IMG/VR virus record: IMGVR_UViG_3300044641_007115
Span: 1 to 64,000 of that record
Length of the DNA: 64,000 nucleotides
Strand: one strand, 5' to 3'
Part shown: one piece after another, positions 1-64,000 of the stretch
How the letters are laid out: every line of letters begins with the position of its first letter
How positions within the stretch are numbered: position 1 is the first letter of the stretch
Program-made: the position numbers and the translations under genes
Notes under the pieces: generated by a model
The model's input: the letters and a program-made list of their open reading frames with translations, nothing else
The model's database searches: none
Told to the model about the DNA's origin: nothing

Positions 1-257
1 GTGACGCCTTCTACCAGCCCGGCGACATCGACACCGAACCGGGCTTGGATCTCTTGGATGGCGACGCCGCAATCTTCGACGACATCGTGTAGATGACCAG
101 ACGCCAGTAGTTCTGGATCGTCATCGAAGTTGTATTCGATCAGGACATCAACGACAGCATCGGTGTGGGTGGTGTATGGTTGGTGGCCGTAGGTTTGGCC
201 TTTATGCGCTTGCGCCGCGAACAGCCGCGCTTGTTCGACCAGATTTTTCATGGTCAT
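1..257 (-). CDS. RelA/SpoT-type HD-domain protein (small alarmone hydrolase-like), runs off the window edge; absent from ORF track
   Basis: Manual translation MTMKNLVEQARLFAAQAHKGQTYGHQPYTTHTDAVVDVL...LHDVVEDCGVAIQEIQARFGVDVAGLVEGV matches the SpoT/Mesh1 pattern AH.GQ...PY..H / LHD..ED / FG..VA.LV.GV; AAGGAAG upstream. Confidence 0.85.
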   Translation of the reverse strand, partial: MTMKNLVEQARLFAAQAHKGQTYGHQPYTTHTDAVVDVLIEYNFDDDPELLASGHLHDVVEDCGVAIQEIQARFGVDVAGLVEGV

Positions 258-852
258 CTTCCTTTAGATCAAACGTTAGAATGCCAATCAGCCAGTACTT
301 ATCGACCTTGGTGATATCGATTTGTTCCGGGTGTTTGGCGATGAATCGTCTGATCTCTTCCTTGGTGTAGTGCCAGTCGCGCCCGTTCGGTTTCGTTCCG
401 TGGATGATCCCGGTTTGGGTCATCTTTTCAATAGAGGGCTTGCCGATATGTAGATGCTTCGAAAGTTCCGTGGCATTGTAGCCATTGGCGTATAGAAGCT
501 CACGGACGCCGCCGATACGTCCAATCCGGGCCACGATAGCCGAAAGGGTGCGCGGAGTGTCAGGGAACGCCTTATTGAATAGCTGATGAAGTTGAACAGG
601 TGCCGTGGCGATGTTTTTCCACAGGAAGTCGTCTTCTTCCGGCGACCAGAAAAAAGCCGACTTGCGCGGTTTGGTCAGGCCAAGTTCAATCGCGCGCCGG
701 TTGACATCGTTTTCACTGTAGACCTTTTTAGTCTTCGAGCGAATCTCATCGATGGCAATGAGCGCGCAATTGTTACCTTTGTCCCGATGGTAGACATCCA
801 TGACGATGATGTCGATATCGGGAGTGAATGTGCGGGTGCTAGTTCGCGGCAT
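202..852 (-). CDS. Putative DNA-binding protein (Myb/SANT-like repeat plus excisionase/MerR-like HTH)
   Basis: FWSPEEDDFL motif; C-terminal YNATELSKHLHIGKPSIEKMTQTGII...WHYTKEEIRRF HTH pattern. Confidence 0.55.
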   Translation of the reverse strand: MPRTSTRTFTPDIDIIVMDVYHRDKGNNCALIAIDEIRSKTKKVYSENDVNRRAIELGLTKPRKSAFFWSPEEDDFLWKNIATAPVQLHQLFNKAFPDTPRTLSAIVARIGRIGGVRELLYANGYNATELSKHLHIGKPSIEKMTQTGIIHGTKPNGRDWHYTKEEIRRFIAKHPEQIDITKVDKYWLIGILTFDLKEDDHEKSGRTSAAVRGASA

Positions 853-1078
853 TGGCGGTGCTCACGCCGACCGCTGTCAGACCATTACGCATACGGACGG
901 AGTACCGTTCTTGCGGTGGTACCATTTGACGGATCAATTTCATCAGGGTCGTCGAAGTGATACCGTACTTGCGCATCAGATCGTTTTGAGACAGCACCCG
1001 GTAGTCTGCCCGGAACTGGTCCGGGTCGATTTCAACCGTATTGGCTTTACGACTCATAATCTCTAGGGTAACAGACAT
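839..1078 (-). CDS. Small hypothetical protein, possible HTH
   Basis: Tightly packed between neighbours; LSQNDLMRKYGITSTTL helix-turn-helix-like. Confidence 0.5.
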   Translation of the reverse strand: MSVTLEIMSRKANTVEIDPDQFRADYRVLSQNDLMRKYGITSTTLMKLIRQMVPPQERYSVRMRNGLTAVGVSTANAAN

Positions 1079-1081
1079 TTG

Positions 1082-1375
1082 TTATGCGTGCGGCAAATAG
1101 ATGCCGCGTTCCTCTTTCCTTGGGGTGATAGCGTAGTCCGGGGCAAGGTCAACCCACATCCGCCGGGCCGCGTCTCCACTCCGCTTCCGTCGCACGACGG
1201 CATTCCGCATATGCTTCCAGCCGTCTTTCTTTGTGAACCTTTCCCGTAGTGTTTTCAAGATGTTAGCCGCCCCGTCACCGGGAATCACTACCAGTCGGAC
1301 TTCAGTGCTAAGTGACTGAAAAGAAATGCCGTCCGCCCGGCGTTCGCACAAGATTTGGTTGGCCTTATCCTTCAC
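1082..1375 (-). CDS. Hypothetical protein
   Basis: GTG start about 7 nt downstream of a TTGACA-N17-GATAAT promoter. Confidence 0.5.
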   Translation of the reverse strand: MKDKANQILCERRADGISFQSLSTEVRLVVIPGDGAANILKTLRERFTKKDGWKHMRNAVVRRKRSGDAARRMWVDLAPDYAITPRKEERGIYLPHA

Positions 1376-1447
1376 GATTCCATTATCACCTATTCTGACG
1401 CATATGTCAAGCCTTTTTCTCTCCGGGCACGATCCTACATAACTTGT

Positions 1448-2026
1448 GTGAGCGAAAGGACTTTTGACATCGAAACAAAGCTAATCGGCCTCTTGCGTCT
1501 ATCCGAATCCAAAACGGAAGGCACGGAGCACGAAGCGGCGCTGGCGCTCGAAACGGCGATCCGGTTGGCGGCAAAGCACGGCATCAAGCTGTCGTCGTTG
1601 AATGATAAGAGAAACGAGTTTTCCAACACGAAAACATGGTTCCGGGGCGGCACTGCATCCAGTTCAGAGACGACTGAATATGTCGCGCCGGAATTCGTAC
1701 AGGTCGCCCGGTGGTGTAAGTTTGCGGAAGCGAATGGGTGGACCCGTTTCCGGCGGACGTATGACGCCAAGGAAGGGACGATCTATGCATATCGTATCGA
1801 GGGACGGACACCAAAACTTGAACTCCGTATCTTTGATCGACCGTGGGGTGATGTTGAATTTGAAGTCGTTCGCAACCCGGACCCGATCATCGGACAGTTC
1901 GAAGTGTGGATGAACAACATTTTCGACGTGATTCATCTTGGAGTGACCTATGAAGACCTTCGAGAGTGGGTGAATATGAATGGGCGGGCATTGCCTTCGA
2001 CAACGCCCCTAAATACTGGTGCATGA
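1448..2026 (+). CDS. DUF2786-like N-terminal domain protein
   Basis: KLIGLLRLSES...EHEAALALETAIRLAAKHGI matches the DUF2786 pattern; likely GTG start at 1448. Confidence 0.6.
   Translation: MSERTFDIETKLIGLLRLSESKTEGTEHEAALALETAIRLAAKHGIKLSSLNDKRNEFSNTKTWFRGGTASSSETTEYVAPEFVQVARWCKFAEANGWTRFRRTYDAKEGTIYAYRIEGRTPKLELRIFDRPWGDVEFEVVRNPDPIIGQFEVWMNNIFDVIHLGVTYEDLREWVNMNGRALPSTTPLNTGA
2009..2015 (+). promoter_or_regulatory. T4-type late promoter motif (C/A)TAAATA, representative of about 15 copies
   Basis: Also at 5986, 13245, 21219, 29583, 30284, 40713, 44396 (+) and 18646, 21191, 37074, 39382, 40655, 57162 (-). Confidence 0.75.
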
Positions 2027-2505
2027 AGCCACCTATTTCCGACCGGATCAACGACGCATTAGGGTTATCGTCGTTTGAAGAATCCGTCGAAGCGATGTCG
2101 CCAACAGTGGATGTTGTTGCACCGGTGCCGACAGATGAGATAGCCCCGGTGTGTGTCGCTACGGGTGACCCGGAGCGGGATGCGGACGCCGATCTCCAGT
2201 ATGCGCGGCAAAATCTTCGGGTGATGCAAGAGAAGGCGCAAGAAGCTGTGGACGCTTGTATGGACTTCGCCCGGCAATCGGACAACCCGAAAGCCTATGA
2301 AGCACTGGCACAAATCCTACAGGCGGGCATTACAGCATCCACGGCTCTGATGGGAGTCAACAAGACCCGCACCGACATTCGACTGAAAAGCGGCAAGGAT
2401 GGTTCTGTCGCTCCGAACGTAAATAATACAGCCGTCGTGATTACGACTACGGATCTTTTGAAAATGGTCCGGGAATCCAACGAAGTTATTGACGCGGAGA
2501 TATAG
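2023..2505 (+). CDS. gp16: Terminase small subunit (T4 gp16-like)
   Basis: DLQYARQNL...A...A...DNPKAYEALAQIL and C-terminal NNTAVVITTTDLLKM; late promoter motif upstream. Confidence 0.8.
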   Translation: MKPPISDRINDALGLSSFEESVEAMSPTVDVVAPVPTDEIAPVCVATGDPERDADADLQYARQNLRVMQEKAQEAVDACMDFARQSDNPKAYEALAQILQAGITASTALMGVNKTRTDIRLKSGKDGSVAPNVNNTAVVITTTDLLKMVRESNEVIDAEI

Positions 2506-2508
2506 AAA

Positions 2509-3576
2509 GTGCCTAATCCCAACACAGCCAAATTCCCATCGGAGTTGCCGACCGATAACGATCTGCAAGTCGCCTCACGGCGCGCAATCGGTAATCTTGA
2601 CGAAGACATCACAACCAATAGCACCACGTTTCGTATCAAGGTTGGGCAAGGCTTGCGCTTTCAGGTACCCTGTCTGATTCAAGTCGATCAGGAAATCATG
2701 CGGGTCAAAGCCAAGACCGGCGACATTCTCCAACAGATCGACCGTGGATTCGCGGGATCGAATGCGACACCGCACTCCAACAACACCGAAATCCGTGGCT
2801 ACATTCTGGACTGGCACCACAATCAGATGGCGGCGGAAATCAAAGCCATCGCTCAGGCGCTTGGTATCAACTTGGCGAATGTGGTGCGACACGTCGATGT
2901 CACGTCCAACGGAGACATCACAGGTGTGTTCAACAACCTTGTGCTGAAGCCGGTTGGCACAGCGGGCACATATGGCGGCGCGGGCAAGTGGCTACAGATC
3001 ACAACCGACTCGAAAGGTCGGGTGGTCTTAGCGACGAATCAAGACGGATACCGATACTTCCCGATCTTCTACAAGGCGGCAATCGTTCAAGGAACAAATG
3101 CGGTCCTTGGTTTTTCATTTGCTAACGTGGATGCGCCGAACGCGGTTCCGGTGACGGGAACAAACGGAAGTCTCTTCGCGGTGGCATCATTCACACAGAC
3201 GAATGAGTATTGGGTACAGGACCATTTCACGCTCCCTGAAGATTGGGATGACGAAGAGCCGGTGACCGTGGATATCATCTGGCGCATCAACGCAACGTCT
3301 GGCAATGTGAAGTGGAAGCTGTGGACGACTTCGATGCGCAACGGATCGGATTCCGATCCGGCTTTCCAGTTAACGCCGGACAGTGTAACGACTACCGTAC
3401 CGACCCCGGCCTATACGGTTGTGCGGTCGATCATTCCGGCGATGCATGTGAATGGATTCCAAGCCGGGGATGAAGTCTTTTTCAAGTTCGCCCGTGCTGA
3501 TGACGACACAGCGGCGGCGGCGGCGGAATTGATTGCTCTGCGGTTCAACATCGCACGTAAGTTCACTTTGTTCTAA
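2509..3576 (+). CDS. Virion structural/tail-associated protein
   Basis: N-terminal ~120 aa paralogous to 13261..14238 (PNPNT..FP...PTD ... HHNQ.AAEI); tail-fibre-like linker GTYG...QITTDSKGRV. Confidence 0.65.
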   Translation: MPNPNTAKFPSELPTDNDLQVASRRAIGNLDEDITTNSTTFRIKVGQGLRFQVPCLIQVDQEIMRVKAKTGDILQQIDRGFAGSNATPHSNNTEIRGYILDWHHNQMAAEIKAIAQALGINLANVVRHVDVTSNGDITGVFNNLVLKPVGTAGTYGGAGKWLQITTDSKGRVVLATNQDGYRYFPIFYKAAIVQGTNAVLGFSFANVDAPNAVPVTGTNGSLFAVASFTQTNEYWVQDHFTLPEDWDDEEPVTVDIIWRINATSGNVKWKLWTTSMRNGSDSDPAFQLTPDSVTTTVPTPAYTVVRSIIPAMHVNGFQAGDEVFFKFARADDDTAAAAAELIALRFNIARKFTLF

Positions 3577-3585
3577 GAGGTACTG

Positions 3586-4599
3586 ATGGCACTACAGTTC
3601 ATGGAAGGATTTGACCACTACACGACAGGCCAAGCCGGTCGCAAGTGGACTTCTGTCGTCGGAAACGGGGCAATCGTCGCGCCGGGCCGCTTTGGTGGTC
3701 AGGCGTGGCAGTTCAACAATGTCGGCACCACCAGCTATTTGGAACAGAACCTCACCGCACGGGATACCTTCATCCTTGGTGTGGCGCTTCAGATCGGCTA
3801 CGGTGATGCGACCACGCCGATCATTCGGTTCATGGATGACAACAACGACCAAGTAGACATCCGTGTCACATCAACCGCCGGGTTTCAATTCACGCGCGCC
3901 GGTGTTCCATTAGGGACCACGGCGGACAACGTGATCGCGTTCGGTTACTTCAACTACATCGAAGCCAAGGTATTGGTTGATAACACGGTTGGATACGTTC
4001 AGTTGCGTATTAACGGCGCGGAAGTACTGAACGTTCCGGCGCTGGATACACAAGCAACTTCAAACTCCCGGATCAACAAGATTCGATTCCAGCCTTTCTC
4101 AAACAGCGGTTCGTATGATATGCGGTTGGATGACATCTACATCTTGGACGATACGGGAACATTCGACAATGCCTTTCTTGGTGAATGCCGGGTTGAGACT
4201 CGGTTTCCGTCCGCCAATGGTGCATTTGTAGAATTCACACCGGTTGGCGCGGGATCGAATTTTCAATGTGTCGATGAGACGACCAGTAACGAAGATACCG
4301 ACTACACGCAAGGAAACATCGTCGGCAACCGCGATTTGTTCACTGTTTCAACCTACAGCTTTGTGGGTCAGGTGTATGGTGTTCAGGTCAGTGTGACCCA
4401 TCGGAAAGACGACGTAGGTAACCGTATTGTGGCACCGCTGGCGCGGGTCAATAGCACGCTATACGAAGGATCACAGGATACGTGTTTGAGCCAATACAAA
4501 ATGGCAAAGAAGATTTGGGAGAGAAACCCGAACACAAACGCACAATGGACCGTAGCTGACGTGAATGCGGGACAGTACGGAATTATCGTCAAGGGATAA
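3586..4599 (+). CDS. Tail-associated beta-rich protein, paralog 1 (MAL.FM.GFDHY family)
   Basis: Paralogous to next gene over full length (DD.YI.D, GE.RV.T..P.A.G, HRKDDVG.R.VAP). Confidence 0.65.
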   Translation: MALQFMEGFDHYTTGQAGRKWTSVVGNGAIVAPGRFGGQAWQFNNVGTTSYLEQNLTARDTFILGVALQIGYGDATTPIIRFMDDNNDQVDIRVTSTAGFQFTRAGVPLGTTADNVIAFGYFNYIEAKVLVDNTVGYVQLRINGAEVLNVPALDTQATSNSRINKIRFQPFSNSGSYDMRLDDIYILDDTGTFDNAFLGECRVETRFPSANGAFVEFTPVGAGSNFQCVDETTSNEDTDYTQGNIVGNRDLFTVSTYSFVGQVYGVQVSVTHRKDDVGNRIVAPLARVNSTLYEGSQDTCLSQYKMAKKIWERNPNTNAQWTVADVNAGQYGIIVKG

Positions 4600-4602
4600 A
4601 AA

Positions 4603-5721
4603 ATGGCTCTGCTCTTCATGGATGGTTTCGACCATTACAACTACAACGGGACCGCACAGAAGAAATGGGACAATCCAATTGCCTTCAGCGGGTATACCAG
4701 TGGCGCTTCATCGGGTCGATTCAGTACTGGTGGAGTCAGCCCGAATGGATCGGGAAACCTCTTCTGTCATCAGTGGGCCGGGATGAACAAGACATTCGTT
4801 TGGACTCCCACTCCCCCATCGGAACTCATCATTGGATTTGCAGCGAAGTTTGATTTCACTTCAGAGGTTCATCCTTTTCTTCAGATCCTTGGCGACAACG
4901 GCAGACCGCAAGTTCAGTTTTGGTTAGACGCGATTGGCGGCGATATCAAACTGGTTCTGGCTGATCCAGCGGCGCTTGCCGTTCCGGTGAGTGATACTCC
5001 TTTTCCGACCGGCACGCTCATTGCGAACACCGGGTTTGTTCCGCCGATTGGTTTGTGGTTCTACTTCGAAACGAAGATTCTTTTCAGCACAGGATCAACG
5101 GGGCGAATTGACATTCAGTTGGACTCTACTCCCTTTGTGAGTATCACCAACATCAAAACATCCAACACCGGGACCAGCTATTTCAAGGGATGGCGGATCA
5201 CGGGACTAGAACAGTTCAGTTCCGGCTTCACCATCGACGATCTTTATATCGCGGACAATCTTCCGGGCAACATAACGGATTTCGTGGGTGAAGTACGGGT
5301 ACAGACCATGTATCCCGATGCGGAAGGGTTCCAGAACGATTTCTTTCCTTCAACCGGCACCAACAATGCTACCAACGTCAACTTGGCCCGGACAAACTGG
5401 ACGGAAACGACTCCGACCGCGAAGTATAACTTCTCAGGCACGATCAACGCCATCGACCTGTACAGCATCGGCAACTACACCATCGCCGGAACCATCTTTG
5501 GCGTCCAAGCGAATTTGTCTCATCGTAAAGATGACGTAGGCGCGCGACGTGTCGCACCTATTCTTCGAACGGGTGGAAACATCTACGTCGGGGATGATGT
5601 GCCGCAATACTCCGACTATACGTGGGCCGGGCACATTTGGGAAGAGAATCCGGCACTAGCCTTGCCGTGGACTTTGACCGAACTGAATCAGGCCGAATTC
5701 GGTATCAAGATCGTCAGCTAA
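4603..5721 (+). CDS. Tail-associated beta-rich protein, paralog 2
   Basis: Shared motifs with 3586..4599. Confidence 0.65.
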   Translation: MALLFMDGFDHYNYNGTAQKKWDNPIAFSGYTSGASSGRFSTGGVSPNGSGNLFCHQWAGMNKTFVWTPTPPSELIIGFAAKFDFTSEVHPFLQILGDNGRPQVQFWLDAIGGDIKLVLADPAALAVPVSDTPFPTGTLIANTGFVPPIGLWFYFETKILFSTGSTGRIDIQLDSTPFVSITNIKTSNTGTSYFKGWRITGLEQFSSGFTIDDLYIADNLPGNITDFVGEVRVQTMYPDAEGFQNDFFPSTGTNNATNVNLARTNWTETTPTAKYNFSGTINAIDLYSIGNYTIAGTIFGVQANLSHRKDDVGARRVAPILRTGGNIYVGDDVPQYSDYTWAGHIWEENPALALPWTLTELNQAEFGIKIVS

Positions 5722-5740
5722 GACAGACCATAAAAACACA

Positions 5741-5780
5741 GCGGCTCACCATCAACCGGTTTGGTGGTGAGCCGCCTTTT
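5741..5780. terminator. Bidirectional intrinsic terminator
   Basis: gcggctcacc...ggtgagccgc stem with T-runs on both strands. Confidence 0.8.
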
Positions 5781-5940
5781 TGTGCCCGAACCGAAGTCTT
5801 GGAGCATTCATCCTTTCGTCAAAACGCTGTTCGTTGTATCCCGAATCTTTTTCTATCCCAATAGACTTTTGAGCTTGTGGCCCTACTCTGGCCGGTTCAG
5901 TTTGAACGGAAGATCGCGACCCGGAATCGTCTTCAACCAT
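5752..5940 (-). CDS. Possible 62-aa protein (or sRNA) antisense within the tail cluster
   Basis: Lies between a TTGACA-N17-TACAAT promoter (5979-5951) and the 5741 terminator. Confidence 0.3.
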   Translation of the reverse strand: MVEDDSGSRSSVQTEPARVGPQAQKSIGIEKDSGYNEQRFDERMNAPRLRFGHKKAAHHQTG

Positions 5941-6001
5941 TCACATTTTGATTGTATCCGACACCTACCCCTATGTCAATCCCTTCTAAATAGTTTTCGA
6001 A

Positions 6002-6886
6002 ATGAGCCTTCAATACGCAACTGGAACGAACGTCCATGCTACGGTCGCGGCGGACAACAAGACCACACTGATCGGAAACATCCAAACGCAACTCACAACC
6101 GCCGGATGGACCGTGGTTTCCGGCGGCGGCACAACTGACGTAAGAATGGCATGCGCGGCGACTCCCCAAGGAAATCAAATCCGCGTTCGGATCTTCGACG
6201 GCGGCGGCAACTGTGTTCGCATCCGGGTCATGAATGTCGCGGAAACCATTGTCATGACCGACAGCGGATACCTTCTTCCGGCGACCAGCAAAACCTTCAT
6301 CATCAACGCTACCCGTCATCAGTTTGCGATTTGGTGCGGCGGATCAGACAGCACGCGCGATTTTGTGATGGTGTCAGCAATGTACATTCCGACGCATCTG
6401 ACCGGTATCACCACACTAGCCTTTCTGATGAGTCAATCGGTCAACGATACCGACACGACCGACCGTGGCAGTTTCCGGGTCAGCACTTCCTTGCGTCACC
6501 CGTCGAACGGATTCAATGGAAATTTCTTCGGCTTGGTCAACAGCACGGTTATGGAACATGTCGGTGATGGCACTACGACCGCAAGACAGGGCGTGCCGGG
6601 GCTTCTCTTACCCCGCCCGGCGGATAACACAACGACGCCACAGCAAGCGATGTGGCACGACTCTTCGTCGTTCATCTTGGAGCCGCTGATGGGATGGGGT
6701 CTTTCGGACATCAATGATCCGTGGCGGATCTACGGCCAAATCTGGAATGCGGCGATCAACACCGAAGCGTTCACGATGGATCAGGTGCCGACCGCATTCA
6801 ACGGGAAGAACTGGATCAACCTGACCAGCAACAACACCGGCAACAACTATTCGGCCCGTGGAAGCCTGTTCTTGACCACACCGTAA
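6002..6886 (+). CDS. Tail-associated protein, QY-family paralog 1 (short form)
   Basis: Shares PQG..R.RI.D.G.NC and C-terminal W.A.I....G.NW..IT.NN.G...GSLF with three downstream genes. Confidence 0.65.
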   Translation: MSLQYATGTNVHATVAADNKTTLIGNIQTQLTTAGWTVVSGGGTTDVRMACAATPQGNQIRVRIFDGGGNCVRIRVMNVAETIVMTDSGYLLPATSKTFIINATRHQFAIWCGGSDSTRDFVMVSAMYIPTHLTGITTLAFLMSQSVNDTDTTDRGSFRVSTSLRHPSNGFNGNFFGLVNSTVMEHVGDGTTTARQGVPGLLLPRPADNTTTPQQAMWHDSSSFILEPLMGWGLSDINDPWRIYGQIWNAAINTEAFTMDQVPTAFNGKNWINLTSNNTGNNYSARGSLFLTTP

Positions 6887-6905
6887 TCGGGAGAGACACA
6901 ACTGA

Positions 6906-7292
6906 ATGTCCCAACTATCAGACTACGCGGAAAACGCCCTATTCAATGCTCTCTTGCGCAACGTAGCTTTTACGTCGCCTACGACAGTGTATGTCGCACT
7001 TTTCACAACCAACCCGACCGATGCCGGGAGTGGCACAGAAGTTTCGGTTGGTAACTACGTCCGCCAGCCTGTGACCTTCGGGGCACCGTCGAACGGCGTG
7101 GGTTCAAACAGTGGACAAGTCACATGGGACCCGGCTTCGGTTGCATTTGGAACGATCACGCACGTCGGTCTATACGACGCGGCGACCAGTGGCAATCTGC
7201 TGATGCATGCGGCGTTAGCGGCATCGAAAGTCATTGGCGCGGGAGACATTTTCCGTATCTCGATTGGATCACTGGTCGCAACGTTTGCTTAA
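6906..7292 (+). CDS. Small tail-associated structural protein (SDY.EN.L family)
   Basis: YVALFT..PTDAG.GTEVS...Y.RQ...F...GNLL motif common in phage minor tail proteins. Confidence 0.7.
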   Translation: MSQLSDYAENALFNALLRNVAFTSPTTVYVALFTTNPTDAGSGTEVSVGNYVRQPVTFGAPSNGVGSNSGQVTWDPASVAFGTITHVGLYDAATSGNLLMHAALAASKVIGAGDIFRISIGSLVATFA

Positions 7293-7304
7293 GAGGTAGC
7301 TACT

Positions 7305-7706
7305 ATGCCAATGAGTTTCTACCTTCAGAATCGGGTCCTGCAAGCTACGCTCCAAGGGGATGTTTTCACTTGGCCCACAGCTATGTTTGTCGGACTCCAC
7401 ACCGCCGATCCAACAGCATCAACGGCGACAGCATTGACCACGGAAGTCACGGGTAATGGATACCTTCGCCAAGCGGCGACGTTCACGGAGCCTGACGGAA
7501 GCTATTTGACGTTCAACACGGCGGATATCACGTTCGGCCCGGCGAATCCAAATGCATGGGGAGCGATTACGTTCATAAGTATTTGGGACGCGGCATCAAG
7601 CGGAAATCTTTTGTACTACGGAGCACTGAGTTCAACCGTCACGATCAATGCTCTTGATTCATTTTTGTTGGCAAGTGGCGGGTTGAGTATACAGTTCACA
7701 ATCTAA
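7305..7706 (+). CDS. Small tail-associated structural protein, paralog
   Basis: Same motif set as 6906..7292. Confidence 0.7.
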   Translation: MPMSFYLQNRVLQATLQGDVFTWPTAMFVGLHTADPTASTATALTTEVTGNGYLRQAATFTEPDGSYLTFNTADITFGPANPNAWGAITFISIWDAASSGNLLYYGALSSTVTINALDSFLLASGGLSIQFTI

Positions 7707-8923
7707 TGGCAATTCAGTACGTTGACAGAAATGGTGACGCGGTAGGAACGGTTTCCGGGCCTTACACGATCAGTGCGTCCAATGATAAGCTGACATTCAC
7801 CATCGATGGTGGCGCTGCACAGAACTTCACTTTGACAAGTGGAACCAGAACAGCCGCTCAAATCGTTGCGGACTTGGCGGGATTGACCGGGGCGACTGCT
7901 AGTGTAGTTTCAATTCCGGGCGGCGCTGAATATGTTCGAATTCGAACGACCAGCGCTCTTGGAACCGGTTCCACAATTCTTGTTGGAGCACCGGCCAATA
8001 ATGCCAATGCGACGCTTGGTTTTTTGGCAACAACCTACAACGGTGGAGCAAACGTTAGCGCTTCATTCGTGACTAGCACAAAAGCCAACATTCGAGACAA
8101 CCTTGAAACTCAATTACTTGCCGCCGGGTGGCTCACAATTTCCGGGTCGGGTACGACGAACCTTCTAATGCAATCTGCGATGACTCCGCAAGGTCTTCGC
8201 ATGCGGCTTCGTATCCGTGACAACGGCAACACATGTTTGGTTCTGTCTATCGAAAACGCACAAGGTTCGCGCGCGCACGCAAGCAACACGAACAGCGGAG
8301 CACAATTGAATCCGGGATCAAGCCGGAACTGGCGAATCATCGCTAACAAGTATCAAGCCTTTTTGTTCGAACCGGGCGGGAATGTGGCACGTGGTTATGC
8401 TGGATGGGGTGTGTTGTGGATTCCACCGTGGTTGGAAGGCCAAATTTGGGAATGTATTTGGTTGAGTAGCAATGCTTCGAGCGATTCCGATACAACCGTT
8501 CGCGGAAGTTTCCGGGGAGAATTCGGGACGCGCGGGGCGACGAATCAAACAGGCAACCAACAGATCATTGGCAATGGGAACATGTGGGAGAATGCCAACA
8601 ACACCGGAAACGACAATATAACCTTAATCAACTTGCTTGTTTTGTGGCAAGGATGTAACATGGCCCGCAATGCGCTGTCGTGGTACCGGTGGCACGACGA
8701 TGCCGCTTTGATACTCGAACCCTTCATGGCATTCACAATGGTGGCTAACATTGCTGAAGAAGCCAAAGTAAGAGGAACTCTTTGGGACGCTTTCATTTCG
8801 ATGGAGCAATACGCCATCGATACAACCACGACAATGGATGGACGGAACTGGTGGAACATCACGAATAACAATGCTGGCGGCACAGATACCGCTCACGGAT
8901 CTCTTTTCATCGCAACATCGTAA
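7706..8923 (+). CDS. Tail-associated protein, QY-family paralog 2
   Basis: MAIQYVDRN start; WRIIANKYQ; WHDD...EP. Confidence 0.65.
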   Translation: MAIQYVDRNGDAVGTVSGPYTISASNDKLTFTIDGGAAQNFTLTSGTRTAAQIVADLAGLTGATASVVSIPGGAEYVRIRTTSALGTGSTILVGAPANNANATLGFLATTYNGGANVSASFVTSTKANIRDNLETQLLAAGWLTISGSGTTNLLMQSAMTPQGLRMRLRIRDNGNTCLVLSIENAQGSRAHASNTNSGAQLNPGSSRNWRIIANKYQAFLFEPGGNVARGYAGWGVLWIPPWLEGQIWECIWLSSNASSDSDTTVRGSFRGEFGTRGATNQTGNQQIIGNGNMWENANNTGNDNITLINLLVLWQGCNMARNALSWYRWHDDAALILEPFMAFTMVANIAEEAKVRGTLWDAFISMEQYAIDTTTTMDGRNWWNITNNNAGGTDTAHGSLFIATS

Positions 8924-8929
8924 ACTACT

Positions 8930-10165
8930 ATGTCCATTCAATACGTTCCAGAATACGCCCGCATTGTGACGACCAATCCCGCCCCATACAATCTGACAGG
9001 ATCAAACAACATTCTTCAGATCAAAGTAGACGGAGGATCTACACAGACAGTTACGCTCACAACCGGCGGATCGCGCACAGCGGCCAACATCGTTTCAGAT
9101 TGTGGTGTCTTGACGGGTGTAACCCCGGCGGTCGTCACCGTTAACGGACAGGATTTTGTGTCTTTCACAACGACAACTAGCAACGGAAGCACATCATCCA
9201 TTGAAGTTCTCAGTCCAGTCAACAATGTGAATGCAACATTTGGTATCGCCACGGTTGACGGGACACCAAGATATTCAACAATCATTGGACCAGTAACGAC
9301 CAAACAACAAATCATCGATGCGACCGAAGCGGCATTGCTTCGGGTAGGATGGTCTACGATCAGCGGATCGGGTAGCACCAATCTTCTAATGCAATCTTCG
9401 ATGACACCACAAGGACTTCGATTCCGCCTTCGGGTTAGAGATAACGGTGGGAACAACGCTTGTTTTGGTATCGAAAATGTAGCCGGAACAAGAGTCGGAA
9501 CCAGCAATATAAACGGAATTGGTCTGATTTTTCCGGCCAGTCGCACATACCGGATCATTGCCAACAAGTATCAATTCTTCATATACGAAGAAAATTCAGG
9601 ACAGGTAAACGCCACTTCCGCTCCTTTTCGAAGCAATGTATTTTGTGGTGTTCCTTGGATTCCATCCAATCTAACGGGAACGCTCTACGAATCCATCTGG
9701 TTAATTGCTAATGCTTCATCTGACGGAGATAACTCTACGCGCGGAAGTCTTCGAGAAGTTCTAGGTTCTCGAAATAGCAACGTAGGCGGCAACGGCAATC
9801 TCACTGTTATTTGCAACAACAACATTTGGGAAAGTTTTGTCAACTCCAATATGAATGGCATTGGCATGCCTTGTCTGATTACGATATGGCAGGGATGTCG
9901 TATTCAAAGACAAGCCTATTCATGGTTTCGGTGGCACGACGATAGTGAGTTTATGGTTGATCCGCTAATCGCATGGGGTCTTACTTCACAGAATGACGAA
10001 GCTAAAATTCGTGGGATGTTGTGGGATTCTTTCATTCAGGTGGGCGGTCCATATGAACCGGGGTTATCAGTTTCGATGGGAGGAAGAACATTCATGCCAA
10101 TCACCATCAACAATTACGGGTCTAACGAAAATGCGCGCGGTGCGCTGTTTACAGCCATCAGCTAA
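8930..10165 (+). CDS. Tail-associated protein, QY-family paralog 3
   Basis: Full-length similarity to paralogs 2 and 4. Confidence 0.65.
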   Translation: MSIQYVPEYARIVTTNPAPYNLTGSNNILQIKVDGGSTQTVTLTTGGSRTAANIVSDCGVLTGVTPAVVTVNGQDFVSFTTTTSNGSTSSIEVLSPVNNVNATFGIATVDGTPRYSTIIGPVTTKQQIIDATEAALLRVGWSTISGSGSTNLLMQSSMTPQGLRFRLRVRDNGGNNACFGIENVAGTRVGTSNINGIGLIFPASRTYRIIANKYQFFIYEENSGQVNATSAPFRSNVFCGVPWIPSNLTGTLYESIWLIANASSDGDNSTRGSLREVLGSRNSNVGGNGNLTVICNNNIWESFVNSNMNGIGMPCLITIWQGCRIQRQAYSWFRWHDDSEFMVDPLIAWGLTSQNDEAKIRGMLWDSFIQVGGPYEPGLSVSMGGRTFMPITINNYGSNENARGALFTAIS

Positions 10166-10185
10166 GAGAGGAAAAAGAGAAACAC

Positions 10186-11415
10186 ATGGCAATTCAATAC
10201 GTCGATAGAAACGCGGATCTTTGCTGCAATGTTGCGGGGCCGTATGTCGTCACTGGATCTAACAATCAGCTATCGATCAATGTCAACGGAACCGGCAATC
10301 AGGTTTTCTCCCTGACCACAGGGACGCGAACGGCGGCGGATATTGTTGCTGATTTGAGCGGTCTGACCGGAGCGACGGCTAGTGTCATCACAGTGAACAC
10401 TGCAACCTATGTGCGCATCCGCACGACTAGTGCAACGGGACTTAGCTCAACGATTGTAGTCAACGCCCCGACCAACAACTGCAACGCTTTGCTTGGGTTG
10501 ATCGCAACGACTTACCACGGTGGTTCAAATGTCGCCAGCAACTTTGTCGGATCAACCAAGCAACAGATCATCAACGGAATTGAAACAGCGATGCTGGCGG
10601 CTGGATGGATCACGATTTCAGGTTCGAACACGACGAACTTGTTGATGCAATCTTCCCTTTCGCCCGATCCACAGAATCTTCGCATCCGGGCGCGTATTCG
10701 CGACAACGGAAACAACTGTGTTGTTATCTCTATCGAAAATGTTCCGGGCAGCAAAGTTGGAGCAAACGGAACCGGCAACGGAATTCAGTTGTTGCCGTTA
10801 ACAGCACGCGGCTGGCGGGTGATCGCCAACAAATATCAAGTGTTTGTCTTATCGCCGGGAACACTCGAAAATCGAACATTCGGTGCTTTTGGTGTGCCAT
10901 ATCTTCCTTCGTTCCTGTGTGGGAAAATTTGGGAGGCGGCATGGCTTCAGGCCAACGCAAACTCTGATACCGATACGTCAAGTGCCGGATTTTATGGATG
11001 TCGTCTTTGCTTCCGTGTCATTCTTGGTACCGACTACAACTACACATTCAATGGTGCTGTCCAAACACAGAATCTTTGTAATGGATATCTGTGGGAAAAT
11101 CAGGTAGCATCTTCTTCGGCCAATCAACAACTAATGTCGATGTTTTCTTCTTACAACGGAACGGTGCCTAGCGCACACCGTTACTGGCATGACGGTAGTG
11201 CGATTCTATCCGATCCCCTGATTATATGGGGAACAACTAACACCACGGAAGGAACTATCAAAGGACAGCTTTGGGATGCTTTTGTGTCATCCGACACCTA
11301 TGTCATGGACACGATATTGTCCAACATCGATTCGCGCAACTGGCAAGTTATCACCCACAGTAACGTTGGTATTGCCAATCCTATTCGTGGATCTCTAGTA
11401 GTTGCGGTCCCATAA
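10186..11415 (+). CDS. Tail-associated protein, QY-family paralog 4
   Basis: Full-length similarity to paralogs 2 and 3. Confidence 0.65.
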   Translation: MAIQYVDRNADLCCNVAGPYVVTGSNNQLSINVNGTGNQVFSLTTGTRTAADIVADLSGLTGATASVITVNTATYVRIRTTSATGLSSTIVVNAPTNNCNALLGLIATTYHGGSNVASNFVGSTKQQIINGIETAMLAAGWITISGSNTTNLLMQSSLSPDPQNLRIRARIRDNGNNCVVISIENVPGSKVGANGTGNGIQLLPLTARGWRVIANKYQVFVLSPGTLENRTFGAFGVPYLPSFLCGKIWEAAWLQANANSDTDTSSAGFYGCRLCFRVILGTDYNYTFNGAVQTQNLCNGYLWENQVASSSANQQLMSMFSSYNGTVPSAHRYWHDGSAILSDPLIIWGTTNTTEGTIKGQLWDAFVSSDTYVMDTILSNIDSRNWQVITHSNVGIANPIRGSLVVAVP

Positions 11416-11430
11416 GAAGGAAACATCGGA

Positions 11431-13248
11431 GTGCCGGGAAGACAGACATTCACGCTTCAGCTAATTTCGAATAGCTGGACAGCGAATACGACAGCAATTC
11501 AAGCCATCAGCACAGACATGCGCGGTGGCTTTGTTGCTATTCCGTCTTCCCTTTCCTTCACATCGGCTAGCAAGCTATCGCGGGGCGGCGGTGGTGTTTT
11601 TGACTTTGTGTCTAGTAATGGATTGCGTCCTGATGCAAATGCAATTGGTACCTACAAACTCTGGACGGGTACCGATGACACGGACGTTCCACAATTCCTT
11701 ACAGTTATACCCACAACTGTCAATTTGTTCACCACAGCACCGATTTTTACTGACACCGAATTCATATTTGTTGTGTACGGTTCGTGGGATGACAGTATTT
11801 TCACATGGAACGATGGTGATAGTGTCTGGACGGCAGGGTGGAGTGCAATTCCGTCGTCTCTTTCTTTCACAGCGACCAGTAAGCTGTCACGGGGCGGTGG
11901 CGGCGTCATTAGTATTCTCAATAGTCGTAACAGCGTTACTAACGAAGGAAACGTTTTCGGAAACTATTTCTTTGAAACCGGCACACTACAGGCATCGGGC
12001 GGCGGTGACGTTATCAATGGCACCGCTGCGATCACCGTTTCGTTGCAAGTCGGGGCGGGTGTTCTCATCAACGGGGCGGCATCTTTTTCTGCCACTGGAA
12101 ATCTTACCGCAATCCTGACCAAAGAAGAAACCGGCGTACCATCTTCCGTCGCGGTAGCGGGAACTCTCACCTGTAACGCGAATGCTTCCGTGACGATTGA
12201 AACGGGAATGTATGGCGGCATCGTGACCAACAACCGGTTTGTAGAACCACAAGAAACCATTGCCGGATCGATGGTGCTCAGCGGAGTCACGGCGCGTTTC
12301 AGCGATCTATACTCCGGTTACTACGACCGTCGCTTGGTGTGGGGGTATACGAACTACCCCGCCGCCAACTTTAGACAGCCCCGTTCTGTCTTGATGACCG
12401 GGTATGATTGGAGTTCAGTCAATCTGAACGTCTACAGTGTCATGGAAGAAGATGTTACCCCAACGTCCAGTACGTTGGGCGGCGTCACATCATGGACATC
12501 AGATTTCTATTCGGGATACACCGCAAATCAAGTCGGTACGTTAGACACCCTGACTTATGCAAGAGCTACACAAGTCGTTAGCGAAGTGCTGGCGCAAGTC
12601 AGTTCTAATGCTCGGTTATCACAGGTCGCACATGAAGTTTTGGTGTCACCGGGGAGCCGGGCGCGCCACACTCAAACGGCGGTTGAAGTTCTCCGTCAAA
12701 TTAACGTTGGATGGATTCAGCAAGAAGCGGTTGAGGCCATTGGCAATCAGATCAGCGCATTGCGGTATGCGTTAATCCAACAATGCGCCGTGGAAGTCAT
12801 GTACTCCATCAAGGCCAAAGTCAATCTGACCCAAGTCGCAACCGAACTTCTGAAGGGAGCAAATCCGAATCCGCCTGTGAACGTCACTTCGGTGGCGACG
12901 GAAGTACTTCGTCAAAGAACAGAAATCGACACAACCCCGTCTTTCGTGCAACAGGTGGCTCTTGAATCTTTGCGGAACGCTCCGAACCCGCCCGCCGTTA
13001 TCAACCACATGGCGCTGGAATATGTCGTTCAGCCGTACCCGCCCGCCGTTATCAATCATGTGGCGCTGGAATGGTTCCGTAACGCAACAAGCATCCCGGC
13101 GGTCATCAATCACGTGGCGCTCGAAAAGAGCCGAACGGCGGATATTACACCGGCATTGGTTCATCACATCGCCGTCGAAATACTGGTCCGGCCAGAATTC
13201 GACCCAACGGTGTCGAGCCTTATCAACAACCCGAAGTTTTACTTCTAA
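11431..13248 (+). CDS. Repeat-containing virion structural protein
   Basis: Duplicated AIPSSLSFT..SKLSRGGGGV motif; C-terminal ~20-aa repeats (PAVINHVALE; Q.A.EVL). Confidence 0.6.
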   Translation: MPGRQTFTLQLISNSWTANTTAIQAISTDMRGGFVAIPSSLSFTSASKLSRGGGGVFDFVSSNGLRPDANAIGTYKLWTGTDDTDVPQFLTVIPTTVNLFTTAPIFTDTEFIFVVYGSWDDSIFTWNDGDSVWTAGWSAIPSSLSFTATSKLSRGGGGVISILNSRNSVTNEGNVFGNYFFETGTLQASGGGDVINGTAAITVSLQVGAGVLINGAASFSATGNLTAILTKEETGVPSSVAVAGTLTCNANASVTIETGMYGGIVTNNRFVEPQETIAGSMVLSGVTARFSDLYSGYYDRRLVWGYTNYPAANFRQPRSVLMTGYDWSSVNLNVYSVMEEDVTPTSSTLGGVTSWTSDFYSGYTANQVGTLDTLTYARATQVVSEVLAQVSSNARLSQVAHEVLVSPGSRARHTQTAVEVLRQINVGWIQQEAVEAIGNQISALRYALIQQCAVEVMYSIKAKVNLTQVATELLKGANPNPPVNVTSVATEVLRQRTEIDTTPSFVQQVALESLRNAPNPPAVINHMALEYVVQPYPPAVINHVALEWFRNATSIPAVINHVALEKSRTADITPALVHHIAVEILVRPEFDPTVSSLINNPKFYF

Positions 13249-13260
13249 ATACCAGTCAGC

Positions 13261-14238
13261 ATGGCGAACCCAAATACTTCAACATTCCCGTATGCGATCC
13301 CCACGGATTCTATCCTCATGGTCGCATCGGACAATGCGCAATCCCCACTCACGGCGGATATCGACGACACCCAAACTTCGATCCCTGTCAGCGACGGTTC
13401 GGTGTTTGAAACGCCGTGTCTCATTGGCATCGACGACGAAATCATTTCCGTAGCCGGTCGGAGCGGGAACAATCTCACTCCATGCATTCGCGGTGTTAGC
13501 GGCACCACGGCGGTAGCCCACACCGACAATACCCCGGTATTGGGTTATGTCTTTGCATACCACCACAACCAAGTCGCGGCGGAAATTCAATCGTTGAGCG
13601 GATTCACTTTTCAGAACGCCATGCGCGGGTTGGATCGGCTGGAAAACCTTCTCTCCTACAGCGAAGAATTAGAAAATGTGGCGTGGAACAAATACACCGG
13701 GACTACGGTACCGGCCACAAATATCGCGGCACCGAACGGGACCAATACCGGGCGGCGGCTCTTGGAAGGAAGTGGTTCGGGTCGTCATGGTGTGGGAGCC
13801 AGCTATAGTACTCTGACCGATGGCACGGCTATCGTCATCAGCGTCTATGCCAAGAAACAATCTTTGGATTGGATTTGTATCGGCCAAAACATCAACGGAG
13901 AAACCGGTCGCCGGGCATGGTTCAACATCAACACCGGAACGATTGGCACCGTAGGAGCCAGCGCTAAGGCCACCATCGTCGATGTTGGCAACGGATGGTA
14001 CCGCTGTTTGGTCGAAACAACCCAAACTACGAACGTCACCAAAACATTCGATATCGTCATGACAACGGGCGATAGCACGGTGACGTATAACGGGACTTCC
14101 ACAAATGCCACCTACTTTTGGGGAGCACAAGTTCGGCAAGGAACCATGAACGAAAAACAGCAGTACGTTGTCACCACCGGAACCACGGTTTCCGTACAAC
14201 AGGGCGGCATCGTCCTAGATGAAGGGGATTTGAGCTAA
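13261..14238 (+). CDS. Tail-associated protein with carbohydrate-binding-like beta-sandwich
   Basis: N-terminus paralogous to 2509..3576; ENLLSYSEEL...W and DVGNGWYRC...WGAQV..G typical of phage tail CBM-like modules. Confidence 0.65.
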   Translation: MANPNTSTFPYAIPTDSILMVASDNAQSPLTADIDDTQTSIPVSDGSVFETPCLIGIDDEIISVAGRSGNNLTPCIRGVSGTTAVAHTDNTPVLGYVFAYHHNQVAAEIQSLSGFTFQNAMRGLDRLENLLSYSEELENVAWNKYTGTTVPATNIAAPNGTNTGRRLLEGSGSGRHGVGASYSTLTDGTAIVISVYAKKQSLDWICIGQNINGETGRRAWFNINTGTIGTVGASAKATIVDVGNGWYRCLVETTQTTNVTKTFDIVMTTGDSTVTYNGTSTNATYFWGAQVRQGTMNEKQQYVVTTGTTVSVQQGGIVLDEGDLS

Positions 14239-15884
14239 TGGGCGTACCTATTCAACGGCGGGGCGGCACTACGTCCCAACATTCGAGCTTCACCGGCAAA
14301 CCGCGTGAAGTGACCATCGACACGACCAAATGGACTGTAGTCGTACATGACGGGTCCACGCTTGGCGGTTATCCGTTAGCAAAGGAAATCCACGTCCACG
14401 GAAATGCAACGACCAGTGTGGCTGGATTCATGTCAGCGACGGACAAAACAAAACTAGACAACCTTCCAAGCTCTGTCGTCTATCAGCAAGTCCAAACCAA
14501 CAACACACCGGGGCCAACGCGGTCGGCACTCAACTTCACGGCGTCTTTCGCAGTAACCGATGACAACGCCGGAAACAAAACCACCATCGATCTGAGCGAT
14601 CTTGGCATTGTCCCGGCACAGTATACGAAGGTCACGGTGAGTGCGCAAGGCCGGGTGACCGCTGCAACTGTTCTTTCAGCGGCGGACATTCCAAGTTTGA
14701 CATCGGCCAAGATCACCGATTTCAATGCGACAGTCCAGACCAACCGGTTAGACCAACTGACCGGTCCTACTGGTTCGGTCAATCTCAACTCACAGAAGAT
14801 CATCAACCTGTTGGACCCGACAAATCCACAGGACGCGGCGACAAAAGCATATGTCGATTCCGCGCGCGTCGGTTTGGAGTTCAAAGAGTCTGTCCGGGCA
14901 GCGACGACGGCGAACATCAACTTGACTTTGCCGGGCACCACTATCGACGGTGTAACGCTGGTCAACGGGGATCGGGTCTTGCTCAAGGATCAGACCACGA
15001 CATCACAAAATGGCATCTATGTGTTTGCGGGACCGTCAACACCCCTCAGCCGGGCGGCGGACTCGAATACAAACGATGAAATGTTGCCGGGCACATTCGT
15101 GTTGGTCACTGAAGGCTCTACCAACGGCGACACGGCATGGGTTCTTGCTACGGATGCTCCGATCACTTTGAACACTACCGGATTGGATTGGGTACAGTTC
15201 TCCGGGGCGAACAACGTGGCGGCGGGCGATGGTCTATCCAAAGTCGGCAATACTTTGAGCGTGCGCACATCGAACGCAAGCCGTATCGTTGTGGGTGGAA
15301 CGGGTGTGGATTTGGCGACCACGGGTGTCGGGGCGGGCACATACAACACGCTGACAGTTGATGTCTACGGGCGAATCACCGCCGCGACAAACACGGCCTT
15401 CCAAGCACAGAACACTCTACTGACCAATTTGGTTGGTTTGGGATCTTCTATCGGCATTGTGGCGAAAACTGCTACCAGCACGGTGGCGACGCGCACCTTG
15501 ACCGCTGGTACCGGTATCAGCATCACCAACGGCGATGGCGTCAGTGGCGATCCTACCATTGCACAGGCGGCGGATACAGTCGTTCAGCGCTTGCGTCTAT
15601 CGAAAGGCGGCACACTGGTCGGAACCCGGCGGGAACTCAACTTCATCGACGGATCTGGTATCAGTATTGATGTGGTGGATGACACTCCAACGAACCGGAC
15701 CAACGTGACGATCAATCAGACAGGCGGCGTCTCTTCGAGCGCACAGTTCGTCTGTCTGGCAAACGACGGAACCCTTTCCAATGAGCGTGTCTTGACCGCT
15801 GGCACCGGCATCAACATCACCGATGGCGGTGCGGGCAATAACGTGACGGTCGCAATTGTTCAAGACCTTGGCGCGGTGCCATAA
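14238..15884 (+). CDS. Tail fibre protein with Mtd_N-like N-terminal domain
   Basis: IQRRGGTTSQHSSFTGKPREVTIDTTKWTVVVHDGSTLGGYPLAK; DAATKAYVD; GTYNTLTVDVYGRIT fibre motifs. Confidence 0.75.
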   Translation: MGVPIQRRGGTTSQHSSFTGKPREVTIDTTKWTVVVHDGSTLGGYPLAKEIHVHGNATTSVAGFMSATDKTKLDNLPSSVVYQQVQTNNTPGPTRSALNFTASFAVTDDNAGNKTTIDLSDLGIVPAQYTKVTVSAQGRVTAATVLSAADIPSLTSAKITDFNATVQTNRLDQLTGPTGSVNLNSQKIINLLDPTNPQDAATKAYVDSARVGLEFKESVRAATTANINLTLPGTTIDGVTLVNGDRVLLKDQTTTSQNGIYVFAGPSTPLSRAADSNTNDEMLPGTFVLVTEGSTNGDTAWVLATDAPITLNTTGLDWVQFSGANNVAAGDGLSKVGNTLSVRTSNASRIVVGGTGVDLATTGVGAGTYNTLTVDVYGRITAATNTAFQAQNTLLTNLVGLGSSIGIVAKTATSTVATRTLTAGTGISITNGDGVSGDPTIAQAADTVVQRLRLSKGGTLVGTRRELNFIDGSGISIDVVDDTPTNRTNVTINQTGGVSSSAQFVCLANDGTLSNERVLTAGTGINITDGGAGNNVTVAIVQDLGAVP

Positions 15885-15908
15885 ACCGCACACGTCCTAA
15901 ATGTCTTT

Positions 15909-16379
15909 GTGCAACTAGGACAGCAATTCGTTCTGCTCTACAAAGAGTCTAAGGGACCTTCACGGGCTTTCGCATGTGAAATCATTCACATAGAAGAGAA
16001 AGACGTGAAGGTCGCTGTGTTTCATCCCGGCGAAGACTTCCGTATCATCAACGCGACGATGGAAGGAAAATTTTTGATCGGTCCACGCGACACGTACATG
16101 GAACTCAAAGATCCGAACGTCAAAGAGAAAGTGACCATCGCCAGATTCCGGGATACTGTACTTGCCCGGCTAACAGAGGCCGAACGGCGCGCCTATGAGA
16201 ATCCGGCGGGCGACAAGAAAAAGAAACCGAAGTCCACAGCGGTTCTTCCCGTACAGGAATCTATACCGGAGCCGCCCAAGGTGACCAAGAAAGCAAAGGA
16301 ACCCGCGCCAGCTAAAAAAGCCCCGGCGAAAAAAGCCACTAAGAAAGCGGCCAAGAAAAGTCCGAAGAAAAAAGCCTAG
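15909..16379 (+). CDS. Hypothetical protein with histone-H1-like Lys/Ala tail
   Basis: C-terminus PAKKAPAKKATKKAAKKSPKKKA; CTAAATG motif 5 nt before GTG. Confidence 0.6.
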   Translation: MQLGQQFVLLYKESKGPSRAFACEIIHIEEKDVKVAVFHPGEDFRIINATMEGKFLIGPRDTYMELKDPNVKEKVTIARFRDTVLARLTEAERRAYENPAGDKKKKPKSTAVLPVQESIPEPPKVTKKAKEPAPAKKAPAKKATKKAAKKSPKKKA

Positions 16380-16558
16380 TCGTCTTCTGTGTTTTCGTGG
16401 TTATATCCACAGCGCGGGCACTTGGATGGATAAGCGGGAATACCGCGCAATCGCGCCACAAGATTCACGATACCGTTCACCAGCATTCCCAAGAGGATGA
16501 AGCATCCGATGAACACCCAAAAACCACTGGTAGCGAATTTCAGAAGGTCAAGAAGCAT
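16376..16558 (-). CDS. Small membrane protein with CxxC
   Basis: Hydrophobic N-half, KCPRCG. Confidence 0.5.
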   Translation of the reverse strand: MLLDLLKFATSGFWVFIGCFILLGMLVNGIVNLVARLRGIPAYPSKCPRCGYNHENTEDD

Positions 16559-16559
16559 A

Positions 16560-16898
16560 CTACTTTTTATACCACTTCTGTTCGTCTAGCTTGATTCCCT
16601 TTGACAGACAGGCGTCATGAAACTTCTGATAGAACTCTTGCGCATAGGTTTGGCTGTCCATGTTGATCGGCCAGTGCCACGGCGCTCCTAACAAGTCTTC
16701 GACGATGCTGTCGATCAAGATGTCCCGGTCGATGGTATCGCACACATCATCCGGCGAATCCCGCTTGGTGACCGGATGCCGGTCGGAGTACAGCTTGATC
16801 TGTTCGTTGGTGAGAATGATGCCAAAATGACGTTGCATCGTTTCCCGAACGTTGGTGTAGACCGGCGGCGCGGCTTTCTTCGTTGCGGCTTTTGCCAT
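16560..16898 (-). CDS. Hypothetical protein
   Basis: Packed ORF downstream of a divergent promoter. Confidence 0.55.
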   Translation of the reverse strand: MAKAATKKAAPPVYTNVRETMQRHFGIILTNEQIKLYSDRHPVTKRDSPDDVCDTIDRDILIDSIVEDLLGAPWHWPINMDSQTYAQEFYQKFHDACLSKGIKLDEQKWYKK

Positions 16899-16906
16899 GA
16901 AAAAAG

Positions 16907-16947
16907 AGTATCACATATTGACTTGTATGTCAAATGTGTGGTATACT
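16907..16947. promoter_or_regulatory. Overlapping divergent sigma70-type promoters
   Basis: + strand TTGACT-N18-TATACT; - strand TTGACA...GATACT. Confidence 0.6.
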
Positions 16948-16953
16948 CTTCTC

Positions 16954-17472
16954 ATGAACGAAGAAAAACTTCTCAGGCTTCCCGTCCCGCTGGCGACAAA
17001 GATGCTTGAATATGGGTGGATCGTCACAGGCGTGCCATCCATCGGAATTGCCTACACGGTCGGTCTGATGGAGAAGTTCAACCATCCTGAAATCGCCATC
17101 CACGGACTTCCGGTTCAAACATCTTACGGCTTCCTCCAATCGATTGTGAAGATGATCCGTGACGGCAAACGGTTCGAACCCGGCCAGAACTACGATGAAA
17201 TCGCGGCCAACTTCCCCACACAGTTCGTCGTTGTGGACCGGGAGAATGCGTCGTGGGTCGGTATGGTCTACAACTACAACGGCCCGATGTTCAACGCACT
17301 TCAGATGATCTGGACGGACACGAAAGGAAAGTTTCCGTGGGAACCCGACTTCGAAGAGCGGTTCCGCGACAAACAACATGTCCTCAATGTCCCGGTGCCA
17401 TACCCCGAATCCGGCGATAGCTGTTGTGACGCAAATTGTGCGTGCAATTCGAAAAACAATCCGGTCCACTGA
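16954..17472 (+). CDS. DUF4262-family protein
   Basis: AYTVGL.EKFNHPEIAIHGLP...G.RFEPG..Y; LQMIWTD..G.FPWE. Confidence 0.7.
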   Translation: MNEEKLLRLPVPLATKMLEYGWIVTGVPSIGIAYTVGLMEKFNHPEIAIHGLPVQTSYGFLQSIVKMIRDGKRFEPGQNYDEIAANFPTQFVVVDRENASWVGMVYNYNGPMFNALQMIWTDTKGKFPWEPDFEERFRDKQHVLNVPVPYPESGDSCCDANCACNSKNNPVH

Positions 17473-17527
17473 TGTATAATGATGGGTGAGCGTGTGCTGT
17501 GAGAGGTTCGCGCTTTCTCTTGCTTGA

Positions 17528-17560
17528 CGGCGGGCCAGTGTATCGGCCCGCCATTTTTAT
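17528..17560. terminator. Intrinsic terminator
   Basis: ggcgggcc...ggcccgcc followed by attttt. Confidence 0.7.
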
Positions 17561-18315
17561 TTGGTCACCGTGACGGAAGGCGTCGCCGCCCGGTTGATAT
17601 TGAACCAAATCAAAGTGCCGTTCGCGGCATAGCCGATCACCCGGTCGTACCACTTCGGCTTCGTGAGCCTGTCGATGTTGGATGTTATGTTGCTGGTGTT
17701 CTGGACAATGATGGGGAACTGTGTAGCGAAGGCGTCCGTGCTCTTCCTGACATCGGAAGCAACCAAAGGAATGGTCGTCGAAATCCCTTGCATGGTGGCC
17801 GATGTATCCCGGCTGGCGGCACGGAAGGAAACCATTGAATCGGTCACAAGGTTCTGCCAACAGAAATCATTCTCCGCACAGTTCGTGAATGGCTTCAGTG
17901 AAGTGTCCAGACGATCCGGTATCGCCGCATAGGTCTTCGTCAGATCATTCACCCCGCCCGCTACGTTGGTCAGGTTTCGGTCAGCGGATGCCACCAACTG
18001 ATCGACCCGCTTCAAGGTTTCCCCTTCCAGTGCGACTAGATGACGATCCGTGGTCTTTTCCAGACTGCTGATGCGACGATCCGTGGTGGTTCGGATCTCT
18101 GTTAACTGTTGCTCCGTGGTCGCTCTCCAATCGGTCAACTGGCGATTCGCGGTTGTTTCTAAGGAAGACACCCGCGTGTCAATTAGCGCACGGGTTGCGG
18201 TCATTTCTGTTTTGATGATGTCGGGAACAATCCACAGAAGGCGGGCAACAAAGAGCAAACAGAGAACAGAAGCGAAGTAGAAGGACGCTTTCGCAACGGC
18301 TAAAATCTTATCCAT
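17557..18315 (-). CDS. Membrane-anchored coiled-coil protein
   Basis: N-terminal TM helix, 11-residue amphipathic repeats (TT.R.L..L). Confidence 0.55.
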   Translation of the reverse strand: MDKILAVAKASFYFASVLCLLFVARLLWIVPDIIKTEMTATRALIDTRVSSLETTANRQLTDWRATTEQQLTEIRTTTDRRISSLEKTTDRHLVALEGETLKRVDQLVASADRNLTNVAGGVNDLTKTYAAIPDRLDTSLKPFTNCAENDFCWQNLVTDSMVSFRAASRDTSATMQGISTTIPLVASDVRKSTDAFATQFPIIVQNTSNITSNIDRLTKPKWYDRVIGYAANGTLIWFNINRAATPSVTVTK

Positions 18316-18352
18316 AAAAGCTACTTAGCGGCCTTACTGGATAACTAATTGG

Positions 18353-18640
18353 CTATTCTGCGGCGACGACTTCACTCAAAATATCCCCGGTGGCGATCAA
18401 GTTTCCAGTCGCATCGATCTTCATCAGATGCGGAACTTTGCGGATCGAAAACCGGCGGACCAAATCCGAAGAAGAGTTGACATCCACAAATAGCGCTGTG
18501 ATTTTGGTCGGGTCTAATCCACCTACTCGTTTCACCATGCGTGCGCTTAGCACACTGCCGGGCATCACAAATACAAGGAGAATGGGGAGTTTCGATGCTT
18601 TGATAGCGGCATCAATGGTGTTGGCGTCAACGGTGGTCAC
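18353..18640 (-). CDS. Thioredoxin-fold protein lacking CxxC
   Basis: PILLVFVMPGSVLS in place of WCGPC; VDVN....LVRRFSIRKVP. Confidence 0.6.
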   Translation of the reverse strand: MTTVDANTIDAAIKASKLPILLVFVMPGSVLSARMVKRVGGLDPTKITALFVDVNSSSDLVRRFSIRKVPHLMKIDATGNLIATGDILSEVVAAE

Positions 18641-18654
18641 ACACCTATTTAGGG

Positions 18655-18933
18655 CTAGACCAGTGCGTCAGCTTGTTCCATCGTAGGGTTGATGTAGCAG
18701 GATTGGCCGGTGGCCGCTTCCTGTTGCTCACGGAAGATCGAAACGATGGCCCACGGAACGATTCCTTCTTTCCGGCAATTCCATCCGTGATCCCACGCCT
18801 CTTTGTAGTACCCATCCCGATGCGGATTGTCAGTGATGGGTTGATTATCGCGATGGGCGGCGAATCCTTTTTTGGTGGCCCAATTTTCCCCGCTTCGAAT
18901 GTAAGCGGCTTCAGCGGCATACGCTTGGCACAT
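18655..18933 (-). CDS. Rmf/CrpP-like small protein
   Basis: GF.A.......NP...G....AW..GW pattern resembles ribosome modulation factor family. Confidence 0.5.
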   Translation of the reverse strand: MCQAYAAEAAYIRSGENWATKKGFAAHRDNQPITDNPHRDGYYKEAWDHGWNCRKEGIVPWAIVSIFREQQEAATGQSCYINPTMEQADALV

Positions 18934-18937
18934 GGAG

Positions 18938-19393
18938 TTATGGTATCACGATGAGTGGTTCTGGCGTTTCTGAGAGGCGCAACCCGGTCGCACAATACGA
19001 TTTGCCGGAACGATAGATCGCTCCCGCCGGACTGATTTTCGAACGCCGGGTTGCAATGTAGTTCAGCGCGGCATCGAAGTTCTGAAAATGCCCGGCCTTC
19101 ACCAGATAGCATGCTGTAATCATCGGCGACCGGCTGATCCCGGCGGCACAGTGGATCAACACGCGCTGTCCCGCACGGATTCCGTCATGGATCAAGGACA
19201 CGGCCCGGTGGATGATTTTGTTGTCAACGGCCAAACCATCGTGGAAACCGACTTGCCAACTATCTGCACATTTGTGCTTCAGTTCGTATTCGTTGCATAC
19301 GGCAATCGCGCGGTCGATGCGTTCTCCCAACTGTGGGTCGGTGGCATCAGCAAGATCGCCCAAAAACAACTTATCGAAAATGATAGAATCCAT
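18938..19393 (-). CDS. Dual-specificity protein phosphatase
   Basis: VLIHCAAGISRS P-loop (HCX5R) and upstream FHD acid loop. Confidence 0.9.
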   Translation of the reverse strand: MDSIIFDKLFLGDLADATDPQLGERIDRAIAVCNEYELKHKCADSWQVGFHDGLAVDNKIIHRAVSLIHDGIRAGQRVLIHCAAGISRSPMITACYLVKAGHFQNFDAALNYIATRRSKISPAGAIYRSGKSYCATGLRLSETPEPLIVIP

Positions 19394-20625
19394 TACGGGT
19401 ACGCCTCAAATACGGAGTCCTTGACCAGTTCGAGCACCGTCACATATTGCTTTTGGTCTACCTTGTGTCGAATGCCGGAAATCAAAAACTTCCCTCTGTA
19501 GTGTTTATCGACCATCTGTTGATTGTTTTGCGGTGGCTCTGGCGACGGCATCTCAAATTTCACAACATCGCCTACTTTCAGATTGCTGTTGCCGGGCACG
19601 CTCACGCTCAACTTGATGTTCTGTAGCTGTTGTAATTGTGACACACGATCCAACAGCCAACGGTCCACTTGGTTCACGAAGGGAGCGACGCCGGTGCTGT
19701 ACATCTTGAACTTGTTCGCTTTGTTGTGCAAGTCTGACCGGGAGTTCGAGTACAGTTTGTTGCCGGGATACAGGTGTTTGTGCTTGTCGAAATTCGCCGT
19801 GTAGTCCCATGTGAAGCGTTCCCACTTCTTCCGCACATGGCTGTGTGTGATGAGTTCGGAAGCATACATGCCTTGCTCTTGATTCTCTCGAACGTCGCTG
19901 TAGAAATCGACCGTGTAGGCTTGGATGGCTTCCATGTCTTGATTGATCGTCCGGGCGTGATGCGTCCCCGATTCCCTGACGTTGGCCGGTTGATAGATGA
20001 TGTCTTGTACCGGTCCCTTCTCCAGACACTTTTCAATGGGAATCCAATAGAACTTGTCGAAGGTCTGATAGTAGAGATAGTTCGCGCCGTTGTAGCTCGA
20101 AGGATTGGCGCGCGTAGACAACCACTGAATCCCTTGGATCGGGTGGAGATTCGGGATTATGATGTGATGGATGTACTTCGATGGTTCAATCTCGATAGCG
20201 CCGCCGCCAAGCCATGTGTTGTGTAAGTCGGCTACGATCTCATGGATTTGCTTGCTCTTGTATGATTTGCTGACACGGACCTTGTAGTTCTTCCATGCCT
20301 CATCCGCACAGAAATTGAGGATGTATGCCAAGTTTCGATCTTTGCCAAGGTGCCGGTCGGTCGCGCTGTAGACACGAAATTGTTTCGTCAATAGTCCTTT
20401 GCCGGGCGTTTCAAGTCCGATGGTCAGGGTTTCAAATCCGAAGATCGGAAAGTTCGCCAGCCGGTTCTGTGTGTCGGAAATGAGCACGGTACCGCTCATC
20501 GTCGGGGACCAGATGTCTTCGAAGATATTGAGTTCGTGGTAGATGTAGCGAATATCCCAAATCTCACCCGTGCAAAGCGTCAGGGTCAGTTCTTTGAGGT
20601 TATAATCCTTCGGGAAATCGGCCAT
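19393..20625 (-). CDS. Baseplate hub protein (T4 gp27-like)
   Basis: LNIFEDIWSPTMSG..LISD; C-terminal VPGNSNLKVGD...GKFLISGIRH...LVKDS; follows gp53. Confidence 0.7.
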   Translation of the reverse strand: MADFPKDYNLKELTLTLCTGEIWDIRYIYHELNIFEDIWSPTMSGTVLISDTQNRLANFPIFGFETLTIGLETPGKGLLTKQFRVYSATDRHLGKDRNLAYILNFCADEAWKNYKVRVSKSYKSKQIHEIVADLHNTWLGGGAIEIEPSKYIHHIIIPNLHPIQGIQWLSTRANPSSYNGANYLYYQTFDKFYWIPIEKCLEKGPVQDIIYQPANVRESGTHHARTINQDMEAIQAYTVDFYSDVRENQEQGMYASELITHSHVRKKWERFTWDYTANFDKHKHLYPGNKLYSNSRSDLHNKANKFKMYSTGVAPFVNQVDRWLLDRVSQLQQLQNIKLSVSVPGNSNLKVGDVVKFEMPSPEPPQNNQQMVDKHYRGKFLISGIRHKVDQKQYVTVLELVKDSVFEAYP

Positions 20626-20626
20626 T

Positions 20627-21181
20627 TTACACCAACTTGTTTTCCTTCATGAGCCGGATCAACTGGTCTTCCAGCATCGGCGTATGTTTCTTGTCGATCA
20701 ATCGAATGTTCCGCTTCGCGTCGTTCTCTGCCACCAAGAAATCATATAGTGTCACCCGCTTGCGTTCGTTCACCGGGGTACGGACAAACGTGTCGTAGTC
20801 GATCTGGACGCCGTGGATGTCTTCGTAGTGATGAAGGGTCTGATAGGTATAAATCAGACCGTCTTGCTGTGGCGTGGTGTATTGCGCCCGAATGTATGCG
20901 ATGAAATCTTCATAGGACAGCGGCCAGTCGGTGTACGGGTTGATGATGTCATTCGCCAGAAGAACGATCCAGTGATACCCGGTCCAGCCGTAATAGCGAT
21001 GGGCTATGTCTTCGATCCGTTCGCCATCCTTGACGGAGTACTCATACATTTCGAGCATTTCCGTCTTGATGACATCGCGGATCTTCACCCGCTGAAGGAT
21101 GTTCACCGTCGCCCGAAGGTTGTTGTCGTCCAACATGTCGTATTGGACAAACGGAATCGTTGAAAAGAAAGGAGTCGGCAT
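20627..21181 (-). CDS. gp53: Baseplate wedge subunit
   Basis: FF..IP...Y; LysM-like Y.VKDGERIEDIAHRYYG; HHYE; END.KRNIRLI. Confidence 0.85.
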   Translation of the reverse strand: MPTPFFSTIPFVQYDMLDDNNLRATVNILQRVKIRDVIKTEMLEMYEYSVKDGERIEDIAHRYYGWTGYHWIVLLANDIINPYTDWPLSYEDFIAYIRAQYTTPQQDGLIYTYQTLHHYEDIHGVQIDYDTFVRTPVNERKRVTLYDFLVAENDAKRNIRLIDKKHTPMLEDQLIRLMKENKLV

Positions 21182-21230
21182 CGCTTCTGGTATTTACCTA
21201 CGACCCCGGAACCGCCCATAAATAACCTAT

Positions 21231-21671
21231 GTGCCGTGGCAAGGACAGTTTCGACCCAAGAATCCGGGCAAATACGTTGGCGACGTAAACGCCATCTACT
21301 ACCGCTCATCGCTGGAATACCGGCTGATGAAGCATCTTGACGCTCACCCGGATGTCCTGCATTGGAATTCGGAAGAAGTGGTCGTCCCGTATGTAAAGCC
21401 GACCGATAATCGCATCCACCGATATTTCGTGGACATGGTGGCACAGGTCAAAAGGCAAGACGGTCAGATCAAAACCTACTTGATCGAAGTCAAACCCTAC
21501 GACCAGTGTTTCCCGCCCAAGCAACCGAAGACGCGCAAACAGAGCGCCCGGTACTTAGGCGAAATGGCTACCTATGCTGTCAATCAGGCGAAGTGGAACG
21601 CCGCCAAAGAATTTTGCAAGAAACAGGGTTGGGAATTCACTGTGATGACCGACCGGGAGTTGAGATACTAG
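21231..21671 (+). CDS. gp4: Head completion protein (TnsA-like nuclease fold)
   Basis: F.PKNP.KY.GD...I.YRSS.E; W.SEE..VPY; LIEVKP..Q; NQAKW.AA. Confidence 0.9.
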   Translation: MPWQGQFRPKNPGKYVGDVNAIYYRSSLEYRLMKHLDAHPDVLHWNSEEVVVPYVKPTDNRIHRYFVDMVAQVKRQDGQIKTYLIEVKPYDQCFPPKQPKTRKQSARYLGEMATYAVNQAKWNAAKEFCKKQGWEFTVMTDRELRY

Positions 21672-21672
21672 G

Positions 21673-22839
21673 ATGCCGCGTAAACCGAGTAGCGACATCA
21701 CACAGATTGTCAAGGACAAGGCGAAGAAATCTACGCCGAAGGCCAACGTGTCTGTGAAACCGGAACCCGCGCCGAAGATCCGTCTTCCGAAGGGGACGCC
21801 GGATGATGTTCGGGCAATTGTCAAGAAGTATCTTGAACCGTCCCCGAAGAAAGTTTCGCGCGCGGATGTTCTGAAGGACATTCAGAAGATCGTCAAGTCG
21901 TTTGCCAAAAAGACTCCCGGCCAAGAGAAGGCGAAGGTTCCACCGGCACCGAAAGCAACGACGCGACCCAAGGCAACCCCGCCGCCACCACCCGCACCGG
22001 AACCGCCCAAACCGACCCCACCGTCTCCGAAAGACGACGTTCGAGCTATCGTCAAGTCCAAGGCGAAGAAAGCCGCGACCATGCATGTCGCACCGCCGAA
22101 GACGAAACCAAAAGCCAAGCCCGTTCCGCCATCCCCGGCGAAGCCAAGCCCGGCGGCGGATATCGCGAAGGCCAAGACCAAGAAGACCAGCGTACCGGAT
22201 CTTCACCCGCGCATCTATCCAACCGATGATCGTCCGCTGACGTTCTTCGACAAGGTGAAGAATCGCATGCGCCGGGAAGGAATTCCGTTGCTGACGAAGA
22301 AGGCCCGCGCTTGGATGAAACAAACATTGACCAATATGCGGACACCAAGCCGCAAAGGGTTGGTGAACAACGGAGAAACACTAGCCGATGTTTTGATCGG
22401 CAACATGTTCTTCTTCTTCTACGACGCCAAGCACAAGAAGACGCTTCCGTATTGGGACCGTTTTCCGATGATCTTTCCTTTGGAACTGTACGACGATGGT
22501 TTCCTTGGGATCAACCTACACTACTTGGATCGGACACTTCGTTTGAGGCTGTTCGACAAGTTGATGCAATTCAAGAACAACGACCGGTACGATGACTCCA
22601 CGAAGTTGAAGTTGAGCTATGCTTTGTTGTCTTCCGTCGCCAAGTTCCCCGAAGTGCGACCGTGCGTGAAGCGGTATTTGTCCAGCCACGTGCGTTCGCA
22701 GTTCTTGCGTGTTCATCCATCAGAGTGGGAAATCGCTCTGTTCTTACCCGTGGAAATGTTCCAGAAACAGAGTGCGGATTATGTGTGGTCAGATTCACGT
22801 CGCAAGATCCGCTCATTCACCAAGAAGAAGAGGAAATAG
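21673..22839 (+). CDS. gp2: DNA end protector protein with long Pro/Lys-rich N-terminal extension
   Basis: C-terminal G.M.FF.YDAKHK.TLPYWDRFP...GFLGINLHYL...KRYL..HV.S.F. Confidence 0.85.
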   Translation: MPRKPSSDITQIVKDKAKKSTPKANVSVKPEPAPKIRLPKGTPDDVRAIVKKYLEPSPKKVSRADVLKDIQKIVKSFAKKTPGQEKAKVPPAPKATTRPKATPPPPPAPEPPKPTPPSPKDDVRAIVKSKAKKAATMHVAPPKTKPKAKPVPPSPAKPSPAADIAKAKTKKTSVPDLHPRIYPTDDRPLTFFDKVKNRMRREGIPLLTKKARAWMKQTLTNMRTPSRKGLVNNGETLADVLIGNMFFFFYDAKHKKTLPYWDRFPMIFPLELYDDGFLGINLHYLDRTLRLRLFDKLMQFKNNDRYDDSTKLKLSYALLSSVAKFPEVRPCVKRYLSSHVRSQFLRVHPSEWEIALFLPVEMFQKQSADYVWSDSRRKIRSFTKKKRK

Positions 22840-22842
22840 ATT

Positions 22843-23712
22843 ATGTCATTCACCCTACCGCGTGTCGGAGATATTCCGCGTCTTGGGTTACCGCCCTTGC
22901 CGCCATTTCAGCCGATTGCGATCAGTTCGATTCCGCCGCGCCTGACAAACTTCGAAGCGTTCGTTAACAACTCTCCGCGTCTGGTGTTGGATCATCCAAA
23001 CTACGCAAACATCACCAATTTCACCGCAACGATGTTTGCCAGCAACGTGTTTGCCCGGCCCAATCGGTTTCGGGTAGAAGTAGCGACACTCAATCTATTT
23101 CAAAATTTGGACCGCACTATCGGCCCGCCCGGATACGACCAGAATTGGGCACAGTGGTTCGGTGCCAAAGACGCTATCGAAACCGGCAACCGGCTGATGT
23201 TCTATTGTTTCAATGCCGAAATCCCCGGCGTGTCTTATCAGACCGACGACAACCGCATCTATGGCGCACAGTTCAAGGTTCCATACATGCCGCAATACAA
23301 CGACATCGATCTTGAATTCTATGTCGGGGACGACATGTTCGAGCGGTGGTTCTTCGAGGGATGGATGCATTCCATCATGGACCCACAGACGCAAGACTTC
23401 AACTACATCGGCGAATTTTCAACCGGCATCACGATCACTCAAATGGATCTGAACGATCAAGACGTGTACACTTGTACGCTACTCGAAGCGTTCCCCATTG
23501 CAATCAATCAGATGGATCTGAATTGGGACACCCAAAATGAAATCCATCGGGTGTCGGTGACATTCACCTACAAGCGGGTATTGACCGTGGATCTGGACGA
23601 ACGCACTCTCAGTGTCAACAATGATGCTGGTCGCGGCAACCGCGAACGTTTCCGTGAAACAGTGATTACACCGGCTCAGCGTCAGGCACAACAAAACCAA
23701 CCCCGGTCCTAA
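22843..23712 (+). CDS. gp54: Baseplate tail-tube initiator / tube-like protein
   Basis: ARPNRF; C..AE.PG; ER.FFE.W; AFP..I....L.W; VTF.Y. Confidence 0.7.
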   Translation: MSFTLPRVGDIPRLGLPPLPPFQPIAISSIPPRLTNFEAFVNNSPRLVLDHPNYANITNFTATMFASNVFARPNRFRVEVATLNLFQNLDRTIGPPGYDQNWAQWFGAKDAIETGNRLMFYCFNAEIPGVSYQTDDNRIYGAQFKVPYMPQYNDIDLEFYVGDDMFERWFFEGWMHSIMDPQTQDFNYIGEFSTGITITQMDLNDQDVYTCTLLEAFPIAINQMDLNWDTQNEIHRVSVTFTYKRVLTVDLDERTLSVNNDAGRGNRERFRETVITPAQRQAQQNQPRS

Positions 23713-23768
23713 TCTTTCGCGCGCACATCTCCGGGTGGGCGCGCGATTTGCCTACTAAGTAATTGCTG

Positions 23769-24539
23769 ATGAGCAACCTTCCATTACTCAAAACGCCGGA
23801 ATATGAATTGACTATTCCTTCTTCCGGCCAGCGGGCGGCGTTCCGTCCATTTCTAGTCCGGGAAGAAAAGATCCTCTTGATGGCTATGCAGAGCGAAGAT
23901 GAGAAACAAGTCATCCGCGCTGTTGAAGACATCATCAAGTCGTGTCTGATCGGAACCATTGATCTCAGCAAGTTGTCGATGTTCGACATCGAATACATCT
24001 TCCTGAAGATCCGCTCCAAGTCCATCGGCGAAATCGTCGAAATGCGGTATCAGTGCCAGCGGGAAATCCCGAAGACCGTGCGCGACGAACACACCGGCGA
24101 AACACAGGTGGTCAACCGCCCGTGTGGTACGAATGTGCCGATCAAAATCCATCTGGATGAAGTGAAAGTGGACAAGGACCCGAACCATACCACTCAAATC
24201 AAATTGACTGATGAAGTCGGGTTGACTATGCGATATCCCAACCTTTCGTTGGCCCGCAAATTGCAAACCGAAGGCCGGAATACAGAAGATGTTGGTCAGG
24301 CACTCGATTTGATCGCGGCCTGTATCGAATCGGTCTTCGACGCCGATCAGGTCATCACGGAGTTCAACCAAGCTGAAATGGTCAAATGGTTGGAAACTCT
24401 GACGCAGCAACAGTTTGCCGAAATTCAGAAGTTCTTCGACACGATCCCGCGCCTTCGCCACACGGTCCACTTCCAGTGCCCGGCATGTGGACATGAGCAA
24501 GACATCGTGATCGAAGGCATTCAAAATTTTTTCGGATAG
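23769..24539 (+). CDS. gp26: Baseplate hub subunit
   Basis: LP....P.YEL.IPS.G....FRPFLV.EEKILLMA; FD.EYIFL.IRSKS.GE; C..CGH....IEG..NFF. Confidence 0.9.
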   Translation: MSNLPLLKTPEYELTIPSSGQRAAFRPFLVREEKILLMAMQSEDEKQVIRAVEDIIKSCLIGTIDLSKLSMFDIEYIFLKIRSKSIGEIVEMRYQCQREIPKTVRDEHTGETQVVNRPCGTNVPIKIHLDEVKVDKDPNHTTQIKLTDEVGLTMRYPNLSLARKLQTEGRNTEDVGQALDLIAACIESVFDADQVITEFNQAEMVKWLETLTQQQFAEIQKFFDTIPRLRHTVHFQCPACGHEQDIVIEGIQNFFG

Positions 24540-24544
24540 TCCTG

Positions 24545-24736
24545 TTGCACAATTCCCTAGCGAACTACTACGAAGTACAGTTCGCCTTGGCTCAACACCA
24601 TAAATACTCGATTACGGAAATCGAATCCTTGATGCCGTGGGAGCGGGACATATACGTGACCATGCTGAACAATTGGGTCAAGGAAGAGCAAGAAAGGATG
24701 CGTTCCGAACAGGCACGCCAAAAAACGGGTAGGTGA
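24545..24736 (+). CDS. gp51: Baseplate hub assembly protein gp51-like (possibly made as a frameshift extension of gp26)
   Basis: L.NYY...FAL.QHHKYS.TE.E.L.PWER.IY; no ATG or SD, only TTG. Confidence 0.8.
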   Translation: MHNSLANYYEVQFALAQHHKYSITEIESLMPWERDIYVTMLNNWVKEEQERMRSEQARQKTGR

Positions 24737-24742
24737 AGAGCT

Positions 24743-24970
24743 ATGAAATGGTGGATTGATTTTGTACATGGATTCAACACTCCAGCGGGCAATTTGGTTG
24801 CCTGTCTGGTTCTGGTCCTTTTTCTGACCCCATTCCTGATTCAAAACAATCCGAAAGCGTGGGAAGCGTTGACATTCATCTTGGGAGTAATCGGTGGTCT
24901 GGTTCGGGGTGCAAATACGAACTCTGAACCGCCACCGCCCGCCCCGAAGCAACAGGATGAAGAAGAGTAA
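24743..24970 (+). CDS. Two-TM small membrane protein (holin-like?)
   Basis: Two hydrophobic helices, charged/proline-rich C-tail. Confidence 0.45.
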   Translation: MKWWIDFVHGFNTPAGNLVACLVLVLFLTPFLIQNNPKAWEALTFILGVIGGLVRGANTNSEPPPPAPKQQDEEE

Positions 24971-24973
24971 AGA

Positions 24974-27900
24974 ATGTCCAAGTTCCAAGATTTTGTCGTT
25001 GGGTTGAACGAATCCGCCGGTATCACCCCGGCGGGCGCTATTCTTTTGTCGCAATTCGGAGCCGACGAAAAGAACAAAGCTATCAGTTCCATCAAATCTC
25101 AAGTTCGTGGCGCATTTCAGGGTATTCGTTCTATCGTCGGAAAACGAGAACCCGGTAATGACGACGCGGCTCAAGCCGTTGCGTATGCACGCCGGGCATC
25201 CCGTGTGCGCGGTACCGCCGAAAACTTTCTGATGATGCAGACCGGTCTTCTCCGGTCGGTATCAAAGAACATCAGCACGATGAATGATTGGATGGCGTCT
25301 CTGTACAAACAGATGGCGTCACCGTCCGCCCCTGCAACTCCGACAAAAACCACCCCAACAACCGCCCGCCGGACGCCTATGCGCGATCCAATCACGGGGC
25401 GGTTTGTCGCACGTGAACTAACCGCATGGGAGCGGATCGCTAAGTCATTCGAATCTTTCCGGGCAAACATGAAGCCTGTCGCTTCGACTGCCCCGGTTCC
25501 ACTTCAGCGCGATCCGAAAACCGGACGGTTCCTTCCGCGCACAGCGGAACAGACACCAAACACATGGATGAATATCACTGACGTGCTCATGAAGCCGCTC
25601 AAGGGTATTCGTGTGTCTCTTCAGGAAATCCAAAAGAAACAGATCCAACCGTTGTTGGATAAGGGCATTCGTTTGCGGGACAAAGGCAAAGACTTTGCGG
25701 AGTCCATGCGCAAAATGATGTCGCCTTCCGAATGGTCGAAGAGACTGCAATCAGTTTTGACCAAGCCATTCCAGCCGCTCATCAGTATATTTCGGCGATC
25801 AGGTGCGACTACACAGGTCACACCTGAAGGAACCACGTCGGCACCGAACGTATTCACCGAAGAAACGAAGAAGACCGGCGGCTTATTGAGCCGCATGACG
25901 AATTTCATGGAGAGTGTCCGGGACACTTTCAATGATCTCCCCGGCGTCGGTGCGGTCACATCTCTGATGGTCATGAAAGTGACCAAGGCACAAACTGAAG
26001 AGCTAGTGAAGATTCGCGAAATCCTTGAGCGAACCTTCAAACTCGAACAATCAGCGGAAGCCCGCGCCGAACGTGCGGAAGATGCCAAAGAAGAAACTTC
26101 ATTTGAAAGCCGGGCCGGACAAGCCCGCGTCATGCCGACATTCGACAAACTGAAAAAAGAAAAGGGTGGCGGTGGATGGTTCGGCGGACTCATACAAACC
26201 ATCTTGGGTGAATTGGTTGAAGGTGCAATGCTTCGCTATGGCCTCAAAGGTCTTGGTGGAAAACTCCTGTCAAAGTTCCCGGTCTTAGGTAAGATCGGTG
26301 ACCTATTCAAAAAGATTCCCGGTGTCGGAAAGCTGTTGGGCATGTTCAAAGGTGGCGGTGCGGCGGCGGGTGGCGTTGGAATTCTTGCCAAACTAGGCGG
26401 CATTGGCGAATGGCTCAGCGGTCTGACCAAAGTTTTTACGAAGATCCCCGGCCTTGGCAAGCTGCTAGGACTAGGCAAAGGTGTGCTTGGCAAACTGGCT
26501 TGGCCGCTCACCGTCATCATGGCTATTTTCGACTTCTTCAGCGGATGGAAAGACGCGGGAAAGGTTCTTGGTAAAGCCGAAGATCAGTTGACAATGATGG
26601 ACCGCCTTGGCGCGGGCGTCGGAAGTATTCTTGGCGGTCTGGTCGGGATTCTCGATAGTGTCCTTGGATTGTTCGGAATCAAAACCGACATGGGTGGTTT
26701 CGTCAAGAAGTGGTACGCGAAAATCTATTCAACCATCGCCAACTTCCTTGTCGATTCCATCATGAAACCATTCACAGCGCTTGGTGAACAAATTGCCAAG
26801 GTGTTTGGTTTCCGCTCATTGCAAAGCGCACTTGACTTCGTTCAGTTCAAATTGGACAAGGGCACGAAGTTCATCAAAGAAGCCTTCACCAAAATGGCGA
26901 CGACCGTTGGTGAATACATCGACGGATTGAAGAAGCGGGCTATCGAGGGCATCAAGAGCATTGGTGCGGCCATCGGCGACTTCTTCACGAAGACAATCAA
27001 TTGGGCAACCGAAGGCGTCAAAAATCTGGCCGGTGCTATCGGCGAAAAATTCGTCGGTATCGGCGACAGCGTGGCGAAGTATCTTGGATTCGACAGCATG
27101 AAGTATGCCTACGAATCGTTGCGGGATAAGATCACAGGCGTCTTCTCTGGCATCGGTGCTGGCGTCGCTAAGCTGTTAGGATTCGAAAACTTCGATGCGT
27201 TAGTGGATCGCGTCATGGCATTGAAGGATATGATCCTCAAACCGTTCACCTACATTCAAGAAAAGATCGGTGGGTTTGTCAAGGGTCTTGGCAAGATTGC
27301 CGGATACTTGGGCTACAACGACAAAGAGTTTGCCGACTATGAAAAGAAGGTGAACGAAGACCGGGCGGCGAATGAACGCGCCCGTCAACAGAAAGCACAA
27401 CAGGCACGGGAAGCCGCTCAGCGGGCCGAACAGCGACCGAATGAACCCATTCAGGTTCCTACCACCCCGGCGTCTACACCGGCACCGGCGCTCGAAACAC
27501 AGAACTACGATCCGGCACTGGATACCAGCCGTCAAGTGGATATTCCCGCACCGACACGGATGCCCGCCGCTGGCGCGCCGCCCGTTTCTCAAACTCCAAC
27601 CACAGAAGGTCAAGGGTCAGAATGGGTGCGCCCACTCATGACTGGTGTGACATCCGACTTCGGTATGCGTAATCACCCGGTCACCGGTCAGGAAGCCAAA
27701 ATGCACGAAGGTACCGACTACGCTGGCAAGATGGGTGATCCCGTCAAAGCGGCGGGAGACGGGGTTGTGCAATTGGCCTCTTCGCTTAGAGGGTATGGCA
27801 ACGTTGTCTATCTCAACCACAAGAACGGATATCAGACGCGCTATGCGCATTTGTCATCATTCGCCCCGCTCAGCATCGGTCAGGAAGTCAAAGCTGGTCA

Positions 27901-29086
27901 GGTGATCGGCGCGGTCGGCAATACCGGCATCGGTACCGGCCCACATCTACATTTCGAGGTTCGCAAGGGTTGGTCGTTGGCGAACAATCAGACCAAACCG
28001 GAGAACCCGGAAATCTTCTTCCGGTCACAACAAGAGACACAAGAACAGGATCACTCACAGCGGCCCTCAGCGGTCCCTGTACAGCGTCCGCCACGTGATC
28101 CTGATGTGATGACTGGATGGAAACGTCCGAACCCTGTAGCGTCCGCTATCAGTACCGGCATCGGTCGTATAGCGGATACCGTCCTATCCAAAATTCCACG
28201 CGGTTCAACCCGTCCTGTCGTCCCGCCGCGTGATCCGTCGATGCGGACACCGGGACCGGGTGGACCGGGAAGCGGCGGAATCAACTACCGCCCCGGACAA
28301 GTTCCGCCTGAAATCGCGGAAATGGCCGTCAAGATGGAAAAGGAAACCGGCATCCCGGCGGCGGTCACTATCGCACAGTGGGCAACGGAAAGCGGTTGGG
28401 GACAGAAAGGCATCGGCAACAATGTCTTCGGTATGACCAAAGCGCGCCGCCACACCAAGAGCCAAACGAAGAGCACAACCGAAGACATCACCTACGATCA
28501 GTTGATGAAGTTCAGCCCGGCGGAACGGGCATCTGTTCGCACGCTGGACGGACAGCCGATCAATGGTCCGTGGCAAGGCAAGATGAAAGTCAAAATGGAT
28601 CGGGAGTTCGCAGACTTCGATACACTCGAAGACGCATTCCGGGACCATGCCCGTTTGTTGTCTGCCAACACGGGACCGTACAAGACAGCGTTCGACCGGT
28701 ATAAGATGACCGGCGATGTTCAGGGATTCATCCGCGACATCGCACCGACCTACGCTACCGACCGAAACTACAGCAATGTGATTGGCCGCATCGCCGGTCA
28801 GCGGAATGTCATGGATGCGATTGGCAGTTCACGCAATGCCTTGGGCGTCGCGCCGCCGCCGGTCACCGTGGCACAAGCTCCGACGATGGGACGGGACATC
28901 ATGCGAACCTCAGCGGAAAATGCACAGATGGCCCGCTCATTGGCACAACAGGCACAAGGCGGCACACTGAATGTTGCTCCGGTGAACGTCAATCAGAACA
29001 CCACCAGCATCGTGGCGGATCTGAAGGCGCGCAACACAGAGAACACCCACAAGCGCATCATGGACCGGGAATACTACCGGACCTAA
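24974..29086 (+). CDS. Tape-measure-like protein with M23 peptidase and GH73 glucosaminidase domains
   Basis: Long Gly/Ala helical repeats; HEGTD...YGN...H.NGYQTRYAHL (M23); AQWATESGWG..NNVFG and YATD (GH73). Confidence 0.8.
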   Translation: MSKFQDFVVGLNESAGITPAGAILLSQFGADEKNKAISSIKSQVRGAFQGIRSIVGKREPGNDDAAQAVAYARRASRVRGTAENFLMMQTGLLRSVSKNISTMNDWMASLYKQMASPSAPATPTKTTPTTARRTPMRDPITGRFVARELTAWERIAKSFESFRANMKPVASTAPVPLQRDPKTGRFLPRTAEQTPNTWMNITDVLMKPLKGIRVSLQEIQKKQIQPLLDKGIRLRDKGKDFAESMRKMMSPSEWSKRLQSVLTKPFQPLISIFRRSGATTQVTPEGTTSAPNVFTEETKKTGGLLSRMTNFMESVRDTFNDLPGVGAVTSLMVMKVTKAQTEELVKIREILERTFKLEQSAEARAERAEDAKEETSFESRAGQARVMPTFDKLKKEKGGGGWFGGLIQTILGELVEGAMLRYGLKGLGGKLLSKFPVLGKIGDLFKKIPGVGKLLGMFKGGGAAAGGVGILAKLGGIGEWLSGLTKVFTKIPGLGKLLGLGKGVLGKLAWPLTVIMAIFDFFSGWKDAGKVLGKAEDQLTMMDRLGAGVGSILGGLVGILDSVLGLFGIKTDMGGFVKKWYAKIYSTIANFLVDSIMKPFTALGEQIAKVFGFRSLQSALDFVQFKLDKGTKFIKEAFTKMATTVGEYIDGLKKRAIEGIKSIGAAIGDFFTKTINWATEGVKNLAGAIGEKFVGIGDSVAKYLGFDSMKYAYESLRDKITGVFSGIGAGVAKLLGFENFDALVDRVMALKDMILKPFTYIQEKIGGFVKGLGKIAGYLGYNDKEFADYEKKVNEDRAANERARQQKAQQAREAAQRAEQRPNEPIQVPTTPASTPAPALETQNYDPALDTSRQVDIPAPTRMPAAGAPPVSQTPTTEGQGSEWVRPLMTGVTSDFGMRNHPVTGQEAKMHEGTDYAGKMGDPVKAAGDGVVQLASSLRGYGNVVYLNHKNGYQTRYAHLSSFAPLSIGQEVKAGQVIGAVGNTGIGTGPHLHFEVRKGWSLANNQTKPENPEIFFRSQQETQEQDHSQRPSAVPVQRPPRDPDVMTGWKRPNPVASAISTGIGRIADTVLSKIPRGSTRPVVPPRDPSMRTPGPGGPGSGGINYRPGQVPPEIAEMAVKMEKETGIPAAVTIAQWATESGWGQKGIGNNVFGMTKARRHTKSQTKSTTEDITYDQLMKFSPAERASVRTLDGQPINGPWQGKMKVKMDREFADFDTLEDAFRDHARLLSANTGPYKTAFDRYKMTGDVQGFIRDIAPTYATDRNYSNVIGRIAGQRNVMDAIGSSRNALGVAPPPVTVAQAPTMGRDIMRTSAENAQMARSLAQQAQGGTLNVAPVNVNQNTTSIVADLKARNTENTHKRIMDREYYRT

Positions 29087-29319
29087 GCTGTCATCGTTTC
29101 ATCCATCTGTGCAATGATTGATTCAATTTCTTCGTTGCACAGATGGTTCTCATCGTCCGACACATATGGATCTTCGATAGATGCCATCACATCATCGGGG
29201 ATCTGGATTGATCCAAAATACAATTGCGCCAATCCCGTATAACATGAGATTTCTTCACGGGTCAACCCAAGACGAACAAAGTATTCGTCACCACCCGGCC
29301 CACTGTACTTCCAAGCCAA
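29083..29319 (-). CDS. Hypothetical protein
   Basis: Convergent small ORF, protein-like composition. Confidence 0.45.
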   Translation of the reverse strand: MAWKYSGPGGDEYFVRLGLTREEISCYTGLAQLYFGSIQIPDDVMASIEDPYVSDDENHLCNEEIESIIAQMDETMTA

Positions 29320-29563
29320 CCGGCCCGCCCACGGATGGTCTGCCGGAAAAACAGACGATTTCGGATACCTTGATTTTATTTCGTGTCTCTTCGACCAATG
29401 GATTTTTTTCTTCCAGAAGATCGAAGTACTTCTGCATATCGTCCGGTCTTGGATGACGATAAACTTGGGTTTCCTTTCGAGTGATGTGGTCGTAGCTATA
29501 GCAGTAGTGCTGGTGAATACACGCGGCCCTCACCAAATCTCTCAAGCGATCTTCGAGGATCAT
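29288..29563 (-). CDS. Hypothetical protein
   Basis: Small ORF overlapping the previous gene. Confidence 0.45.
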   Translation of the reverse strand: MILEDRLRDLVRAACIHQHYCYSYDHITRKETQVYRHPRPDDMQKYFDLLEEKNPLVEETRNKIKVSEIVCFSGRPSVGGPVGLEVQWAGW

Positions 29564-29596
29564 ACATTATCTTAGTTCGGACCTAAATACGGTTCA

Positions 29597-30277
29597 ATGT
29601 TGACCTTTAACACATCCCGCTTGCATCAGCCGTCGATGTACTTTCAGACCAAGTTTCCGAAAGACGGCATTGTATTGCACTTCACAGCGGGGACGACCGC
29701 CAGCGGCGCGATTGCGACGTTTGAATCGTCTCCACGAATCAACAAGTACCCGATGTCCGTACCCTACGTGATCGGGAACGACCCGGCGGCGACGGTTTTC
29801 AAACTGTTCGACGATGAGTTTTGGGCATACAATCTGGCAATCACCGGCCAGTGGGCACAGCGACACAAACATGACAAGCGTACAGTTGCGTTTGAAATTG
29901 TCAACCCCGGCCCGCTTCGCAAGGTTGGAGACAAGATGTGTTTCTGGCCGAAGAACTGGACAGCACCATACTGCTCTGTCAGCGAAACGGACAAGTACAT
30001 CGAAGTGCCCGCGTACCGTGGTGAGAAGTTCTTCGCCACGTATACACTCCAACAGATCGCCAATACCGTTGCGCTGTGTGAGATGATGTGCGACAAGTAC
30101 GGTATCCCGAAGGTGATTCCACCAGCGGCGAAACGCATGGCCTTCGACATGCCCTACTTCGATAAGTTCAAGGGTGTGTTCACGCACGTCAACGTCCGGC
30201 CCGACAAATGGGATTTGGGTCCGGCGGGTGAATCGATCTGGCAAGCCCTTCTGAATGCGGGATACCGGGAAGCCTAG
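29597..30277 (+). CDS. N-acetylmuramoyl-L-alanine amidase (Amidase_2), probable endolysin
   Basis: IVLHFTAG, FEIVNPG, H.NVR.DK.D Zn-ligand pattern; late promoter motif. Confidence 0.85.
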   Translation: MLTFNTSRLHQPSMYFQTKFPKDGIVLHFTAGTTASGAIATFESSPRINKYPMSVPYVIGNDPAATVFKLFDDEFWAYNLAITGQWAQRHKHDKRTVAFEIVNPGPLRKVGDKMCFWPKNWTAPYCSVSETDKYIEVPAYRGEKFFATYTLQQIANTVALCEMMCDKYGIPKVIPPAAKRMAFDMPYFDKFKGVFTHVNVRPDKWDLGPAGESIWQALLNAGYREA

Positions 30278-30298
30278 TAACCCATAAATATCACCCGA

Positions 30299-30628
30299 AT
30301 GGAAATGCTAACACCACAAGAACAAGAATCGTTACAGATGGCGACGATCTGTAGCGAATGCCGTTGGGGAATCTTTCATCGTGAAGAGCACGATGGACTA
30401 ATCGTTCGGATGGAAACTCCACTTTGCGGCCACCAAAGTTCATTGATCGGTCGTAACTTCGTCACTGGTGAATTCAAATTCAAGCCGTGCGAAACCATCA
30501 ATCAAATCGGCAACTGTCACATCTTTGAACCGAAGCTGCATCCGAATCAGGAAAACGTCATCGCCCATGATGGTGTTTCGTTCAATGACGATCAAGAAAT
30601 ACTGGACGGAGACGACGACACTCAGTAG
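30299..30628 (+). CDS. Hypothetical Cys-rich protein
   Basis: CSEC...C...C...C; late promoter motif 8 nt upstream. Confidence 0.5.
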   Translation: MEMLTPQEQESLQMATICSECRWGIFHREEHDGLIVRMETPLCGHQSSLIGRNFVTGEFKFKPCETINQIGNCHIFEPKLHPNQENVIAHDGVSFNDDQEILDGDDDTQ

Positions 30629-30646
30629 GAAAAGCGACAACTAAAG

Positions 30647-30682
30647 AAAAAAGCCCGGCATTTCTGCCGGGCCTTTCTTTTT
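30647..30682. terminator. Bidirectional terminator
   Basis: aaaaaa gcccggca..tgccgggc ctttctttt. Confidence 0.8.
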
Positions 30683-30694
30683 CCTAAAGGACTT

Positions 30695-31642
30695 TTAGTC
30701 CTTCTCCACCAGTGCGGCGAATGCATCTTCCTCTTCCTGTTGCCGGGAAGTGGAAGCGCCGCCACCCTTGCCACCCTTCGAGGGAGTCACGTCGAACGGA
30801 GGATCGTCGTCATCTTGCGGCAACACAGTGCGGGTCGTCGCCTTCGCAGCGGACGCCTTTGCTGGTGCCGGGGTGGGAGCGGACGCGGAAGCGCCGCCAG
30901 CCACACCCATGACTTCTTCGAAGCGCTTCTTCAACTCTTCGTAGCTCTTGAACCGGTTCGGGTCCAAGAATTCCTTCAAGCTGTACTCCGAATCCCAAAT
31001 GTTCTGGATCTTCTTCTCATCGCCACCGAACATCGGAGCGGGAGAGTCGAAAACCGAAGAGTCGTAGTTGGGATATCCTTCCACGTTCTTGACCTTCAGA
31101 CGGAAATTCGCACCGCCGAAGAAACAGAACGGGTCCACAGACGGATCATCCTTGAACGGGGGTTCGATCATGTCCTTGATCTTGGTCATGACCTTCTTGC
31201 CGTACTTCCACAAGAACACCTTGCCTTCGTTCTCCGGGTGAGCCGGATCACTGATGACCAGAATGTTGCTGATGTAGTGGGTACGACGGGCACGCTTACG
31301 GGCCAAGGCAATGTTGGCTTCTTCGCCAGTCTGCCACAGCTTGCTGTTCTCTTCCGCCACCGGGTCGGTCTTTCCGATGGTCTGAAGGCTCTCTTCCACG
31401 TACCACTTACCAGTGGGACCTTGGAAGCCGTAATCGTAGGTGGGAATGTACGGGGTGTCTTCGTCAGCGCGGGCCGGAAGGAACCGGATGATTGCGCTAC
31501 CCGTACCGCTCTTATCGCGCTCCAGATTCCAGAAGCGCGTATCCTTGGCGCGTCCTGCACCGGAATTCGTTTCTTCCATCTTCCGGCGAAGCGCGTCCTT
31601 GTTGGCCTGCATATTGGCCTTGAGTTCTGCAAGACTTTTCAC
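30695..31642 (-). CDS. gp32: Single-stranded DNA-binding protein
   Basis: DTRFW...DK.G.G.A.IRFLP; GKWY.E.SL.TIG; GKVFL.KYGKK; GANF.LK; YD.S.F; acidic tail. Confidence 0.95.
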   Translation of the reverse strand: MKSLAELKANMQANKDALRRKMEETNSGAGRAKDTRFWNLERDKSGTGSAIIRFLPARADEDTPYIPTYDYGFQGPTGKWYVEESLQTIGKTDPVAEENSKLWQTGEEANIALARKRARRTHYISNILVISDPAHPENEGKVFLWKYGKKVMTKIKDMIEPPFKDDPSVDPFCFFGGANFRLKVKNVEGYPNYDSSVFDSPAPMFGGDEKKIQNIWDSEYSLKEFLDPNRFKSYEELKKRFEEVMGVAGGASASAPTPAPAKASAAKATTRTVLPQDDDDPPFDVTPSKGGKGGGASTSRQQEEEDAFAALVEKD

Positions 31643-31773
31643 TGTGTTGTTCTCCTATGTGTCTGTCCAATCCTTTCTGCCGAACGTGCTTGAATTTGGC
31701 TTTCGCCCGCCGTCCGACGTACTTTGGCTAACTTCTGACTTTGATCGTAACGTGGGTTCTACCCACGCAAAAA

Positions 31774-32016
31774 CTATTTAGACACCGGCTTTTGATCGCC
31801 GGAATCTTTTTTCTCACCGGATTCAACAACGATTCCGGCTTCCTGTAATCGATGCCGAAGCATCGAATTCTCTTTGAAAAGAGACTTCAATTGATCTTGA
31901 GCCTTCGAAAGCTCTTCGAGCAAAAACAGATTCTCTTCGTGCGATCCGCACAGTTGATCCATCAACGTTTGGATATACAGGTCCTTACGTTCCGGGCTTA
32001 CCTTCGTGACAATCAT
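31774..32016 (-). CDS. Hypothetical coiled-coil protein
   Basis: Coupled to gp59 stop. Confidence 0.5.
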   Translation of the reverse strand: MIVTKVSPERKDLYIQTLMDQLCGSHEENLFLLEELSKAQDQLKSLFKENSMLRHRLQEAGIVVESGEKKDSGDQKPVSK

Positions 32017-32643
32017 CTATGCAATGTACCCCTTGAGAATGGTTTTCAGGCGTTCCTGATTGATATTTAGCCGGGTCAGGAAGGCCGCGTATTTGATCGC
32101 GACCATGCGCTTTTCTTTCCATGCCAAGTCCAATTGGTCAAAGTAGGCATCCATCACAGTGATGATCTTCGGTTGAAAGTGAACCAGCCAAGCGAAGGTT
32201 TCCATCGATATCTGGCCGGACATCAGCAAGGTGTACAGCATTGGCTGTGCGTCGCTATCGCCCCGGATCGACTTCTTCAACGAACCGGCACGCCGCCTAA
32301 TGACAGTCAGGTCGTCTTCGAACTGAACGTGCATGGTGTGGAGCCGCCCCACCCATTTCTGATAGCACTCCAGATCGTAGAGGTTTCCATATTCCTTGGG
32401 TGACCGAGTAACCATCACCGAAAGAAAGTGATCCCGCATGTCATCGATCTTCTTGAACCGGCGGGTCAGTGCGATCCAAAACGTTTGTTTGCTTGGATGC
32501 TCTTGCCACTTCTTCCAGAAGTGTCGCCGGATGATCGGGTTTGACACTTGGTTGAAATAGTCGAATTTCGGTTCAGTCAGGTGCTTGTAGAGTAAGCCCC
32601 GTGTGTAGTAGGTTTCAAATGGTTCAAAGAGCATGTCGCTCAT
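32017..32643 (-). CDS. gp59: Helicase loader
   Basis: Y...L.KH.T...FDYF; W......F..DL..I; IS.ETF; position between gp33 and gp32. Confidence 0.75.
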   Translation of the reverse strand: MSDMLFEPFETYYTRGLLYKHLTEPKFDYFNQVSNPIIRRHFWKKWQEHPSKQTFWIALTRRFKKIDDMRDHFLSVMVTRSPKEYGNLYDLECYQKWVGRLHTMHVQFEDDLTVIRRRAGSLKKSIRGDSDAQPMLYTLLMSGQISMETFAWLVHFQPKIITVMDAYFDQLDLAWKEKRMVAIKYAAFLTRLNINQERLKTILKGYIA

Positions 32644-32885
32644 GTGAAGCGCAAGCGGGCCGTCTTTTTCACCATATGATGCTTTTCGGCATCGTCCTGA
32701 AGTTTGTCGCGTAGAGTCGGGGTTAACAACGTCGCCGCAAATTGGGGTTCCATGTTTTCCTTCCCGGCCACCGCCAAAATTGCGTCAATGATGCGCATCC
32801 CACGACCAGAACGTGCGATTCGTTCTACCTCTTCGGAGAATCGCAAAATGCTGTTTTCATGATCCAGCGGGTCATAGATTGCCAT
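32640..32885 (-). CDS. gp33: Late promoter transcription coactivator
   Basis: F..EVE..........IDAI.........P....L....LK.K...DA; synteny with gp59/gp32. Confidence 0.8.
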   Translation of the reverse strand: MAIYDPLDHENSILRFSEEVERIARSGRGMRIIDAILAVAGKENMEPQFAATLLTPTLRDKLQDDAEKHHMVKKTARLRFT

Positions 32886-32935
32886 ACCTCATTAGTTTAG
32901 CGTCGAAGTTGACACCATCGAATCTAAATGACGGT

Positions 32936-33325
32936 ATGAAACAAAAACCCGCGCAAATCGATTCCGTGAGCGTTCGCCGCGCCACTGACTTCGCGCGCAC
33001 CACCGGGGACGCTACCGTCGCCAAAGCAATCAAATTTCTGGACGATCCAGAACGCCTACAGCGGATCAAGGATTCACAGTGCAAGACATGCTACTACATC
33101 CTTCGGTCGCGCCTTGGCGGTCCTACGGCCACAGAACGGCCATGCGGCATTTGTGGCAAAAACGAAATCTACGACACCACCACAACCGATCCCATCTGTT
33201 TCGATTGCGCTGTGAAAAACGAACTGTGTAAGCGTTGCGGCGGCGACATTCACATGCGGCCCCGCCGGTCATACCGGCCCGATGATGAACGAGAACAACC
33301 CAAGCCCCTCACCCGCCCTGCCTAG
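32936..33325 (+). CDS. Cys-rich putative zinc-binding protein
   Basis: CKTC, CGIC, CFDC, CKRC pairs. Confidence 0.55.
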   Translation: MKQKPAQIDSVSVRRATDFARTTGDATVAKAIKFLDDPERLQRIKDSQCKTCYYILRSRLGGPTATERPCGICGKNEIYDTTTTDPICFDCAVKNELCKRCGGDIHMRPRRSYRPDDEREQPKPLTRPA

Positions 33326-33384
33326 TATATTAGGCAAATCTACATCAACCGGCCCGGATGTCTAGTATATTAGGCATCCGGGCC
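33319..33384. repeat. Tandem 18-bp palindromic repeats, the second inside a 34-bp inverted repeat
   Basis: tgcctagtatattaggca at 33319 and tgtctagtatattaggca at 33359; ggcccggatg/catccgggcc arms. Confidence 0.8.
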
Positions 33385-33388
33385 TATA

Positions 33389-33898
33389 ATGGAACCAATG
33401 ATAAAGTTCTGGAAAGTCCTTGACAAGTGGGGAGAGTTTTCAAACTTCTACCGCCGCGAAATCGTGATCGATGGCCGCAAATGGAAATCGACCGAACACT
33501 ACTACCAAGCGATGAAATTCTACCCCGATGCCACCATCACCCTTGGCACGGAACCGCCTTCACTCGAACCCTACACCATCACTCTTCACGACTACATCGC
33601 CGGGTTAAACAGGCCACGCGAAGCCGCCGATGAAGGGCGGCGTCGTGACTTCCCGATGCGACCAGATTGGGATGATGTCAAAGACGACTTCATGCGCCGG
33701 GCGATCCATGCCAAGTTCACACAGCATGCGGATCTCCGCGAAATCCTTCTCAGCACCGGCGACGACATCCTGATCGAAGACAGCCCGTTCGACTACTATT
33801 GGGGATGCGGTCGCGACGGAAGCGGCAAGAACATGCTTGGCGTGCTCTTGATGGAACTCCGGGATCAACTTCGAACAACGTCAGTATCCTTTTCGTAG
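33389..33898 (+). CDS. NADAR (YbiA-like) family protein
   Basis: FSNFY...I.IDG..W.STEHYYQA.K; KF.QH..L...LL.TG...LIE.SP.D.YWG.G.DG.GKN.LG..LM. Confidence 0.92.
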   Translation: MEPMIKFWKVLDKWGEFSNFYRREIVIDGRKWKSTEHYYQAMKFYPDATITLGTEPPSLEPYTITLHDYIAGLNRPREAADEGRRRDFPMRPDWDDVKDDFMRRAIHAKFTQHADLREILLSTGDDILIEDSPFDYYWGCGRDGSGKNMLGVLLMELRDQLRTTSVSFS

Positions 33899-34132
33899 CT
33901 CTGTTGTGGGGAACAATTTGCCTTCACTCTTCGAACACTGTTCACAGTAATAGACGAACATAGTGAATCGCTGTGTTCCCCACGTTTTCGATTTGATCCC
34001 ACTGGACGCATTGTCCGGCACATCCTCTCCACATTTCTCACAAACCATACCAAAGGCCCGGCGTTTTTCAAGTTCCGTCATCGAAACAAATTTATCCAAG
34101 CCCGAAAAACAGTACTTCCGTACTATTGGCAT
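33881..34132 (-). CDS. Small zinc-finger protein
   Basis: CEKCG...CEQC. Confidence 0.4.
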   Translation of the reverse strand: MPIVRKYCFSGLDKFVSMTELEKRRAFGMVCEKCGEDVPDNASSGIKSKTWGTQRFTMFVYYCEQCSKSEGKLFPTTELRKGY

Positions 34133-34152
34133 TCTCGGTCAAACGAGCGATC

Positions 34153-34614
34153 ATGAAGGTGGAGAGAATGACGATGAAACTTGCCTTGAACAAATCCTGT
34201 TTCGTGCTCGAAGCGACCTATGATGAATTTCAGTCCGCCAAGGCCGCTGGTCTGAACTACACCGGTTTCAAGTGGGACCGGGAAGCCCGCCAGTGGAAAT
34301 CGCCCCATGTGATCGCCGCCGCCCGCGTCGTCAAGAGCTACCGCGAACTCAACAACGTCGAACTCGAAATGACGCCCGAAGCCGCTACGTTCTACGCCGC
34401 CGAAGTCGAGCGGGTCAAGTCGCTTCCCAAGTGCGGTCGGTGCGCCGGAACCGGCATGTTCGTCACAATGGTTCTGAATGGCCGTCCTACCGGCCCCGGC
34501 GGGATCTGCTACCGCTGCAATGGTAAGGGTGTCCAGAACGCCCGCGACGAAGAACGCAACGACAACTACGACCAGTATGCCTTCACTCAGGCTCTTCGCT
34601 CCATGATGGCGTAG
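34153..34614 (+). CDS. Hypothetical protein with DnaJ-type CxxCxGxG zinc finger
   Basis: CGRCAGTG...CYRCNGKG. Confidence 0.6.
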   Translation: MKVERMTMKLALNKSCFVLEATYDEFQSAKAAGLNYTGFKWDREARQWKSPHVIAAARVVKSYRELNNVELEMTPEAATFYAAEVERVKSLPKCGRCAGTGMFVTMVLNGRPTGPGGICYRCNGKGVQNARDEERNDNYDQYAFTQALRSMMA

Positions 34615-34629
34615 AGCATCAGAAATCAA

Positions 34630-34670
34630 AACGGGCCGGAACGTTCATGAGGCGTTCCGGCCCGTTTCGT
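34630..34670. terminator. Intrinsic terminator
   Basis: acgggccggaacg...cgttccggcccgt ttcgtt. Confidence 0.75.
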
Positions 34671-34838
34671 TATTGGTATCAGCTTGCGGCGTTGTTTCTC
34701 CGCTCCCCGGTGCTTCGTGTCGCCGGGTTGGTGGCCCCATCACTGACCGCCGGTTTACGCACACCCCGGCGCGGTGCTCATAACGCCATCGTCAGCTAGT
34801 CCAGCACGAACCAGACCAACAGACCGGCGACCGCGATT

Positions 34839-34915
34839 TGGTAGCGGGAGTGGGAGTTGAACCCACCTAGTACAGCTTATGAGACTGTCGTGCGCACCCG
34901 CTCAGCTTTCCCGCA
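34839..34915 (-). tRNA. tRNA with CAT anticodon (Met/Ile2), atypical
   Basis: ACAGT-CTCATAA-GCTGT anticodon arm, GTGGG-TTCAACT-CCCAC T arm, U1xU72 mismatch, encoded CCA, weak D arm. Confidence 0.75.
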
Positions 34916-34931
34916 TCACTTTTATATAGTA

Positions 34932-35099
34932 TCACAGGTTCTTGATGCCATCGATCAACGCTTGACCGTGCCGGACATCATCAGCACAGGCCGGGCATTC
35001 GAAGTAGTGCTCTTCAAATTCACCCACCAGCGGCTCTGGCAATTCCCTTAACAGGTACCGTTCGACGACTTGGCCGGACACAGCGTCTTCGTGTGACAT
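34932..35099 (-). CDS. Stand-alone zf-HC2 (anti-sigma-type zinc finger) peptide
   Basis: H......VERYLL.EL......EFEEHYFECPACADDV (HxxxCxxC). Confidence 0.7.
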   Translation of the reverse strand: MSHEDAVSGQVVERYLLRELPEPLVGEFEEHYFECPACADDVRHGQALIDGIKNL

Positions 35100-35283
35100 G
35101 TTCATCATTGTACACGAACACTGGAATCCCGACAACCAAAATGATCGCGGCCATCAAGCCGATCAACCATGATTGATACATGGTCATGACGATCATGAGC
35201 ACCGTCCACAGTGCATAGATGACCCTCTGGTGCGCCGGGCGCGTTCGGGCGATGTGAACATAGGCGGCGCGAATCGAATTCAT
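35020..35283 (-). CDS. Small membrane protein
   Basis: MNSIRAA... with two hydrophobic helices. Confidence 0.4.
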   Translation of the reverse strand: MNSIRAAYVHIARTRPAHQRVIYALWTVLMIVMTMYQSWLIGLMAAIILVVGIPVFVYNDEHVTRRRCVRPSRRTVPVKGIARAAGG

Positions 35284-35303
35284 CTGACAACCTCTATGGG
35301 TGT

Positions 35304-35591
35304 TTATACACGCGGAAGCCAAATTTCTTCCATGATCGACAAGTGCCGGTTCCGTTGTTCTTCCGTCAATGGCGGTTGATTGACCAACTTCATCCGGTAT
35401 TCGTCCATGATCTTCTTCAGATATTCTGCTGCCACTCCCGAATGTGGACGGTGGCCGGTTATCAAAATGCCAGCCGGGAAAGGCTTTACTTCCGGGTGTG
35501 CGGCCAGAAACCTTTTGGTGTAGCTCCCGCATCCCGTTGTGGAAAAAGCGAAAGCCCCGGCAATCACCGCGAACAGGTTACGTCTAGTCAT
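35304..35591 (-). CDS. Putative Tat-type lipoprotein
   Basis: MTRRNLF...FSTTGC twin-Arg motif plus lipobox-like Cys. Confidence 0.5.
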   Translation of the reverse strand: MTRRNLFAVIAGAFAFSTTGCGSYTKRFLAAHPEVKPFPAGILITGHRPHSGVAAEYLKKIMDEYRMKLVNQPPLTEEQRNRHLSIMEEIWLPRV

Positions 35592-35595
35592 AGGA

Positions 35596-35898
35596 CTAGT
35601 TTAGCGGCACCCGAACGAACTTGGTTTCCGTCGCGATGTTCGGCGTCGCCGGGACCAGTGTGTACACCTTGGTCGATCCGTCAGAGTAACGGAACCGCAT
35701 CATTTCCAGACCGACGCAACTGACATTCGGAGTGGGATTGGGAACGGGATCTTTGCAGACTCCCCACTCCACCACCTGTGGAATCTTCGGGGAACGTTGG
35801 TCCGTGCTCAACTGTGTTTGAACCAAAGCGAACACTCCGGTGGCTGAAACCAACACAGAGAAAAAAATCAACGTACAGACGTACAAACGTATCATCAT
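35596..35898 (-). CDS. Secreted hypothetical protein
   Basis: Signal-peptide-like N-terminus; exact start uncertain. Confidence 0.45.
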
Positions 35899-35952
35899 AA
35901 AGGAATCGTAACACGGTTTTGGCATTTTTCGTCCGGTCTACAATACAAGTAC

Positions 35953-36546
35953 ATGCAGAACACTCTAATCCCAATGGTCGTAGAACAGTCTCCGCGCGGT
36001 GAACGCTCCTACGACATCTATTCCCGTCTTCTCAAAGAGCACATCATTTTCCTTGGCACCGCCATCGACGACGACGTTGCCAATCTGGTCGTCGCACAGC
36101 TTCTTTTCCTTGCGGCGGAAGACCCGGACAAGGACATCAGCATGTACATCAATTCGCCGGGCGGATCGATCACGGCGGGCCTTGCTATTCTCGATACGAT
36201 GAATCTGGTCAAGCCCGACATCGTGACCTATTGCGTCGGTCAGGCCGCGTCGATGGGTGCTGTGTTGCTGGCGAACGGTGCCAAAGGGAAACGCTTTGCC
36301 TTGCCGCACGCACGCATCCTGATTCACCAGCCGTTGATGCGCGGACTCAGCGGACAGGCCAGCGACATCGACATTCACGCGAAAGAAATCTTGCGCATGC
36401 GCGAAATTCTCAACGGAATCTTAGCGACCAAGACCGGACAACCGCTCGAAAAGATCAGCGCGGACGTGGATCGCGACTACATCTTGGAAGCGGATGCCGC
36501 TGTCAAGTATGGCCTTGTGGACAAGGTGATCGAGAAACAGCCGTAA
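35953..36546 (+). CDS. clpP: ATP-dependent Clp protease proteolytic subunit
   Basis: [22 protein letters not shown] (Ser), IHQP (His), DRD (Asp): intact triad. Confidence 0.98.
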
Positions 36547-36548
36547 CG

Positions 36549-36583
36549 AAAAAAGCCCCGGTCGTAACCGGGGCTTTCGTTTT
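36549..36583. terminator. Bidirectional terminator
   Basis: aaaaaagccccgg..ccgggctttcgtttt. Confidence 0.75.
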
Positions 36584-37067
36584 ATACATCTGACATTGGA
36601 AGTGGTGACGGTGGAACAAAACTGGTATCGACCTGAAGACCGTAATCGCCCGGTGCGACATCATGAATGGACCCCGTGATTGTTGTAGGATTCGGTAAAA
36701 TCATGAACCCGATTTCGCCGTTCAACTCATAAGTGAAATCAAGAGAAGATGTTCCCGAACCAGACACATAAGAGAGTTCGACGATTGATGAATGCATATC
36801 ATCTTCAATATCCATCGTGATCGTCGGGACGCCCACAACAATGACCGGTTCGCTGTATTGAACCCGAAGCCGGAACGTATCGCCCGTTCTGTAGATACCC
36901 TTGTTATCGACAACGAAAACGTTACGAATGACCGCCGCGCCGGTGCGTCGATCAAGGGAACCGATGGTCACCAGAACTTCACCGGTGTCAGGATTCACCC
37001 ATCCTTTCGGGGTTGCAATCGCCTTCGGTGCCCACGACGGCGGATTCGATAGATTCCACAATGCCAT
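36582..37067 (-). CDS. Late structural protein with Ig-like domain
   Basis: MALW start; Y..GD.....V.YSE.V.V.G.P...SGSGT..L.F.Y; late promoter motif. Confidence 0.55.
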   Translation of the reverse strand: MALWNLSNPPSWAPKAIATPKGWVNPDTGEVLVTIGSLDRRTGAAVIRNVFVVDNKGIYRTGDTFRLRVQYSEPVIVVGVPTITMDIEDDMHSSIVELSYVSGSGTSSLDFTYELNGEIGFMILPNPTTITGSIHDVAPGDYGLQVDTSFVPPSPLPMSDV

Positions 37068-37116
37068 AACCTGTATTTAGGTCATCCCCATCCCGGAGGG
37101 ACGACTAAATCTTGGT

Positions 37117-37764
37117 GTGACTAGATCCCAAGCCGGGCGGCTAGGTGCCGCAATTACAGCCCACCGATTCCGACAGGAAGCCATCAGATCATACTACGAA
37201 TCTCCCAATCGATGTTTGCATTGTGATGAAATCATCCATGTTTCAGAAGGCGCGCGGGTCGCAGAGATTCGAAAAAAGAAGTTTTGTGGGCAATCTTGTT
37301 CAGCAATCTACAACAACACACGACGGAATCGACAGACACCTACATGTCAAGTTTGCGGCACTCACGTCACCAAAGGATCAGAAAAGTTCTGTTCTGTAAC
37401 ATGTCACAAACAACACCGGCATACTGAATACATCCAAAGATGGAAAGCTGGATTGGAAGATGGCGTTAACGGTGGAGGAATGTCGATTAGCCCTACTATT
37501 CGGAAATATCTTTTCGAACAGAGGGGACCGGCTTGCTGGAAATGTGGATGGTCACAAGTGAACCCGGTCACAAATCGGGTTCCTCTTCAAGTAAATCATA
37601 TTGATGGTAACCCACTCAATAACAAAGAAGAGAACCTTGAACTCATCTGCCCGAATTGCCACAGTATTACTCCAAATTTCGGAGCATTGAATATGGGCAA
37701 CGGTCGAGAAGTTCGTCGCGCTCGATATCACCAAAAGAAAGTTGGAGCCGGAAGTGGCACTTGA
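37117..37764 (+). CDS. HNH endonuclease (free-standing, Zn-finger N-terminus)
   Basis: CWKCG...LQVNHIDGNPLNNKEENLELICPNCH; FCS..C repeats. Confidence 0.9.
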   Translation: MTRSQAGRLGAAITAHRFRQEAIRSYYESPNRCLHCDEIIHVSEGARVAEIRKKKFCGQSCSAIYNNTRRNRQTPTCQVCGTHVTKGSEKFCSVTCHKQHRHTEYIQRWKAGLEDGVNGGGMSISPTIRKYLFEQRGPACWKCGWSQVNPVTNRVPLQVNHIDGNPLNNKEENLELICPNCHSITPNFGALNMGNGREVRRARYHQKKVGAGSGT

Positions 37765-37819
37765 AGCCACATCATTCGACCTTACAAGGATCGCGCTCTG
37801 CCTCTTAAGCTATTCCGGC
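37743..37819 (-). tRNA. tRNA-Thr(UGU)
   Basis: GCCGGAA/TTCCGGC acceptor, CT-TGT-AA loop, TTCAAGT, CCA. Confidence 0.9.
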
Positions 37820-37832
37820 GTTGGTTGAATTT

Positions 37833-37908
37833 TGGAGCCGCTGGACGGTTACGATCCGTCGCCTAACCCTTACCAAAGGTTCGGTCTGCCGATTGATCCT
37901 ACAGCGGC
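37833..37908 (-). tRNA. tRNA-Thr(GGU)
   Basis: GCCGCTG/CAGCGGC, TT-GGT-AA loop, atypical T loop ATCGTAA, CCA. Confidence 0.85.
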
Positions 37909-37918
37909 GTATTTTGTT

Positions 37919-37994
37919 TGGAGCCGGTGACGACAAATTGAAGTCGTGACTGTGGGGTACGAATCCACTATTTTGCCACTTAAACTACACCGGC
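37919..37994 (-). tRNA. tRNA-Thr(CGU)
   Basis: GCCGGTG/CACCGGC, TT-CGT-AC loop, 8-nt T loop, CCA. Confidence 0.85.
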
Positions 37995-37997
37995 ATG

Positions 37998-38099
37998 TGG
38001 CGGGGAGAATCGGATTTGAACCAATGATAACCATCACAAAACGGCTGTTGCCAGCAAAAGGCATGCAACGGTGCCTTAACCAAGCTAGGCTATCTCCCC
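37998..38099 (-). tRNA. 102-nt class II tRNA-like gene (G73, Ser-like) with an expanded anticodon arm; identity unresolved
   Basis: GGGGAGA/TCTCCCC acceptor, normal D and T arms, variable stem, CCA; no canonical 7-nt anticodon loop. Confidence 0.65.
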
Positions 38100-38110
38100 A
38101 TCAGGCTTAA

Positions 38111-38160
38111 TGTCTCATATCGTAGACAATAACCGGGGTTACTGTACAAGATATGAGACA
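38111..38160. other. 50-nt intergenic hairpin
   Basis: tgtctcatatc/gatatgagaca perfect 11-bp arms, inner taacc/ggtta. Confidence 0.75.
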
Positions 38161-38167
38161 TCAAACT

Positions 38168-38245
38168 TGGCGGTCCTGACGGGATTCGAACCCGTGATCT
38201 TCACCGTGACAGGGTGACGGGGACGGCCAACTCCCCTACAAGACC
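38168..38245 (-). tRNA. tRNA-Asp(GUC)
   Basis: GGTCTTG/CAGGACC, CT-GTC-AC loop, GGTTCGAATCC, G73-CCA. Confidence 0.92.
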
Positions 38246-38246
38246 G

Positions 38247-38320
38247 TGGCGGGGCATACGGGAATCGAACCCGTGGTACACCATAGACAGTGGTGCCGTT
38301 TGCCACTAACGAAATGCCCC
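38247..38320 (-). tRNA. tRNA-Asp(GUC), second unrelated copy
   Basis: GGGGCAT/ATGCCCC, CT-GTC-TA loop, GGTTCGATTCC, G73-CCA. Confidence 0.88.
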
Positions 38321-38343
38321 AAAACTTGCGGAAGGAATGCACA

Positions 38344-38457
38344 CTGGCCGGTGTCGCTCCGACTAACCGTGGGAAGCATCGACTTTACAGTCGCCCCACA
38401 ACAACCGACTTTGGAGGAAGGTGCTCTTTCTTAAGCTAGAAAGTCGGCACCGGCCAG
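38344..38457 (-). ncRNA. 114-nt structured RNA with a tRNA-Trp-like core
   Basis: 10-bp terminal helix CTGGCCGGTG/CACCGGCCAG; internal TAGCTT..AGAGCA, CT-CCA-AA, GTGGG/CCCAC; CGACT-GTAA-AGTCG hairpin. Confidence 0.55.
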
Positions 38458-38488
38458 CGAAATTTCGGACAAGCAAAGAAAGTACAGA

Positions 38489-38564
38489 TCGACTAAGAAT
38501 TGGACTCGAACCAACTTCTCCGGGCGTGCGGCCCGGCGCTTTAACCATGTTAAGCTACATCTCC
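38489..38564 (-). pseudogene. Degenerate tRNA (loop CC-GCA-CG)
   Basis: Good D, anticodon and T arms, but 3' acceptor strand does not pair and no CCA. Confidence 0.6.
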
Positions 38565-38617
38565 GAATGGTGGGGACAGATAACCAATCTGAGGCGGCTT
38601 GTCCTGAAAACTATTAT

Positions 38618-38842
38618 GACACGAAGCAAAGCCGTTCAAAGCAAGAACCAACTATCAGAAGCATCAAAGTGCCTGTCAAATGTCACCGTACAGGTCTGAC
38701 GGTCACCCGGTTGCCCGGTAGCGAAGCATTCCCCATAACACGGGGAAGACCGAACTAGTAAGCCCGGCCATCTGTTTGTAACCAGATAATCTTCCGACTT
38801 CGGCTTAGAACGGCTCTGCCGGAAGTACTTATACTTCGTATC
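38618..38842 (-). ncRNA. ~225-nt highly structured RNA of unknown class
   Basis: 12-bp closing helix GCAGAGCCGTTC/GAACGGCTTTGC; four inner hairpins including CCGG-GCAA-CCGG and TTCCCC/GGGGAA. Confidence 0.6.
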
Positions 38843-38851
38843 GTGGAATCT

Positions 38852-38931
38852 TGGTGGAACACGTGGGAATTGAACCCACCTGAATATCCTCATTGCGAAT
38901 GAGGCGACCACCCCATGCAGTCCCGTGCCCC
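38852..38931 (-). tRNA. tRNA-Ala(CGC)
   Basis: GGGGCAC/GTGTTCC with G3:U70, TT-CGC-AA loop, CCA. Confidence 0.85.
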
Positions 38932-38961
38932 GTTTTGGTAAACCGAGATTCCTTCCGCAAA

Positions 38962-38981
38962 CTATTCACTTGTCAAAGAAC
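38962..38981 (-). promoter_or_regulatory. rrn-type boxA-like antitermination motif
   Basis: GTTCTTTGACAAGTGAATAG in spacer between tRNA genes. Confidence 0.5.
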
Positions 38982-39024
38982 ACTTGTGATCGTACAACAC
39001 AGAAAACTTGTGATCGTCCGATCT

Positions 39025-39104
39025 TGGTGGAACACGTGGGAATCGAACCCACCTGAATATCTTCGATGCCATCGAAGCGGCCACCCCATGCAGCCCCGTG
39101 CCCC
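39025..39104 (-). tRNA. tRNA-Ala(GGC)
   Basis: Near-identical to Ala(CGC) except anticodon arm; G3:U70; CCA. Confidence 0.85.
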
Positions 39105-39113
39105 ATTTGAATT

Positions 39114-39190
39114 TGGTGGACCGTGCCGGGATCGAACCGGCTACCTTCCGCTTGCAAGGCGGATGCTCTCCCAAAATGAGCTAACGGCCC
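39114..39190 (-). tRNA. tRNA-Ala(UGC)
   Basis: GGGCCGT/ACGGTCC G3:U70, CT-TGC-AA loop, canonical arms, CCA. Confidence 0.95.
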
Positions 39191-39239
39191 AAATGGACAA
39201 AACCTAAAATGACTTGAGGGGAGAAAGTCTGTGGGCGGC

Positions 39240-39362
39240 TTAAGCCGCTGCTGCCGTAGCAGCGATGGTATCGATCACAATATCGATGCCACCGGCAAAC
39301 GCAGTCGCGCGCACAGACATCGTAGTGGCTGTGTGCGTTCGAGTTGTGAAGGTTGCCTTCAT
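39240..39362 (-). CDS. 40-aa Ala/Thr-rich leader peptide upstream of the tRNA operon (not in ORF track)
   Basis: MKATFTTRTHTATTMSVRATAFAGGIDIVIDTIAATAAAA*; GAGG 10 nt before ATG; hairpin GCGGC-TTAA-GCCGC over the stop. Confidence 0.55.
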   Translation of the reverse strand: MKATFTTRTHTATTMSVRATAFAGGIDIVIDTIAATAAAA

Positions 39363-39381
39363 TGGTGCGTTGCCTCATCTC

Positions 39382-39411
39382 TATTTATACATACCGCCGG
39401 GCGGATGTCAA
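39382..39411 (-). promoter_or_regulatory. tRNA operon promoter: TTGACA -35 with TATAAA -10 overlapping a T4 late TATAAATA
   Basis: ttgacatccgcccggcggtatgtataaata on the - strand. Confidence 0.7.
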
Positions 39412-39731
39412 CATTTTTCGAAAGAAAAATCGGAAATTTTCAATCCCCACCGGATCGGGAACTCTTGATGCATCATGTCTCTCAGGTTGTTCCCAAAAAC
39501 TTCCTTGGTGGCTTTCCGCGCGGTTTCGATGTCCGCGCCTTGTGCAACATGCATGTCGCGCATCTTGACGGACCAGAAATCCAATGTGCGCTGAATGATT
39601 CCGATAGCCTGTTCCCGGCTGGTGCAAAGGGATTCTTCTTCTTGCTCCCACGACATCGATTCACCGGTCACGGCATCCGTGTGGAACCATTTTTGGGATG
39701 CAACAACTTGCGCGGCGTCTCTGATAGTCAT
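39408..39731 (-). CDS. Hypothetical protein
   Basis: Protein-like ORF after the SprT gene. Confidence 0.5.
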   Translation of the reverse strand: MTIRDAAQVVASQKWFHTDAVTGESMSWEQEEESLCTSREQAIGIIQRTLDFWSVKMRDMHVAQGADIETARKATKEVFGNNLRDMMHQEFPIRWGLKISDFSFEKC

Positions 39732-39743
39732 GCGACCATGCTA

Positions 39744-40649
39744 TCACGATCCGATGACTTTGGAATTCCACTTTCCGAAATCCCGGCCACCGATAGTCGG
39801 AGCGGGTTTGTTCGGGTTGAAGAAGTCGTCCTTGGCCTTCTGATCGACGGCTCTTTCATCGGTCGTGTTCATCGTCCACAACTGAACAGCACTCTTCCGA
39901 TCCGTCAACAGCATGTCTTTCGTCTTGTCACTTACGCCGTAACGGGTCGCCGGTAATGTCCGGCTGAGTGTAATCCGGGTTGCCAGTTTCGATACCGGGA
40001 CGAAAAACGCGGTGATCTCCATGTCGTACTTGATCCAAAGATGACGCAAGGTCGCTTTGAGTTCATTGGCCTTGGCTTTCCATGTCGGCATCAGAACAGA
40101 GTATTGCATGTCGCTCCGGTTGGTATCGATATAGGTCACCAATACACATGGCTTGCCGGTCACATGTTGCATTTCTTCCGGGCTAATCGTGTCCGACACC
40201 GGCACCGGACGACCGAACTCTTTGGATACAGAATGTACTTTCGTCAAGAAGCGTGATCCGTGGTTCTCGAACCAATACCCCTGTGTGATGAGGTACGCAT
40301 GGACCATTTCATGCAGAAGAATGCCGTCCCACTTCCATTCCGGTCGCACCGGCACAGCCGTGCTCATGGTGATCTTCAGGTCATAGACTTCGCCGTTCAT
40401 CTTCGTGTACGCGGCCAGCGAACCAGACGGTTTTCGTTCGCCCGGTGCTAGTTTGAATTTGCCAGTCGTTGTACCAGATACCGCCTTGCCAGTCTTTCCC
40501 CACACCACCGGCATATTGTTCGGGATCGCGCTATCGAAGAACAGCTTGTTGAACAATTGGAACTTCTTCACCAACGGATAGTCTTTGAATGGCAAGACTT
40601 CATCGCTAGTGTGTCCTTCCCGGATGAAATGTCGATATGTCTTGAACAC
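39744..40649 (-). CDS. SprT-like zinc metalloprotease with capsid-targeting-like N-terminus
   Basis: ILLHEMVHAY...HG..F; LFN..FF...P; start MFKTYRHFIRE. Confidence 0.8.
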   Translation of the reverse strand: MFKTYRHFIREGHTSDEVLPFKDYPLVKKFQLFNKLFFDSAIPNNMPVVWGKTGKAVSGTTTGKFKLAPGERKPSGSLAAYTKMNGEVYDLKITMSTAVPVRPEWKWDGILLHEMVHAYLITQGYWFENHGSRFLTKVHSVSKEFGRPVPVSDTISPEEMQHVTGKPCVLVTYIDTNRSDMQYSVLMPTWKAKANELKATLRHLWIKYDMEITAFFVPVSKLATRITLSRTLPATRYGVSDKTKDMLLTDRKSAVQLWTMNTTDERAVDQKAKDDFFNPNKPAPTIGGRDFGKWNSKVIGS

Positions 40650-40725
40650 TCAGATATTTAGGATGACACAGAAAATTTGAGTGCAATCGGTTTCCATCGG
40701 TTTCATCGGGTTCTAAATACATGTC

Positions 40726-41124
40726 ATGCCAGCAGGAAAAACCAATTCGTATAGCGATTCCGTCCTCAATCTTCTACGCGGATCAAATGTCACCGCGTTT
40801 TCTCCCTACGTGGGACTGATGTCGGTCGCTCCAACCGACGACAATTCGACAGGAACCGAACTGAGTGGAAGCGGCTACAGTCGGCAAAGTATCACTTTCG
40901 GCGCTCCTGCCGATGAAGGAACCGGCGGACGCAAAGTCTCAAACACGAACGTGATTCGTTTTGGCCCGGCTTCTGCCAATTGGAGTGCAGCGGTTGCTTT
41001 CGGCATCTATGATGCGGCGTCCAGCGGCAATCTTCGATATTGGGGAACCATGACTACTGTCACCGTGGTGTCGAGTTCATCCCTTGAAATCGCTATTGGA
41101 GACTTGTCAGTCGTCGAAGACTAA
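40726..41124 (+). CDS. Small virion structural protein (paralog of 6906/7305)
   Basis: PYVGL....PTD...GTELSG.GY.RQ...F...GIYDAA..GNL. Confidence 0.7.
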   Translation: MPAGKTNSYSDSVLNLLRGSNVTAFSPYVGLMSVAPTDDNSTGTELSGSGYSRQSITFGAPADEGTGGRKVSNTNVIRFGPASANWSAAVAFGIYDAASSGNLRYWGTMTTVTVVSSSSLEIAIGDLSVVED

Positions 41125-41145
41125 CGAAGCAAGGAGCGCAAAAGA

Positions 41146-41556
41146 ATGAGTAAAGCAAATACCTTAGAGAATGATGTACTCCGAAAAGTTTTCAACAATG
41201 TCGAACCCGCGTGGGATGGGGTCGGAAACCTTTTCGTGAGTTTGCATACCGGCGATCCCGGCGATGCTGGCAATCAAACGACGAATGAAGCCAACTACAC
41301 CAGTTATGCGCGGGTGTCAGTTGCAAGAGACAATACCGGTTGGACTGTTGTCGGTGACACATCCAGCAACACAGCAGCTATCAATTTCCCCCAATGCACT
41401 GGTGGATCAAACACCATTACGCATGTTGGTGTTGGAACGGCAAATTCTGGCGCGGGCACTCTTCTTTACAAGGGAGCACTAAATGCTAGCTTGGCGGTTT
41501 CGAATCTTATCACGCCAAGTTTTCCGATCAGTGCTTTGCAAATCATCGAGGACTAA
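41146..41556 (+). CDS. Small virion structural protein (paralog)
   Basis: LEND.L; LHT.DPGDAG.Q.TNE..Y..YARV; FPQCTGG..TITH.G.G. Confidence 0.7.
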   Translation: MSKANTLENDVLRKVFNNVEPAWDGVGNLFVSLHTGDPGDAGNQTTNEANYTSYARVSVARDNTGWTVVGDTSSNTAAINFPQCTGGSNTITHVGVGTANSGAGTLLYKGALNASLAVSNLITPSFPISALQIIED

Positions 41557-41559
41557 TTC

Positions 41560-42420
41560 ATGTCGTTCACTTCTATCGACAACGTTGTCAATGCAATCAG
41601 TACCAATGGCACTTTCATCAGACTGCCGTTTTACAAGATCACCGGCGCTGGTGCTTATACTGCCAGCCGTGGATATTCTTTCTTTCAGTTAGCCGGTCAA
41701 CCGGCGGCTGGTTCGTATTCAGGAACCGCGTTGACATCTGTACAGATGACAAGCGCGACCCAAGGCGCACTTCCTTTGAATGCCGCCGTCGCTCCTGCTA
41801 CCCGACATTTGCTGAATTGGGGAACAGTAACCGGTGTCGCAACAGGTGTACCATCCACATTGATGTTGGTGGACTTTCTGTTATACTACCCGACTGTCAA
41901 CGCCAACACCACTTCACCGAATACACTTACGAACAGCGCATCTTTGCCCCGGTATACGACCGGTGATGGTGTCATGATGATGTTGGAAGTGACCGCTGCA
42001 TTGGGAGCGACAGCATCCAACGTAACAGTGTCCTACACAAATCAAGCTGGCACCGCCTCAAGAACAACTCCAGCGACCGCGATGACGGTTTCACAGATTA
42101 TTAGTGGCATCGGACATACGGGTGTTGCTCCATTACACCTTCCTCTTCAGGGGACGGATTCCGGGGTACGCTCCATCCAAACCATCACTTTCAGCGCCGC
42201 TATGGGCGCGGGTTCGGCTGTTTCGGCTGTGTTGTATCGTCCACTAGCAACGATACCACTCACTACAATCGGTGTGATGACAGAGCGTGATTTCCTCTAT
42301 CAATTGCCATCATTGCCCAAGATCGAAGATGGTGCTTGCCTTGGATTCCTGTATTTCACCGGTGCCGCTACCGTTGCATCTACGCCCTTTACCGGGTATC
42401 TCGATTACGCTTGGAACTAA
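41560..42420 (+). CDS. Virion structural protein
   Basis: L.D.L..Y; LPRY..G.GV; YTNQAG...RT; LPLQ..D.GV.SI; LP.I.DGACL pattern of phage appendage proteins. Confidence 0.6.
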   Translation: MSFTSIDNVVNAISTNGTFIRLPFYKITGAGAYTASRGYSFFQLAGQPAAGSYSGTALTSVQMTSATQGALPLNAAVAPATRHLLNWGTVTGVATGVPSTLMLVDFLLYYPTVNANTTSPNTLTNSASLPRYTTGDGVMMMLEVTAALGATASNVTVSYTNQAGTASRTTPATAMTVSQIISGIGHTGVAPLHLPLQGTDSGVRSIQTITFSAAMGAGSAVSAVLYRPLATIPLTTIGVMTERDFLYQLPSLPKIEDGACLGFLYFTGAATVASTPFTGYLDYAWN

Positions 42421-42425
42421 TCTGA

Positions 42426-43058
42426 ATGCTTCGACCTAACGGCCAGTTTTTCGCATCTTTTCCGATCCGCTTCACCGGCGGATCGGAATCTATTCTGCGT
42501 TCATCGTGGACCAAAAACGAACAACTGATCGCCGGTTTCAATGGCTCACCTAACTCCATTCCAGTTGGAAGAAGGGCAACAGCATTTGCATTAGCTCGAT
42601 CCGAAGGCGGCGTTTCTTGCTCTGTTCGAGGCATAGCATCGCTAGTCAGCGATTTGGGCGGAACTGGAGATGTTTCTGTTCAGATCAATGGCACCGCAAC
42701 CGTTACGAATGCGGCCTTGACCGGGTTTCGTTTTGGTGAAGCGACCATCACCGGCACCGCCACTATCGCCAATGCACCATTATCGGGAGCGGCGAACGTT
42801 GGTGCTAACATTCGAATTGGTTTCAACCCAAGCGCGGAAGATATTACTGGCAATCTTCTTGATGCGCAATTTGTCGAAACCGGTGTGTCTGTTCGACAAG
42901 CTCTTCGTTTGATTACCGCTATTTTGGCCGGAAAAGTCTCCGGGGCGGAAGGAACCACGGTCACTTTCCGAAATGTTGGCGACGACAAGAATCGAGTGGT
43001 CGCCACTGTCGATAGCAACGGAAATCGTACCACGATCACTTACGACCTCACCACCTAA
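42426..43058 (+). CDS. Virion structural protein
   Basis: C-terminal RQALRLI.A.LAGKVSG.....TFR...D.K.RV.ATVD.NGNRT. Confidence 0.6.
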   Translation: MLRPNGQFFASFPIRFTGGSESILRSSWTKNEQLIAGFNGSPNSIPVGRRATAFALARSEGGVSCSVRGIASLVSDLGGTGDVSVQINGTATVTNAALTGFRFGEATITGTATIANAPLSGAANVGANIRIGFNPSAEDITGNLLDAQFVETGVSVRQALRLITAILAGKVSGAEGTTVTFRNVGDDKNRVVATVDSNGNRTTITYDLTT

Positions 43059-44399
43059 ATGCCATATTTTGACCGGCAAGTATTCAACAAATACTTCACC
43101 CCGTACATCGTTCCACAAGAGGGGACGGGTAGTGCTGTTTTACTAAGAACCTTCAGCCGGTCACAAGCTCAAGTACAAGCAAGCCAAATTTACCGCCGGA
43201 ATTTGCAAAGTCTTTCGACTTCTCAGCTTCAAACGACACCGGTCTTGCTACAGTTTTCAGACGGGATTACTTCGGCGGATAGCGCGGCCACGATCACCCA
43301 AGCTGGTATCTATTTTTCCCGGCAAACCCGAACAAGTAGTAGCAGTCAGATCAAAATCGACAATCGATCTGTCCTGTTCAATCGGGCCATCACTTCAATC
43401 AGCAAAGGAACTCTATCGGTCAGCACCACCGCGACCTATTTCCGGGTGCTCAAGTCAGATGCACGCGGTAGTGTTACCATTTCAGCATCTTCAATCGACA
43501 GTCGTATTCTGACAGCGATTGGCAATTCGGCTGTCTCTTCAACGTTTCGCATCATCTGGTTCGCCAGCCTTCAAACACAAAGCCAATCGGTCGCCACCCT
43601 CACCGCATCGTTACGATTCTTCTTTGAAGCTATTGGAAATTCCAGTACCGCCATCAATGCCGCTCAGTTGTTTTTCAACCGACAACCACGGGCGACAGGT
43701 GCCGGTCAGACCACCATCACGGCAAGTTTGATCCAGTATCGCTCCGCGTCTTTCCTTGGAAAATCTGAGACACGATTGACACCTTTGGTGTTGATCCCGA
43801 CCGATATGGTTTCATTCGCGGATAGTCAAACTGATCTTGTCGCCAATCTGGTCATGCTACGGACGGCAACATCACAAGGTCGCAGCGAAGTCAAAACAAA
43901 CACCGTTCTGGTTCGTCCACTGAGCCTGAACACTAGTGGTCAGAGCCAAACACAGTTGTTGGCTACCGGCCTATACTTTGCCGATGTCTCTTCAAACGGA
44001 TCTTCCCGATTGACAGGGACGACCATGCTCGTTTTCCAAGCTGTTCCAAAAACAACTGGCGGATCAAGCACGTCAGTCTTTGGGAAAATCATTTGGAACG
44101 CCAATGTACAGACATCAGGTGCATCGAATATCGAATTGGGGTATACCTACATCTTTGAAAGAACAGCACAGGCTGTCAGTCGGAGTATTGCTCAATCGAA
44201 CTTCTACACCGTGGCAAACACCACGCTAAAGAGTCAAGCAAACAGCAACACATTTGCCGATTCTACCGTCATGCTGCCTAGCGGCCAGATGGTCAGCCGG
44301 GGACGTAGTGCGATGAAGAGAGAGTCCAATAACGTGATTTTCTTGGGCAACATCAACAACTCTTCGGTCCACATCGGAAACAAGATCGCCATCAGCTAA
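43059..44399 (+). CDS. Ser/Thr-rich repetitive beta-structured virion protein
   Basis: Low-complexity ~20-aa beta repeats. Confidence 0.55.
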   Translation: MPYFDRQVFNKYFTPYIVPQEGTGSAVLLRTFSRSQAQVQASQIYRRNLQSLSTSQLQTTPVLLQFSDGITSADSAATITQAGIYFSRQTRTSSSSQIKIDNRSVLFNRAITSISKGTLSVSTTATYFRVLKSDARGSVTISASSIDSRILTAIGNSAVSSTFRIIWFASLQTQSQSVATLTASLRFFFEAIGNSSTAINAAQLFFNRQPRATGAGQTTITASLIQYRSASFLGKSETRLTPLVLIPTDMVSFADSQTDLVANLVMLRTATSQGRSEVKTNTVLVRPLSLNTSGQSQTQLLATGLYFADVSSNGSSRLTGTTMLVFQAVPKTTGGSSTSVFGKIIWNANVQTSGASNIELGYTYIFERTAQAVSRSIAQSNFYTVANTTLKSQANSNTFADSTVMLPSGQMVSRGRSAMKRESNNVIFLGNINNSSVHIGNKIAIS

Positions 44400-44408
44400 A
44401 TACTCGAC

Positions 44409-44678
44409 ATGCCGGACAATTTTGCCGTTTTCAAAACCAATCTTGAGTCGCCCGCGACGAACGCATACTTGGTCGCCCCGAACGACAGTGCCGATCTGCC
44501 TGTCACGACTAGAGCGCTCATGGTCAATGCGGACGGTAGCGTCAAAATGGAATTCGCCAAAGATCCATCTGGATCATTCGTGACGATTGCGCTGAAAGCT
44601 GGTCAAACCTACCCATTCCGTATTCGAAAAATCTATTCGAACGGCACCAACGCAACTGGTATCACAGCACTGTACTAG
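44409..44678 (+). CDS. Head-spike base protein (RcGTA Rcc01079-like)
   Basis: ESPA..A..V.PNDS.DL...TRAL.V...G.V......G..P.R..KI...GT.ATGI.AL. Confidence 0.7.
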   Translation: MPDNFAVFKTNLESPATNAYLVAPNDSADLPVTTRALMVNADGSVKMEFAKDPSGSFVTIALKAGQTYPFRIRKIYSNGTNATGITALY

Positions 44679-44797
44679 TAGTCGGTCACGCGGCGGATCA
44701 TGGCGGCAACCCGGCGGCGCTGATTCACCTTACCAACGTGCATCACAATCGCGGCGATTGCAAGCAAAAACAACAACAACAAACTGTAGTTCATCAT
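44675..44797 (-). CDS. 40-aa single-TM peptide (not in ORF track)
   Basis: MMNYSLLLLFLLAIAAIVMHVGKVNQRRRVAAMIRRVTDY*; ATG 6 nt after a TTGACA-N17-TATACT promoter. Confidence 0.55.
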   Translation of the reverse strand: MMNYSLLLLFLLAIAAIVMHVGKVNQRRRVAAMIRRVTDY

Positions 44798-44863
44798 AGT
44801 TCTAGTATAGAAGTTTTGTACCTATATGTCAATAGGTCCCTGTGGAAAACTTCCAAGAGAAAC

Positions 44864-44890
44864 AAAAACGCCGGACCCGAAGGTCCGGCA
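44864..44890 (-). terminator. tmRNA terminator
   Basis: gccggacc-ttcg-ggtccggc gtttttgttt. Confidence 0.85.
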
Positions 44891-45190
44891 TTCTTGCGAA
44901 GGTCTTTCTTTAACAAGGCACCCTCAGTTCCCCGGATGGGTGCAATTAAGCAGCCATCGCCAGAACATTGCTGTTGGCAGTTATTGTTTTACGCTGTTAC
45001 CCGAATCCGCTCATAAAACTTCATCGGTTTCGGTAGTCGTCTACCGGTCCACTCCACTTTCCCAACTCACTGCCAATCGAATTCCGGGACGCCCCCGTAT
45101 GGTGCCCCCTTTCGAGAGCGTGTTTTGGTGGAGGCGGCGGGAGTCGAACCCGCGTCTTGCCAGCGTCAGAATCGGATCATCGCGGACAAC
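44890..45190 (-). ncRNA. ssrA: Circularly permuted two-piece tmRNA (acceptor piece ~45188-45126, 29-nt intervening segment, coding piece from 45096); tag ANSNVLAMAA at 44978-44946
   Basis: GCGGGTTCGACTCCCGC-CGCCTCC-ACCA precedes GGGGGCG; 7-bp acceptor with G3:U70; helix 2 pairs across pieces; ATAACT-GCC resume context. Confidence 0.92.
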
Positions 45191-45196
45191 TCTAAT

Positions 45197-45541
45197 TTAG
45201 CACACCACAGAATTTGATGCAAGCTGTTCTTCGTCGGACATGGCAGCAAATTTCTGCGGAGTTGGACCACCGAAGGGCGGCGTCAACATGGACTTCAGCA
45301 AGGCTTCGCGCACGTTCCGGCCCCGGAACATGTTGTTCGCACCTTGCCCCGGTTCCAGCCGGGCGACAGTGGTGCCGGTCGCATCGGTTTCGATAGACGG
45401 CCAATCACTGTCAATCCAATCGAGCATGTCATCGGCGGTGATGTTGCGCTCCGCATGTTTGACATATTTCGACGGATCGAACTGCCCGGCTGGAATCCAT
45501 ACTTTATGGTCGGGGCGGTCGATCAGACTGACTTCGTACAT
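45197..45541 (-). CDS. Hypothetical protein (start MYEVSLID)
   Basis: ATG overlaps upstream TGA; longer ORF call is shadowed by 45541..45909. Confidence 0.55.
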   Translation of the reverse strand: MYEVSLIDRPDHKVWIPAGQFDPSKYVKHAERNITADDMLDWIDSDWPSIETDATGTTVARLEPGQGANNMFRGRNVREALLKSMLTPPFGGPTPQKFAAMSDEEQLASNSVVC

Positions 45542-45909
45542 CAATCGACTTCCCACCCCGCTTCCACCATTTCCAGCGTAGAGGAATACGTCAACCGCTG
45601 AGTCGGAAGAGGAAAATCCGGCACGTCGCGGTTTGACTGCATGACAAACGTCACACTCATCCCGGTGTCTTCCTTCTTCTCCAGCTTCGCGTCGAAATGT
45701 TCGAAGAGGCTTCCCAAGTACACTGTGGGTTCCATCAGACCGTTCATCCCAACAACGAAGCCGCATTCCGGGAAACCGCCCGGTTGACGATTCGTCCGAC
45801 GAACGACAGGACAATATGACTTGCCGTTCTTGGATTTGTAGTGATACGACTTCACGTCGATCAGTAACCGAATCTCTTCATGCAAATCGACACCGGGCGA
45901 TGCTGTCAT
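45541..45909 (-). CDS. Hypothetical protein
   Basis: Packed operon, SD-like GAGGAA upstream. Confidence 0.55.
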   Translation of the reverse strand: MTASPGVDLHEEIRLLIDVKSYHYKSKNGKSYCPVVRRTNRQPGGFPECGFVVGMNGLMEPTVYLGSLFEHFDAKLEKKEDTGMSVTFVMQSNRDVPDFPLPTQRLTYSSTLEMVEAGWEVD

Positions 45910-45913
45910 TTTG

Positions 45914-46339
45914 TTATTCCTCTTCTTCTACAGATGCGGCACGAATCGCATCGGCAACCGACGCCTTTGCTTTCGTCTCTACCTTCACATGCGGCTGATG
46001 TAACGGAGTAAGATCCGGGAACTTCAGCTTCGGGAAGCCATCTTTCGCGGGCCTTCCACGCTTGTACACCCCGACATAGCCTTCGTTCAGAAGGACATAG
46101 GTGTAAGGCGTTTCAGCCGATGACTTCCGACCGAACGGATATCCTTGTTCTGGCCGCGTGTAGTCACTGATCCTTTCTGAGAGAGACACCAGCGCTTGCA
46201 AAAAATCCGGGCGCGTATGTGCCGTAACCACGGGTTCGATCTCCGGTGAGTATGGATACCCGTCGAACTCCATACTTCCCAACCAATTCAAAGATCCGTC
46301 AGTTTCCTGAACATAAAAATCGGCGGATGTGCCAGCCAT
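45914..46339 (-). CDS. Hypothetical protein
   Basis: MAGTSADFYV...WLGS..FDGYP; GGAGA upstream. Confidence 0.6.
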   Translation of the reverse strand: MAGTSADFYVQETDGSLNWLGSMEFDGYPYSPEIEPVVTAHTRPDFLQALVSLSERISDYTRPEQGYPFGRKSSAETPYTYVLLNEGYVGVYKRGRPAKDGFPKLKFPDLTPLHQPHVKVETKAKASVADAIRAASVEEEE

Positions 46340-46437
46340 TTGTCATTGTTCTCCCTGTTGGGCCGATTACCGGTGGCATGTCCAGTACCAGTCCCCATAG
46401 GACTAACAATAACACCCCGTCCGGGTGGTAAAAATCG

Positions 46438-46896
46438 TTATACCTCTACTCCCAACGCTTTCAGGCGTGTCACCAAATCGGCGGACTTGGCACGTTCCGC
46501 TTCGAGTTCCCGAAGAGCTTCCGAACGAAGTTGCATGTCAGTTTTTCCGCCCCATCGCTGGAAACGAATCACAACCGGTTCCATGTCCGGCGGGTTCACT
46601 TGGAACTCAAAAACGTTGATCGCGCCGCCGTCGCGGAACATCTGTGCGACTTCCGCCGCAATGAGAATGATGCCGGGGTAATTGACCGACGCTTCAAATC
46701 CCGATGTCTCATCAAAAGTCATCCGAATCAAACGGGCGGCTTCATCCGGCGACCGATATCCGTCCAATTTTGGGTCCGCCATTTCAATGCACTGGCGCGC
46801 GTTCGCCCGGTGTCCATCCAGCGAAACGAGTTTGGAAATTCCATACCTCTCATCCAGCATGTGTTGGAGCTTGTCCAGAAGTTCTGTATCGGTCAT
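46438..46896 (-). CDS. Hypothetical protein
   Basis: Likely start MTDTELL; divergent from the 46918 promoter. Confidence 0.5.
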   Translation of the reverse strand: MTDTELLDKLQHMLDERYGISKLVSLDGHRANARQCIEMADPKLDGYRSPDEAARLIRMTFDETSGFEASVNYPGIILIAAEVAQMFRDGGAINVFEFQVNPPDMEPVVIRFQRWGGKTDMQLRSEALRELEAERAKSADLVTRLKALGVEV

Positions 46897-46955
46897 AGAA
46901 ATGATTCTACCATAGCCTTGACATACACGTCGGGTGGTGATAAGATTCAAGTTCT

Positions 46956-47285
46956 ATGAAGCCTGAAACCTTCCGACTGTCAAGCCGACAAATAAGTCTT
47001 CTGCACGAATTCGCCACAACCCGGCGATTCATGCCGATCACCGAATGTCTTGTCATCGATCAACGGACGTTCGGGAGTCTCATTCGCAACATGCTGATCG
47101 ATTACGATTCGTCCCGTGAAGCGTTTTCTATCACTCCCAAAGGCCGCATGGTCTACAAAGCCTATCTCCACACCGAAACGGGCCGGGCGCACAGTGCGGA
47201 TTTTGCGCCGTCTGTTCAGGTTCTCATCAACAAGATCGGCGTCAAAGCTAAGGTCATCGAAATGGCAAAGGCGGCAAATCAATGA
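46956..47285 (+). CDS. Hypothetical protein, possible wHTH
   Basis: Follows TTGACA-N17-TAAGAT; LI.Y....F.ITPKG. Confidence 0.55.
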   Translation: MKPETFRLSSRQISLLHEFATTRRFMPITECLVIDQRTFGSLIRNMLIDYDSSREAFSITPKGRMVYKAYLHTETGRAHSADFAPSVQVLINKIGVKAKVIEMAKAANQ

Positions 47286-47461
47286 ACTACGATGCATTCT
47301 TCTTTCCGATCTGTGGGTTCTTTCTGATTGCGATGGTGAACATCATCCGATACTGGAACCTACCCATCCGGGAATATCTCAAAGCCACCGGCTTAGGGAT
47401 AGCCGGGTGGTTCGTCCTCTGGCTCTTCCTACTGATCCCCGGCGACCCTCTTGGATATTGA
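47282..47461 (+). CDS. 59-aa two-TM membrane protein (not in ORF track)
   Basis: MNYDAFFFPICGFFLIAMV...GLGIAGWFVLWLFLLIPGDPLGY*; ATGA overlap. Confidence 0.55.
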   Translation: MNYDAFFFPICGFFLIAMVNIIRYWNLPIREYLKATGLGIAGWFVLWLFLLIPGDPLGY

Positions 47462-47462
47462 T

Positions 47463-48026
47463 ATGAGCGCAACCATTCTCTACGCTGTCAATGAAGAGGG
47501 AACAGTTCAACCTCACAGCCAATTCAAGAACTCATGGGGTAGTGCAATGCTGGTGTGGGACTATCTGGCACAAAAATATCACCCCGCGCCGCCCAATCAC
47601 GACCCTACCGACATGTGGTCATTCTGCACGATTAACCCCAACTTCATCAAGAAGGTTTGGGATCTCCAAAACAAAGAAGACTTGCCGCTATGCGAATACG
47701 CGGCACTCCTGACCACGTTTGACGGTGCGATGTGCCGCCGGGAATATCTCCCGCGCCTGTCCGCTCTCTTGTTGGAATTTGACACACTGGCCCGCGAAAA
47801 ATGGCCCGACCGCACTGTGAACAGCATCGGTGAACAAGCACGGGCACTGATGAATGTCTACAACAGCGAATACGGTTGGCAAGCTGTATGCTGGCAACAG
47901 ACCACATGTGGCCCGGAGCAATGGCACGACAAGGGCGGCATCGAAGGCCCCTACAATATCCAAGGCGATGCCCACTGGTTTCTGGATGACGAACTGAAAG
48001 AGCGTGAAGCTAAACTAGTAGCGTGA
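47463..48026 (+). CDS. Hypothetical protein
   Basis: Coupled operon gene. Confidence 0.6.
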   Translation: MSATILYAVNEEGTVQPHSQFKNSWGSAMLVWDYLAQKYHPAPPNHDPTDMWSFCTINPNFIKKVWDLQNKEDLPLCEYAALLTTFDGAMCRREYLPRLSALLLEFDTLAREKWPDRTVNSIGEQARALMNVYNSEYGWQAVCWQQTTCGPEQWHDKGGIEGPYNIQGDAHWFLDDELKEREAKLVA

Positions 48027-48670
48027 AGCTACAGTTACGGTCGGACTTCCGCGATTTCTACGATCACATGTTCGACCGGTCGGGCGATGTATTCGAACGA
48101 TTCACCCGAACGGATATGCACCGTCGTGACGTTTTCGAACTTCTAAGCCGCGCCGGTTACAAAGTTCCTCCCCACGGCACCGCCGCCAAGATCAAATCGG
48201 TCTTTCATGCGCCGGATGACGGCTGGACTGTCGTTGCCTATGACGATCCCTTTGCTCATCGCGGGGAAGGCAAACGCAAGACCGGTGTCAACACATTGGA
48301 CCCGGAAACCTATTGCTCCCTCTACCTTGGCACTCTCTCCGAAATCACCGCCACCAACGTATCGTACCGGGAAGTTTGGATCGGTCGTCTATGGATCGGT
48401 ATGTGCTATCGATCCAACGATGAATGGCGGTCTAACGTGGGTGATGTGGAAATCGTCACGACCGGCATGAGCGAAGATATTCCGCGACCAGATGCATTTG
48501 TCAATTTTCCCTTGGTCGCGGTAGACTTAGTGGGGAGTATGGACGATGGTTATGCCGTGGATCTGAATACCGCGCCCGGTCTATCGGCGGTTCGGGATAT
48601 GCTTCGCGCCGGGGAAGTCGTCGATCACATCAAGGAATTTCTGGAGACACGTCATGAACCTAGACTCTAA
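48023..48670 (+). CDS. ATP-grasp-like protein (truncated/divergent)
   Basis: AVDL......AVDLNTAPGL resembles RimK-type E.N..PG; Y.L.Y.S..EWRSN. Confidence 0.5.
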   Translation: MKLQLRSDFRDFYDHMFDRSGDVFERFTRTDMHRRDVFELLSRAGYKVPPHGTAAKIKSVFHAPDDGWTVVAYDDPFAHRGEGKRKTGVNTLDPETYCSLYLGTLSEITATNVSYREVWIGRLWIGMCYRSNDEWRSNVGDVEIVTTGMSEDIPRPDAFVNFPLVAVDLVGSMDDGYAVDLNTAPGLSAVRDMLRAGEVVDHIKEFLETRHEPRL

Positions 48671-48941
48671 GGTCATTGAACACATTGCGGCGAAAGAAGC
48701 CGGATTCATCATCTTCCCATCGGATCTCACCAAAGAGTTCGAATTGACCGGTGAAGCGGCTCTTCAACATCTAACCATCGCGATGAAGGCCGGGTTTGTG
48801 GAATTACGGTTCAAACTCTTCGATCAGCCTTGGGTGCGCAACCTGAACGAAATTCCGATGGTCGTAGAAACCAAGGACGGTCCCCATACCGTCACGCCAC
48901 GGGATGTTATGGTCGGTTTCGAAAGAACCACTGTCCAATAA
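48654..48941 (+). CDS. Hypothetical protein
   Basis: Coupled operon gene. Confidence 0.5.
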   Translation: MNLDSKVIEHIAAKEAGFIIFPSDLTKEFELTGEAALQHLTIAMKAGFVELRFKLFDQPWVRNLNEIPMVVETKDGPHTVTPRDVMVGFERTTVQ

Positions 48942-49028
48942 AAATAACGGGAGCAGTGTAGCCAAATACACCGCTCCCGCGTCCGGCCACAGCCAAGGTT
49001 GTGGTCCGAAAGGCGTCCCTTGACGCCA
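48939..49028 (-). ncRNA. Candidate ~90-nt sRNA
   Basis: Own TTGACA-N18-TAACAT promoter, two hairpins, 13-bp terminator plus U tract, no SD-led ORF. Confidence 0.5.
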
Positions 49029-49073
49029 CCTATATGTTAAGCACAGTCTGGCTGATATGTCAAGCCTCTATTT

Positions 49074-50183
49074 TTAGAATGAGGTCAATGGCACAAACCC
49101 GCCGGACGGAGAGAACTTCAGTGACAGGCCGGAAAGAGCCTTGAACTGACCCTTCACAACCATAATCCCGTGCTTACCTTCAAGCGATGGGAATGCTGTC
49201 TTGTCGATGGTAAAAGCAACTTGACCCTTAGCCACAAGGGTGGTGGTCGTCTGGTGCAATTGCACACCGGCGTCATTGAAGAACGTCAGGGTTGCAACTT
49301 GAGGGAAGCCCATTGCATTCGATAGAGCGACGCCTGTGGCGTTGTTGTTCCGAAGATCATAGACCAAGTTCAATGTATCCTTGTCTGGCGTCACACCCGG
49401 CGTAGCGGCTTCCATAGCCTCACCACGGCTGTTCGGGAACTCATAGGCGATGCTGAAACCGACTCCGGTACCGTTGACTTGCGGAAGCACTTCAGCGTGT
49501 CCTGTAGTGACGTTCGGATGTGGGACATATGGATCGGTGAGTACCAACAGACTCACACCCTTCGGCGGGATCGTCACAATCGAATCACTGCCATAGATGT
49601 TGTTCGCGACCAATGACAATGGTGTCCCGGTCGGGCGAACAAACTGGACCCGCATGATCGCTGTGTCATTGCCGGGATTCACGAAACGAAGAGTAGTCTT
49701 CCATCCGCCACCGGCGGCGATGTGCGGCACTTGCCGCTGAATCGCGGGCGGGAGTTGTGACAGCCGGGAATCAATGACTTCCAAATTCAAAGTGATCGTC
49801 TGCGACCAATTCTGAACACCGTTGCTGGTATACGTGAACGTCACCGGTAGAAACGGATACTTTCCAACACCCAATGACAGAGAACCGGGGTTAATCGCCA
49901 GTTCGATGGTAGCCGGGAAATTGGGATAGATCAGCGCGGCGGACGGGGTTACAGTCACACCGGGCGGAAGAAGGTTGGCAAAAGAATTGACCTGAACAAA
50001 AACGGATTGGTTGTTCGTGCCGGGCGGCAATGCCACCGTGATCGGCCACGTCAATCGGGTTGCACTGGCTTTATCGGCCACAGCATTGATTTCAAGCGGA
50101 CTGATCGTAATGGGCGGTGGGGTCTGACCAAAAACACAAACGGAAGCAAAAAGCAAATAGAGAGTCAAAGTGATGTTGCGCAT
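49074..50183 (-). CDS. Secreted/surface protein with Acidobacteria-type PHIAAGGGW domain
   Basis: Signal peptide; VPHIAAGGGWKTTLRFVN; TGVAL.N; KG.VAF; L.L.F...G.F. Confidence 0.6.
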   Translation of the reverse strand: MRNITLTLYLLFASVCVFGQTPPPITISPLEINAVADKASATRLTWPITVALPPGTNNQSVFVQVNSFANLLPPGVTVTPSAALIYPNFPATIELAINPGSLSLGVGKYPFLPVTFTYTSNGVQNWSQTITLNLEVIDSRLSQLPPAIQRQVPHIAAGGGWKTTLRFVNPGNDTAIMRVQFVRPTGTPLSLVANNIYGSDSIVTIPPKGVSLLVLTDPYVPHPNVTTGHAEVLPQVNGTGVGFSIAYEFPNSRGEAMEAATPGVTPDKDTLNLVYDLRNNNATGVALSNAMGFPQVATLTFFNDAGVQLHQTTTTLVAKGQVAFTIDKTAFPSLEGKHGIMVVKGQFKALSGLSLKFSPSGGFVPLTSF

Positions 50184-50204
50184 GCATTGTTATCTAGCAT
50201 ACGA

Positions 50205-50239
50205 AAAACGCCGGACCCGAAGGCCCGGCGCTTTTTTGG
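50205..50239. terminator. Bidirectional terminator, near-identical to 44864-44890
   Basis: aaaaacgccggacccgaaggcccggcgctttttt. Confidence 0.8.
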
Positions 50240-50253
50240 AGAGAGAGGACGAA

Positions 50254-51267
50254 CTACTTGGCGGAAGTCGCAGCCGTTGCCGCCTTCTTTCCGGTTTCGA
50301 TGCCAAGGTGCTTCTTGATGCGCCGGACCAGCGTGGCTTCGCTGATGCCGCCTTCAAGGAAGGCCATGAAATCGACCAGAAGCGCGGAAGTCGGATCTTC
50401 GTCAGCCGAATGGCTTTCGACGTAGTTGCGGGAGAACTTCTTCAGATCGGCCAGCGTGCGCTTGATCTTCGAACCGTCTTCGCCCGTCTTGGAGCGGCGT
50501 TCGCGTTCGTGCTTCGCCAGCACCGCGCCGGTGATGCGCTTGAGGGTCGCCGGGTCGATGGTTCCCTCTTCGGCCATCGCTTCGTTTTCGGCCTGACTCT
50601 GAGCGTGTTCGGCGACAATGGCGTCCACCATCGTTTCGCGCTCCGATTCCGGCACCTTGACCAGCGTCTTGGCGGCGACTTCGAGGCTGATGACACCCGC
50701 GTCCACCAACTCCTGAATGCGCGTGGAGAGTTCGGACAGTTTCAGGTGGTGGTAGACGTACCACGGCTTCTTGCCGAAGACCGCCGCGATTTCGGCGTCC
50801 TTCATCTTGAAGGTGTCGCGGAGCACCATGATGATCTTCAGGCGATCCATCGGCGACAGTTCGATGCGACCCACGTTTTCGGTGACGTTCGAGAGGAACG
50901 CGGCCTTTTCGTTGATCGATTCCAGCTTCGCTTCGAGCACGAACGGTTCGTCGCCCATCGCATCCAGCTTCGCGATGGCGGCTTCCGACAGCTTCGCACG
51001 GAAGTTCTTGTCGTTGCGCTTTTCGTTGATGAGCAACGCAGCGGCGCGGCGGCGGAAACCCGCGACCAGAACCGGGGCATTTTCGTTGTCCTTGCGGACG
51101 ATGACGTTTTGCTTCTGGCCTTCGGTCAAGAGGCTTTCGGCCATCTCTTCCACCGCCTTCGGCTTGATTCCGAATCGGCCCTGCAAGGAATGATCCGGCA
51201 ACTTGATGAGCGCCGGGTTCAGTGCGTATCCCGTGCGCTTTCCGAATTCAACTGAGAACACTGACAT
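50254..51267 (-). CDS. ParB/Spo0J-like protein
   Basis: GQKQNVIVR...LVAGFRR..A; EN..R..LS.MD; HTH EIAAVFGKK. Confidence 0.8.
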   Translation of the reverse strand: MSVFSVEFGKRTGYALNPALIKLPDHSLQGRFGIKPKAVEEMAESLLTEGQKQNVIVRKDNENAPVLVAGFRRRAAALLINEKRNDKNFRAKLSEAAIAKLDAMGDEPFVLEAKLESINEKAAFLSNVTENVGRIELSPMDRLKIIMVLRDTFKMKDAEIAAVFGKKPWYVYHHLKLSELSTRIQELVDAGVISLEVAAKTLVKVPESERETMVDAIVAEHAQSQAENEAMAEEGTIDPATLKRITGAVLAKHERERRSKTGEDGSKIKRTLADLKKFSRNYVESHSADEDPTSALLVDFMAFLEGGISEATLVRRIKKHLGIETGKKAATAATSAK

Positions 51268-51475
51268 ATGAGTAGTTTTTGCTCCTTAAGTTCAGATGGC
51301 TTTATGCCACTCTGGTTAAGCCGGTGCTCTTTCGCTTGCCAACGGCTCACAATGTCAGTATCGCTATTTTGTGGGGCCACGTCAAGACAAAAAAAACCTT
51401 GGGTTACCGAGTTTGGAGTCTCGTTTAACCCAAGGTCGCTGATTTTTCAACAAGTTAGACGGAAGAAATTTTTTT

Positions 51476-51880
51476 CTAGTTTCGTTCGATCAGGTGGCGA
51501 CGAATGTCTTCCAGACGTGAATCGAAGGTTTCGTGCATGCTCTTCATCTGCACTTCAACGACGGTCTTCACGTTTTCGATCTTGTCTTCGATCTGTTCGA
51601 GCCGGGTACGGAAGGTATCTTCACGCACAAATTTGGTTTCCACCATCGCCATCAGGGTGTCTGCCACGGTTGTTTTCAGGCTGACCAACCCGATGTTGAC
51701 GGCATTGAGGTCATGGATGACCTTCTCTTTCAACATTTCAATCTCTTTGAGGGATTGAACGTTGTTCTCCAAAATGTCGTGCCGCACCTTCATGTGAACC
51801 GCCCACGACAAAAAGCTGGTCACGATGCCTAGAATGCCAAAAATGATAGCTACGGTAGCTTCAGAAATTCCAAGATTCAC
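51476..51880 (-). CDS. Single-TM coiled-coil protein
   Basis: TVAIIFGILGIVTSFLSW then heptad-rich tail; terminator downstream. Confidence 0.5.
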   Translation of the reverse strand: MNLGISEATVAIIFGILGIVTSFLSWAVHMKVRHDILENNVQSLKEIEMLKEKVIHDLNAVNIGLVSLKTTVADTLMAMVETKFVREDTFRTRLEQIEDKIENVKTVVEVQMKSMHETFDSRLEDIRRHLIERN

Positions 51881-51942
51881 TGTTGAGTCCTGTTCCAATC
51901 TGCCAACTATCCGCTGGCATGACAGGTATTTATGAATTTTGG

Positions 51943-52287
51943 TCAGAAGGCTTCTACAAGATGGTATGGAATGCCCTTCGCCTTCAGCAAGCTGATGGTG
52001 TTCTCTGTTCCGGGGCTATTTCCGTCCCAAACAATCACAGCGGCTTCCGCCACGGCGACCATTTCGCGATTGCGGCGCATGCCCGCACTCTTGCCGTATT
52101 TATCCCAATTGGCCGGGTACTCTTCGACGGGAACGTTGTTCGCCTTCGCCCAATGATAAGCCAGCATGTCTACGCCGCGTGCCATGCCGCAAATCAGGGT
52201 AGTGATTTGATACCCGGATTCGCGGATGGCACGCTCAATGACCGCCGGATCTGCAATTTCACGACTACCGGCGACTAGAACCTTCAC
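51943..52287 (-). CDS. SLOG/YspA-like (DUF2493) protein
   Basis: VLVAGSR; I.G.ARG.D; YPA.W..YGKSAG.RRN.EM; WDG.S.GT. Confidence 0.88.
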   Translation of the reverse strand: MKVLVAGSREIADPAVIERAIRESGYQITTLICGMARGVDMLAYHWAKANNVPVEEYPANWDKYGKSAGMRRNREMVAVAEAAVIVWDGNSPGTENTISLLKAKGIPYHLVEAF

Positions 52288-52778
52288 GCAGATACCTCTT
52301 CCGTGGCCTTCAGACGCTCCACAATCGCGCGGCACGTCCGGGGCGAACGGGTGAGCCGGGCGGCGATGTCGCACGACGTATAGCCGTTCTTATGCATTTC
52401 CATTGCGATCTGCATGTCGGTTTCGCTGATCGGGCGGCGGGTCGAAGTTTTGAAAGACCGGCCTTCGCGCGGCGTCAGGATGATGTTGGACGGGCGGTTG
52501 TCGGTACCGTCGTTGTTCTTGTGACCAACGTAGTACTTCCGGTTGAATGCGCGCGCACCAAACTTCTCATACGCGGCCAAACGATGAACGTAGATCCACG
52601 TACCGGCTTCTTCGATGTAGACCTTCCGGTACTGGTTCGGCTCCCGGCGGTTGTGTGAATAGCTTTTCAGCCGGGTCTTGTCTTCGTCCCGGACGACAGT
52701 TCCATTGCGGTTGACACGATATCCGGCCTTGCGTGCGGCCCGAATCGCCAGATTGCTTTTCGAAAGTTGAATTTTCAT
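52284..52778 (-). CDS. HNH endonuclease (HNH_3-type) with C-terminal HTH
   Basis: YVHRL.A...FG...VGHKNND.TDNR.SNI. Confidence 0.75.
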   Translation of the reverse strand: MKIQLSKSNLAIRAARKAGYRVNRNGTVVRDEDKTRLKSYSHNRREPNQYRKVYIEEAGTWIYVHRLAAYEKFGARAFNRKYYVGHKNNDGTDNRPSNIILTPREGRSFKTSTRRPISETDMQIAMEMHKNGYTSCDIAARLTRSPRTCRAIVERLKATEEVSA

Positions 52779-52791
52779 TTTTCTCTCCCGG

Positions 52792-53241
52792 TCACGGTTT
52801 CAAAATCGCGACCACCATGTTCAGTGCATCCTCAAGATTGTTGGCCCTGAAATCGATCAGGTTCCGAATCATGGCGTGGTCATGCAAGTCATCCAAGATC
52901 ACCACACACGGCTTGCGGAATGCGTCCGCCCAACCGAATTCGATGCATGTACCGATGCTGACACGGGACAGGCCGGGCGGAAAATTGAATAACACCACGT
53001 CTGACCGCATGACATCCATACGGTCGCGCGCGGTAATCGCATCGTCGGTGCTCAACGGAAACTCTTTGTATCCGTCCGCCAAGAGTTTCCCGTCATTCAG
53101 GTAGCTCTTGGCCCGCATCGGCGAAAATCCATCGATTCCATGATCGGCCAAGAACAACTTGGCTTGGGTGCGCCATTCGGTTGCTTCGGCATAGTTTTGC
53201 CCGGCGATGGGTCCGGCCAGATAGACACGCGGTTTGCTCAT
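52792..53241 (-). CDS. Nucleoside 2-deoxyribosyltransferase-like protein
   Basis: RVYLAGPI; D..DV.RSD.V; S.GT..E.GWA. Confidence 0.85.
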   Translation of the reverse strand: MSKPRVYLAGPIAGQNYAEATEWRTQAKLFLADHGIDGFSPMRAKSYLNDGKLLADGYKEFPLSTDDAITARDRMDVMRSDVVLFNFPPGLSRVSIGTCIEFGWADAFRKPCVVILDDLHDHAMIRNLIDFRANNLEDALNMVVAILKP

Positions 53242-53936
53242 TGTGCCATCACCTTCCGGTCGAAGATGCGCTGATAGAGAGCATTCTGAAGGATTGTGAT
53301 GTCGCCGCCATTCTCGAATGTGGCATCGAAAGTTGTGTCCTTCCAATCTGTCTCACTGGCGTGGGTCGGGGTATATCCGTCGTCGCGCCCGGCGACCAAC
53401 CAAACTTGACCACCCTCTTCACGGATCATGGCAATTTCGTTTTGGAAACGAACATCAGAGACGACCCATTTGCCCGTCTGGACCTTTTCCCGGACACGGT
53501 TGATCCAGTAGTCCTTGTCTTGCGCCCGGCGGTATTCGGTGCCGTGCCACTGAAGCAACCGCCGCAACTCCACCTTCCGGCGGTTGATGATGTCTACCTT
53601 GTCGTAATCGGTCGTTGCGATATCCAAAGCAAAAGGCAAATTGATGCCCAATTCTTCACGAACGCGCGTCCGATATTCTTCAGTGGGATTGGTAATTGCG
53701 TCGTATGCTTCGATTTTCAAAGCATCGGCGAACGCCAATTTTTGATAACCGAGAAATGACAAGAGAAAACTTGCTGTATCTTTCCCGGCACCAGCCGCTC
53801 CACAGAAACCAATGAGTCGCGGCGCGTTGTCGAGATTGAGTTGAGTGACGATTTGGCTGATGCCGTTGCCCAATGTTTCATAAGCAAGAGCGGTGCCTAA
53901 GTGTCGAATGAGTCGAGTTACTAGTTCTTGTGCCAT
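53238..53936 (-). CDS. Deoxynucleoside monophosphate kinase (T4 gp1-like)
   Basis: IGFCG.AG.GKDT; AFAD.LK; R..LQ..GTE; V.SDVRF.NE; H.SE. Confidence 0.9.
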   Translation of the reverse strand: MAQELVTRLIRHLGTALAYETLGNGISQIVTQLNLDNAPRLIGFCGAAGAGKDTASFLLSFLGYQKLAFADALKIEAYDAITNPTEEYRTRVREELGINLPFALDIATTDYDKVDIINRRKVELRRLLQWHGTEYRRAQDKDYWINRVREKVQTGKWVVSDVRFQNEIAMIREEGGQVWLVAGRDDGYTPTHASETDWKDTTFDATFENGGDITILQNALYQRIFDRKVMAQ

Positions 53937-53990
53937 CCTTTCTGTCGCCTCTGTGATGTAGCGGCGGAAGTGCGACGTTCCGCCACTCGA

Positions 53991-54434
53991 TTAGTCGTGT
54001 TCTTCATACTTCTTCACTTCGATGTCGCCGTTACGGTTGACCACGATTTCCGCGTGATCTCCGAACATTAACTCTAAGTTACTATCCCCAATGGCGATGA
54101 GAATTCGGCTAACTTCATCCGCCAATTCAGCGGCCCGGCGATTCTCTTCGTCACTCATTTCTTCGATCTCAATCATTTCGAAGTCGTCGTCATAGACGTT
54201 GCTTCCGTTGATGAAGATCGTATCGGGATCAGTACTTGCCGCGAACACACACGGCTGTCCATCGTTCCAGTGCGGTGTCCATTGACGCCATCCAAATGAG
54301 TCGAGGTCTTCGTTCTCAGTGAATAGGCCCGTAACCGCTTCGACAAAGACGCCCTTTGCCGCTTCGCCAATCTGCTGTCGGATATTATCCAACTGCTGAT
54401 TCAGTTCCTTCAATTTTTCGGTGTTGATTGACAT
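53991..54434 (-). CDS. Hypothetical protein
   Basis: SFGWRQWTP.WNDG.PC.F; FGDH..I.V....I....Y.HD. Confidence 0.6.
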   Translation of the reverse strand: MSINTEKLKELNQQLDNIRQQIGEAAKGVFVEAVTGLFTENEDLDSFGWRQWTPHWNDGQPCVFAASTDPDTIFINGSNVYDDDFEMIEIEEMSDEENRRAAELADEVSRILIAIGDSNLELMFGDHAEIVVNRNGDIEVKKYEEHD

Positions 54435-54449
54435 TTGAAATCGAACCCA

Positions 54450-55040
54450 TCAGTAGATAGGAATGATCGATGTGGACTGTTCAGCGCTGGTCGCGCCGAA
54501 CCGGGAAGACATCATGTCGGCATAGTGCAAAATGTGGGCTTCGGGAGTGACCGGCTCAATCGCGGTCTGCCATTCCAGCCGACCATGATGGGCTAGCATT
54601 GCGTGCTCGATACGCATCCGAATCGACGCTGGCACATCATCTTCACTCAGACCAACCACGCTGGCATAAAACATCGCATGACTACCGGCCAGATGCCGGA
54701 CCAACTTACGATACTCAGTCTTGATGATCGTCCCTAACGGAGAAATTTCGTAGTCGTGGATCTTCATGAAGTCGTGCAAGATCGCAGCGGTCGCCAGAAC
54801 ATCGAACGAAACTTGCTCGAACTGTGTTGCCATGTTCAAGGCAATCGCTGTCACTTCGGCGGTGTGGACCATCAGACCACCTTCGAACGCATGGTGCCGT
54901 TCAGCGGAACCTACTCCCGCTTGAAATCGCGGATCGCAAATGGCACCATAGGTGATAGCACTCAAATGGCGATTCTTGATCTGATGCGAAGTATGGTCAA
55001 GAAAGCGAAAAGCAATTTCAGTTAGCGGCGCTTGCGTCAT
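54450..55040 (-). CDS. HD-domain hydrolase (YhaM-like 3'-5' exoribonuclease)
   Basis: HH.FEGGL..HT.EV; AILHDFMK; HA.LAHHG; LH.AD..SS. Confidence 0.85.
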   Translation of the reverse strand: MTQAPLTEIAFRFLDHTSHQIKNRHLSAITYGAICDPRFQAGVGSAERHHAFEGGLMVHTAEVTAIALNMATQFEQVSFDVLATAAILHDFMKIHDYEISPLGTIIKTEYRKLVRHLAGSHAMFYASVVGLSEDDVPASIRMRIEHAMLAHHGRLEWQTAIEPVTPEAHILHYADMMSSRFGATSAEQSTSIIPIY

Positions 55041-55758
55041 TGTTGTCCACCTTGAGGTTTTCGAAATCAAAACCGAAGTCGGTGTTGAAGCGTTCCGTGT
55101 AGTAACGAACGACTGTTTCTTCCAGCATCGCACGGTAATCACGGCGGTCTTTTACAAACGTGCTGGCCGTTCCATCTTCGCTGGAAATGATGATGACGAT
55201 CTGATCGATAGATTCACCGGTGCGCTCTTCCCACATGTAGGAATATGCCGTCGCTTGCATGAAGTAGTCGAGAATCCAATCCTCTTGCTTCGTGTGCAAC
55301 GCACTCTTGAAGTCGATGATAGAGGGAACTCCGTTGTAATCCGCCACGCAGTCGCACGTCCCGGCGACCATGAGTTCATCAGACCACAGCGCGATTTCTT
55401 GCGCGCGCACGTTGTCGATCCGGTTCAGGATGTGCCGGATGCGATTGAAGAGCATGTTGGCTGTTTGATTCTCTGACTTCGGAATTTCGTTCAGAAGATA
55501 CCGTTCAACCATGTAATGCAATTCGGTGCCGCGACCGGCGGCGGCTTTTGCAATGCGGCTGGCTTCTTCTTCACCGACGCGGGCGCGCCATTCTTTGATG
55601 GCATCTTCTTTGACGATGCCGACGACGGTGGTGACTGATGGGTAGAAATCCCCGGACGGGACTTTATATGCTCGTTTTCCGTTGGGAAGCGTTGTCCTTC
55701 CTAGCCGGGGCAACGACACAGCGGGTGGTGTTTGCTTGAATGTCTTTGAAAGAAGCAT
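55018..55758 (-). CDS. PD-(D/E)XK exonuclease (T4-like phage exonuclease)
   Basis: YPSVTTV; WR.RVGEEEA; RGT..H; E..L.S....AG..D.VA; IIDFKS; YF.Q..AY. Confidence 0.9.
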   Translation of the reverse strand: MLLSKTFKQTPPAVSLPRLGRTTLPNGKRAYKVPSGDFYPSVTTVVGIVKEDAIKEWRARVGEEEASRIAKAAAGRGTELHYMVERYLLNEIPKSENQTANMLFNRIRHILNRIDNVRAQEIALWSDELMVAGTCDCVADYNGVPSIIDFKSALHTKQEDWILDYFMQATAYSYMWEERTGESIDQIVIIISSEDGTASTFVKDRRDYRAMLEETVVRYYTERFNTDFGFDFENLKVDNNDASAAN

Positions 55759-55787
55759 GGCGGCTGAATTAGTTACTCAGCCGCCAG
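55759..55787 (-). promoter_or_regulatory. 9-bp hairpin abutting the exonuclease start codon
   Basis: GGCGGCTGA-gtaactaat-TCAGCCGCC-ATG. Confidence 0.6.
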
Positions 55788-55822
55788 ATTAGCATTCGAA
55801 ATGTGTTGTCAAAAATGGGAAG

Positions 55823-56614
55823 CTACGCGGCTTCCGCTGGTGCCTCTTGATTGGGTGTGATTCCCAATTCCGCAAGGATGAACTCCCGGCAAATGCCAGA
55901 TCGAACGATATCTTCCGGCAAGAATTCGATGATCTGCATCGATTCCATTCGATCAATTACATCTTCAAACTGAGCCATGCCACTGGTGTCGTACTTGTTA
56001 CGGTACAAGTCATCTTGCTTGGTGTCACCACAGAAGATCACACGCGAATCATCCCCAAGCCGGGTGATGACTGTTGCCAGTTCTTCGTAGTTCATGTTTT
56101 GCACTTCGTCTACGATGACGATGCAATTTTCCAGTGTCATACCGCGCAAATAGCTGGTCGAAATCACTTCAACGTAGCCGCGTTGAATGGCGATCTCCCA
56201 TGCGTCGCCCCGGTCGCAAATCTTTCCCAAGATTCCGCGATAGGGAGACTCATATGCTTCCAGCTTCTCTTTCAGCTTACCGGGCAAAAAGCCCATGTCC
56301 CGCGAAGGTACAGCCGAACGGACAATGTAAATTCGTTGGTACTTCGAATTTGGCATCATCACGTCGCGCAATGCCAGATAGATGGCACAGAACGTTTTAC
56401 CCGTTCCGGCGCATCCATTCAAGAAGAGGTTGTACCCTTCTCGATAGGCATCAAACATGTCTTTCTGCGCATCATTCAGCGGGACAATCTTCTTCGGTCG
56501 AAGCTGAAATGATGTCTGTTCAATCGGTTGCCGCTTCTTTTTTGACATTGGTTTGGTTCCAGTCTCCTTAGCGACAACCCTTGGTTTACGATGATGTTGC
56601 TGGTTGCCGCTCAC
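55823..56614 (-). CDS. phoH: PhoH-family protein
   Basis: G.AGTGKT; I.R.AV; GFLPG; Y.RG.TL; VDE.QN; TR.G..S..I.CGD..Q.D; DIVRSG. Confidence 0.95.
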   Translation of the reverse strand: MSGNQQHHRKPRVVAKETGTKPMSKKKRQPIEQTSFQLRPKKIVPLNDAQKDMFDAYREGYNLFLNGCAGTGKTFCAIYLALRDVMMPNSKYQRIYIVRSAVPSRDMGFLPGKLKEKLEAYESPYRGILGKICDRGDAWEIAIQRGYVEVISTSYLRGMTLENCIVIVDEVQNMNYEELATVITRLGDDSRVIFCGDTKQDDLYRNKYDTSGMAQFEDVIDRMESMQIIEFLPEDIVRSGICREFILAELGITPNQEAPAEAA

Positions 56615-56895
56615 ACCACTCCTGTTCTTCCGTATTTGCTGGTGTTGTTCGCCATCGCACTCATTGGGTGACTCTTTTTGATGCGGTCCATCACTTCCGT
56701 GAAACCGCCATCAGGACGGGTAACTCCAAGGCGAATCGGATCACCAAGGGCAAACATGGAATACTGTTGTTTGACGGTGTTCTCTTTGCCACAGGCGGGG
56801 CACGGTTGGGTTTCAGGCTCCGTGTGGCGACTCATAGAAAGGCGGCGTTCGAAGGCTTCGGTACAGGCAGAGCAAGAGTATTCGTAAGTGGGCAT
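56611..56895 (-). CDS. FmdB-family zinc ribbon protein
   Basis: MPTYEY.C..C...FE..L.MS.......CP.CG. Confidence 0.85.
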   Translation of the reverse strand: MPTYEYSCSACTEAFERRLSMSRHTEPETQPCPACGKENTVKQQYSMFALGDPIRLGVTRPDGGFTEVMDRIKKSHPMSAMANNTSKYGRTGVV

Positions 56896-56913
56896 AGTTT
56901 TCTCCGCAAATAT

Positions 56914-57153
56914 CTAGCGGCGGTCCTCTACGAATTCTTTGAAAGATTTGACTGGACGGTGGAAGGCGGCTTCAAACGCGGCGGGTGTGTCGCCCGGACG
57001 ATAGTACGTCTCACCCTGATATTCGACCGGGTGAGAGCCATGAAGTCCCATCTGCATCGCGGCCCAATCCGCTTCGTTACGGATGCGATACAGACTCAGA
57101 CTTCCTATCACGATCCCTTCACGGAATCGTTTGTACAAATGAGGACGACCCAT
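56914..57153 (-). CDS. Hypothetical late protein (MGRPHLY...)
   Basis: ATAAATA 8 nt before ATG. Confidence 0.5.
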   Translation of the reverse strand: MGRPHLYKRFREGIVIGSLSLYRIRNEADWAAMQMGLHGSHPVEYQGETYYRPGDTPAAFEAAFHRPVKSFKEFVEDRR

Positions 57154-57214
57154 TCGCGAAGTATTTATCGGAATGGGTCGTTTTCGGAAAACGAGTTGTT
57201 GGGGTTTGGATCTT

Positions 57215-57583
57215 TTAGGCGGCGACGAAATCTTCCCGGAACATCTTGATCCACTCATCTAATACCGCGTCAGGGACATTCGCTACCCACACGTAGTCGG
57301 TGATCGCATTGCTGATCTGCTGGACGGCCAGCGCCAGTTGCATAATCGCCGGGAAGTCGTTCCGATCCAGCGCGCCCGTGATGGCCGCTTTCTTCGATTT
57401 GATCGCTTGCAAGAAGGCGTTCTGGTCGTCTTCCTTTTCGTAGAACGGGCGATAGACAACCACCCTGCTATCCAAAAGCTGTGAAAGAACGGGATGGTCA
57501 CCCGGAAGACGGAGATACCCATTCTCTTTGAGCGCGGTCAAAATGTCCGCGTAGCCGTTGCCAGACGTTTCCTTGTGTTCCAT
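57215..57583 (-). CDS. Hypothetical protein
   Basis: Protein-like ORF. Confidence 0.55.
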   Translation of the reverse strand: MEHKETSGNGYADILTALKENGYLRLPGDHPVLSQLLDSRVVVYRPFYEKEDDQNAFLQAIKSKKAAITGALDRNDFPAIMQLALAVQQISNAITDYVWVANVPDAVLDEWIKMFREDFVAA

Positions 57584-57642
57584 ACCTTACACGGTACTGG
57601 AACAAGCGAATCATTTCAATGCGATGAAAACCTTAGTACACC

Positions 57643-58455
57643 TTAGTCTTCGGTGAACTTGTCAAACAGACTTACCGTTTTCGGCGGTACCGGGTTGCAT
57701 GTGTCGTCAAACTGTTCTTTCCATGTGGTGAAGTCGCCAAGTTCGGCCTGTTCCAGTCGGAACTTCGCCATGTCGTAGTACTTCTGGCTCTTTTCGATCC
57801 CGACAAAATCCACCCCATGTTTGATACACGCAATTCCGGTCGTGCCGGAACCCATGAAAGGATCTAACACCCGCTGTGCCGGGGCGGTCTGTAAAATGCG
57901 ATCAGGCAACTCAATCGGAAATGCCGCCGGGTGTGGATTCTTCCGCTCCACAACGAACTCCCAAACATCGCCCATACCAGAAGCACCTTTGCTCTTGAGC
58001 CTGAAATCCGGCTTGGCAAAGATCATGATCCACTCCGTCCACGGTTGATAAAACGTTGGACTGAAGTTGATACCGCCCGACTTCCGCCAAATCACGATCT
58101 GACGCAAAGGAAGGCCGGGGTTCAGTTCCAGCGGCATTTCATAGATCCCGGCTTGGACACGGGGCTTGTGGTTGTAGTAGATAGCTCCTGTGGGCTTCAA
58201 GAGCCTGTAGGCTTCGTTGAGAACGGCTTTCTGCCACTCCACATACACCGGACGCGGTAGAGCGTCCTCTGTGCCGTCGTAGGCGTCTGCAATGGCCGGT
58301 CCTTTCCATAGAGAACTCTCCCATACGTTCCGGGAGAACCCGCCGCCGGTCGTGTTGTGAATGTTGTAGGGCGGACTGGTGATGACAAGATCGAAAGACT
58401 CATCCGGCATCGTCTTCATCACGTCTAGGCAATCGCCGCGATGAAGCTCAAACAT
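57643..58455 (-). CDS. DNA amino-methyltransferase (N4C/N6A, beta class)
   Basis: TSPPYN catalytic motif N-terminal; HPA.FP; VLDPFMGSGTT. Confidence 0.93.
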   Translation of the reverse strand: MFELHRGDCLDVMKTMPDESFDLVITSPPYNIHNTTGGGFSRNVWESSLWKGPAIADAYDGTEDALPRPVYVEWQKAVLNEAYRLLKPTGAIYYNHKPRVQAGIYEMPLELNPGLPLRQIVIWRKSGGINFSPTFYQPWTEWIMIFAKPDFRLKSKGASGMGDVWEFVVERKNPHPAAFPIELPDRILQTAPAQRVLDPFMGSGTTGIACIKHGVDFVGIEKSQKYYDMAKFRLEQAELGDFTTWKEQFDDTCNPVPPKTVSLFDKFTED

Positions 58456-58930
58456 CTTCCTTTCTGCCCCACTTGGCTTCCCACTCCGCGCGGGCGTCTT
58501 CTTCTGCCTTCACATCGGCTTCGGTGGCGTCACGAAGATGGCGCACCGTCACTTCCGTGATCCCACAACCACCATTCTCAAAATCCGACTCTTCGACGAC
58601 TCGAACTTCTTGGACTTCGACTTCAGCGATGTCGGAGAGTTTGTTGACGCACCGGCGGTTTTCTCGAAGATCGCCGATGGACGGATAGACATGGTTGCCA
58701 CCGGATGCGGCACCCAATTCACATTCGAAGTCTACCTTGCACATGAACCCGGTGCGCACAGGACGGGTATCCTGATCGTCTCCGACGATCAGACCGGCAT
58801 GCCGTAGGGTTTCAAAAAAATCGCGGCGGATGCGTTCCGCCGCGTCATCTGGTTCGTCTTCGTGTTTCGAAATGAGCCAGTCAATGTATTCGGTTCGCGT
58901 CATGAAATCCACGGGACTGTTTAGTCCCAC
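58448..58930 (-). CDS. Hypothetical protein
   Basis: Packed operon gene. Confidence 0.5.
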   Translation of the reverse strand: MGLNSPVDFMTRTEYIDWLISKHEDEPDDAAERIRRDFFETLRHAGLIVGDDQDTRPVRTGFMCKVDFECELGAASGGNHVYPSIGDLRENRRCVNKLSDIAEVEVQEVRVVEESDFENGGCGITEVTVRHLRDATEADVKAEEDARAEWEAKWGRKEDV

Positions 58931-58968
58931 GGTTCAATCTTCGCACTCGAATGGTGGAGAGAAAAACT

Positions 58969-59256
58969 TCAACAAACTCGTTTTTCGCGCTGTTCGAATT
59001 CTTCCGGCGGGGTCGCTATCCACTCCCGGCATTCTTCGATGTGCGCCTTGATGATCGCCTTGATCTTCTTCCGAATCCCTTTCGGTTCCGGGAACTCAAT
59101 CGCAAAGTATATCGCGGGACCAAAATGCCCGTCGTAGTTGATGTCGTAAACGCCCTCAAGATCATCCAACTTGGTCACCAATGCCACCGGCCCATTACGG
59201 CCAGCTTCCGCCTGAAGGATCGTCAGCATGTCCTTTTCGGGGATTTCGATGGACAT
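58969..59256 (-). CDS. Hypothetical protein (start MSIEIPEK)
   Basis: 3' part of the called ORF; 5' part shadowed by the next gene. Confidence 0.5.
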   Translation of the reverse strand: MSIEIPEKDMLTILQAEAGRNGPVALVTKLDDLEGVYDINYDGHFGPAIYFAIEFPEPKGIRKKIKAIIKAHIEECREWIATPPEEFEQREKRVC

Positions 59257-59278
59257 GTTACGGGAAGCGATGGTGAAC

Positions 59279-59629
59279 TTAGGCATCGACCGCTTCCGCC
59301 TTCGGCTTCGGGTTCGGGTGCTTGGCAACTTCGGGATAGTTCGCCGGGTCCGGCAACACCATGAAGGACGGGCACTTCCATTCCCGGACCACTTCACCGG
59401 CGCGGTTTCCGGTCTGAGCGGTGAAACGCACAAGCGCGGGAATCGTGATCCCGAATCGATAACCGACCTCTTCATTGATGAAGCCGGGCATCGTACTGAC
59501 CACGTGACACATCACGTGGCGTTCGATGTCTTTCGGCAACTTGTCGGCACCGTAGACCGCCGGGGCACGACCGGCACCACGACCGTAAATCTCTTCAACT
59601 TTGTACTTGCAAGTTCTGCTACGTCCCAT
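59279..59629 (-). CDS. Hypothetical protein
   Basis: Downstream of a TTGACATA promoter with GGAG. Confidence 0.55.
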   Translation of the reverse strand: MGRSRTCKYKVEEIYGRGAGRAPAVYGADKLPKDIERHVMCHVVSTMPGFINEEVGYRFGITIPALVRFTAQTGNRAGEVVREWKCPSFMVLPDPANYPEVAKHPNPKPKAEAVDA

Positions 59630-59693
59630 TTTTCTTTTCTCTCTCCTGATCCTATCTTCTCACAACCGGACTTATATGTCAAGCACGTTTTCG

Positions 59694-59996
59694 TTAGATG
59701 TCGTGGAATTGGTCGTGTTGGTAGGTGTGAAGAAAAACGCGCTTCCAGTCGTTGCCGTCGAAGTTTTCGGTGTAGATCAGACCCTCTTCGATCAGGTGAC
59801 CGACAGCGGCGTTCACCGCACGCGGGGCAACGTTGAGTTTCTTGGCAACGTCTTCGACGCGCACATCACTGAAGAAAGGTTCGGCGTACAGGCCGGAATG
59901 GATGGCTTCGTAGACTTTCGCGCTGAATTCGGGGAGTTCAGCAAGGCGGGCTTGGCACTCTTCAAGGTTCGCGACGCGGGGCTTTTTGTTCTTCAT
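59694..59996 (-). CDS. Winged-helix DNA-binding protein
   Basis: VEDVAKKLNVAPRAVNAAVGHLIEEGLI. Confidence 0.7.
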   Translation of the reverse strand: MKNKKPRVANLEECQARLAELPEFSAKVYEAIHSGLYAEPFFSDVRVEDVAKKLNVAPRAVNAAVGHLIEEGLIYTENFDGNDWKRVFLHTYQHDQFHDI

Positions 59997-60039
59997 ATCG
60001 TCTCTCCACTGTTAGGATAGCAAGAGAACGACTTATATG

Positions 60040-60261
60040 TCAAACACTTTTTTCGATTTCTTCGAAGACCGAATCGGGGACCTTTTCAAAAAAGACGACG
60101 CCGGGTCCGCAATTGTGTTGAATCACAATCATCCCGGCGTCTTCGAGCAATTTCCGCACATCGTCTGGTCCATGAATGAACCGTGGATCAATGTTCGGTG
60201 TTCTGTCCGTTCGCTTCTTCCGCGTCAATTGTTGGCAGATTTTCCATAGGATTTCCCGCAT
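60040..60261 (-). CDS. Possible small hypothetical protein
   Basis: Overlaps the RNA ligase 3' end. Confidence 0.3.
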   Translation of the reverse strand: MREILWKICQQLTRKKRTDRTPNIDPRFIHGPDDVRKLLEDAGMIVIQHNCGPGVVFFEKVPDSVFEEIEKSV

Positions 60262-61366
60262 GTGGCATGATAACACGATTTTTTCGAGCACCAAGCAATC
60301 TTTCAAGAACTTCCGTGGACGCCGCCAATACAGCCGACCGAATAGAAGACACACGACCGCTACGCAACTGGAACAGTGCCGCTGAATATCGAGTCTTCAG
60401 TGCTTCGATAGCGAAGTCCTTCTGAACAGGAATATGTCGAATCTTGTCATAGGCTTCTTCGAGTTCGATCACCAGACCATTCAACGCTTCGGCCATCTCA
60501 TCATATTGCTGTTGATATTCAGGGAAGTAGCTGAGCACTTCACTGGTTTCCCCGGCCCGGATCAAATCAATGATGCGACGCTGACCGAAACCGTCCTTGG
60601 CGTGATGTACCAGAACGTAGGCGGGAGACTTGATCTTCACCCGCCGGAAATTCTGATCGACAACTACAAAGCCTTCGCCCGATTCAGGAGTCAGCTTTTG
60701 CGCCGCCGCGATGACATCATCGATACTGGACAGCGAATACTCTTTGACCACCGGCGGCAATAACGGATGACCAAGATCATCGACTTCCGCTTCCTGCATG
60801 GTGACACGATTGCGCGCGCCCAAGAACACCAAATCCGGTTCCGGGTATTGACATACAACACGATTGAACGGGGAAATCAACTCGAACATGAATGTCCAAT
60901 CTGTGTCTAGTTCCTCAACATCATACCCACGATCTTTCCAGATCCGCCAGAACAGTTCAGAGAACGTGAACGGATGGACATCGACCAGACCACCCGCATT
61001 CGGGCTACCTTTGGTGCTGACATTCCATTGTCCTCCCCAATACCAGACGATCATGAGAGATCCATCGACCTTCTCTTGGACACGGGCGGACTTCCAATCA
61101 ATCGAATCGGCCCACGACTCTCCATGATTGGCGAAACGGAAAAACGGGGCGGCGACGGTGTTCCAGTTGTCGCCACCATTCAAAATCATCCCACGGGATT
61201 CCTTCACAATCGGATCATTCGGATTGGCTTCTAGTTGGTCATAACAGAAGTGCCAAAGCCCCGAATGCTCCGGGTGTTCCTTCGCTCGAATACCACGGTT
61301 CACCAAGGTTTCGACCGTCTCTTCTCCCGCCCGTAGTACACGCTGAAGTTCTAGCATGCCAACCAT
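60188..61366 (-). CDS. rnlA: RNA ligase 1 (T4 RnlA-like)
   Basis: ESRG.IL; PFFRF.N; QEKVDGSL (motif I); T..FE..SP.NR.V; EG.VV.D; R.KIK. Confidence 0.9.
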   Translation of the reverse strand: MVGMLELQRVLRAGEETVETLVNRGIRAKEHPEHSGLWHFCYDQLEANPNDPIVKESRGMILNGGDNWNTVAAPFFRFANHGESWADSIDWKSARVQEKVDGSLMIVWYWGGQWNVSTKGSPNAGGLVDVHPFTFSELFWRIWKDRGYDVEELDTDWTFMFELISPFNRVVCQYPEPDLVFLGARNRVTMQEAEVDDLGHPLLPPVVKEYSLSSIDDVIAAAQKLTPESGEGFVVVDQNFRRVKIKSPAYVLVHHAKDGFGQRRIIDLIRAGETSEVLSYFPEYQQQYDEMAEALNGLVIELEEAYDKIRHIPVQKDFAIEALKTRYSAALFQLRSGRVSSIRSAVLAASTEVLERLLGARKNRVIMPHAGNPMENLPTIDAEEANGQNTEH

Positions 61367-61417
61367 TTAGGTGACGCCAGTTGACGGAAAACGAGATTTC
61401 TGACATACTAATCAGGT

Positions 61418-61807
61418 ATGCAACAACCACAGTCAATCCCCGAATCCACATTGGCACTACTCTGTCTCATCGGCTTCCTGTTCATGGGATGGTTCCTCAT
61501 CAGGCACATCGGCCACGTCGAACGTAATGTCCGCCGCCGGATGCTCCAAAACTTCGTCTACCGGCTGTATGAGTATCAACGGTGGTTTGCGGCGGTCGTT
61601 CGCGGCGTCGATGCTTTCGTGGATGCCTACTACACCGTCCAGACGAAGAACAAAATCGCTCCCATCAACGAACGGAAATTCACGCCTGTCCGCGTTGAAG
61701 ATCCGAAACCGCAACCGAAATTGGAACCCGCACCTGTCAACATCATGCGCGGCTGGAATTGGAAGAAATTCCGCCGGGAACAACCACAAGAAGCCGCCAG
61801 CGCATAA
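61418..61807 (+). CDS. Single-TM hypothetical protein
   Basis: Hydrophobic segment LALLCLIGFLFMGWFLI. Confidence 0.5.
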   Translation: MQQPQSIPESTLALLCLIGFLFMGWFLIRHIGHVERNVRRRMLQNFVYRLYEYQRWFAAVVRGVDAFVDAYYTVQTKNKIAPINERKFTPVRVEDPKPQPKLEPAPVNIMRGWNWKKFRREQPQEAASA

Positions 61808-61846
61808 CGGTTTTTGTCCCGCCCCCGGTCGCTTTAGAATGGATCA

Positions 61847-62572
61847 ATGAAGGATTCTCTAGGCGACCGGATGAAAGGGAAGTACGAAGACCCTTTCCGA
61901 AACGTACTTCCCCAACGGACCAATCTCATCATTCGCATCGACGGACGGGCATTTCACACGTTCACGAAACCGTTCAAACGTCCTTACGACGAAGAGATTC
62001 ATGAAGCTATGTCCTTTGCCACCCGGATGGTGTGCGAAGAGATCGGTGGATGCAAGTTCGCATACACCCAAAGCGACGAAGCCAGCTTTCTTGCCACCGA
62101 CTACGATACACACGAAACACAGATGTGGTTCGGCGGGAACAAGGCTAAGATCGAAACCATTGCGGCGTCGGCATTCACAGCGTTCTTCAACTACTCCATG
62201 ATGAAGATTTCCCCTACTCTCATCGCACAGTTTGATGCCCGCGCCTTCATCATTCCAACACAGCACGAAGTCGTCAACTACTTCATTTGGCGGCAACAGG
62301 ATGCCATCCGCAACAGCGTGTCGATGTTGGCCCGTCACCACTTCAGTGCCAAGCGGCTACACAAAGTCTCATCGAAAGATGCTATCGACCTCTTGCGTAA
62401 AGAGAAGAAAGTTCGGTGGGAAGAAGATACCCCTGCATGGTTCCGCCGGGGAACTGCCCTCTACAAAAAAGCACCGGGCCGTCACAAAGTCCCAAACTGG
62501 TATACTGACAAAAACATCCCGGAGTTCGTCGGGAATCAAAATTTCGTGCGGCAACATATGCCTATCGAATAA
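61847..62572 (+). CDS. thg1: tRNA(His) guanylyltransferase Thg1-like protein
   Basis: LGDRMK.YE; IRIDGRAFHTFT; YTQSDE.S; WFGG...K; FDARAF; YF.WRQ.DA.RNS. Confidence 0.95.
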   Translation: MKDSLGDRMKGKYEDPFRNVLPQRTNLIIRIDGRAFHTFTKPFKRPYDEEIHEAMSFATRMVCEEIGGCKFAYTQSDEASFLATDYDTHETQMWFGGNKAKIETIAASAFTAFFNYSMMKISPTLIAQFDARAFIIPTQHEVVNYFIWRQQDAIRNSVSMLARHHFSAKRLHKVSSKDAIDLLRKEKKVRWEEDTPAWFRRGTALYKKAPGRHKVPNWYTDKNIPEFVGNQNFVRQHMPIE

Positions 62573-62590
62573 AGGAAAGGTGAAACGCCC

Positions 62591-62722
62591 GTGGTTTTGT
62601 GGATTGGTATCGGATCATTTCTGTTAGGGTTGGTCGTAGGATCTGTCATCTGTTTCTTCTACTACCAGAAATCCTTCAGCAAGAAGTTGAAAGGTCTATC
62701 AGTTCGTTTTCGCCGCGACTAA
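62591..62722 (+). CDS. 43-aa single-TM peptide (not in ORF track)
   Basis: MVLWIGIGSFLLGLVVGSVICFFYYQKSFSKK...; AAGG upstream. Confidence 0.45.
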   Translation: MVLWIGIGSFLLGLVVGSVICFFYYQKSFSKKLKGLSVRFRRD

Positions 62723-62730
62723 ATGTCAGC

Positions 62731-63441
62731 GTGCAACGAATCGACAGACGAATCAAAGGAACTACGATCAATGAACTCTATGCGCCCTATCGGAACGCAT
62801 ACGATCTTCTCGAACCGATAAGAGATAGTAGTCTTCGCCCGACCGGTGTATACGACGCCATCATCGCGGATGGTGGCGTCACCAAGAATGGACGCCGGTA
62901 CAGCCGCAAGGACTTCCTCAACGCCCAACGTCTATACTTCTCAAACCAGCCTGTCATTGAAGCGGGACAAGATCCTCTTGGCGTCTGCCTTGCCGATGAA
63001 TTCTACCCGGACGGCACGCTACGACTGGATCGCATGATCGGCCAAGTCATCGACATGAAAGTTGTAGACGCGGACAACAGTTGGTATGTGACCATTCGTT
63101 TCGCCATCCATGACATGACCACGCGCGCGAATCCTTGGTACGAAACCATGCAGCCGATCTTCACCAAGCTGCACGGTCACTACAAAGCGATTCCTAGCGG
63201 AATTGTGCCAGACAACTCCGGGGCTATTGTGAACGAGAATGGGGTGGAAGTGGTGACTGGTTTCATGTTGCGGTCGATCATCTTGTCGTGCAACTCCGCA
63301 TTCGAAAAAGCAAACGCGGTTCAGCCGGTATACATGGACGGTGGAAGGATGTCTGCCACCACAACATCCGCGCGCCCGCCGTTGCCACAGCGCCAAACGT
63401 CAATGCAACGCGGGTCAATCTTCGACCGACGACCGATCTAA
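62731..63441 (+). CDS. Divergent prohead-protease (T4 gp21)-like protein, catalytic motifs not evident
   Basis: KNGRRY, L.LDR...V..M.V, N.NG..VV..F.L...AF..A layout; CTAAATG 5 nt before GTG. Confidence 0.4.
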   Translation: MQRIDRRIKGTTINELYAPYRNAYDLLEPIRDSSLRPTGVYDAIIADGGVTKNGRRYSRKDFLNAQRLYFSNQPVIEAGQDPLGVCLADEFYPDGTLRLDRMIGQVIDMKVVDADNSWYVTIRFAIHDMTTRANPWYETMQPIFTKLHGHYKAIPSGIVPDNSGAIVNENGVEVVTGFMLRSIILSCNSAFEKANAVQPVYMDGGRMSATTTSARPPLPQRQTSMQRGSIFDRRPI

Positions 63442-63596
63442 TACGTGACTGTTGCCGTCAACACAGCGGCGGCTATCCAGTATATCGCCCGGCGATAATC
63501 GCCTGAAGCGTAATACCAAACAGCCGCCGCAATGCTCAATCCAATCTGGATTGTTGGGAAAAGTTTCGGTGTGAAAATGATGTCGCGCCAGTTCAT

Positions 63597-63911
63597 TTAG
63601 ACTGCGATTTTCTTACTCATCGCACTCATAATTTTATCGTAACTAGTGAAGGCATCAATTTCCTTTTCGGTCGCCGGACGGACATTCACCTGACCATCCA
63701 CCTTTTGCACCGTGAAGATTCCGCGCGGGTCCTTAAGTTCGACGACTACCGATTGACGTTCCGCCAAAAGCCGGTGAAGCGCCGCCAACATAATTCGCCC
63801 CGTCGCACCCTGATCCAACGCAACGGAAGGTCCACTGTTTGCACTCATTGTCTGTTCTCCTGTTTGCCCAAATTTGGGGTCACCAGTATACTTAGACACA
63901 CTATTCGACAA
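63597..63911 (-). CDS. Hypothetical protein
   Basis: Small ORF; start uncertain. Confidence 0.4.
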   Translation of the reverse strand: MSNSVSKYTGDPKFGQTGEQTMSANSGPSVALDQGATGRIMLAALHRLLAERQSVVVELKDPRGIFTVQKVDGQVNVRPATEKEIDAFTSYDKIMSAMSKKIAV

Positions 63912-64000
63912 TCAGGCTCATCAGTGACATAGCCGCACGGGTCGTCCCGGCACGCGAAGAAACATAGAAACCGTACTGGCTCCGGGAACTCAGGAAGTCG

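What the first reader, a model, noticed from the sequence alone, without database searches (positions are those of the whole stretch)
39240..39411. Leader peptide whose composition mirrors the downstream tRNA operon (Ala/Thr/Asp)
Seen: between the operon promoter and the first tRNA is an unannotated 40-codon ORF, MKATFTTRTHTATTMSVRATAFAGGIDIVIDTIAATAAAA. It has 11 Ala, 10 Thr and 2 Asp, and uses all four Ala and all four Thr codons. The well-formed tRNAs downstream are Ala x3, Asp x2 and Thr x3. Thr clusters at the start, Ala at the end, a GCGGC-TTAA-GCCGC hairpin covers the stop, and the peptide ends in an AA degron-like tail. Established: amino-acid-rich leader peptides sense charged tRNA in attenuators such as thrL. 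Inference: a translation-coupled sensor controlling a phage tRNA array, which I do not know to be described. No clear U-rich attenuator is visible, so Rho or processing control would be needed.
Basis: partly seen in the sequence, partly recalled or inferred. Interest (0 to 1): 0.8.

Follow-up and report, generated by a model that had tools for sequence, protein, structure and literature searches.

The report
Translated Ala/Thr-rich leader before phage tRNAs
A 33-40 codon reading frame, half of it alanine and threonine codons, sits in a conserved folded RNA leader just before a jumbo phage's alanine/threonine tRNA genes, looks translated, and has the switch-like pairing of an attenuator, which would be an undescribed way to control tRNA supply, though no experiment supports this yet.

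Summary
The 40-codon ORF at 39362-39240 (-) lies between a conserved promoter and the first tRNA-Ala. It has the highest Ala+Thr content (52.5%) of the 788 ORFs of at least 30 aa in the window, and none of 11,607 shuffled ORFs reach that value. Asp is not enriched.

Five related phage lineages keep the ORF at 33-40 codons and 50-64% Ala+Thr:
- Length changes between conserved blocks are all multiples of three.
- Substitutions per codon position are 9:4:16.
- A Shine-Dalgarno sequence is retained.

The leader is also a constrained RNA. Its synonymous sites change 10-25 times more slowly than the neighbouring gene's. Helices show compensatory changes: one holds the AUG, one holds the SD, and one is a hairpin with the stop codon in its loop.

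One new point is that codons 15-17 (GUCUGUG) can pair in two ways. They can pair with the Thr-codon cluster, or with CACAGAC just after the stop hairpin. The second pairing is supported by two compensatory pairs in one lineage.

No intrinsic terminator exists, and there are no expression data. All relatives carry the same tRNA set, so co-variation could not be tested.

Verdict: a real, probably translated leader with attenuator-like layout. The sensor function is plausible (about 0.4) but unproven, and the output step is unknown.

The parts
39412..39431 (-). A/T-rich element resembling an UP element (GATTTTTCTTTCGAAAAATG) upstream of the -35
   Evidence: It is conserved as TTTT(T)CTTnnGAAAA(A) in all lineages while the flanks diverge. 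The UP-element role is inferred.
39384..39411 (-). Sigma-70-type promoter: TTGACA (39411-39406), 16-nt spacer, TATAAA (39389-39384)
   Evidence: It is the only TTGAC-N15-18-TATAAA match in the 64 kb window. Both hexamers are conserved in all lineages while the spacer varies. The consensus scanner missed it because the last base of the -10 is A. The stop codon of the upstream 107-aa gene lies inside the -35.
39373..39376 (-). Shine-Dalgarno GAGG, 7-10 nt before the AUG
   Evidence: GAGG is present in four lineages and replaced by AGGUGA in L023, which is still SD-like.
39240..39362 (-). Leader ORF of 40 codons plus TAA (MKATFTTRTHTATTMSVRATAFAGGIDIVIDTIAATAAAA). Thr codons cluster at codons 4-14 and Ala codons at 34-40.
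   Evidence: It is conserved at 33-40 codons. Length changes are in frame. Changes per codon position are 9:4:16 (p = 0.023). pS exceeds pN.
39366..39374 (-). P1 5' strand (GGCAACGCA), overlapping the SD
   Evidence: It pairs with 39303-39294. The helix is recovered independently in the minimum-energy fold of each of five lineages, with a changed register and sequence in L023 and L018.
39294..39303 (-). P1 3' strand (UGCGUUUGCC, codons 20-23)
   Evidence: In L023 an inserted G in the 5' strand pairs with a U>C change here. In L018 the pairing is AUUGAGG.CAAGC with GCUU.UCCUCGAU.
39347..39361 (-). Hairpin A (UGAAGG-CAA-CCUUCA), whose stem holds the U and G of the AUG
   Evidence: RNAalifold finds it with two pairs changed on both sides in L018 and G-C to G-U in the L008 group.
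39308..39337 (-). Hairpin B: segment 1 (CGCACACAGCCA, codons 9-13, within the Thr cluster) pairs with segment 2
   Evidence: 95.7% of cells are paired in seven sequences, with one G-C to G-U change and no double change. It is compatible with the data but not proven.
39312..39318 (-). Segment 2 (GUCUGUG, codons 15-17), complementary to both segment 1 and segment 3
39264..39293 (-). Hairpin C (GGUGG.AUCGAU...AUCGAU.CCAUC), a dispensable module
   Evidence: Its 5' 21 nt (GGUGGCAUCGAUAUUGUGAUC) are lost in frame in L016, L017 and L018, so the hairpin cannot form there.
39250..39263 (-). Hairpin D (GCUGC-UACG-GCAGC)
   Evidence: It is conserved without covariation.
39235..39248 (-). Hairpin E (GCGGC-UUAA-GCCGC) with the stop codon in its loop
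   Evidence: Present in all lineages. L018 has GCGGU-CUA-ACCGC, with one pair changed on both sides.
39227..39233 (-). Segment 3 (CACAGAC), which pairs with segment 2 to form long-range helix B'
   Evidence: Seven pairs, 100% paired in seven sequences. Two pairs changed on both sides in L023 (GGUUGUG with CACAACC). Duplex energy is -11.8 to -18.5 kcal/mol in every lineage.
39213..39226 (-). Polypyrimidine tract (UUUCUCCCCUC) plus AAG. It is poor in G, contains CCUC and resembles both a rut site and an anti-SD.
   Evidence: A run of 11-13 pyrimidines is kept in all five lineages although its sequence varies. Runs of at least 12 occur about once per 5 kb in the window.
39114..39190 (-). First gene of the array, tRNA-Ala(UGC)
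   Evidence: ARAGORN and Rfam at 63 bits.

Best explanation
The element is a translated leader ORF inside a structured, switch-like 5' leader of the phage tRNA operon. It most likely acts in cis as a ribosome-mediated attenuator-type control.

Proposed sequence of events:
1. Transcription starts at a strong, conserved promoter.
2. A ribosome loads on the SD/AUG before these are locked into helix P1 and hairpin A.
3. The ribosome reads a Thr-codon cluster (codons 4-14) that overlaps segment 1, and later an Ala-codon cluster (codons 34-40) that ends in a stop codon held in a hairpin loop.
4. If Thr decoding is slow, the ribosome covers segment 1. Segment 2 (GUCUGUG) then pairs with segment 3 (CACAGAC) just after the stop hairpin, instead of forming hairpin B.
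5. If Ala decoding is slow, the ribosome sits on the stop hairpin and abuts segment 3 and the polypyrimidine tract.
6. Either event would change what happens to the RNA between the stop codon and the first tRNA, and so set how much of the Ala/Asp/Thr tRNA array is produced.

Because there is no intrinsic terminator, the output step is most likely Rho loading on the G-poor pyrimidine tract, as in tnaC- or mgtL-type control, or altered leader processing or stability.

Shown by computation: the promoter, the ORF with its coding-type evolution, the helices and the dual complementarity of segment 2.

Inferred: translation in vivo, stalling at Thr/Ala codons, the switch itself, and the whole output step.
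For: Composition:
- Ala+Thr content is extreme (rank 1 of 788 ORFs; 0 of 11,607 shuffled ORFs).
- It is conserved at 50-64% in five lineages.
- The insertions in L018 are mostly Thr/Ala codons (one Ser), and the deleted block, GGIDIVI, contains neither Ala nor Thr.
- The two enriched residues are the two amino acids for which the array encodes all three isoacceptors.

Coding signature:
- Four length changes between conserved blocks are all multiples of three, while 1-2 nt indels occur only outside the ORF.
- Changes per codon position are 9:4:16 (p = 0.023).
- pS is 2.5-6 times pN in the divergent pairs.
- SD-like sequence is retained even where it changes (GAGG to AGGUGA).

RNA constraint:
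- Leader dS is 0.03-0.54, against 0.73 to saturated in the adjacent SprT-like gene.
- The fold z-score is -3.8.
- Compensatory changes occur in hairpin A, P1, hairpin E and B' (3 double changes against 0.4 in shuffles, reached by 1 of 500 shuffles).

Switch-like layout:
- Segment 2 is complementary both to segment 1 in the Thr cluster and to segment 3 after the stop in every lineage.
- Masking a ribosome footprint on the Thr cluster makes B' the predicted fold in 4 of 6 variants.

Precedent: uORF-dependent Rho attenuators such as tnaC, mgtL, corL, speFL and cruR, as listed in PMC12360218.
Against: - There are no expression, ribosome or 3'-end data. The RNA runs found did not hold the phage.
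- No conserved terminator or other recognisable expression platform exists. A weak 3:4-like hairpin is seen only in some lineages.
- The free tail is only 45-64 nt, which is short for a rut site. B' masks only 7 nt of it.
- The SD and AUG are both buried in stable helices, so translation may be rare.
- P1 and B' could instead form a static pseudoknot rather than alternate.
- Hairpin B has no covariation.
- Thr and Ala codons are interspersed rather than in long tandem runs.
- Part of the Ala richness coincides with GCN-built hairpins D and E.
- Only five lineages of one phage clade exist, and all have the same array.
- The coding tests are only modestly significant (p about 0.01-0.02 each), and triplet-repeat slippage could bias indels toward multiples of three.
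Confidence: 0.4

Rival explanations
1. The ORF is an ordinary small-protein gene, the last cistron before the tRNAs. Its 33-40 aa peptide acts in trans. The RNA helices (P1, hairpin A) only throttle its own translation, and the Ala/Thr richness is a property of the peptide.
For: The ORF shows coding-type evolution and keeps its SD. The core RTHTATTM-VR is almost invariant. Public gene callers predict it. It could also be read from upstream transcripts, because no terminator precedes it.
Against: The peptide is low in complexity. It tolerates a 7-residue deletion and Thr/Ala insertions. It has no family or fold match. The invariant core coincides with RNA segments 1 and 2, so its conservation may be at the RNA level. 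This view does not explain helix B', the conserved tail, or the match to the tRNA identities.
Confidence: 0.2
2. The leader is translated, but only as a general device that couples a ribosome to the polymerase, keeps Rho or RNases off the leader, or times RNA folding. It would not sense any specific amino acid. The Ala/Thr richness would be a by-product of the GCN- and ACN-rich sequences that build the helices and the C/A-rich linker.
For: The Ala run is encoded by the GC-rich hairpins D and E, and the Thr cluster by the C/A-rich segment 1. Nucleotide-level constraint dominates the region. Use of all eight codons is not significant.
Against: Only one of the three reading frames turns these sequences into Ala/Thr codons. 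Insertions add further Thr/Ala codons. The coincidence with the identities of the downstream tRNAs remains unexplained: for a random pair of amino acids it is about 1 in 190 (own estimate).
Confidence: 0.2
3. The region is a non-coding structured RNA and the ORF is incidental and untranslated. It could be a 5' leader or a stable small RNA released by RNase P cleavage at the first tRNA, like the stable RNAs of the T4 tRNA cluster.
For: Sequence conservation is very high (97% identity where neighbouring proteins are 69-88% identical). Several helices show covariation. The SD and AUG are sequestered. Two other frames across the region are also free of stops.
Against: Substitutions show three-base periodicity and length changes are in frame. 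SD-like sequence is kept despite sequence change. ATG and TAA stay in the same frame in all lineages. There is no Rfam match.
Confidence: 0.15

Closest known systems
Ribosome-mediated transcription attenuators with amino-acid-rich leader peptides (thrL, hisL, pheL, ilvL, trpL)
   Same: A short ORF with an SD lies directly after the promoter. It is strongly enriched in codons for specific amino acids. The regulatory codons overlap segment 1 of an alternative 1:2 / 2:3 pairing. The logic of sensing charged tRNA is the same.
   Different: There is no 3:4 intrinsic terminator with a U tract. The genes downstream are tRNAs, not biosynthetic enzymes. Two amino acids are enriched, in interspersed clusters. 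The leader's own SD and AUG are buried in helices. There is no sequence or profile match to the Rfam or Pfam leader families.
uORF-dependent Rho attenuators (tnaC, mgtL/mgtA, corL/corA, speFL, cruR; review PMC12360218)
   Same: These have a leader ORF without an intrinsic terminator. A pyrimidine-rich, G-poor tract starts a few nucleotides after the stop codon, where a paused or terminating ribosome would shield it. As in mgtL, translation would remodel the leader structure.
   Different: Rho dependence is untested. The candidate rut is short (45-64 nt before a structured tRNA). The proposed signal is decoding of Thr/Ala codons, not a small molecule or ion. The target is a tRNA array in a phage.
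Stable small RNAs encoded in the phage T4 tRNA gene cluster (species 1 and 2; from my own knowledge)
   Same: These are structured RNAs co-transcribed with phage tRNAs and presumably released by tRNA processing.
   Different: This element lies at the 5' end, carries a conserved ORF with an SD and shows coding-type evolution. No homology was tested or found.
The mRNA-like domain of tmRNA
   Same: It has an Ala-rich C-terminal coding end, a stop codon in a hairpin loop, and lies next to an alanine-accepting tRNA structure. The phage also encodes a tmRNA at 45219-44855.
   Different: This ORF has its own SD and AUG. The downstream tRNA-Ala is a normal tRNA with an anticodon. No tmRNA model matches the leader.
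Attenuator-derived dual-function leaders (rnTrpL/peTrpL of Sinorhizobium; PMC6614838 and PMC7968998, abstracts only)
   Same: A leader RNA and its peptide may each act beyond cis attenuation, so a released structured leader could have a trans role.
   Different: There is no evidence here for any trans target.

Membership tests
Classical leader-peptide attenuator (thrL/hisL type) | A short ORF with an SD between the promoter and the first regulated gene | tested here: met
   ORF at 39362-39240, GAGG 7-10 nt upstream, promoter at 39411-39384.
Classical leader-peptide attenuator (thrL/hisL type) | Enrichment of codons for the sensed amino acid(s) | tested here: met
   21 of 40 codons are Ala or Thr. 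The ORF ranks first of 788, and no shuffled ORF reaches this. The fraction is 50-64% in all lineages. Asp is not enriched.
Classical leader-peptide attenuator (thrL/hisL type) | Mutually exclusive pairings 1:2 and 2:3, with segment 1 under the regulatory codons | tested here: inconclusive
   Segment 2 is complementary to segment 1 (no covariation) and to segment 3 (two compensatory pairs). Whether the two pairings alternate in vivo is unknown.
Classical leader-peptide attenuator (thrL/hisL type) | A 3:4 intrinsic terminator (GC-rich hairpin plus U tract) before the first gene | tested here: not met
   No terminator-like site on the - strand. Hairpin E lacks a U tract. Only weak, unconserved 3:4-like hairpins are seen.
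Classical leader-peptide attenuator (thrL/hisL type) | Homology to the Thr_leader RNA family or the Leader_Thr protein family | tested here: not met
   No Rfam match at E <= 10 on the leader alone. No Pfam match at E <= 10. The Atlas feature hit to Leader_Thr scored 0.68, which is below the tool's stated 0.9 reliability mark (a lead only).
uORF-dependent Rho attenuator (tnaC/mgtL type) | A C-rich, G-poor unstructured rut next to or within the uORF | tested here: inconclusive
   Tail C:G is 16:7, 16:7, 19:12, 14:6 and 16:4, with a conserved tract of 11-13 pyrimidines. The tail is only 45-64 nt long.
uORF-dependent Rho attenuator (tnaC/mgtL type) | Termination depends on Rho and is relieved by ribosome stalling | not testable with these tools
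   This needs in vitro transcription with Rho and NusG, or bicyclomycin treatment in vivo.
T-box riboswitch | Specifier loop and T-box sequence detectable by the Rfam model | tested here: not met
   No Rfam hit in the leader.
tmRNA | A tRNA-like domain plus pseudoknots and a tag ORF without SD or AUG; match to tmRNA models | tested here: not met
   The tmRNA models match only 45236-44866, not the leader. The leader ORF has its own SD and AUG.
Protein-coding gene under purifying selection | Frame preserved and more synonymous than non-synonymous change | tested here: met
   Length changes are in frame. Changes per codon position are 9:4:16, p = 0.023. pS exceeds pN. The sample is small and the significance modest.

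The most novel reading that the evidence does not exclude
This would be the first leader-peptide attenuator found to control tRNA genes. The phage would measure, by translating a Thr/Ala-rich leader, how well Thr and Ala codons are currently decoded. It would then raise or lower transcription or maturation of its own complete Ala and Thr isoacceptor sets through a terminator-less RNA switch (segment 2 pairing with segment 1 or with segment 3). That would be a closed feedback loop on tRNA supply during infection, and possibly a response to host depletion of these tRNAs.
Probability: 0.3. Interest if true: 0.85.

Novelty: new variant of a known kind. Interest (0 to 1): 0.68.

Why it matters
Leader-peptide attenuation is a textbook mechanism for amino-acid biosynthesis operons. 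I know of no case, and two literature searches here found none, in which it governs tRNA genes themselves. Phage tRNA arrays are usually treated as constitutive codon-usage or anti-defence cargo.

A cis sensor that reads decoding capacity for the same amino acids would show that phages regulate tRNA supply by feedback. It would also add a terminator-less attenuator architecture, and it would provide a compact sensor part of about 190 nt for Thr/Ala decoding.

Even if the sensor idea fails, the element remains a well-defined object for study. It is a conserved RNA carrying a translated ORF, with several helices supported by covariation, at the head of a jumbo-phage tRNA operon.

Tried and rejected
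- Close relatives in GenBank phages: none by megablast. Only distant Tenacibaculum phage hits to the SprT-like neighbour.
- DNA-pattern scans for more leaders: IMG/VR returned only the five known contigs. The metagenome and genome collections returned nothing real; L022 was a chance hit.
- Peptide-profile searches of 5.8 and 1.8 billion proteins: only the same clade was found. The test of uORF composition co-varying with array content is therefore impossible in this family.
- Expression evidence: four wastewater RNA runs matched only tRNA fragments from other organisms.
- Known RNA families (Thr_leader and other leaders, T-box, tmRNA): no match.
- Known protein families: no match. The Atlas similarity to Leader_Thr is compositional and below the tool's stated 0.9 reliability mark, a lead only.
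- Intrinsic terminator: none found.
- All eight codons used as a design feature: rejected, P = 0.50.
- Asp mirroring: rejected, because Asp is at background frequency.
- SsrA-like AA degron: weak, since L018 ends in AAAV.
- An apparent counter-example, L016 lacking tRNA-Ala(GGC) while using five GCC codons, was withdrawn. The tRNA is present at L016:2196-2272 but was missed by ARAGORN and Rfam.
- ORF openness as evidence of coding: weak, because two other frames across the region are also free of stops.
- MAFFT alignments misplace gaps in the tail, so a covariance-model-fitted alignment was used instead. Such an alignment leans towards the modelled structure. The key compensatory pairs (window against L023) involve no gaps.

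Full report
**1. What is there**

On the - strand the window carries a tRNA array:
- Ala(UGC) at 39190-39114, Ala(GGC) at 39104-39025, Ala(CGC) at 38931-38852.
- A Cys-like tRNA at 38565-38491.
- Two Asp(GUC) tRNAs at 38320-38168.
- Thr(CGU), Thr(GGU) and Thr(UGU) at 37994-37743.
- One further tRNA-like gene at 38099-38001, seen only by Rfam.

Upstream lie a SprT-like gene (39744-40649, Pfam PF10263) and a 107-aa ORF (39408-39731). The 217 nt between that ORF and the first tRNA contain:
- TTGACA (39411-39406), a 16-nt spacer and TATAAA (39389-39384);
- GAGG (39376-39373);

This promoter pattern occurs only once in the 64 kb window. The consensus scanner missed it because the -10 ends in A.

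**2. Is the composition more than chance?**

Yes for Ala and Thr.
- Ala+Thr is 21 of 40 codons. This is the highest value among all 788 ORFs of at least 30 aa in six frames; the next is 40.5%.
- None of 11,607 small ORFs from shuffled sequence reach it.
- The binomial probability is 1.2e-7 against the window's long ORFs.

- Asp (2 of 40) is at background frequency.
- Use of all eight Ala and Thr codons is expected half of the time under the phage's own codon usage.

**3. Relatives**

The window comes from a jumbo phage. It is identical to IMGVR_UViG_3300044641_007115 (224 kb), and the same SprT protein also occurs on a 319 kb contig. GenBank phages hold no close relative.

I recovered five distinct lineages of the leader, using the neighbouring SprT-like protein and a profile of the peptide. 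All have the leader in front of the same kind of array:
- the window type;
- L008/L024;
- L023;
- L016/L017;
- L018/L025.

DNA-pattern scans of the viral, metagenome and genome collections found no more. An exhaustive profile search of 1.8 billion protein representatives also found no more. The family is therefore confined to one phage clade. Every member has Ala x3, Asp x2 and Thr x3. In L016 the Ala(GGC) gene was missed by the tools but can be read at L016:2196-2272.

**4. Evidence that the ORF is translated**

All lineages keep the ATG, the frame and the TAA, with lengths of 40, 40, 40, 33 and 37 codons.
- The distances between conserved blocks vary only by multiples of three. ATG to CGA is 21 or 27 nt. 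CGC to GAT is 36, 15 or 18 nt. ACG to TAA is 12 or 15 nt.
- Indels of 1-2 nt occur only in the 5' UTR and after the stop codon.
- Minimum changes per codon position are 9:4:16 (chi-square p = 0.023).
- The proportion of synonymous differences exceeds the non-synonymous one 2.5- to 6-fold in the divergent pairs.
- The SD is retained, and in L023 it is replaced by another SD-like sequence (GAGGCA to AGGUGA).
- Non-synonymous changes are mostly conservative: I/V, T/A, A/V.
- The insertions in L018 add mostly Thr/Ala codons (one Ser). The 7-codon deletion in L016 and L018 removes GGIDIVI, which has no Ala or Thr. The Ala+Thr fraction therefore stays at 50-64%.

Caveats:
- The sample is small.
- Two other frames across the region are also free of stops.
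- Triplet-like repeats could bias indels toward multiples of three.

I put the probability that the ORF is translated and under selection at about 0.8.

**5. Evidence that the leader is also a constrained RNA**

The leader is about 97% identical between lineages whose flanking proteins are 69-88% identical. Against the window:

| Comparison | Adjacent SprT-like gene, dS | Leader ORF, dS |
|---|---|---|
| L008/L024 | 0.73-0.80 | 0.03 |
| L023 | about 2 | 0.17 |
| L016 | about 2 | 0.20 |
| L018 | saturated | 0.54 |

"Silent" sites in the leader therefore evolve 10-25 times more slowly than in the neighbouring gene.

The leader folds at -67 kcal/mol, with a z-score of -3.8. Per-lineage folds and RNAalifold recover the same helices:
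- **P1.** The SD-proximal GGCAACGCA (39374-39366) pairs with UGCGUUUGCC in codons 20-23 (39303-39294). In L023 the pairing becomes GGUGAACGC with GCGUUCGCC, where an inserted G pairs with a U>C change. In L018 it becomes AUUGAGG.CAAGC with GCUU.UCCUCGAU.
- **Hairpin A** (39361-39347). Its stem contains the U and G of the AUG. Two pairs are changed on both sides in L018.
- **Hairpin B** (39337-39308).
- **Hairpin C** (39293-39264). Dispensable; its 5' 21 nt are deleted in frame in L016 and L018, so it cannot form there.
- **Hairpin D** (39263-39250).
- **Hairpin E** (39248-39235). The stop codon lies in its loop. One pair is changed on both sides in L018.

**6. A new feature: dual complementarity of segment 2**

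GUCUGUG (39318-39312, codons 15-17) is the 3' arm of hairpin B. Its 5' arm, segment 1, lies in the Thr-codon cluster. The same seven bases are the exact complement of CACAGAC (39233-39227), a motif conserved 0-2 nt after hairpin E in an otherwise variable tail.

In L023, segment 2 reads GGUUGUG and the tail motif reads CACAACC. That is two compensatory pairs (U-A to G-C and C-G to U-A).

I built a covariance model (R1) and used its fitted alignment (A9):
- The long-range helix (B') has 7 pairs, all cells paired, and 2 pairs changed on both sides.
- The modelled structure as a whole has 3 such pairs, against 0.4 in column shuffles. Only 1 of 500 shuffles reaches the observed value.
- 99% of cells are paired, against 21-67% when the partners are slid.
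- Hairpin B is 95.7% paired but shows no double change.
- The seg2:tail duplex is -11.8 to -18.5 kcal/mol in every lineage.
- When a ribosome footprint is imposed on the Thr cluster, B' becomes the predicted fold in 4 of 6 variants.

P1 and B' cross each other, so they either form a pseudoknot or belong to different states.

After segment 3 comes an uninterrupted tract of 11-13 pyrimidines. It is kept as a tract in all lineages although its sequence changes. It is G-poor and contains CCUC.

**7. What is missing**

- No intrinsic terminator exists.
- A weak 3:4-like hairpin is seen in the window and L023 but not in L016 or L018.
- Rfam has no match to the leader, even at E <= 10 on the leader alone.
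- Pfam has none for the peptide.
- The Atlas similarity to Leader_Thr (0.68) is compositional only.
- The only RNA runs sharing sequence words with the region contained tRNA fragments from other organisms. There is therefore no evidence on transcription, translation or 3' ends.

**8. Interpretation**

The layout is that of a ribosome-mediated attenuator without its terminator:
- a promoter-proximal ORF;
- regulatory-type codon clusters;
- segment 1 under the Thr cluster;
- segment 2 with two alternative partners;
- a stop codon and segment 3 within reach of a terminating ribosome.

The most economical mechanism is that the speed of decoding Thr codons, and then Ala codons, decides which fold the leader adopts or whether the tail stays covered. 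That in turn would set Rho loading, processing or stability upstream of the first tRNA. Known uORF-dependent Rho attenuators (tnaC, mgtL, corL, speFL, cruR; PMC12360218) give precedent for terminator-less designs. None controls tRNA genes, and two literature searches found no description of a leader peptide before a tRNA operon.

I give the cis-sensor reading about 0.4. The rivals are:
- a trans-acting small protein, 0.2;
- translation as a non-specific coupling device, with Ala/Thr richness a by-product of the RNA, 0.2;
- a non-coding leader or stable RNA, 0.15.

**9. Verdict**

Conservation, likely translation and an attenuator-like alternative pairing are new support for it. The function itself and the output step remain inferred.
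- If true, this is a new variant of a known kind of control, applied to a new class of target.

Noticed in passing
window 38566-38851 (-); L018:2057-2328; L016:2205-2575; L008:6883-7177: A block of about 200 nt in the gap between tRNA-Ala(CGC) and the Cys-like tRNA is strongly conserved across lineages. It has hairpin-like CCCCGUGUUAUGGGG and CCGGGCAACCGGG, and a TTGACA-17-GATAGT promoter-like site at 38679-38651. Gene callers place a 60-aa ORF there in L018. There is no Rfam match. It may be an undescribed ncRNA inside the tRNA array.
   Followed up: partly
window 39025-39104 (-) and 38852-38931 (-): tRNA-Ala(GGC) and tRNA-Ala(CGC) are 80 nt long with an enlarged D-arm. ARAGORN calls them, but Rfam's tRNA model does not. 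One scores only 27 bits, against tRNA-Sec. Both keep the G3:U70 alanine identity pair.
   Followed up: partly
window 38001-38099 (-): A tRNA-like gene found only by Rfam (42.7 bits). It is about 25 nt longer than a standard tRNA and ARAGORN missed it. Its identity is unknown.
   Followed up: no
window 38491-38565 (-); L008:7178-7253; L018:2329-2398: The 'tRNA-Cys' has C rather than U at position 33. Its anticodon loop differs between relatives (CCGCACG against AGCAAUC, and ARAGORN reports a 4-base anticodon in L008). It may not be an ordinary decoding tRNA.
   Followed up: no
L016:1626-2272: An HNH endonuclease gene is inserted in the array of one relative. A tRNA-Ala(GGC) that overlaps its 3' end (2196-2272, read by eye, G3:U70 present) was missed by both ARAGORN and Rfam.
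   Followed up: partly
window 44855-45219 (-) and 35953-36546 (+): The phage carries its own circularly permuted tmRNA (tag ANSNVLAMAA; Rfam tmRNA_permuted, 98 bits) and a ClpP protease gene (Pfam E = 3.5e-81), on either side of the tRNA array. Together they would form a phage-borne trans-translation and degradation module.
   Followed up: no
window 39408-39411 (-): The stop codon of the 107-aa gene lies inside the -35 hexamer of the tRNA-operon promoter. In L016 this gene is absent and the promoter directly follows the SprT-like gene.
   Followed up: no
window 39231-39956 (+): A 241-aa ORF on the opposite strand runs antisense through the leader and the 107-aa gene. The antisense frame is free of stops as a by-product of the GCN/ACN codons on the sense strand, so it is probably a shadow ORF.
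   Followed up: partly

What the first reader, a model, noticed from the sequence alone, without database searches (positions are those of the whole stretch)
39744..40661. SprT metalloprotease carrying a T4-like capsid-targeting sequence
Seen: N-terminus MFKTYRHFIRE-G, an HEMVH zincin motif and a late promoter motif. Established: T4 internal proteins use MKTYQEFIAE, are cleaved after E by gp21 and are injected with the DNA; SprT/Wss1 proteases remove DNA-protein crosslinks. Inference: an injected protease that strips or cleaves host defence proteins from incoming DNA.
Basis: partly seen in the sequence, partly recalled or inferred. Interest (0 to 1): 0.6.

Follow-up and report, generated by a model that had tools for sequence, protein, structure and literature searches.

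The report
Capsid-targeted Spartan-like protease, T4-like phage
A lake-water T4-like phage encodes a Spartan/SprT-type zinc protease whose first 11 residues look like the tag T4 uses to load proteins into its capsid for injection, so the phage probably delivers a DNA-associated protease into the host with its genome; what the protease cuts is unknown.

Summary
Window 39744-40649 (-) is a 301-aa gene with a GTG start. It begins MFKTYRHFIRE|G and carries HEMVH plus a third zinc histidine. A CTAAATA late-promoter-type motif lies 5 nt upstream of the start.

The genome is a 224-kb, about 96% complete T4-like phage with a gp21-type prohead protease and a gp23-type capsid protein. The leader is not a chance resemblance. 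At least 11 other proteins in the genome start with the same M-x-x-F-x-x-F-L-x-E leader, nearly all behind a TAAATA motif. Eleven of the 12 are basic once the leader is removed.

The protein belongs to a mostly viral two-domain family (298 cluster representatives). Many members carry such leaders, and each leader matches the leader style of neighbouring genes in its own phage. The N-terminal domain folds like the human Spartan protease domain (Z 14.8). The C-terminal domain has no known fold.

Best reading: a late, capsid-targeted protease that the prohead protease trims after E11 and that is injected with the DNA. The proposed target, host defence or other DNA-bound proteins, is inference only. 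This is a new variant of known kinds (T4 capsid-targeted cargo; phage SprT-like peptidases). I found no paper linking the two.

The parts
40655..40661 (-). CTAAATA late-promoter-type motif, 5 nt upstream of the GTG. By the Aeh1 rule (motif begins at -12) transcription would start at or next to the start codon, giving a leaderless or near-leaderless mRNA.
   Evidence: In relatives L006 and L007 only ATAAATA, the 5-nt spacer and the GTG are conserved upstream. CTAAATA at -12 is the predicted late promoter of T4-like phage Aeh1 (PMC1524935).
40617..40649 (-). 11-codon N-terminal leader MFKTYRHFIRE, a capsid-targeting-sequence-like propeptide. Cleavage is predicted after E11 at an I-R-E site.
   Evidence: It is conserved in homologues at 87% and 72% identity. 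T4 CTS rules come from PMC9026906. In the AF2 model aa 1-12 form a low-confidence helix outside the fold.
40179..40598 (-). SprT/Spartan-like zinc metalloprotease domain (aa ~18-157).
   Evidence: Pfam PF10263. PDB profile hit to Spartan. Fold match to 6mdx_A: Z 14.8, rmsd 2.4 A over 122 residues, 25% identity. Foldseek E=3.6e-5.
40299..40313 (-). HEMVH zinc-binding and catalytic motif (H113, E114, H117).
   Evidence: Invariant in the 68-sequence family alignment A2.
40260..40262 (-). H130, the third zinc ligand (ENHG..F).
   Evidence: Invariant in A2. It aligns with the Spartan HG motif.
39822..40178 (-). Family-specific C-terminal alpha/beta domain (aa 158-276) of unknown fold, with one nearly invariant Arg (R230). 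It sits where Spartan has its zinc-binding DNA sub-domain.
   Evidence: pLDDT is 93-98 in the full-length model. Best PDB matches are Z 5.0 or less. Conservation.
39744..39821 (-). Basic, disordered C-terminal tail (aa 277-301) and the stop codon.
   Evidence: pLDDT falls to 40-65. pI 10.3.
39408..39731 (-). 107-aa ORF 12 nt downstream, probably co-transcribed. It is conserved only in the closest relatives, has no leader, and its function is unknown.
   Evidence: tblastn gives 69-75% identity at the same position in L006-L008. No counterpart is found in wider relatives.
40713..40719 (+). Second CTAAATA, facing the other way, 6 nt before the ATG of the divergent gene 40726-41124 (matches the phrog_240 head-protein family).

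Best explanation
The gene encodes a late-expressed precursor of a Spartan/SprT-type zinc metalloprotease. It has an 11-residue N-terminal capsid-targeting leader, a protease domain, and a family-specific C-terminal domain.

Proposed course of events (inferred):
- The leader binds the scaffolding core of the prohead.
- The phage's gp21-type prohead protease cuts after E11 (I-R-E|G), releasing a basic 32.8-kDa enzyme inside the head.
- The enzyme is packed with the DNA and enters the host with it.
- There it most likely cleaves proteins that sit on or attack the incoming DNA, either defence nucleases or nucleoid and silencing proteins.

Shown here by computation: the gene, the leader and its statistics, the gp21 and gp23 homologues, the late-promoter motif, the conserved catalytic site, the Spartan-like fold, the leader-bearing viral family, and the match between each homologue's leader and the leader style of its own phage.

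Inferred only: packaging, cleavage, injection, DNA dependence and the substrate.
For: 1. T4-like setting. Peptidase_S77 (gp21) scores E=7e-38 and Gp23 scores E=9e-143 in the same 224-kb genome.

2. The leader matches the T4 CTS at the positions that matter. T4 residues 4 and 7 serve targeting and residues 8 and 10 serve processing (PMC9026906). Here they correspond to Y, F, I and E, shifted by one residue. The gp21 cleavage motif is L/I-X-E.

3. At least 12 proteins in the genome carry the leader directly at their start. Eight have a TAAATA motif (one a TAAAA variant) 6-15 nt upstream, and two more directly follow such a gene. Eleven of 12 are basic after leader removal, against 39% of all genes (p=2.4e-4). 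The prohead protease ORF itself ends with FSRFLSE plus 5 residues.

4. The leader, the GTG start and the promoter motif are conserved in relatives whose upstream DNA is otherwise unrelated. Codon differences are 79 synonymous against 39 non-synonymous.

5. Family. 298 cluster representatives have E<1e-3. Most are 230-290 aa with both domains. By regular expressions, about 27 of 150 begin with a CTS-like leader and 28 with an MR..EL.E-type leader.

6. In IMG/VR contigs the homologue's leader follows the style of neighbouring genes: MR.HEL.E arrays, MKF..YL.E arrays, MKSFK.F.AE arrays. A permutation test gives p about 0.003. A gp21 homologue was found in 3 of the 5 such fragments tested.

7. H113, E114, H117 and H130 are invariant across the family. 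The fold matches Spartan at Z 14.8.

8. The family is rare in cellular genomes. A scan of 185,579 species gave 14 weak matches to the protease domain alone.
Against: - There are no proteomic, transcriptomic or biochemical data. The phage is uncultured and no RNA runs hold the sequence.
- The leader is 11 residues, not 10, and the start codon is GTG. On a leaderless mRNA that may translate poorly.
- Leader-tagged proteins include enzymes not obviously suited to injection, such as a CCA-adding enzyme and a ferritin-like protein. The leader could therefore have another shared role.
- Many family members show no recognisable leader, although their start calls are uncertain.
- Spartan's DNA-binding zinc sub-domain is absent, and the replacing domain has no known fold, so DNA dependence is unsupported.
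- Nothing identifies the substrate.
Confidence: 0.7

Rival explanations
1. The protein is capsid-targeted but works inside the head or during assembly rather than after injection. It could be an accessory maturation protease that helps clear scaffold or internal proteins, or one that trims other cargo.
For: It shares the leader and late timing with assembly proteins. The ORF in the gp22 position also starts with a leader-like sequence. An accessory zincin peptidase has been proposed for maturation in other jumbo phages (PMC7824862).
Against: The family is patchy and varies in copy number, with tandem copies in L025 and only fragments in PTm1. It sits in arrays of variable leader-tagged genes rather than in the conserved head module. 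T4-type maturation needs only gp21 (PMC9026906). Iyer et al. read the same patchiness as pointing to host targets.
Confidence: 0.12
2. The leader is not a packaging signal. It is a shared N-terminal module with another role, such as translation initiation on leaderless late mRNAs or a degradation or localisation tag. The protease would act in the cytoplasm late in infection, for example removing DNA-protein crosslinks or covalent protein adducts from replicating or packaging DNA.
For: The leader co-occurs with the TAAATA-plus-short-spacer arrangement. Some tagged proteins are housekeeping-type enzymes. Spartan and Wss1 are DNA-protein crosslink repair proteases (title of PDB 6mdx).
Against: Most genes with the TAAATA short-spacer arrangement do not have the leader, so the leader is not required for that expression mode. 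The leader ends in the gp21 cleavage motif, and the protease ORF carries the same motif at its own C-terminus. The tagged set is strongly enriched for basic proteins, like T4 internal proteins. Leader styles differ between phages but agree within each phage, as expected if they co-evolve with each phage's own core and protease.
Confidence: 0.12
3. The resemblance to the T4 CTS is coincidental and the ORF is an ordinary phage SprT-like gene.
For: The motif is short. KVP40, nt-1 and Aeh1 have SprT-like genes without any such leader.
Against: The position-specific excess at ORF starts is 9-11 observed against about 0.5 expected. The leader is conserved in homologues. Leader styles agree within genomes.
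Confidence: 0.03

Closest known systems
T4 internal proteins IPI, IPII and IPIII, and their capsid targeting sequence (MKTYQEFIAE)
   Same: An N-terminal leader of 10-11 residues with aromatic residues at the targeting positions and an I/L-x-E cleavage site. It is encoded in a T4-like genome that has a gp21-type protease. The mature protein is basic. The gene has a late-type promoter. The leader is shared by otherwise unrelated proteins (PMC9026906; PMC3012670).
   Different: The cargo is a 290-aa enzyme with a zincin active site rather than a small DNA-associated or inhibitor protein. The leader has one extra residue. Packaging and cleavage are untested.
T4 Alt (packaged ADP-ribosyltransferase processed by gp21)
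   Same: An enzyme carried in the head, trimmed by gp21 and delivered with the DNA to act on host proteins at the first moment of infection (PMC9026906).
   Different: The chemistry differs (ADP-ribosylation against proteolysis). There is no sequence relationship.
Human Spartan (SPRTN) SprT domain and yeast Wss1
   Same: The metalloprotease fold, with HExxH plus a downstream His in an (E)xHG..F motif. Z 14.8 to 6mdx_A and 6.2-6.7 to Wss1.
   Different: There is no zinc-binding DNA sub-domain and none of the SHP, PIP or UBZ modules. A different C-terminal domain is present. DNA-dependent activity has not been shown.
ArdC of plasmid R388 (ssDNA-binding antirestriction protein with a metalloprotease domain)
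   Same: A zincin protease domain linked to newly entering foreign DNA and to escape from restriction (PMC7213743). There is weak fold similarity, Z 5.1 to 6sna_A.
   Different: ArdC is expressed in the recipient cell rather than carried in a capsid. Its N-terminal ssDNA-binding domain is absent here. The structural relationship is distant.
SprT-like metallopeptidases noted in gp23-type ('group 2.2') jumbo phages; Tenacibaculum phage pT24 BPT24_155 and PTm1 ORF-065
   Same: The same protein family. pT24 is the top viral fold hit at E=2.7e-10, and tblastn gives about 30% identity. Iyer et al. proposed that these peptidases cleave host proteins (PMC7824862). The pT24 protein and PTm1's neighbouring gene ORF-066 also start with leader-like peptides ending in E.
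   Different: No link to capsid targeting was made in that paper or in the other papers I found. The SprT-like genes of KVP40, nt-1 and Aeh1 belong to another subfamily and lack a leader.

Membership tests
SprT-like zincin family (Pfam PF10263; Spartan/Wss1 type) | Profile match above the curated threshold | tested here: met
   28.7 bits against a 25.6-bit cut-off, aa 29-145. The genome-level search gives E=5.4e-8.
SprT-like zincin family (Pfam PF10263; Spartan/Wss1 type) | HExxH plus a third zinc ligand (His of the HG motif) about 13 residues downstream | tested here: met
   H113, E114, H117 and H130 are invariant in 68 family members and align with Spartan.
SprT-like zincin family (Pfam PF10263; Spartan/Wss1 type) | Spartan-like metalloprotease fold | tested here: met
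   AF2 model with pLDDT 90.9. 6mdx_A at Z 14.8, rmsd 2.4 A over 122 aligned residues.
Spartan proper (DNA-dependent crosslink-repair protease) | Zinc-binding ssDNA sub-domain following the protease sub-domain | tested here: not met
   The alignment to Spartan stops at model residue 156. The C-terminal domain has no cysteine/histidine cluster and no fold match.
Spartan proper (DNA-dependent crosslink-repair protease) | Protease activity switched on by DNA | not testable with these tools
   This needs a biochemical assay. The only hint is that the mature protein is basic, pI 9.5.
T4-type capsid-targeting-sequence (CTS) cargo | Leader of about 10-19 residues at the extreme N-terminus, with key aromatic/hydrophobic positions and an L/I-x-E cleavage site | tested here: met
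   The 11-residue leader places Y, F, I and E at T4 positions 4, 7, 8 and 10, shifted by one (rules from PMC9026906).
T4-type capsid-targeting-sequence (CTS) cargo | A gp21-type (Peptidase_S77) prohead protease and gp23-type capsid in the same genome | tested here: met
T4-type capsid-targeting-sequence (CTS) cargo | The same leader shared by several unrelated proteins of the phage | tested here: met
   At least 12 proteins carry it. In 9 the first ATG lies exactly 3 codons upstream of the motif, against about 0.5 expected.
T4-type capsid-targeting-sequence (CTS) cargo | Late expression | tested here: inconclusive
   A CTAAATA motif of the kind that precedes the capsid gene is present and conserved. 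No transcript data exist.
T4-type capsid-targeting-sequence (CTS) cargo | Physical presence in virions with the leader removed, and injection into the host | not testable with these tools
   The phage is an uncultured lake-water virus. No proteomics was found.

The most novel reading that the evidence does not exclude
A large, so far unrecognised family of Spartan-like proteases is loaded into the capsids of uncultured T4-like phages through phage-specific capsid-targeting leaders and injected with the genome. It acts as a first-strike weapon that proteolyses DNA-bound host defence or silencing proteins. The leader styles would also allow the whole injected proteome of such phages to be read from sequence alone. 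In this phage that set includes a CCA-adding enzyme and a ferritin/Dps-like protein.
Probability: 0.35. Interest if true: 0.8.

Novelty: new variant of a known kind. Interest (0 to 1): 0.65.

Why it matters
Proteins that T4 injects with its DNA include direct counter-defence and host-modifying proteins: IPI* blocks a restriction enzyme and Alt modifies host proteins. Outside a few laboratory phages this cargo is almost unknown.

This locus gives a sequence-only way to recognise such cargo in uncultured T4-like phages. The signature is a phage-specific N-terminal leader ending in the prohead-protease cleavage site, placed behind a late promoter. The locus also identifies a recurrent cargo of an unexpected kind, a Spartan-like protease.

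If the enzyme cleaves DNA-bound host proteins on entry, that would be a proteolytic counter-defence delivered ahead of any phage gene expression. It would parallel the protease domain of the plasmid antirestriction protein ArdC. It would also supply a compact bacterial-virus model for Spartan-type proteases.

Tried and rejected
- PHROGs and NCBIfam gave no hit for the protein.
- C-terminal domain. It was folded alone (pLDDT 77) and searched against the PDB by Foldseek and VIA. Nothing scored above Z 5.0; the top hits, Dmd and AcrIIC3, are at noise level. The ESM Atlas feature search gave only unnamed clusters below 0.9.
- SprT-like genes of KVP40, nt-1 and Aeh1 were checked as possible cultured models. 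They belong to a different subfamily and have no leader. T4 has no SprT-like gene.
- The 107-aa downstream ORF was considered as a partner or inhibitor of the protease. It is conserved only in the nearest relatives, so no complex prediction was run and no binding is claimed.
- Sigma-70 promoter and terminator scans of 39200-41200 found nothing.
- No RNA sequencing run holds the stretch.
- A loose leader regular expression proved too permissive: 35 of 149 family N-termini matched, against 4.4% of internal windows. I therefore rely on the stricter counts and the contig-level comparison.
- Three literature searches found no paper tying SprT-like proteins to virions or a CTS. The library lacks most subscription journals, so this is weak evidence of novelty.

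Full report
**The observation**

Window 39744-40649 on the minus strand is a 301-codon ORF. It starts at a GTG directly preceded by an in-frame TGA, so the start cannot lie further upstream.
- The protein begins MFKTYRHFIRE followed by GHTS.
- HEMVH lies at residues 113-117 and an ENHG..F motif at 128-134.
- CTAAATA lies at 40655-40661 on the coding strand, 5 nt before the GTG.
- Pfam places residues 29-145 in the SprT-like family above the curated threshold.
- T4 ipII and ipIII, translated from the T4 record, begin MKTYQEFIAE then A.

**The setting**

The window is the first 64 kb of a 224,490-bp IMG/VR virus record (52.7% G+C, about 96% complete).
- It encodes a gp21-type prohead protease (Peptidase_S77, E=7e-38) and a gp23-type major capsid protein (E=9e-143).
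- Near-identical DNA recurs in lake-water metagenomes from eight or more studies. No RNA run holds it.
- Among cultured phages, only the jumbo Tenacibaculum phages pT24, PTm1 and PTm5 have a detectable relative of the protein.

**Is the leader more than chance?**

A six-frame scan for [KR]T[YF]xxF[IL]xE found two hits in the whole genome. Both lie directly at ORF starts: this ORF, and a 144-aa ORF at genome position 77855 that begins with an exact 10-residue version.

Relaxing the pattern showed a leader family of the form M-x-x-F-x-x-F-L-x-E on at least 12 proteins. The core motif occurs 31 times in all ORFs of 50 codons or more. In 9 of these the ORF's first ATG lies exactly three codons upstream, where about 0.5 is expected. 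The SprT ORF (offset four, GTG) and two others are further near-start cases.

Three further observations fit a targeting and processing role:
- The prohead protease ORF itself ends with FSRFLSE plus five residues. T4 gp21 is also processed at its C-terminus (PMC9026906).
- After leader removal, 11 of the 12 proteins are basic (pI 8.7-9.9; the SprT protein is 32.8 kDa, pI 9.5). Only 39% of a 303-gene set for the genome is that basic (p=2.4e-4). T4 internal proteins are basic too.
- In T4, CTS residues 4 and 7 serve targeting, residues 8 and 10 serve processing, and gp21 cuts after L/I-X-E (PMC9026906). The corresponding Y, F, I and E are all present here, shifted by one residue.

**The promoter motif**

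TAAATA lies 3-12 nt (mode 5-6) upstream of the first start codon of an ORF of 60 codons or more in 32 of its 55 copies. The reverse-complement control gives 2 of 55.
- The same CTAAATA stands 31-34 nt upstream of the capsid gene and of the gene after the protease, there followed by an AGGAG.
- Eight of the 12 leader genes have TAAATA (one a TAAAA variant) just upstream, and two more directly follow such a gene.
- CTAAATA beginning at -12 is the predicted late promoter of the T4-like phage Aeh1 (PMC1524935). By that rule, transcription of this gene would start at or next to the GTG.
- In relatives L006 and L007 (88% protein identity) the upstream DNA is unrelated except for ATAAATA, a 5-nt spacer and the GTG. 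The coding region differs at 79 synonymous and 39 non-synonymous codons.

The gene, its unusual start and the motif are therefore under selection. Late timing itself remains a prediction.

**The protein**

Word-indexed search found only three close homologues. Those with complete N-termini keep the leader, as MPKTY.HFI[RK]E.

A full profile search of 1.84 billion cluster representatives found 298 relatives at E<1e-3. Most are 230-290 aa and match across both domains. In a 68-member alignment N34, P43, H113, E114, H117, H130 and F134 are invariant, so the zinc site is intact family-wide.

The AlphaFold model is confident (pLDDT 90.9, pTM 0.81). Residues 1-12 form a low-confidence helix outside the fold.
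- N-terminal domain: it superposes on the human Spartan protease sub-domain (6mdx_A; Z 14.8, rmsd 2.4 A, 122 residues, 25% identity). This is well above minigluzincins (8-9), Wss1 (6-7) and ArdC (5.1).
- C-terminal domain (aa 158-276): it occupies the place of Spartan's zinc-binding DNA sub-domain but has no cysteine/histidine cluster. Folded alone, it has no PDB match above noise. Its role is unknown.

**The family carries leaders that follow each phage's own style**

Many representatives begin with CTS-like peptides or with a shorter MR..EL.E type. By regular expressions these are 27 and 28 of 150.

In IMG/VR contigs the homologue's leader resembles the leaders of neighbouring, unrelated ORFs of the same contig:
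- an MR.HEL.E-type homologue sits among four other MR..EL.E genes (L034);
- an MKF..YL.E-type homologue sits in an array of eight or more such genes (L042);
- MKSFK..-type (L040), MKTF..-type (L044) and MKF.DYY-type (L049) homologues behave likewise.

A simple permutation test on first-start N-termini supports this. Mean best identity is 3.67 within loci and 2.90 between loci (p about 0.003).

A gp21 homologue was found in three of the five such fragments tested. The other two are 28-37% complete. PTm1's neighbouring gene ORF-066 and the pT24 homologue also begin with leader-like peptides ending in E.

A pattern-limited scan of one genome for each of 185,579 prokaryote species gave only 14 weak matches, all to the protease domain alone.

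This is the pattern expected of a packaging and processing signal that co-evolves with each phage's core and protease. It also shows that the SprT-family enzyme is a recurrent member of the leader-tagged gene arrays.

**Mechanism**

The best-supported account has these steps:
1. late transcription;
2. synthesis of a precursor;
3. leader-mediated incorporation into the scaffolding core;
4. cleavage after E11 by the prohead protease;
5. retention with the packed DNA;
6. co-injection.

All six steps are inferred from T4 precedent plus the sequence evidence above. I put this at about 0.7.

What the enzyme then does is less certain. By analogy with IPI* and Alt of T4 (PMC3012670; PMC9026906), and with ArdC, an antirestriction protein with a metalloprotease domain (PMC7213743), I favour cleavage of host proteins that bind or attack the entering DNA. 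Iyer et al. had already guessed host targets for SprT-like peptidases of gp23-type jumbo phages, from their patchy and variable distribution (PMC7824862).

The rivals are an intra-capsid or assembly role, a cytoplasmic late role with a leader that is not a packaging signal, and coincidence. They are weighed in their own sections of this report.

**Novelty**

Capsid-targeted cargo and phage SprT-like peptidases are each known. I found nothing joining them, with the caveat that the paper library is incomplete. I class the finding as a new variant of a known kind. Its main value is that it is directly testable and that it opens a way to read injected proteomes from sequence.

Noticed in passing
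window 44946-45187 (-): A phage-encoded permuted (two-piece) tmRNA. Rfam RF04321 scores 98 bits, and ARAGORN gives the tag peptide ANSNVLAMAA. From my own knowledge, permuted tmRNAs are typical of alpha- and some beta-proteobacteria and of cyanobacteria, so this may hint at the host.
   Followed up: partly
whole genome G000; in the window e.g. 2009, 5986, 13245, 29583, 37080 (-), 40661 (-), 40713, 44396: 32 of the 55 TAAATA motifs lie only 3-12 nt before a start codon. Many late genes of this phage would therefore be transcribed as leaderless or nearly leaderless mRNAs. The capsid and scaffold-position genes instead keep a roughly 30-nt leader with AGGAG.
   Followed up: partly
G000 172453-173871 (-), outside the window (L017): A CCA-adding / poly(A) polymerase-type nucleotidyltransferase with RNA-binding and HD domains carries the same capsid-targeting-like leader (Pfam E=4.8e-23). 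It may be a packaged tRNA-repair enzyme.
   Followed up: no
G000 136761-137351 (-), outside the window (L016): A ferritin/Dps-like protein (PF00210, E=2.6e-20) carries the leader. It is the only acidic member of the tagged set, pI 4.1.
   Followed up: no
G000 68369-69163 (+), 69828-71339 (-), 212260-213108 (+) (L010, L011, L019): Further leader-tagged proteins carry DUF2786 (above the curated cut-off in L011, just below it in L010) or two DUF5710 repeats (L019). Six other tagged proteins had no Pfam match or were not scanned.
   Followed up: no
G000 about 214490-215107 (+) (L086): A second, weak SprT-like ORF (HEVAH ... HG; 15 bits, below the cut-off) without a leader lies between two leader-tagged genes.
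   Followed up: no
G000 158334 (+), the end of the Peptidase_S77 ORF (L001): The prohead protease ORF ends with a leader-like FSRFLSE motif followed by five residues. This suggests C-terminal self-processing or core targeting, as discussed for T4 gp21 (PMC9026906).
   Followed up: no
window 34839-39190 (-): A cluster of 10 tRNA genes (Met, 3 Thr, 2 Asp, Cys, 3 Ala) ends 218 nt from the end of the 107-aa ORF that follows the SprT gene. Rfam adds one more tRNA-like match at 38001-38099. In T4, ipII and ipIII also lie a few kb from the tRNA cluster, which may be coincidence.
   Followed up: no
L025 8931-9746 and the next ORF from 9739: One related contig carries two SprT-family genes in tandem. 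Other relatives are fused to much larger proteins (a 1252-aa ORF in L059; P0030 is 1371 aa).
   Followed up: no

What the first reader, a model, noticed from the sequence alone, without database searches (positions are those of the whole stretch)
44864..45200. Phage-encoded circularly permuted (two-piece) tmRNA with tag ANSNVLAMAA
Seen: on the - strand the tmRNA 3' end (T arm GCGGG-TTCGACT-CCCGC, then CGCCTCC-A-CCA ending at 45126) comes before the 5' end (GGGGGCG at 45096), separated by 29 nt. The 7-bp acceptor helix is perfect and carries the Ala identity pair G3:U70. Helix 2 pairs across the two pieces (TTGGCAGTG/CGCTGGCAA, GAGTTGG/CCGATTC, GTGGA/TCCGC). ATAACT-GCC is followed by ANSNVLAMAA-stop, then a terminator, and a CTAAAT motif lies just upstream of the gene. 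Established: permuted tmRNAs occur in Alphaproteobacteria, some cyanobacteria and some Betaproteobacteria. Inference: in a T4-like phage with an apparently acidobacterial host this may be an independent permutation or a distant acquisition.
Basis: partly seen in the sequence, partly recalled or inferred. Interest (0 to 1): 0.85.

Follow-up and report, generated by a model that had tools for sequence, protein, structure and literature searches.

The report
Phage-borne two-piece tmRNA gene
A large T4-like phage, probably infecting soil Acidobacteria, carries a real and evolutionarily maintained circularly permuted (two-piece) tmRNA gene for rescuing stalled ribosomes; such phage genes are already known, so this is a new member of a known kind.

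Summary
ARAGORN calls a permuted tmRNA at 44855-45219 (-) with tag ANSNVLAMAA. Rfam's tmRNA_permuted model scores 98.1 bits (threshold 47, E 8e-18).

The window is 100% identical to part of a 224-kb IMG/VR contig of a distant T4-like phage. Diverged relatives carry the gene with tags ANSNVLAMAA, ADSNVMAMAA and AKNTLAMAAAA, and with a conserved promoter. Across four variants, 21 of 78 predicted pairs show compensatory double changes (controls 1-3 and 7). The RNA is therefore under selection in the phage.

The best clade-specific model is beta_tmRNA (76 bits, just under its threshold of 84). The mRNA-domain signature occurs in cells almost only in Dechloromonas/Azonexus two-piece tmRNAs. An independent permutation is therefore unlikely. 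The phage RNA nevertheless lies far outside that tight cellular clade.

A phage ClpP 77-84% identical to Bryobacteraceae/Paludibaculum ClpP supports an acidobacterial host, a phylum with one-piece tmRNA.

Two-piece tmRNAs in phages are already published (Melnitz; 53 unique cases), and I found dozens more in IMG/VR. Verdict: real and functional-looking, but not a new kind.

The parts
45194..45222 (-). Putative sigma-70-type promoter: -35-like TTGCAT (45222-45217), 17-nt spacer, extended -10 TGTGC-TAAATT (hexamer 45199-45194). It overlaps the stop codon of the upstream ORF.
   Evidence: TTGC(A/G)T-17-TAAATT is conserved in all four lineage variants. This includes L118, where the upstream sequence is otherwise not homologous. 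The Rfam beta_tmRNA model aligns its own promoter segment here. It fails the strict consensus scan (3/6 in the -35), so it is putative.
45126..45190 (-). Acceptor piece (about 65 nt): 5' strands of helix 2, T arm (45153-45137), 3' strand of the acceptor stem (45136-45130), discriminator A and encoded CCA (ends at 45126). The 5' end is inferred from the promoter.
   Evidence: Compensatory changes occur in the T stem, acceptor stem and helix 2 across variants.
45097..45125 (-). 29-nt intervening segment, removed on maturation (inferred). It contains a small hairpin closed by a GNRA tetraloop (GAAA here, GCAA in L016).
   Evidence: Sequence; fold of the segment in the window and L016; pairs 77-79/85-87.
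44862..45096 (-). Coding piece: 5' acceptor strand GGGGGCG (45096-45090), GGAAUUCGA D-loop-like segment, 3' strands of helix 2, conserved hairpins, tag reading frame, post-tag hairpins with the GCCUUGUUA loop motif, and terminator.
44946..44978 (-). Tag reading frame: resume codon GCC (44978-44976), ANSNVLAMAA, stop TAA (44948-44946).
   Evidence: ARAGORN. The same tag is in L016/L017/L018. Variants are ADSNVMAMAA (L123) and AKNTLAMAAAA (L118).
44862..44897 (-). Intrinsic terminator (GCCGGACC-TTCG-GGTCCGGC core followed by a T run).
   Evidence: 16-pair stem, 8 G-C; the alignment to the terminal hairpin of beta_tmRNA.
35953..36546 (+). Phage-encoded ClpP (197 aa), about 8.3 kb away. It is not part of the RNA gene, but it is the protease core that degrades ssrA-tagged proteins. 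It is a possible functional partner and the basis of the host inference.
   Evidence: PF00574, E 3.5e-81. It is 77-84% identical to acidobacterial ClpP.

Best explanation
This is a genuine ssrA gene in circularly permuted form, carried by a roughly 185-224-kb T4-like phage.

Shown:
- The gene has every sequence and structure hallmark of a two-piece tmRNA.
- It sits in phage DNA in at least five IMG/VR contigs and several Logan contigs; a short ENA contig (L121) carries the neighbouring gene only.
- Its helices are maintained by compensatory substitutions, while the tag keeps a C-terminal (L/M)AMAA(AA).

Inferred mechanism:
- Host RNA polymerase transcribes it from a conserved extended -10 promoter as one precursor.
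- RNase P cuts at G45096, and 3' trimming exposes the encoded CCA at 45126, which removes the 29-nt loop.
- The ~65-nt acceptor piece and ~235-nt coding piece stay base-paired through the acceptor stem and helix 2.
- Host AlaRS charges the RNA through G3:U70, and host SmpB and EF-Tu deliver it to ribosomes stalled on broken mRNAs.
- Translation resumes at GCC and appends ANSNVLAMAA. This frees the ribosome and marks the peptide for ClpXP-type proteolysis, for which the phage supplies its own ClpP core.
- The likely benefit is keeping ribosomes and amino acids available while the host's RNA and its own ssrA supply decay during infection.

Evolution: the RNA shares ancestry with the 'beta-type' two-piece tmRNA rather than being a new permutation. 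It is not a recent capture from sampled Rhodocyclales. It is foreign in form to the probable acidobacterial host, whose phylum uses one-piece tmRNA.
For: Identity: ARAGORN tmRNA*. RF04321 scores 98.1 bits against GA 47, E 7.7e-18, over the full model.

Phage context: the window is 100% identical over 12.2 kb to IMGVR_UViG_3300044641_007115 (224,490 bp) and 99.99% identical to a 184,632-bp contig from another sample. T4-like genes are present.

Conservation: relatives carry a syntenic tmRNA with the same tag. More distant relatives have ADSNVMAMAA and AKNTLAMAAAA.

Selection on structure: 21 of 78 RNAalifold pairs carry double compensatory changes and 96% of cells are paired. Slid partners give 1-3 such pairs, and 100 column-shuffled refolds give a mean of 7 and a maximum of 13. 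In the tRNA-like domain, 13 of 32 pairs are compensatory.

Promoter conserved in a changed context. Terminator.

Beta-type affinity: RF01850 is the best model of the clan, at 76.1 bits over 1-331 (81.0 in L016). The mRNA-domain signature hits 51 genome loci, 49 from Dechloromonas, Azonexus, Propionivibrio, Ferribacterium or other Betaproteobacteria and two in MAGs labelled Bacteroidota. ARAGORN calls a permuted tmRNA in 44 of them, 43 with the 10-residue tags ANDEQFAIAA or ANDEHFAIAA.

Host: ClpP hits. Acidobacteriota have 1589 standard against 5 'beta-permuted' tmRNA genes.

Precedent: two-piece tmRNA in phage Melnitz and 53 unique phage cases (PMC9004378). Caulobacter phage CcrPW has a tmRNA*.
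Against: - No expression, processing, charging or tagging data exist. All functional steps are inferred from the Caulobacter and E. coli paradigms.
- The promoter fails a strict sigma-70 consensus scan.
- RF01850 is below its gathering score (76.1 against 84).
- The tree places the phage RNA on a saturated branch (stem 2.8 changes per site) outside the cellular clade, so the donor is unresolved.
- No alpha or cyano cellular sequences were in the tree.
- The host assignment rests on one gene (ClpP).
- The host's own ssrA tag could not be retrieved, so compatibility of the AMAA tag with host proteolysis is untested.
- No SmpB was seen in the window, but only a weak motif test was possible.
- The tmRNA is not more conserved overall than its neighbouring gene: 86% nt identity against 91% aa identity for the neighbour's C-terminal 56%.
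Confidence: 0.78

Rival explanations
1. The RNA is a decoy. It mimics tmRNA to titrate host SmpB, AlaRS or EF-Tu and so shuts down host trans-translation, rather than tagging proteins productively.
For: A TLD-only tmRNA-like gene exists in mycobacteriophage DS6A, and a similar molecule strongly inhibits tmRNA, perhaps by titrating SmpB (PMC4131195; PMC11915505). The phage RNA differs in form from the host phylum's one-piece tmRNA.
Against: A decoy needs only the tRNA-like domain. Here the resume context, the full tag frame, the stop codon and the downstream hairpins are retained. The tag frame is identical at the nucleotide level between the window and L016. The C-terminal AMAA is kept in diverged variants.
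Confidence: 0.08
2. The phage tmRNA works as a tmRNA, but its unusual uncharged tag (no Asp or Glu, AMAA end) reroutes tagged proteins. They would escape host adaptors, or go preferentially to a phage-modified Clp protease built on the phage ClpP. In this reading the module reprograms proteolysis rather than simply backing up the host system.
For: The tag lacks the acidic ANDE segment seen in the related cellular tags ANDEQFAIAA and ANDEHFAIAA. A full-length ClpP is encoded 8.3 kb away and is also present in relatives. The exact tag is absent from 185,579 species-representative genomes.
Against: The C-terminal Ala-Ala, which from general knowledge of ClpX recognition is the critical determinant, is retained. 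The phage ClpP is about 80% identical to host-type ClpP, which suggests ordinary function. No ClpX or adaptor is seen in the window. The host tag is unknown, so 'unusual' may simply mean host-like.
Confidence: 0.1
3. The permuted arrangement arose independently in this phage lineage from a one-piece tmRNA, for example one captured from the acidobacterial host.
For: The host phylum has one-piece tmRNA. The phage RNA is very divergent from all cellular permuted tmRNAs sampled. RF01850 is below threshold.
Against: The full-length alignment to the beta model covers promoter position, order of segments, length of the intervening loop, the 10-residue AN...A.AA tag and the CCGGGG...GCCUUGUUA post-tag hairpin. 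That signature is nearly exclusive to Rhodocyclales two-piece genes among 185,579 genomes. Many other phage contigs carry related permuted genes.
Confidence: 0.03
4. The gene is a passenger or an artefact: a host ssrA fragment kept as an attachment site, or a host-phage assembly chimera with no function in the phage.
For: tmRNA genes are frequent integration sites, and phages often carry ssrA fragments (PMC9004378; PMC4131195).
Against: The gene is complete (both pieces, promoter, terminator). It lies deep inside a 224-kb contig between phage genes. It recurs in independent assemblies from different samples. It shows compensatory evolution. No cellular genome has this tag.
Confidence: 0.01

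Closest known systems
Betaproteobacterial two-piece tmRNA (Rfam RF01850; Dechloromonas/Azonexus/Propionivibrio type, tags ANDEQFAIAA/ANDEHFAIAA)
   Same: Same gene order: promoter, acceptor piece, short intervening loop, coding piece, terminal hairpin. Also shared are the 10-residue tag beginning AN and ending A-x-AA, the AUAAnUGCC resume context, and the CCGGGG...GCCUUGUUA post-tag hairpin. It is the best-scoring clade-specific model.
   Different: The score is 76.1 bits, below the family threshold of 84. Extra hairpins lie between helix 2 and the tag. The tag has no acidic residues. The gene sits in a phage, not a chromosome. The RNA lies outside the tight cellular clade on a very long branch. 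The probable host is not a betaproteobacterium.
Two-piece tmRNA of the T4-like marine phage Melnitz and of other phages (Buchholz et al. 2022, PMC9004378)
   Same: A complete permuted ssrA in a T4-like myophage, expressed from an early-type promoter. It was proposed to maintain translation or recycle amino acids. Its form or lineage does not match the host's own ssrA.
   Different: Melnitz's gene is reported as alphaproteobacterial-like and under a glutamine riboswitch, in a marine host. This one is beta-like, has no riboswitch hit, has a probable acidobacterial host, and shows no nucleotide similarity to cultured phage records beyond the T arm.
Caulobacter phage CcrPW / phiCbK-like phages
   Same: Cultured large phages with a permuted tmRNA lying among tRNA genes (ARAGORN tmRNA* in CcrPW).
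   Different: Their host itself has two-piece tmRNA. The tag is unrelated (VNDNDAPVMEQRLAA). Only the T arm and acceptor end are similar.
Caulobacter crescentus two-piece tmRNA (Keiler, Shapiro and Williams 2000, as cited in PMC9004378 and PMC11915505)
   Same: It is the functional paradigm. [quoted passage not shown]
   Different: It is alpha-type, chromosomal and experimentally proven. Here processing and activity are inferred only.
One-piece phage tmRNAs (mycobacteriophage Bxz1 cluster; Bacillus phage G, which also encodes ClpP and ClpX)
   Same: A phage-encoded ssrA accompanies many tRNAs. Phage G shows that tmRNA and Clp protease genes can co-occur in one phage genome (PMC4131195; PMC12484599).
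   Different: Those are the standard, unpermuted form. No ClpX was found in this window.

Membership tests
tmRNA, circularly permuted (two-piece) form (Rfam RF04321) | Covariance-model score at or above the curated gathering score over the full model | tested here: met
   98.1 bits against 47, model positions 1-213/213, E 7.7e-18. Relatives score 108.6 bits.
tmRNA, circularly permuted (two-piece) form (Rfam RF04321) | tRNA-Ala-like domain: 7-bp acceptor stem with G3:U70, discriminator A, CCA, 5-bp T stem with a canonical 7-nt T loop | tested here: met
   Read directly. The pairs are kept with compensatory changes in four variants, and G3:U70 is invariant.
tmRNA, circularly permuted (two-piece) form (Rfam RF04321) | Permuted gene order: the 3' acceptor/T-arm segment lies upstream of the 5' acceptor strand, joined by a short removable loop | tested here: met
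   CCA ends at 45126 and GGGGGCG starts at 45096, with a 29-nt loop between. ARAGORN flags tmRNA*.
tmRNA, circularly permuted (two-piece) form (Rfam RF04321) | Tag reading frame with an Ala resume codon, a hydrophobic-Ala-Ala end and a stop codon | tested here: met
   ANSNVLAMAA followed by TAA. The frame is conserved or conservatively varied in relatives.
tmRNA, circularly permuted (two-piece) form (Rfam RF04321) | Precursor processed in vivo into two base-paired RNAs | not testable with these tools
   No transcript data. Only the RNase P-type site and the encoded CCA are visible.
tmRNA, circularly permuted (two-piece) form (Rfam RF04321) | Alanylation, SmpB binding and trans-translation activity | not testable with these tools
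   Requires biochemistry or proteomics.
beta_tmRNA (Rfam RF01850) | Score at or above the gathering score of 84 bits | tested here: not met
   76.1 bits for the window and 81.0 bits for L016-L018. Both are full-length and the best of clan CL00001, but below threshold. The RNA is therefore filed as beta-like, not as a member.
beta_tmRNA (Rfam RF01850) | Shared mRNA-domain signature (resume context, 10-residue tag, GCCYUGUUA hairpin at fixed spacing) | tested here: met
   The pattern matches the window. Among 185,579 genomes it matches 51 loci, 49 from Rhodocyclales or other Betaproteobacteria; ARAGORN calls a permuted tmRNA in 44 of the 51.
beta_tmRNA (Rfam RF01850) | Phylogenetic placement within the cellular betaproteobacterial clade | tested here: not met
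   The cellular sequences form one tight clade (SH-aLRT 99). All 24 viral sequences, including the window, lie outside it on long branches.
alpha_tmRNA / cyano_tmRNA (RF01849 / RF01851) | Score at the gathering threshold, or best of clan | tested here: not met
   No hit at the gathering threshold. In the E-value run both were out-scored by RF01850 and suppressed as lower-scoring clan members.
T4-like myophage | Hallmark replication and virion genes (gp32, tail tube gp19, baseplate/tail proteins, RNA ligase) | tested here: met
   PF08804 gp32, E 1.9e-43, and a weak PF06841 gp19 hit. phrog_350 tail protein and phrog_562 RNA ligase. The best cultured relatives are pelagi-, cyano- and Caulobacter T4-like phages at about 25% identity. 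Capsid and terminase lie outside the part examined.

The most novel reading that the evidence does not exclude
Beta-like permuted tmRNAs may be primarily a phage-borne family. They are deeply diverse in T4-like and huge phages of many hosts, including this probable Acidobacteria phage. The cellular 'third lineage' in Rhodocyclales is tight and homogeneous. That contrast would fit an origin of the betaproteobacterial two-piece ssrA by replacement from a phage gene rather than by an independent permutation in bacteria. In this phage the RNA, together with a host-derived ClpP, would form a self-contained tag-and-degrade module operating in a phylum that otherwise uses one-piece tmRNA.
Probability: 0.1. 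Interest if true: 0.75.

Novelty: new member of a known kind. Interest (0 to 1): 0.36.

Why it matters
The finding extends phage-encoded two-piece tmRNAs from marine and aquatic phages of Proteobacteria and cyanobacteria to a soil-type T4-like phage lineage whose probable hosts are Acidobacteria. Few phages of that phylum are characterised, and its own tmRNA is one-piece.

The phage carries tmRNA, ClpP, at least ten tRNAs, a Thg1-like enzyme and an RNA ligase. Together these outline a phage toolkit for keeping translation and protein turnover running during infection.

The wider pattern seen along the way is that diverse beta-like permuted tmRNAs occur in phages, while the cellular clade is narrow. 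This makes the old question of how many times tmRNA was permuted testable with existing databases.

Tried and rejected
1. Exact-tag search (degenerate codons) in 185,579 species genomes and in JGI metagenome contigs gave 0 hits in each. No cellular donor or host with this tag was found.
2. A lineage-specific motif scan found only the five known IMG/VR contigs and nothing in the metagenome contigs.
3. blastn of the tmRNA against cultured phages matched only the 30-40-nt T-arm/acceptor segment. The same held for the L001-type phage tmRNA.
4. The tree of 67 permuted tmRNAs has saturated phage branches and does not resolve a donor. It shows only that the window is not nested in Rhodocyclales.
5. 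The MFE fold of the whole precursor does not give the native fold. Cofolding of the two pieces and RNAalifold were used instead.
6. An SmpB motif scan of the window and all loci found nothing. The motifs came from memory, so this is a weak negative.
7. ESM Atlas look-ups of the Thg1-like protein and the amidase returned viral clusters only and gave no host signal.
8. The flanking proteins have no Pfam domains. The 205-aa upstream ORF is probably a ~114-aa gene.
10. The Sharkady and Williams 2004 paper is not held in the library.
11. I did not type the 369-character structure into the count of structure pairs. The equivalent counts and controls were computed.

Full report
**Observation**

- T arm: GCGGG / TTCGACT / CCCGC (45153-45137).
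- Acceptor 3' strand CGCCTCC, discriminator A and CCA ending at 45126.
- A 29-nt intervening segment (45125-45097).
- The acceptor 5' strand GGGGGCG starting at 45096. The resulting 7-bp stem is perfect and has G3:U70.
- Further 3' lie the resume codon GCC (44978), the frame ANSNVLAMAA, TAA (44948-44946) and a strong intrinsic terminator (44897-44862).

ARAGORN calls a permuted tmRNA (tmRNA*) at 44855-45219 with that tag. Rfam's tmRNA_permuted model RF04321 matches over its full length at 98.1 bits (gathering score 47, E 7.7e-18 for the whole window).

**Context**

The window is 100% identical over 12.2 kb to IMGVR_UViG_3300044641_007115 (224,490 bp). It is 99.99% identical to a 184,632-bp contig from another sample.

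It encodes the following:
- gp32, a gp19-like tail tube protein, tail and baseplate proteins, and a tape-measure-like protein with peptidase and lysozyme domains;
- RNA ligase, dNMP kinase, PhoH, a DNA methylase and a Thg1-like enzyme;
- ten tRNA genes called by ARAGORN, plus one tRNA-like gene seen only by Rfam.

Its tail protein finds only ~25%-identical relatives among cultured phages: pelagimyophages, cyanomyophages, Caulobacter phage Cr30 and Melnitz. It is therefore a distant T4-like myophage. G+C is about 52%.

**Is the gene maintained in the phage?**

- The upstream gene is probably ~114 aa; the longer ORF has no support.
- Using it as a handle, I found diverged relatives in IMG/VR (L016-L018; the 205-aa ORF is 71-73% identical). 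They have a syntenic permuted tmRNA and the same tag.
- Logan assemblies gave two further variants. L123 has tag ADSNVMAMAA. L118 has tag AKNTLAMAAAA, and there a NAMPT gene and a small ORF have been inserted between the handle gene and the tmRNA.
- All four variants keep TTGC(A/G)T, 17 nt, then TAAATT preceded by TGTGC. In L118 the sequence further upstream is otherwise unrelated. This is a conserved extended -10 promoter, although it fails a strict consensus scan.
- RNAalifold on the four variants recovers the tmRNA architecture: acceptor stem, T arm and three segments of helix 2 joining the two pieces.
- 21 of 78 pairs carry compensatory double changes and 96% of cells are paired.
- With 3' partners slid by 1-3 columns, only 1-3 pairs qualify. 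In 100 column-shuffled, refolded alignments the mean is 7 and the maximum 13.
- In the tRNA-like domain, 13 of 32 pairs are compensatory.
- Examples: T stem GCGGG/CCCGC, GCCGG/CCGGC and CAGGG/CCCUG; acceptor GGGGGCG, GGGGGUG and GGGGAUG, each with a matching partner strand.

The RNA structure is therefore under purifying selection in the phage lineage. The tag varies at its N-terminal half but keeps (L/M)AMAA or AMAAAA.

**Which kind of permuted tmRNA?**

- With relaxed thresholds, the best model in clan CL00001 is beta_tmRNA (RF01850). It scores 76.1 bits over model positions 1-331 (81.0 bits in L016-L018), just under its gathering score of 84.
- The alignment spans the promoter position, both pieces, the tag (consensus ANDEHFAMAA against ANSNVLAMAA) and the post-tag hairpin with a GCCUUGUUA loop.
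- A pattern encoding this mRNA-domain signature matched 51 loci among 185,579 species genomes. Forty-nine are from Dechloromonas, Azonexus, Ferribacterium, Propionivibrio or other Betaproteobacteria, and two sit in MAGs labelled Bacteroidota.
- ARAGORN calls a permuted tmRNA in 44 of the 51 loci, 43 with tags ANDEQFAIAA or ANDEHFAIAA; most of the rest are cut by a contig end.
- This argues against an independent permutation event.
- In a maximum-likelihood tree of 67 permuted tmRNAs, the 43 cellular sequences form one tight clade. All 24 viral sequences lie outside it on long branches. The window plus L016 pair sits on a saturated stem of 2.8 changes per site.
- There is no sign of a recent capture from the sampled Rhodocyclales, and the direction of transfer is open.
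- The exact tag occurs in no species-representative genome and in no JGI metagenome contig searched.

**Host**

A full-length ClpP is encoded at 35953-36546 (PF00574, E 3.5e-81). After a handful of phage relatives (87-99% identical), its closest homologues are 77-84% identical. Every organism-named hit among the best 120 is from Acidobacteriota: Bryobacteraceae, Bryobacter, Paludibaculum fermentans. One 84%-identical homologue sits in an ordinary cellular neighbourhood in an NCBI MAG. The best ClpP in cultured phage records is only ~62% identical.

In the 2025 tmRNA database, Acidobacteriota have 1589 standard tmRNA genes and only 5 'beta-permuted' ones (PMC11915505, Supplementary Table 2). 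Those five may be phage contigs binned with MAGs. That is conjecture.

**How it most likely works**

Shown:
- the anatomy;
- conservation and covariation;
- the phage location.

Inferred from the Caulobacter and E. coli paradigms (as described in PMC9004378 and PMC11915505):
- transcription as one precursor;
- RNase P cleavage 5' of G45096;
- 3' trimming to the encoded CCA at 45126;
- two RNAs of ~65 and ~235 nt held together by the acceptor stem and helix 2;
- alanylation through G3:U70;
- delivery by host SmpB and EF-Tu;
- resumption of translation at GCC;
- addition of ANSNVLAMAA;
- proteolysis by ClpXP-type machines, for which the phage provides a ClpP core.

A decoy role is less likely because the complete tag frame is conserved. 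An altered-specificity tag cannot be excluded, because the host tag is unknown.

**Comparison with what is known**

- Phage tmRNAs are long known: the Bxz1 cluster, phage G and DS6A (PMC4131195).
- Two-piece forms in phages are explicitly reported. Melnitz carries one, and 53 unique two-piece tmRNAs were counted among 18,146 phage genomes, nearly all from marine or aquatic sources (PMC9004378).
- I confirmed an unannotated permuted tmRNA in cultured Caulobacter phage CcrPW.
- I found dozens of IMG/VR contigs with permuted tmRNAs, several above the beta_tmRNA threshold.
- Phage G shows tmRNA co-occurring with ClpP and ClpX (PMC12484599).
- A full-text search found no report of a tmRNA in an Acidobacteria phage.

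The finding is therefore a new member of a known kind. Its particular interest is a beta-like two-piece gene in a phage of a phylum with one-piece tmRNA, accompanied by a host-derived ClpP.

**Limits**

- There are no transcript or protein data.
- The donor is unresolved.
- The host is inferred from one gene.
- The host ssrA was not retrieved.
- Only 64 kb of a ~224-kb genome was examined, so smpB or clpX elsewhere cannot be excluded.

Noticed in passing
window 35953-36546 (+): Full-length ClpP (PF00574, E 3.5e-81), 77-84% identical to Bryobacteraceae/Paludibaculum ClpP. It lies between tRNA-Met and the tRNA cluster, 8.3 kb from the tmRNA. It is a possible tag-and-degrade partner and the best clue to the host. 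No ClpX is adjacent.
   Followed up: partly
window 61847-62572 (+) and 60188-61366 (-): A Thg1-like tRNA(His) guanylyltransferase-family protein lies next to a T4 RnlA-like RNA ligase. Together with the tRNAs and the tmRNA, they suggest a tRNA repair and translation-maintenance gene set.
   Followed up: partly
window 38001-38099 (-): A 97-99-nt tRNA-like gene, seen by Rfam (42.7 bits) but not by default ARAGORN. With intron search on, ARAGORN gives a doubtful tRNA-Lys(ttt) with a 5-nt 'intron' and a long extra arm. Its identity is unclear.
   Followed up: partly
window 44804-44832 (-): A near-consensus sigma-70 promoter (TTGACA-17-TATACT, 11/12) lies immediately downstream of the tmRNA terminator. 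It would drive a small ORF starting at about 44796.
   Followed up: no
L073-L076, L078, L100, L110, L114 (IMG/VR): A family of low-GC viral contigs carries permuted tmRNA-like genes that ARAGORN misses. The T loop is non-canonical (CCGGG-GGCGGTA-CCCGG). In several of them a TATAAATA (T4 late-type) motif lies upstream. The tags are of the ANANIALAA type. In some contigs the intervening segments are 100-150 nt long.
   Followed up: partly
L082 579-877 and 6532-6902: One 8.5-kb viral contig carries two different permuted tmRNA genes (tags ANDEVYDLAIAA and ANDDIYSLAA). Both are confirmed by RF04321 (94 and 116 bits).
   Followed up: no
L005 (332-kb contig) and L010 (463-kb contig), IMG sample 3300033405: Huge-phage contigs carry permuted tmRNAs with tags ANAPKAMAAHA and ATAPKALAMAAAA, an AMAA-rich end like the window lineage. 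L005 also has two tRNAs with a CTA anticodon (amber suppressors) nearby, which hints at stop-codon recoding.
   Followed up: no
L118 6568-7983: In the most diverged relative, a NAMPT (nicotinamide phosphoribosyltransferase) gene and a 106-aa ORF are inserted between the conserved upstream gene and the tmRNA. The tmRNA keeps its own promoter.
   Followed up: partly
L124 645-1060 (Caulobacter phage CcrPW, MH588545.1 about 140723-141138): ARAGORN finds a permuted tmRNA (tag VNDNDAPVMEQRLAA) between tRNA-Cys and tRNA-Met. It is not annotated in the GenBank record.
   Followed up: partly
L117 5890-6288: In a cellular contig carrying the closest cellular ClpP, a 132-aa RF-1-domain protein (ArfB-like alternative ribosome rescue factor) lies about 4 kb upstream of clpP.
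   Followed up: no
window 45197-45814 (-): The mechanical 205-aa ORF upstream of the tmRNA is probably a ~114-aa gene, because database homologues cover only its C-terminal 56%. Its stop codon lies inside the tmRNA -10 element.
   Followed up: partly
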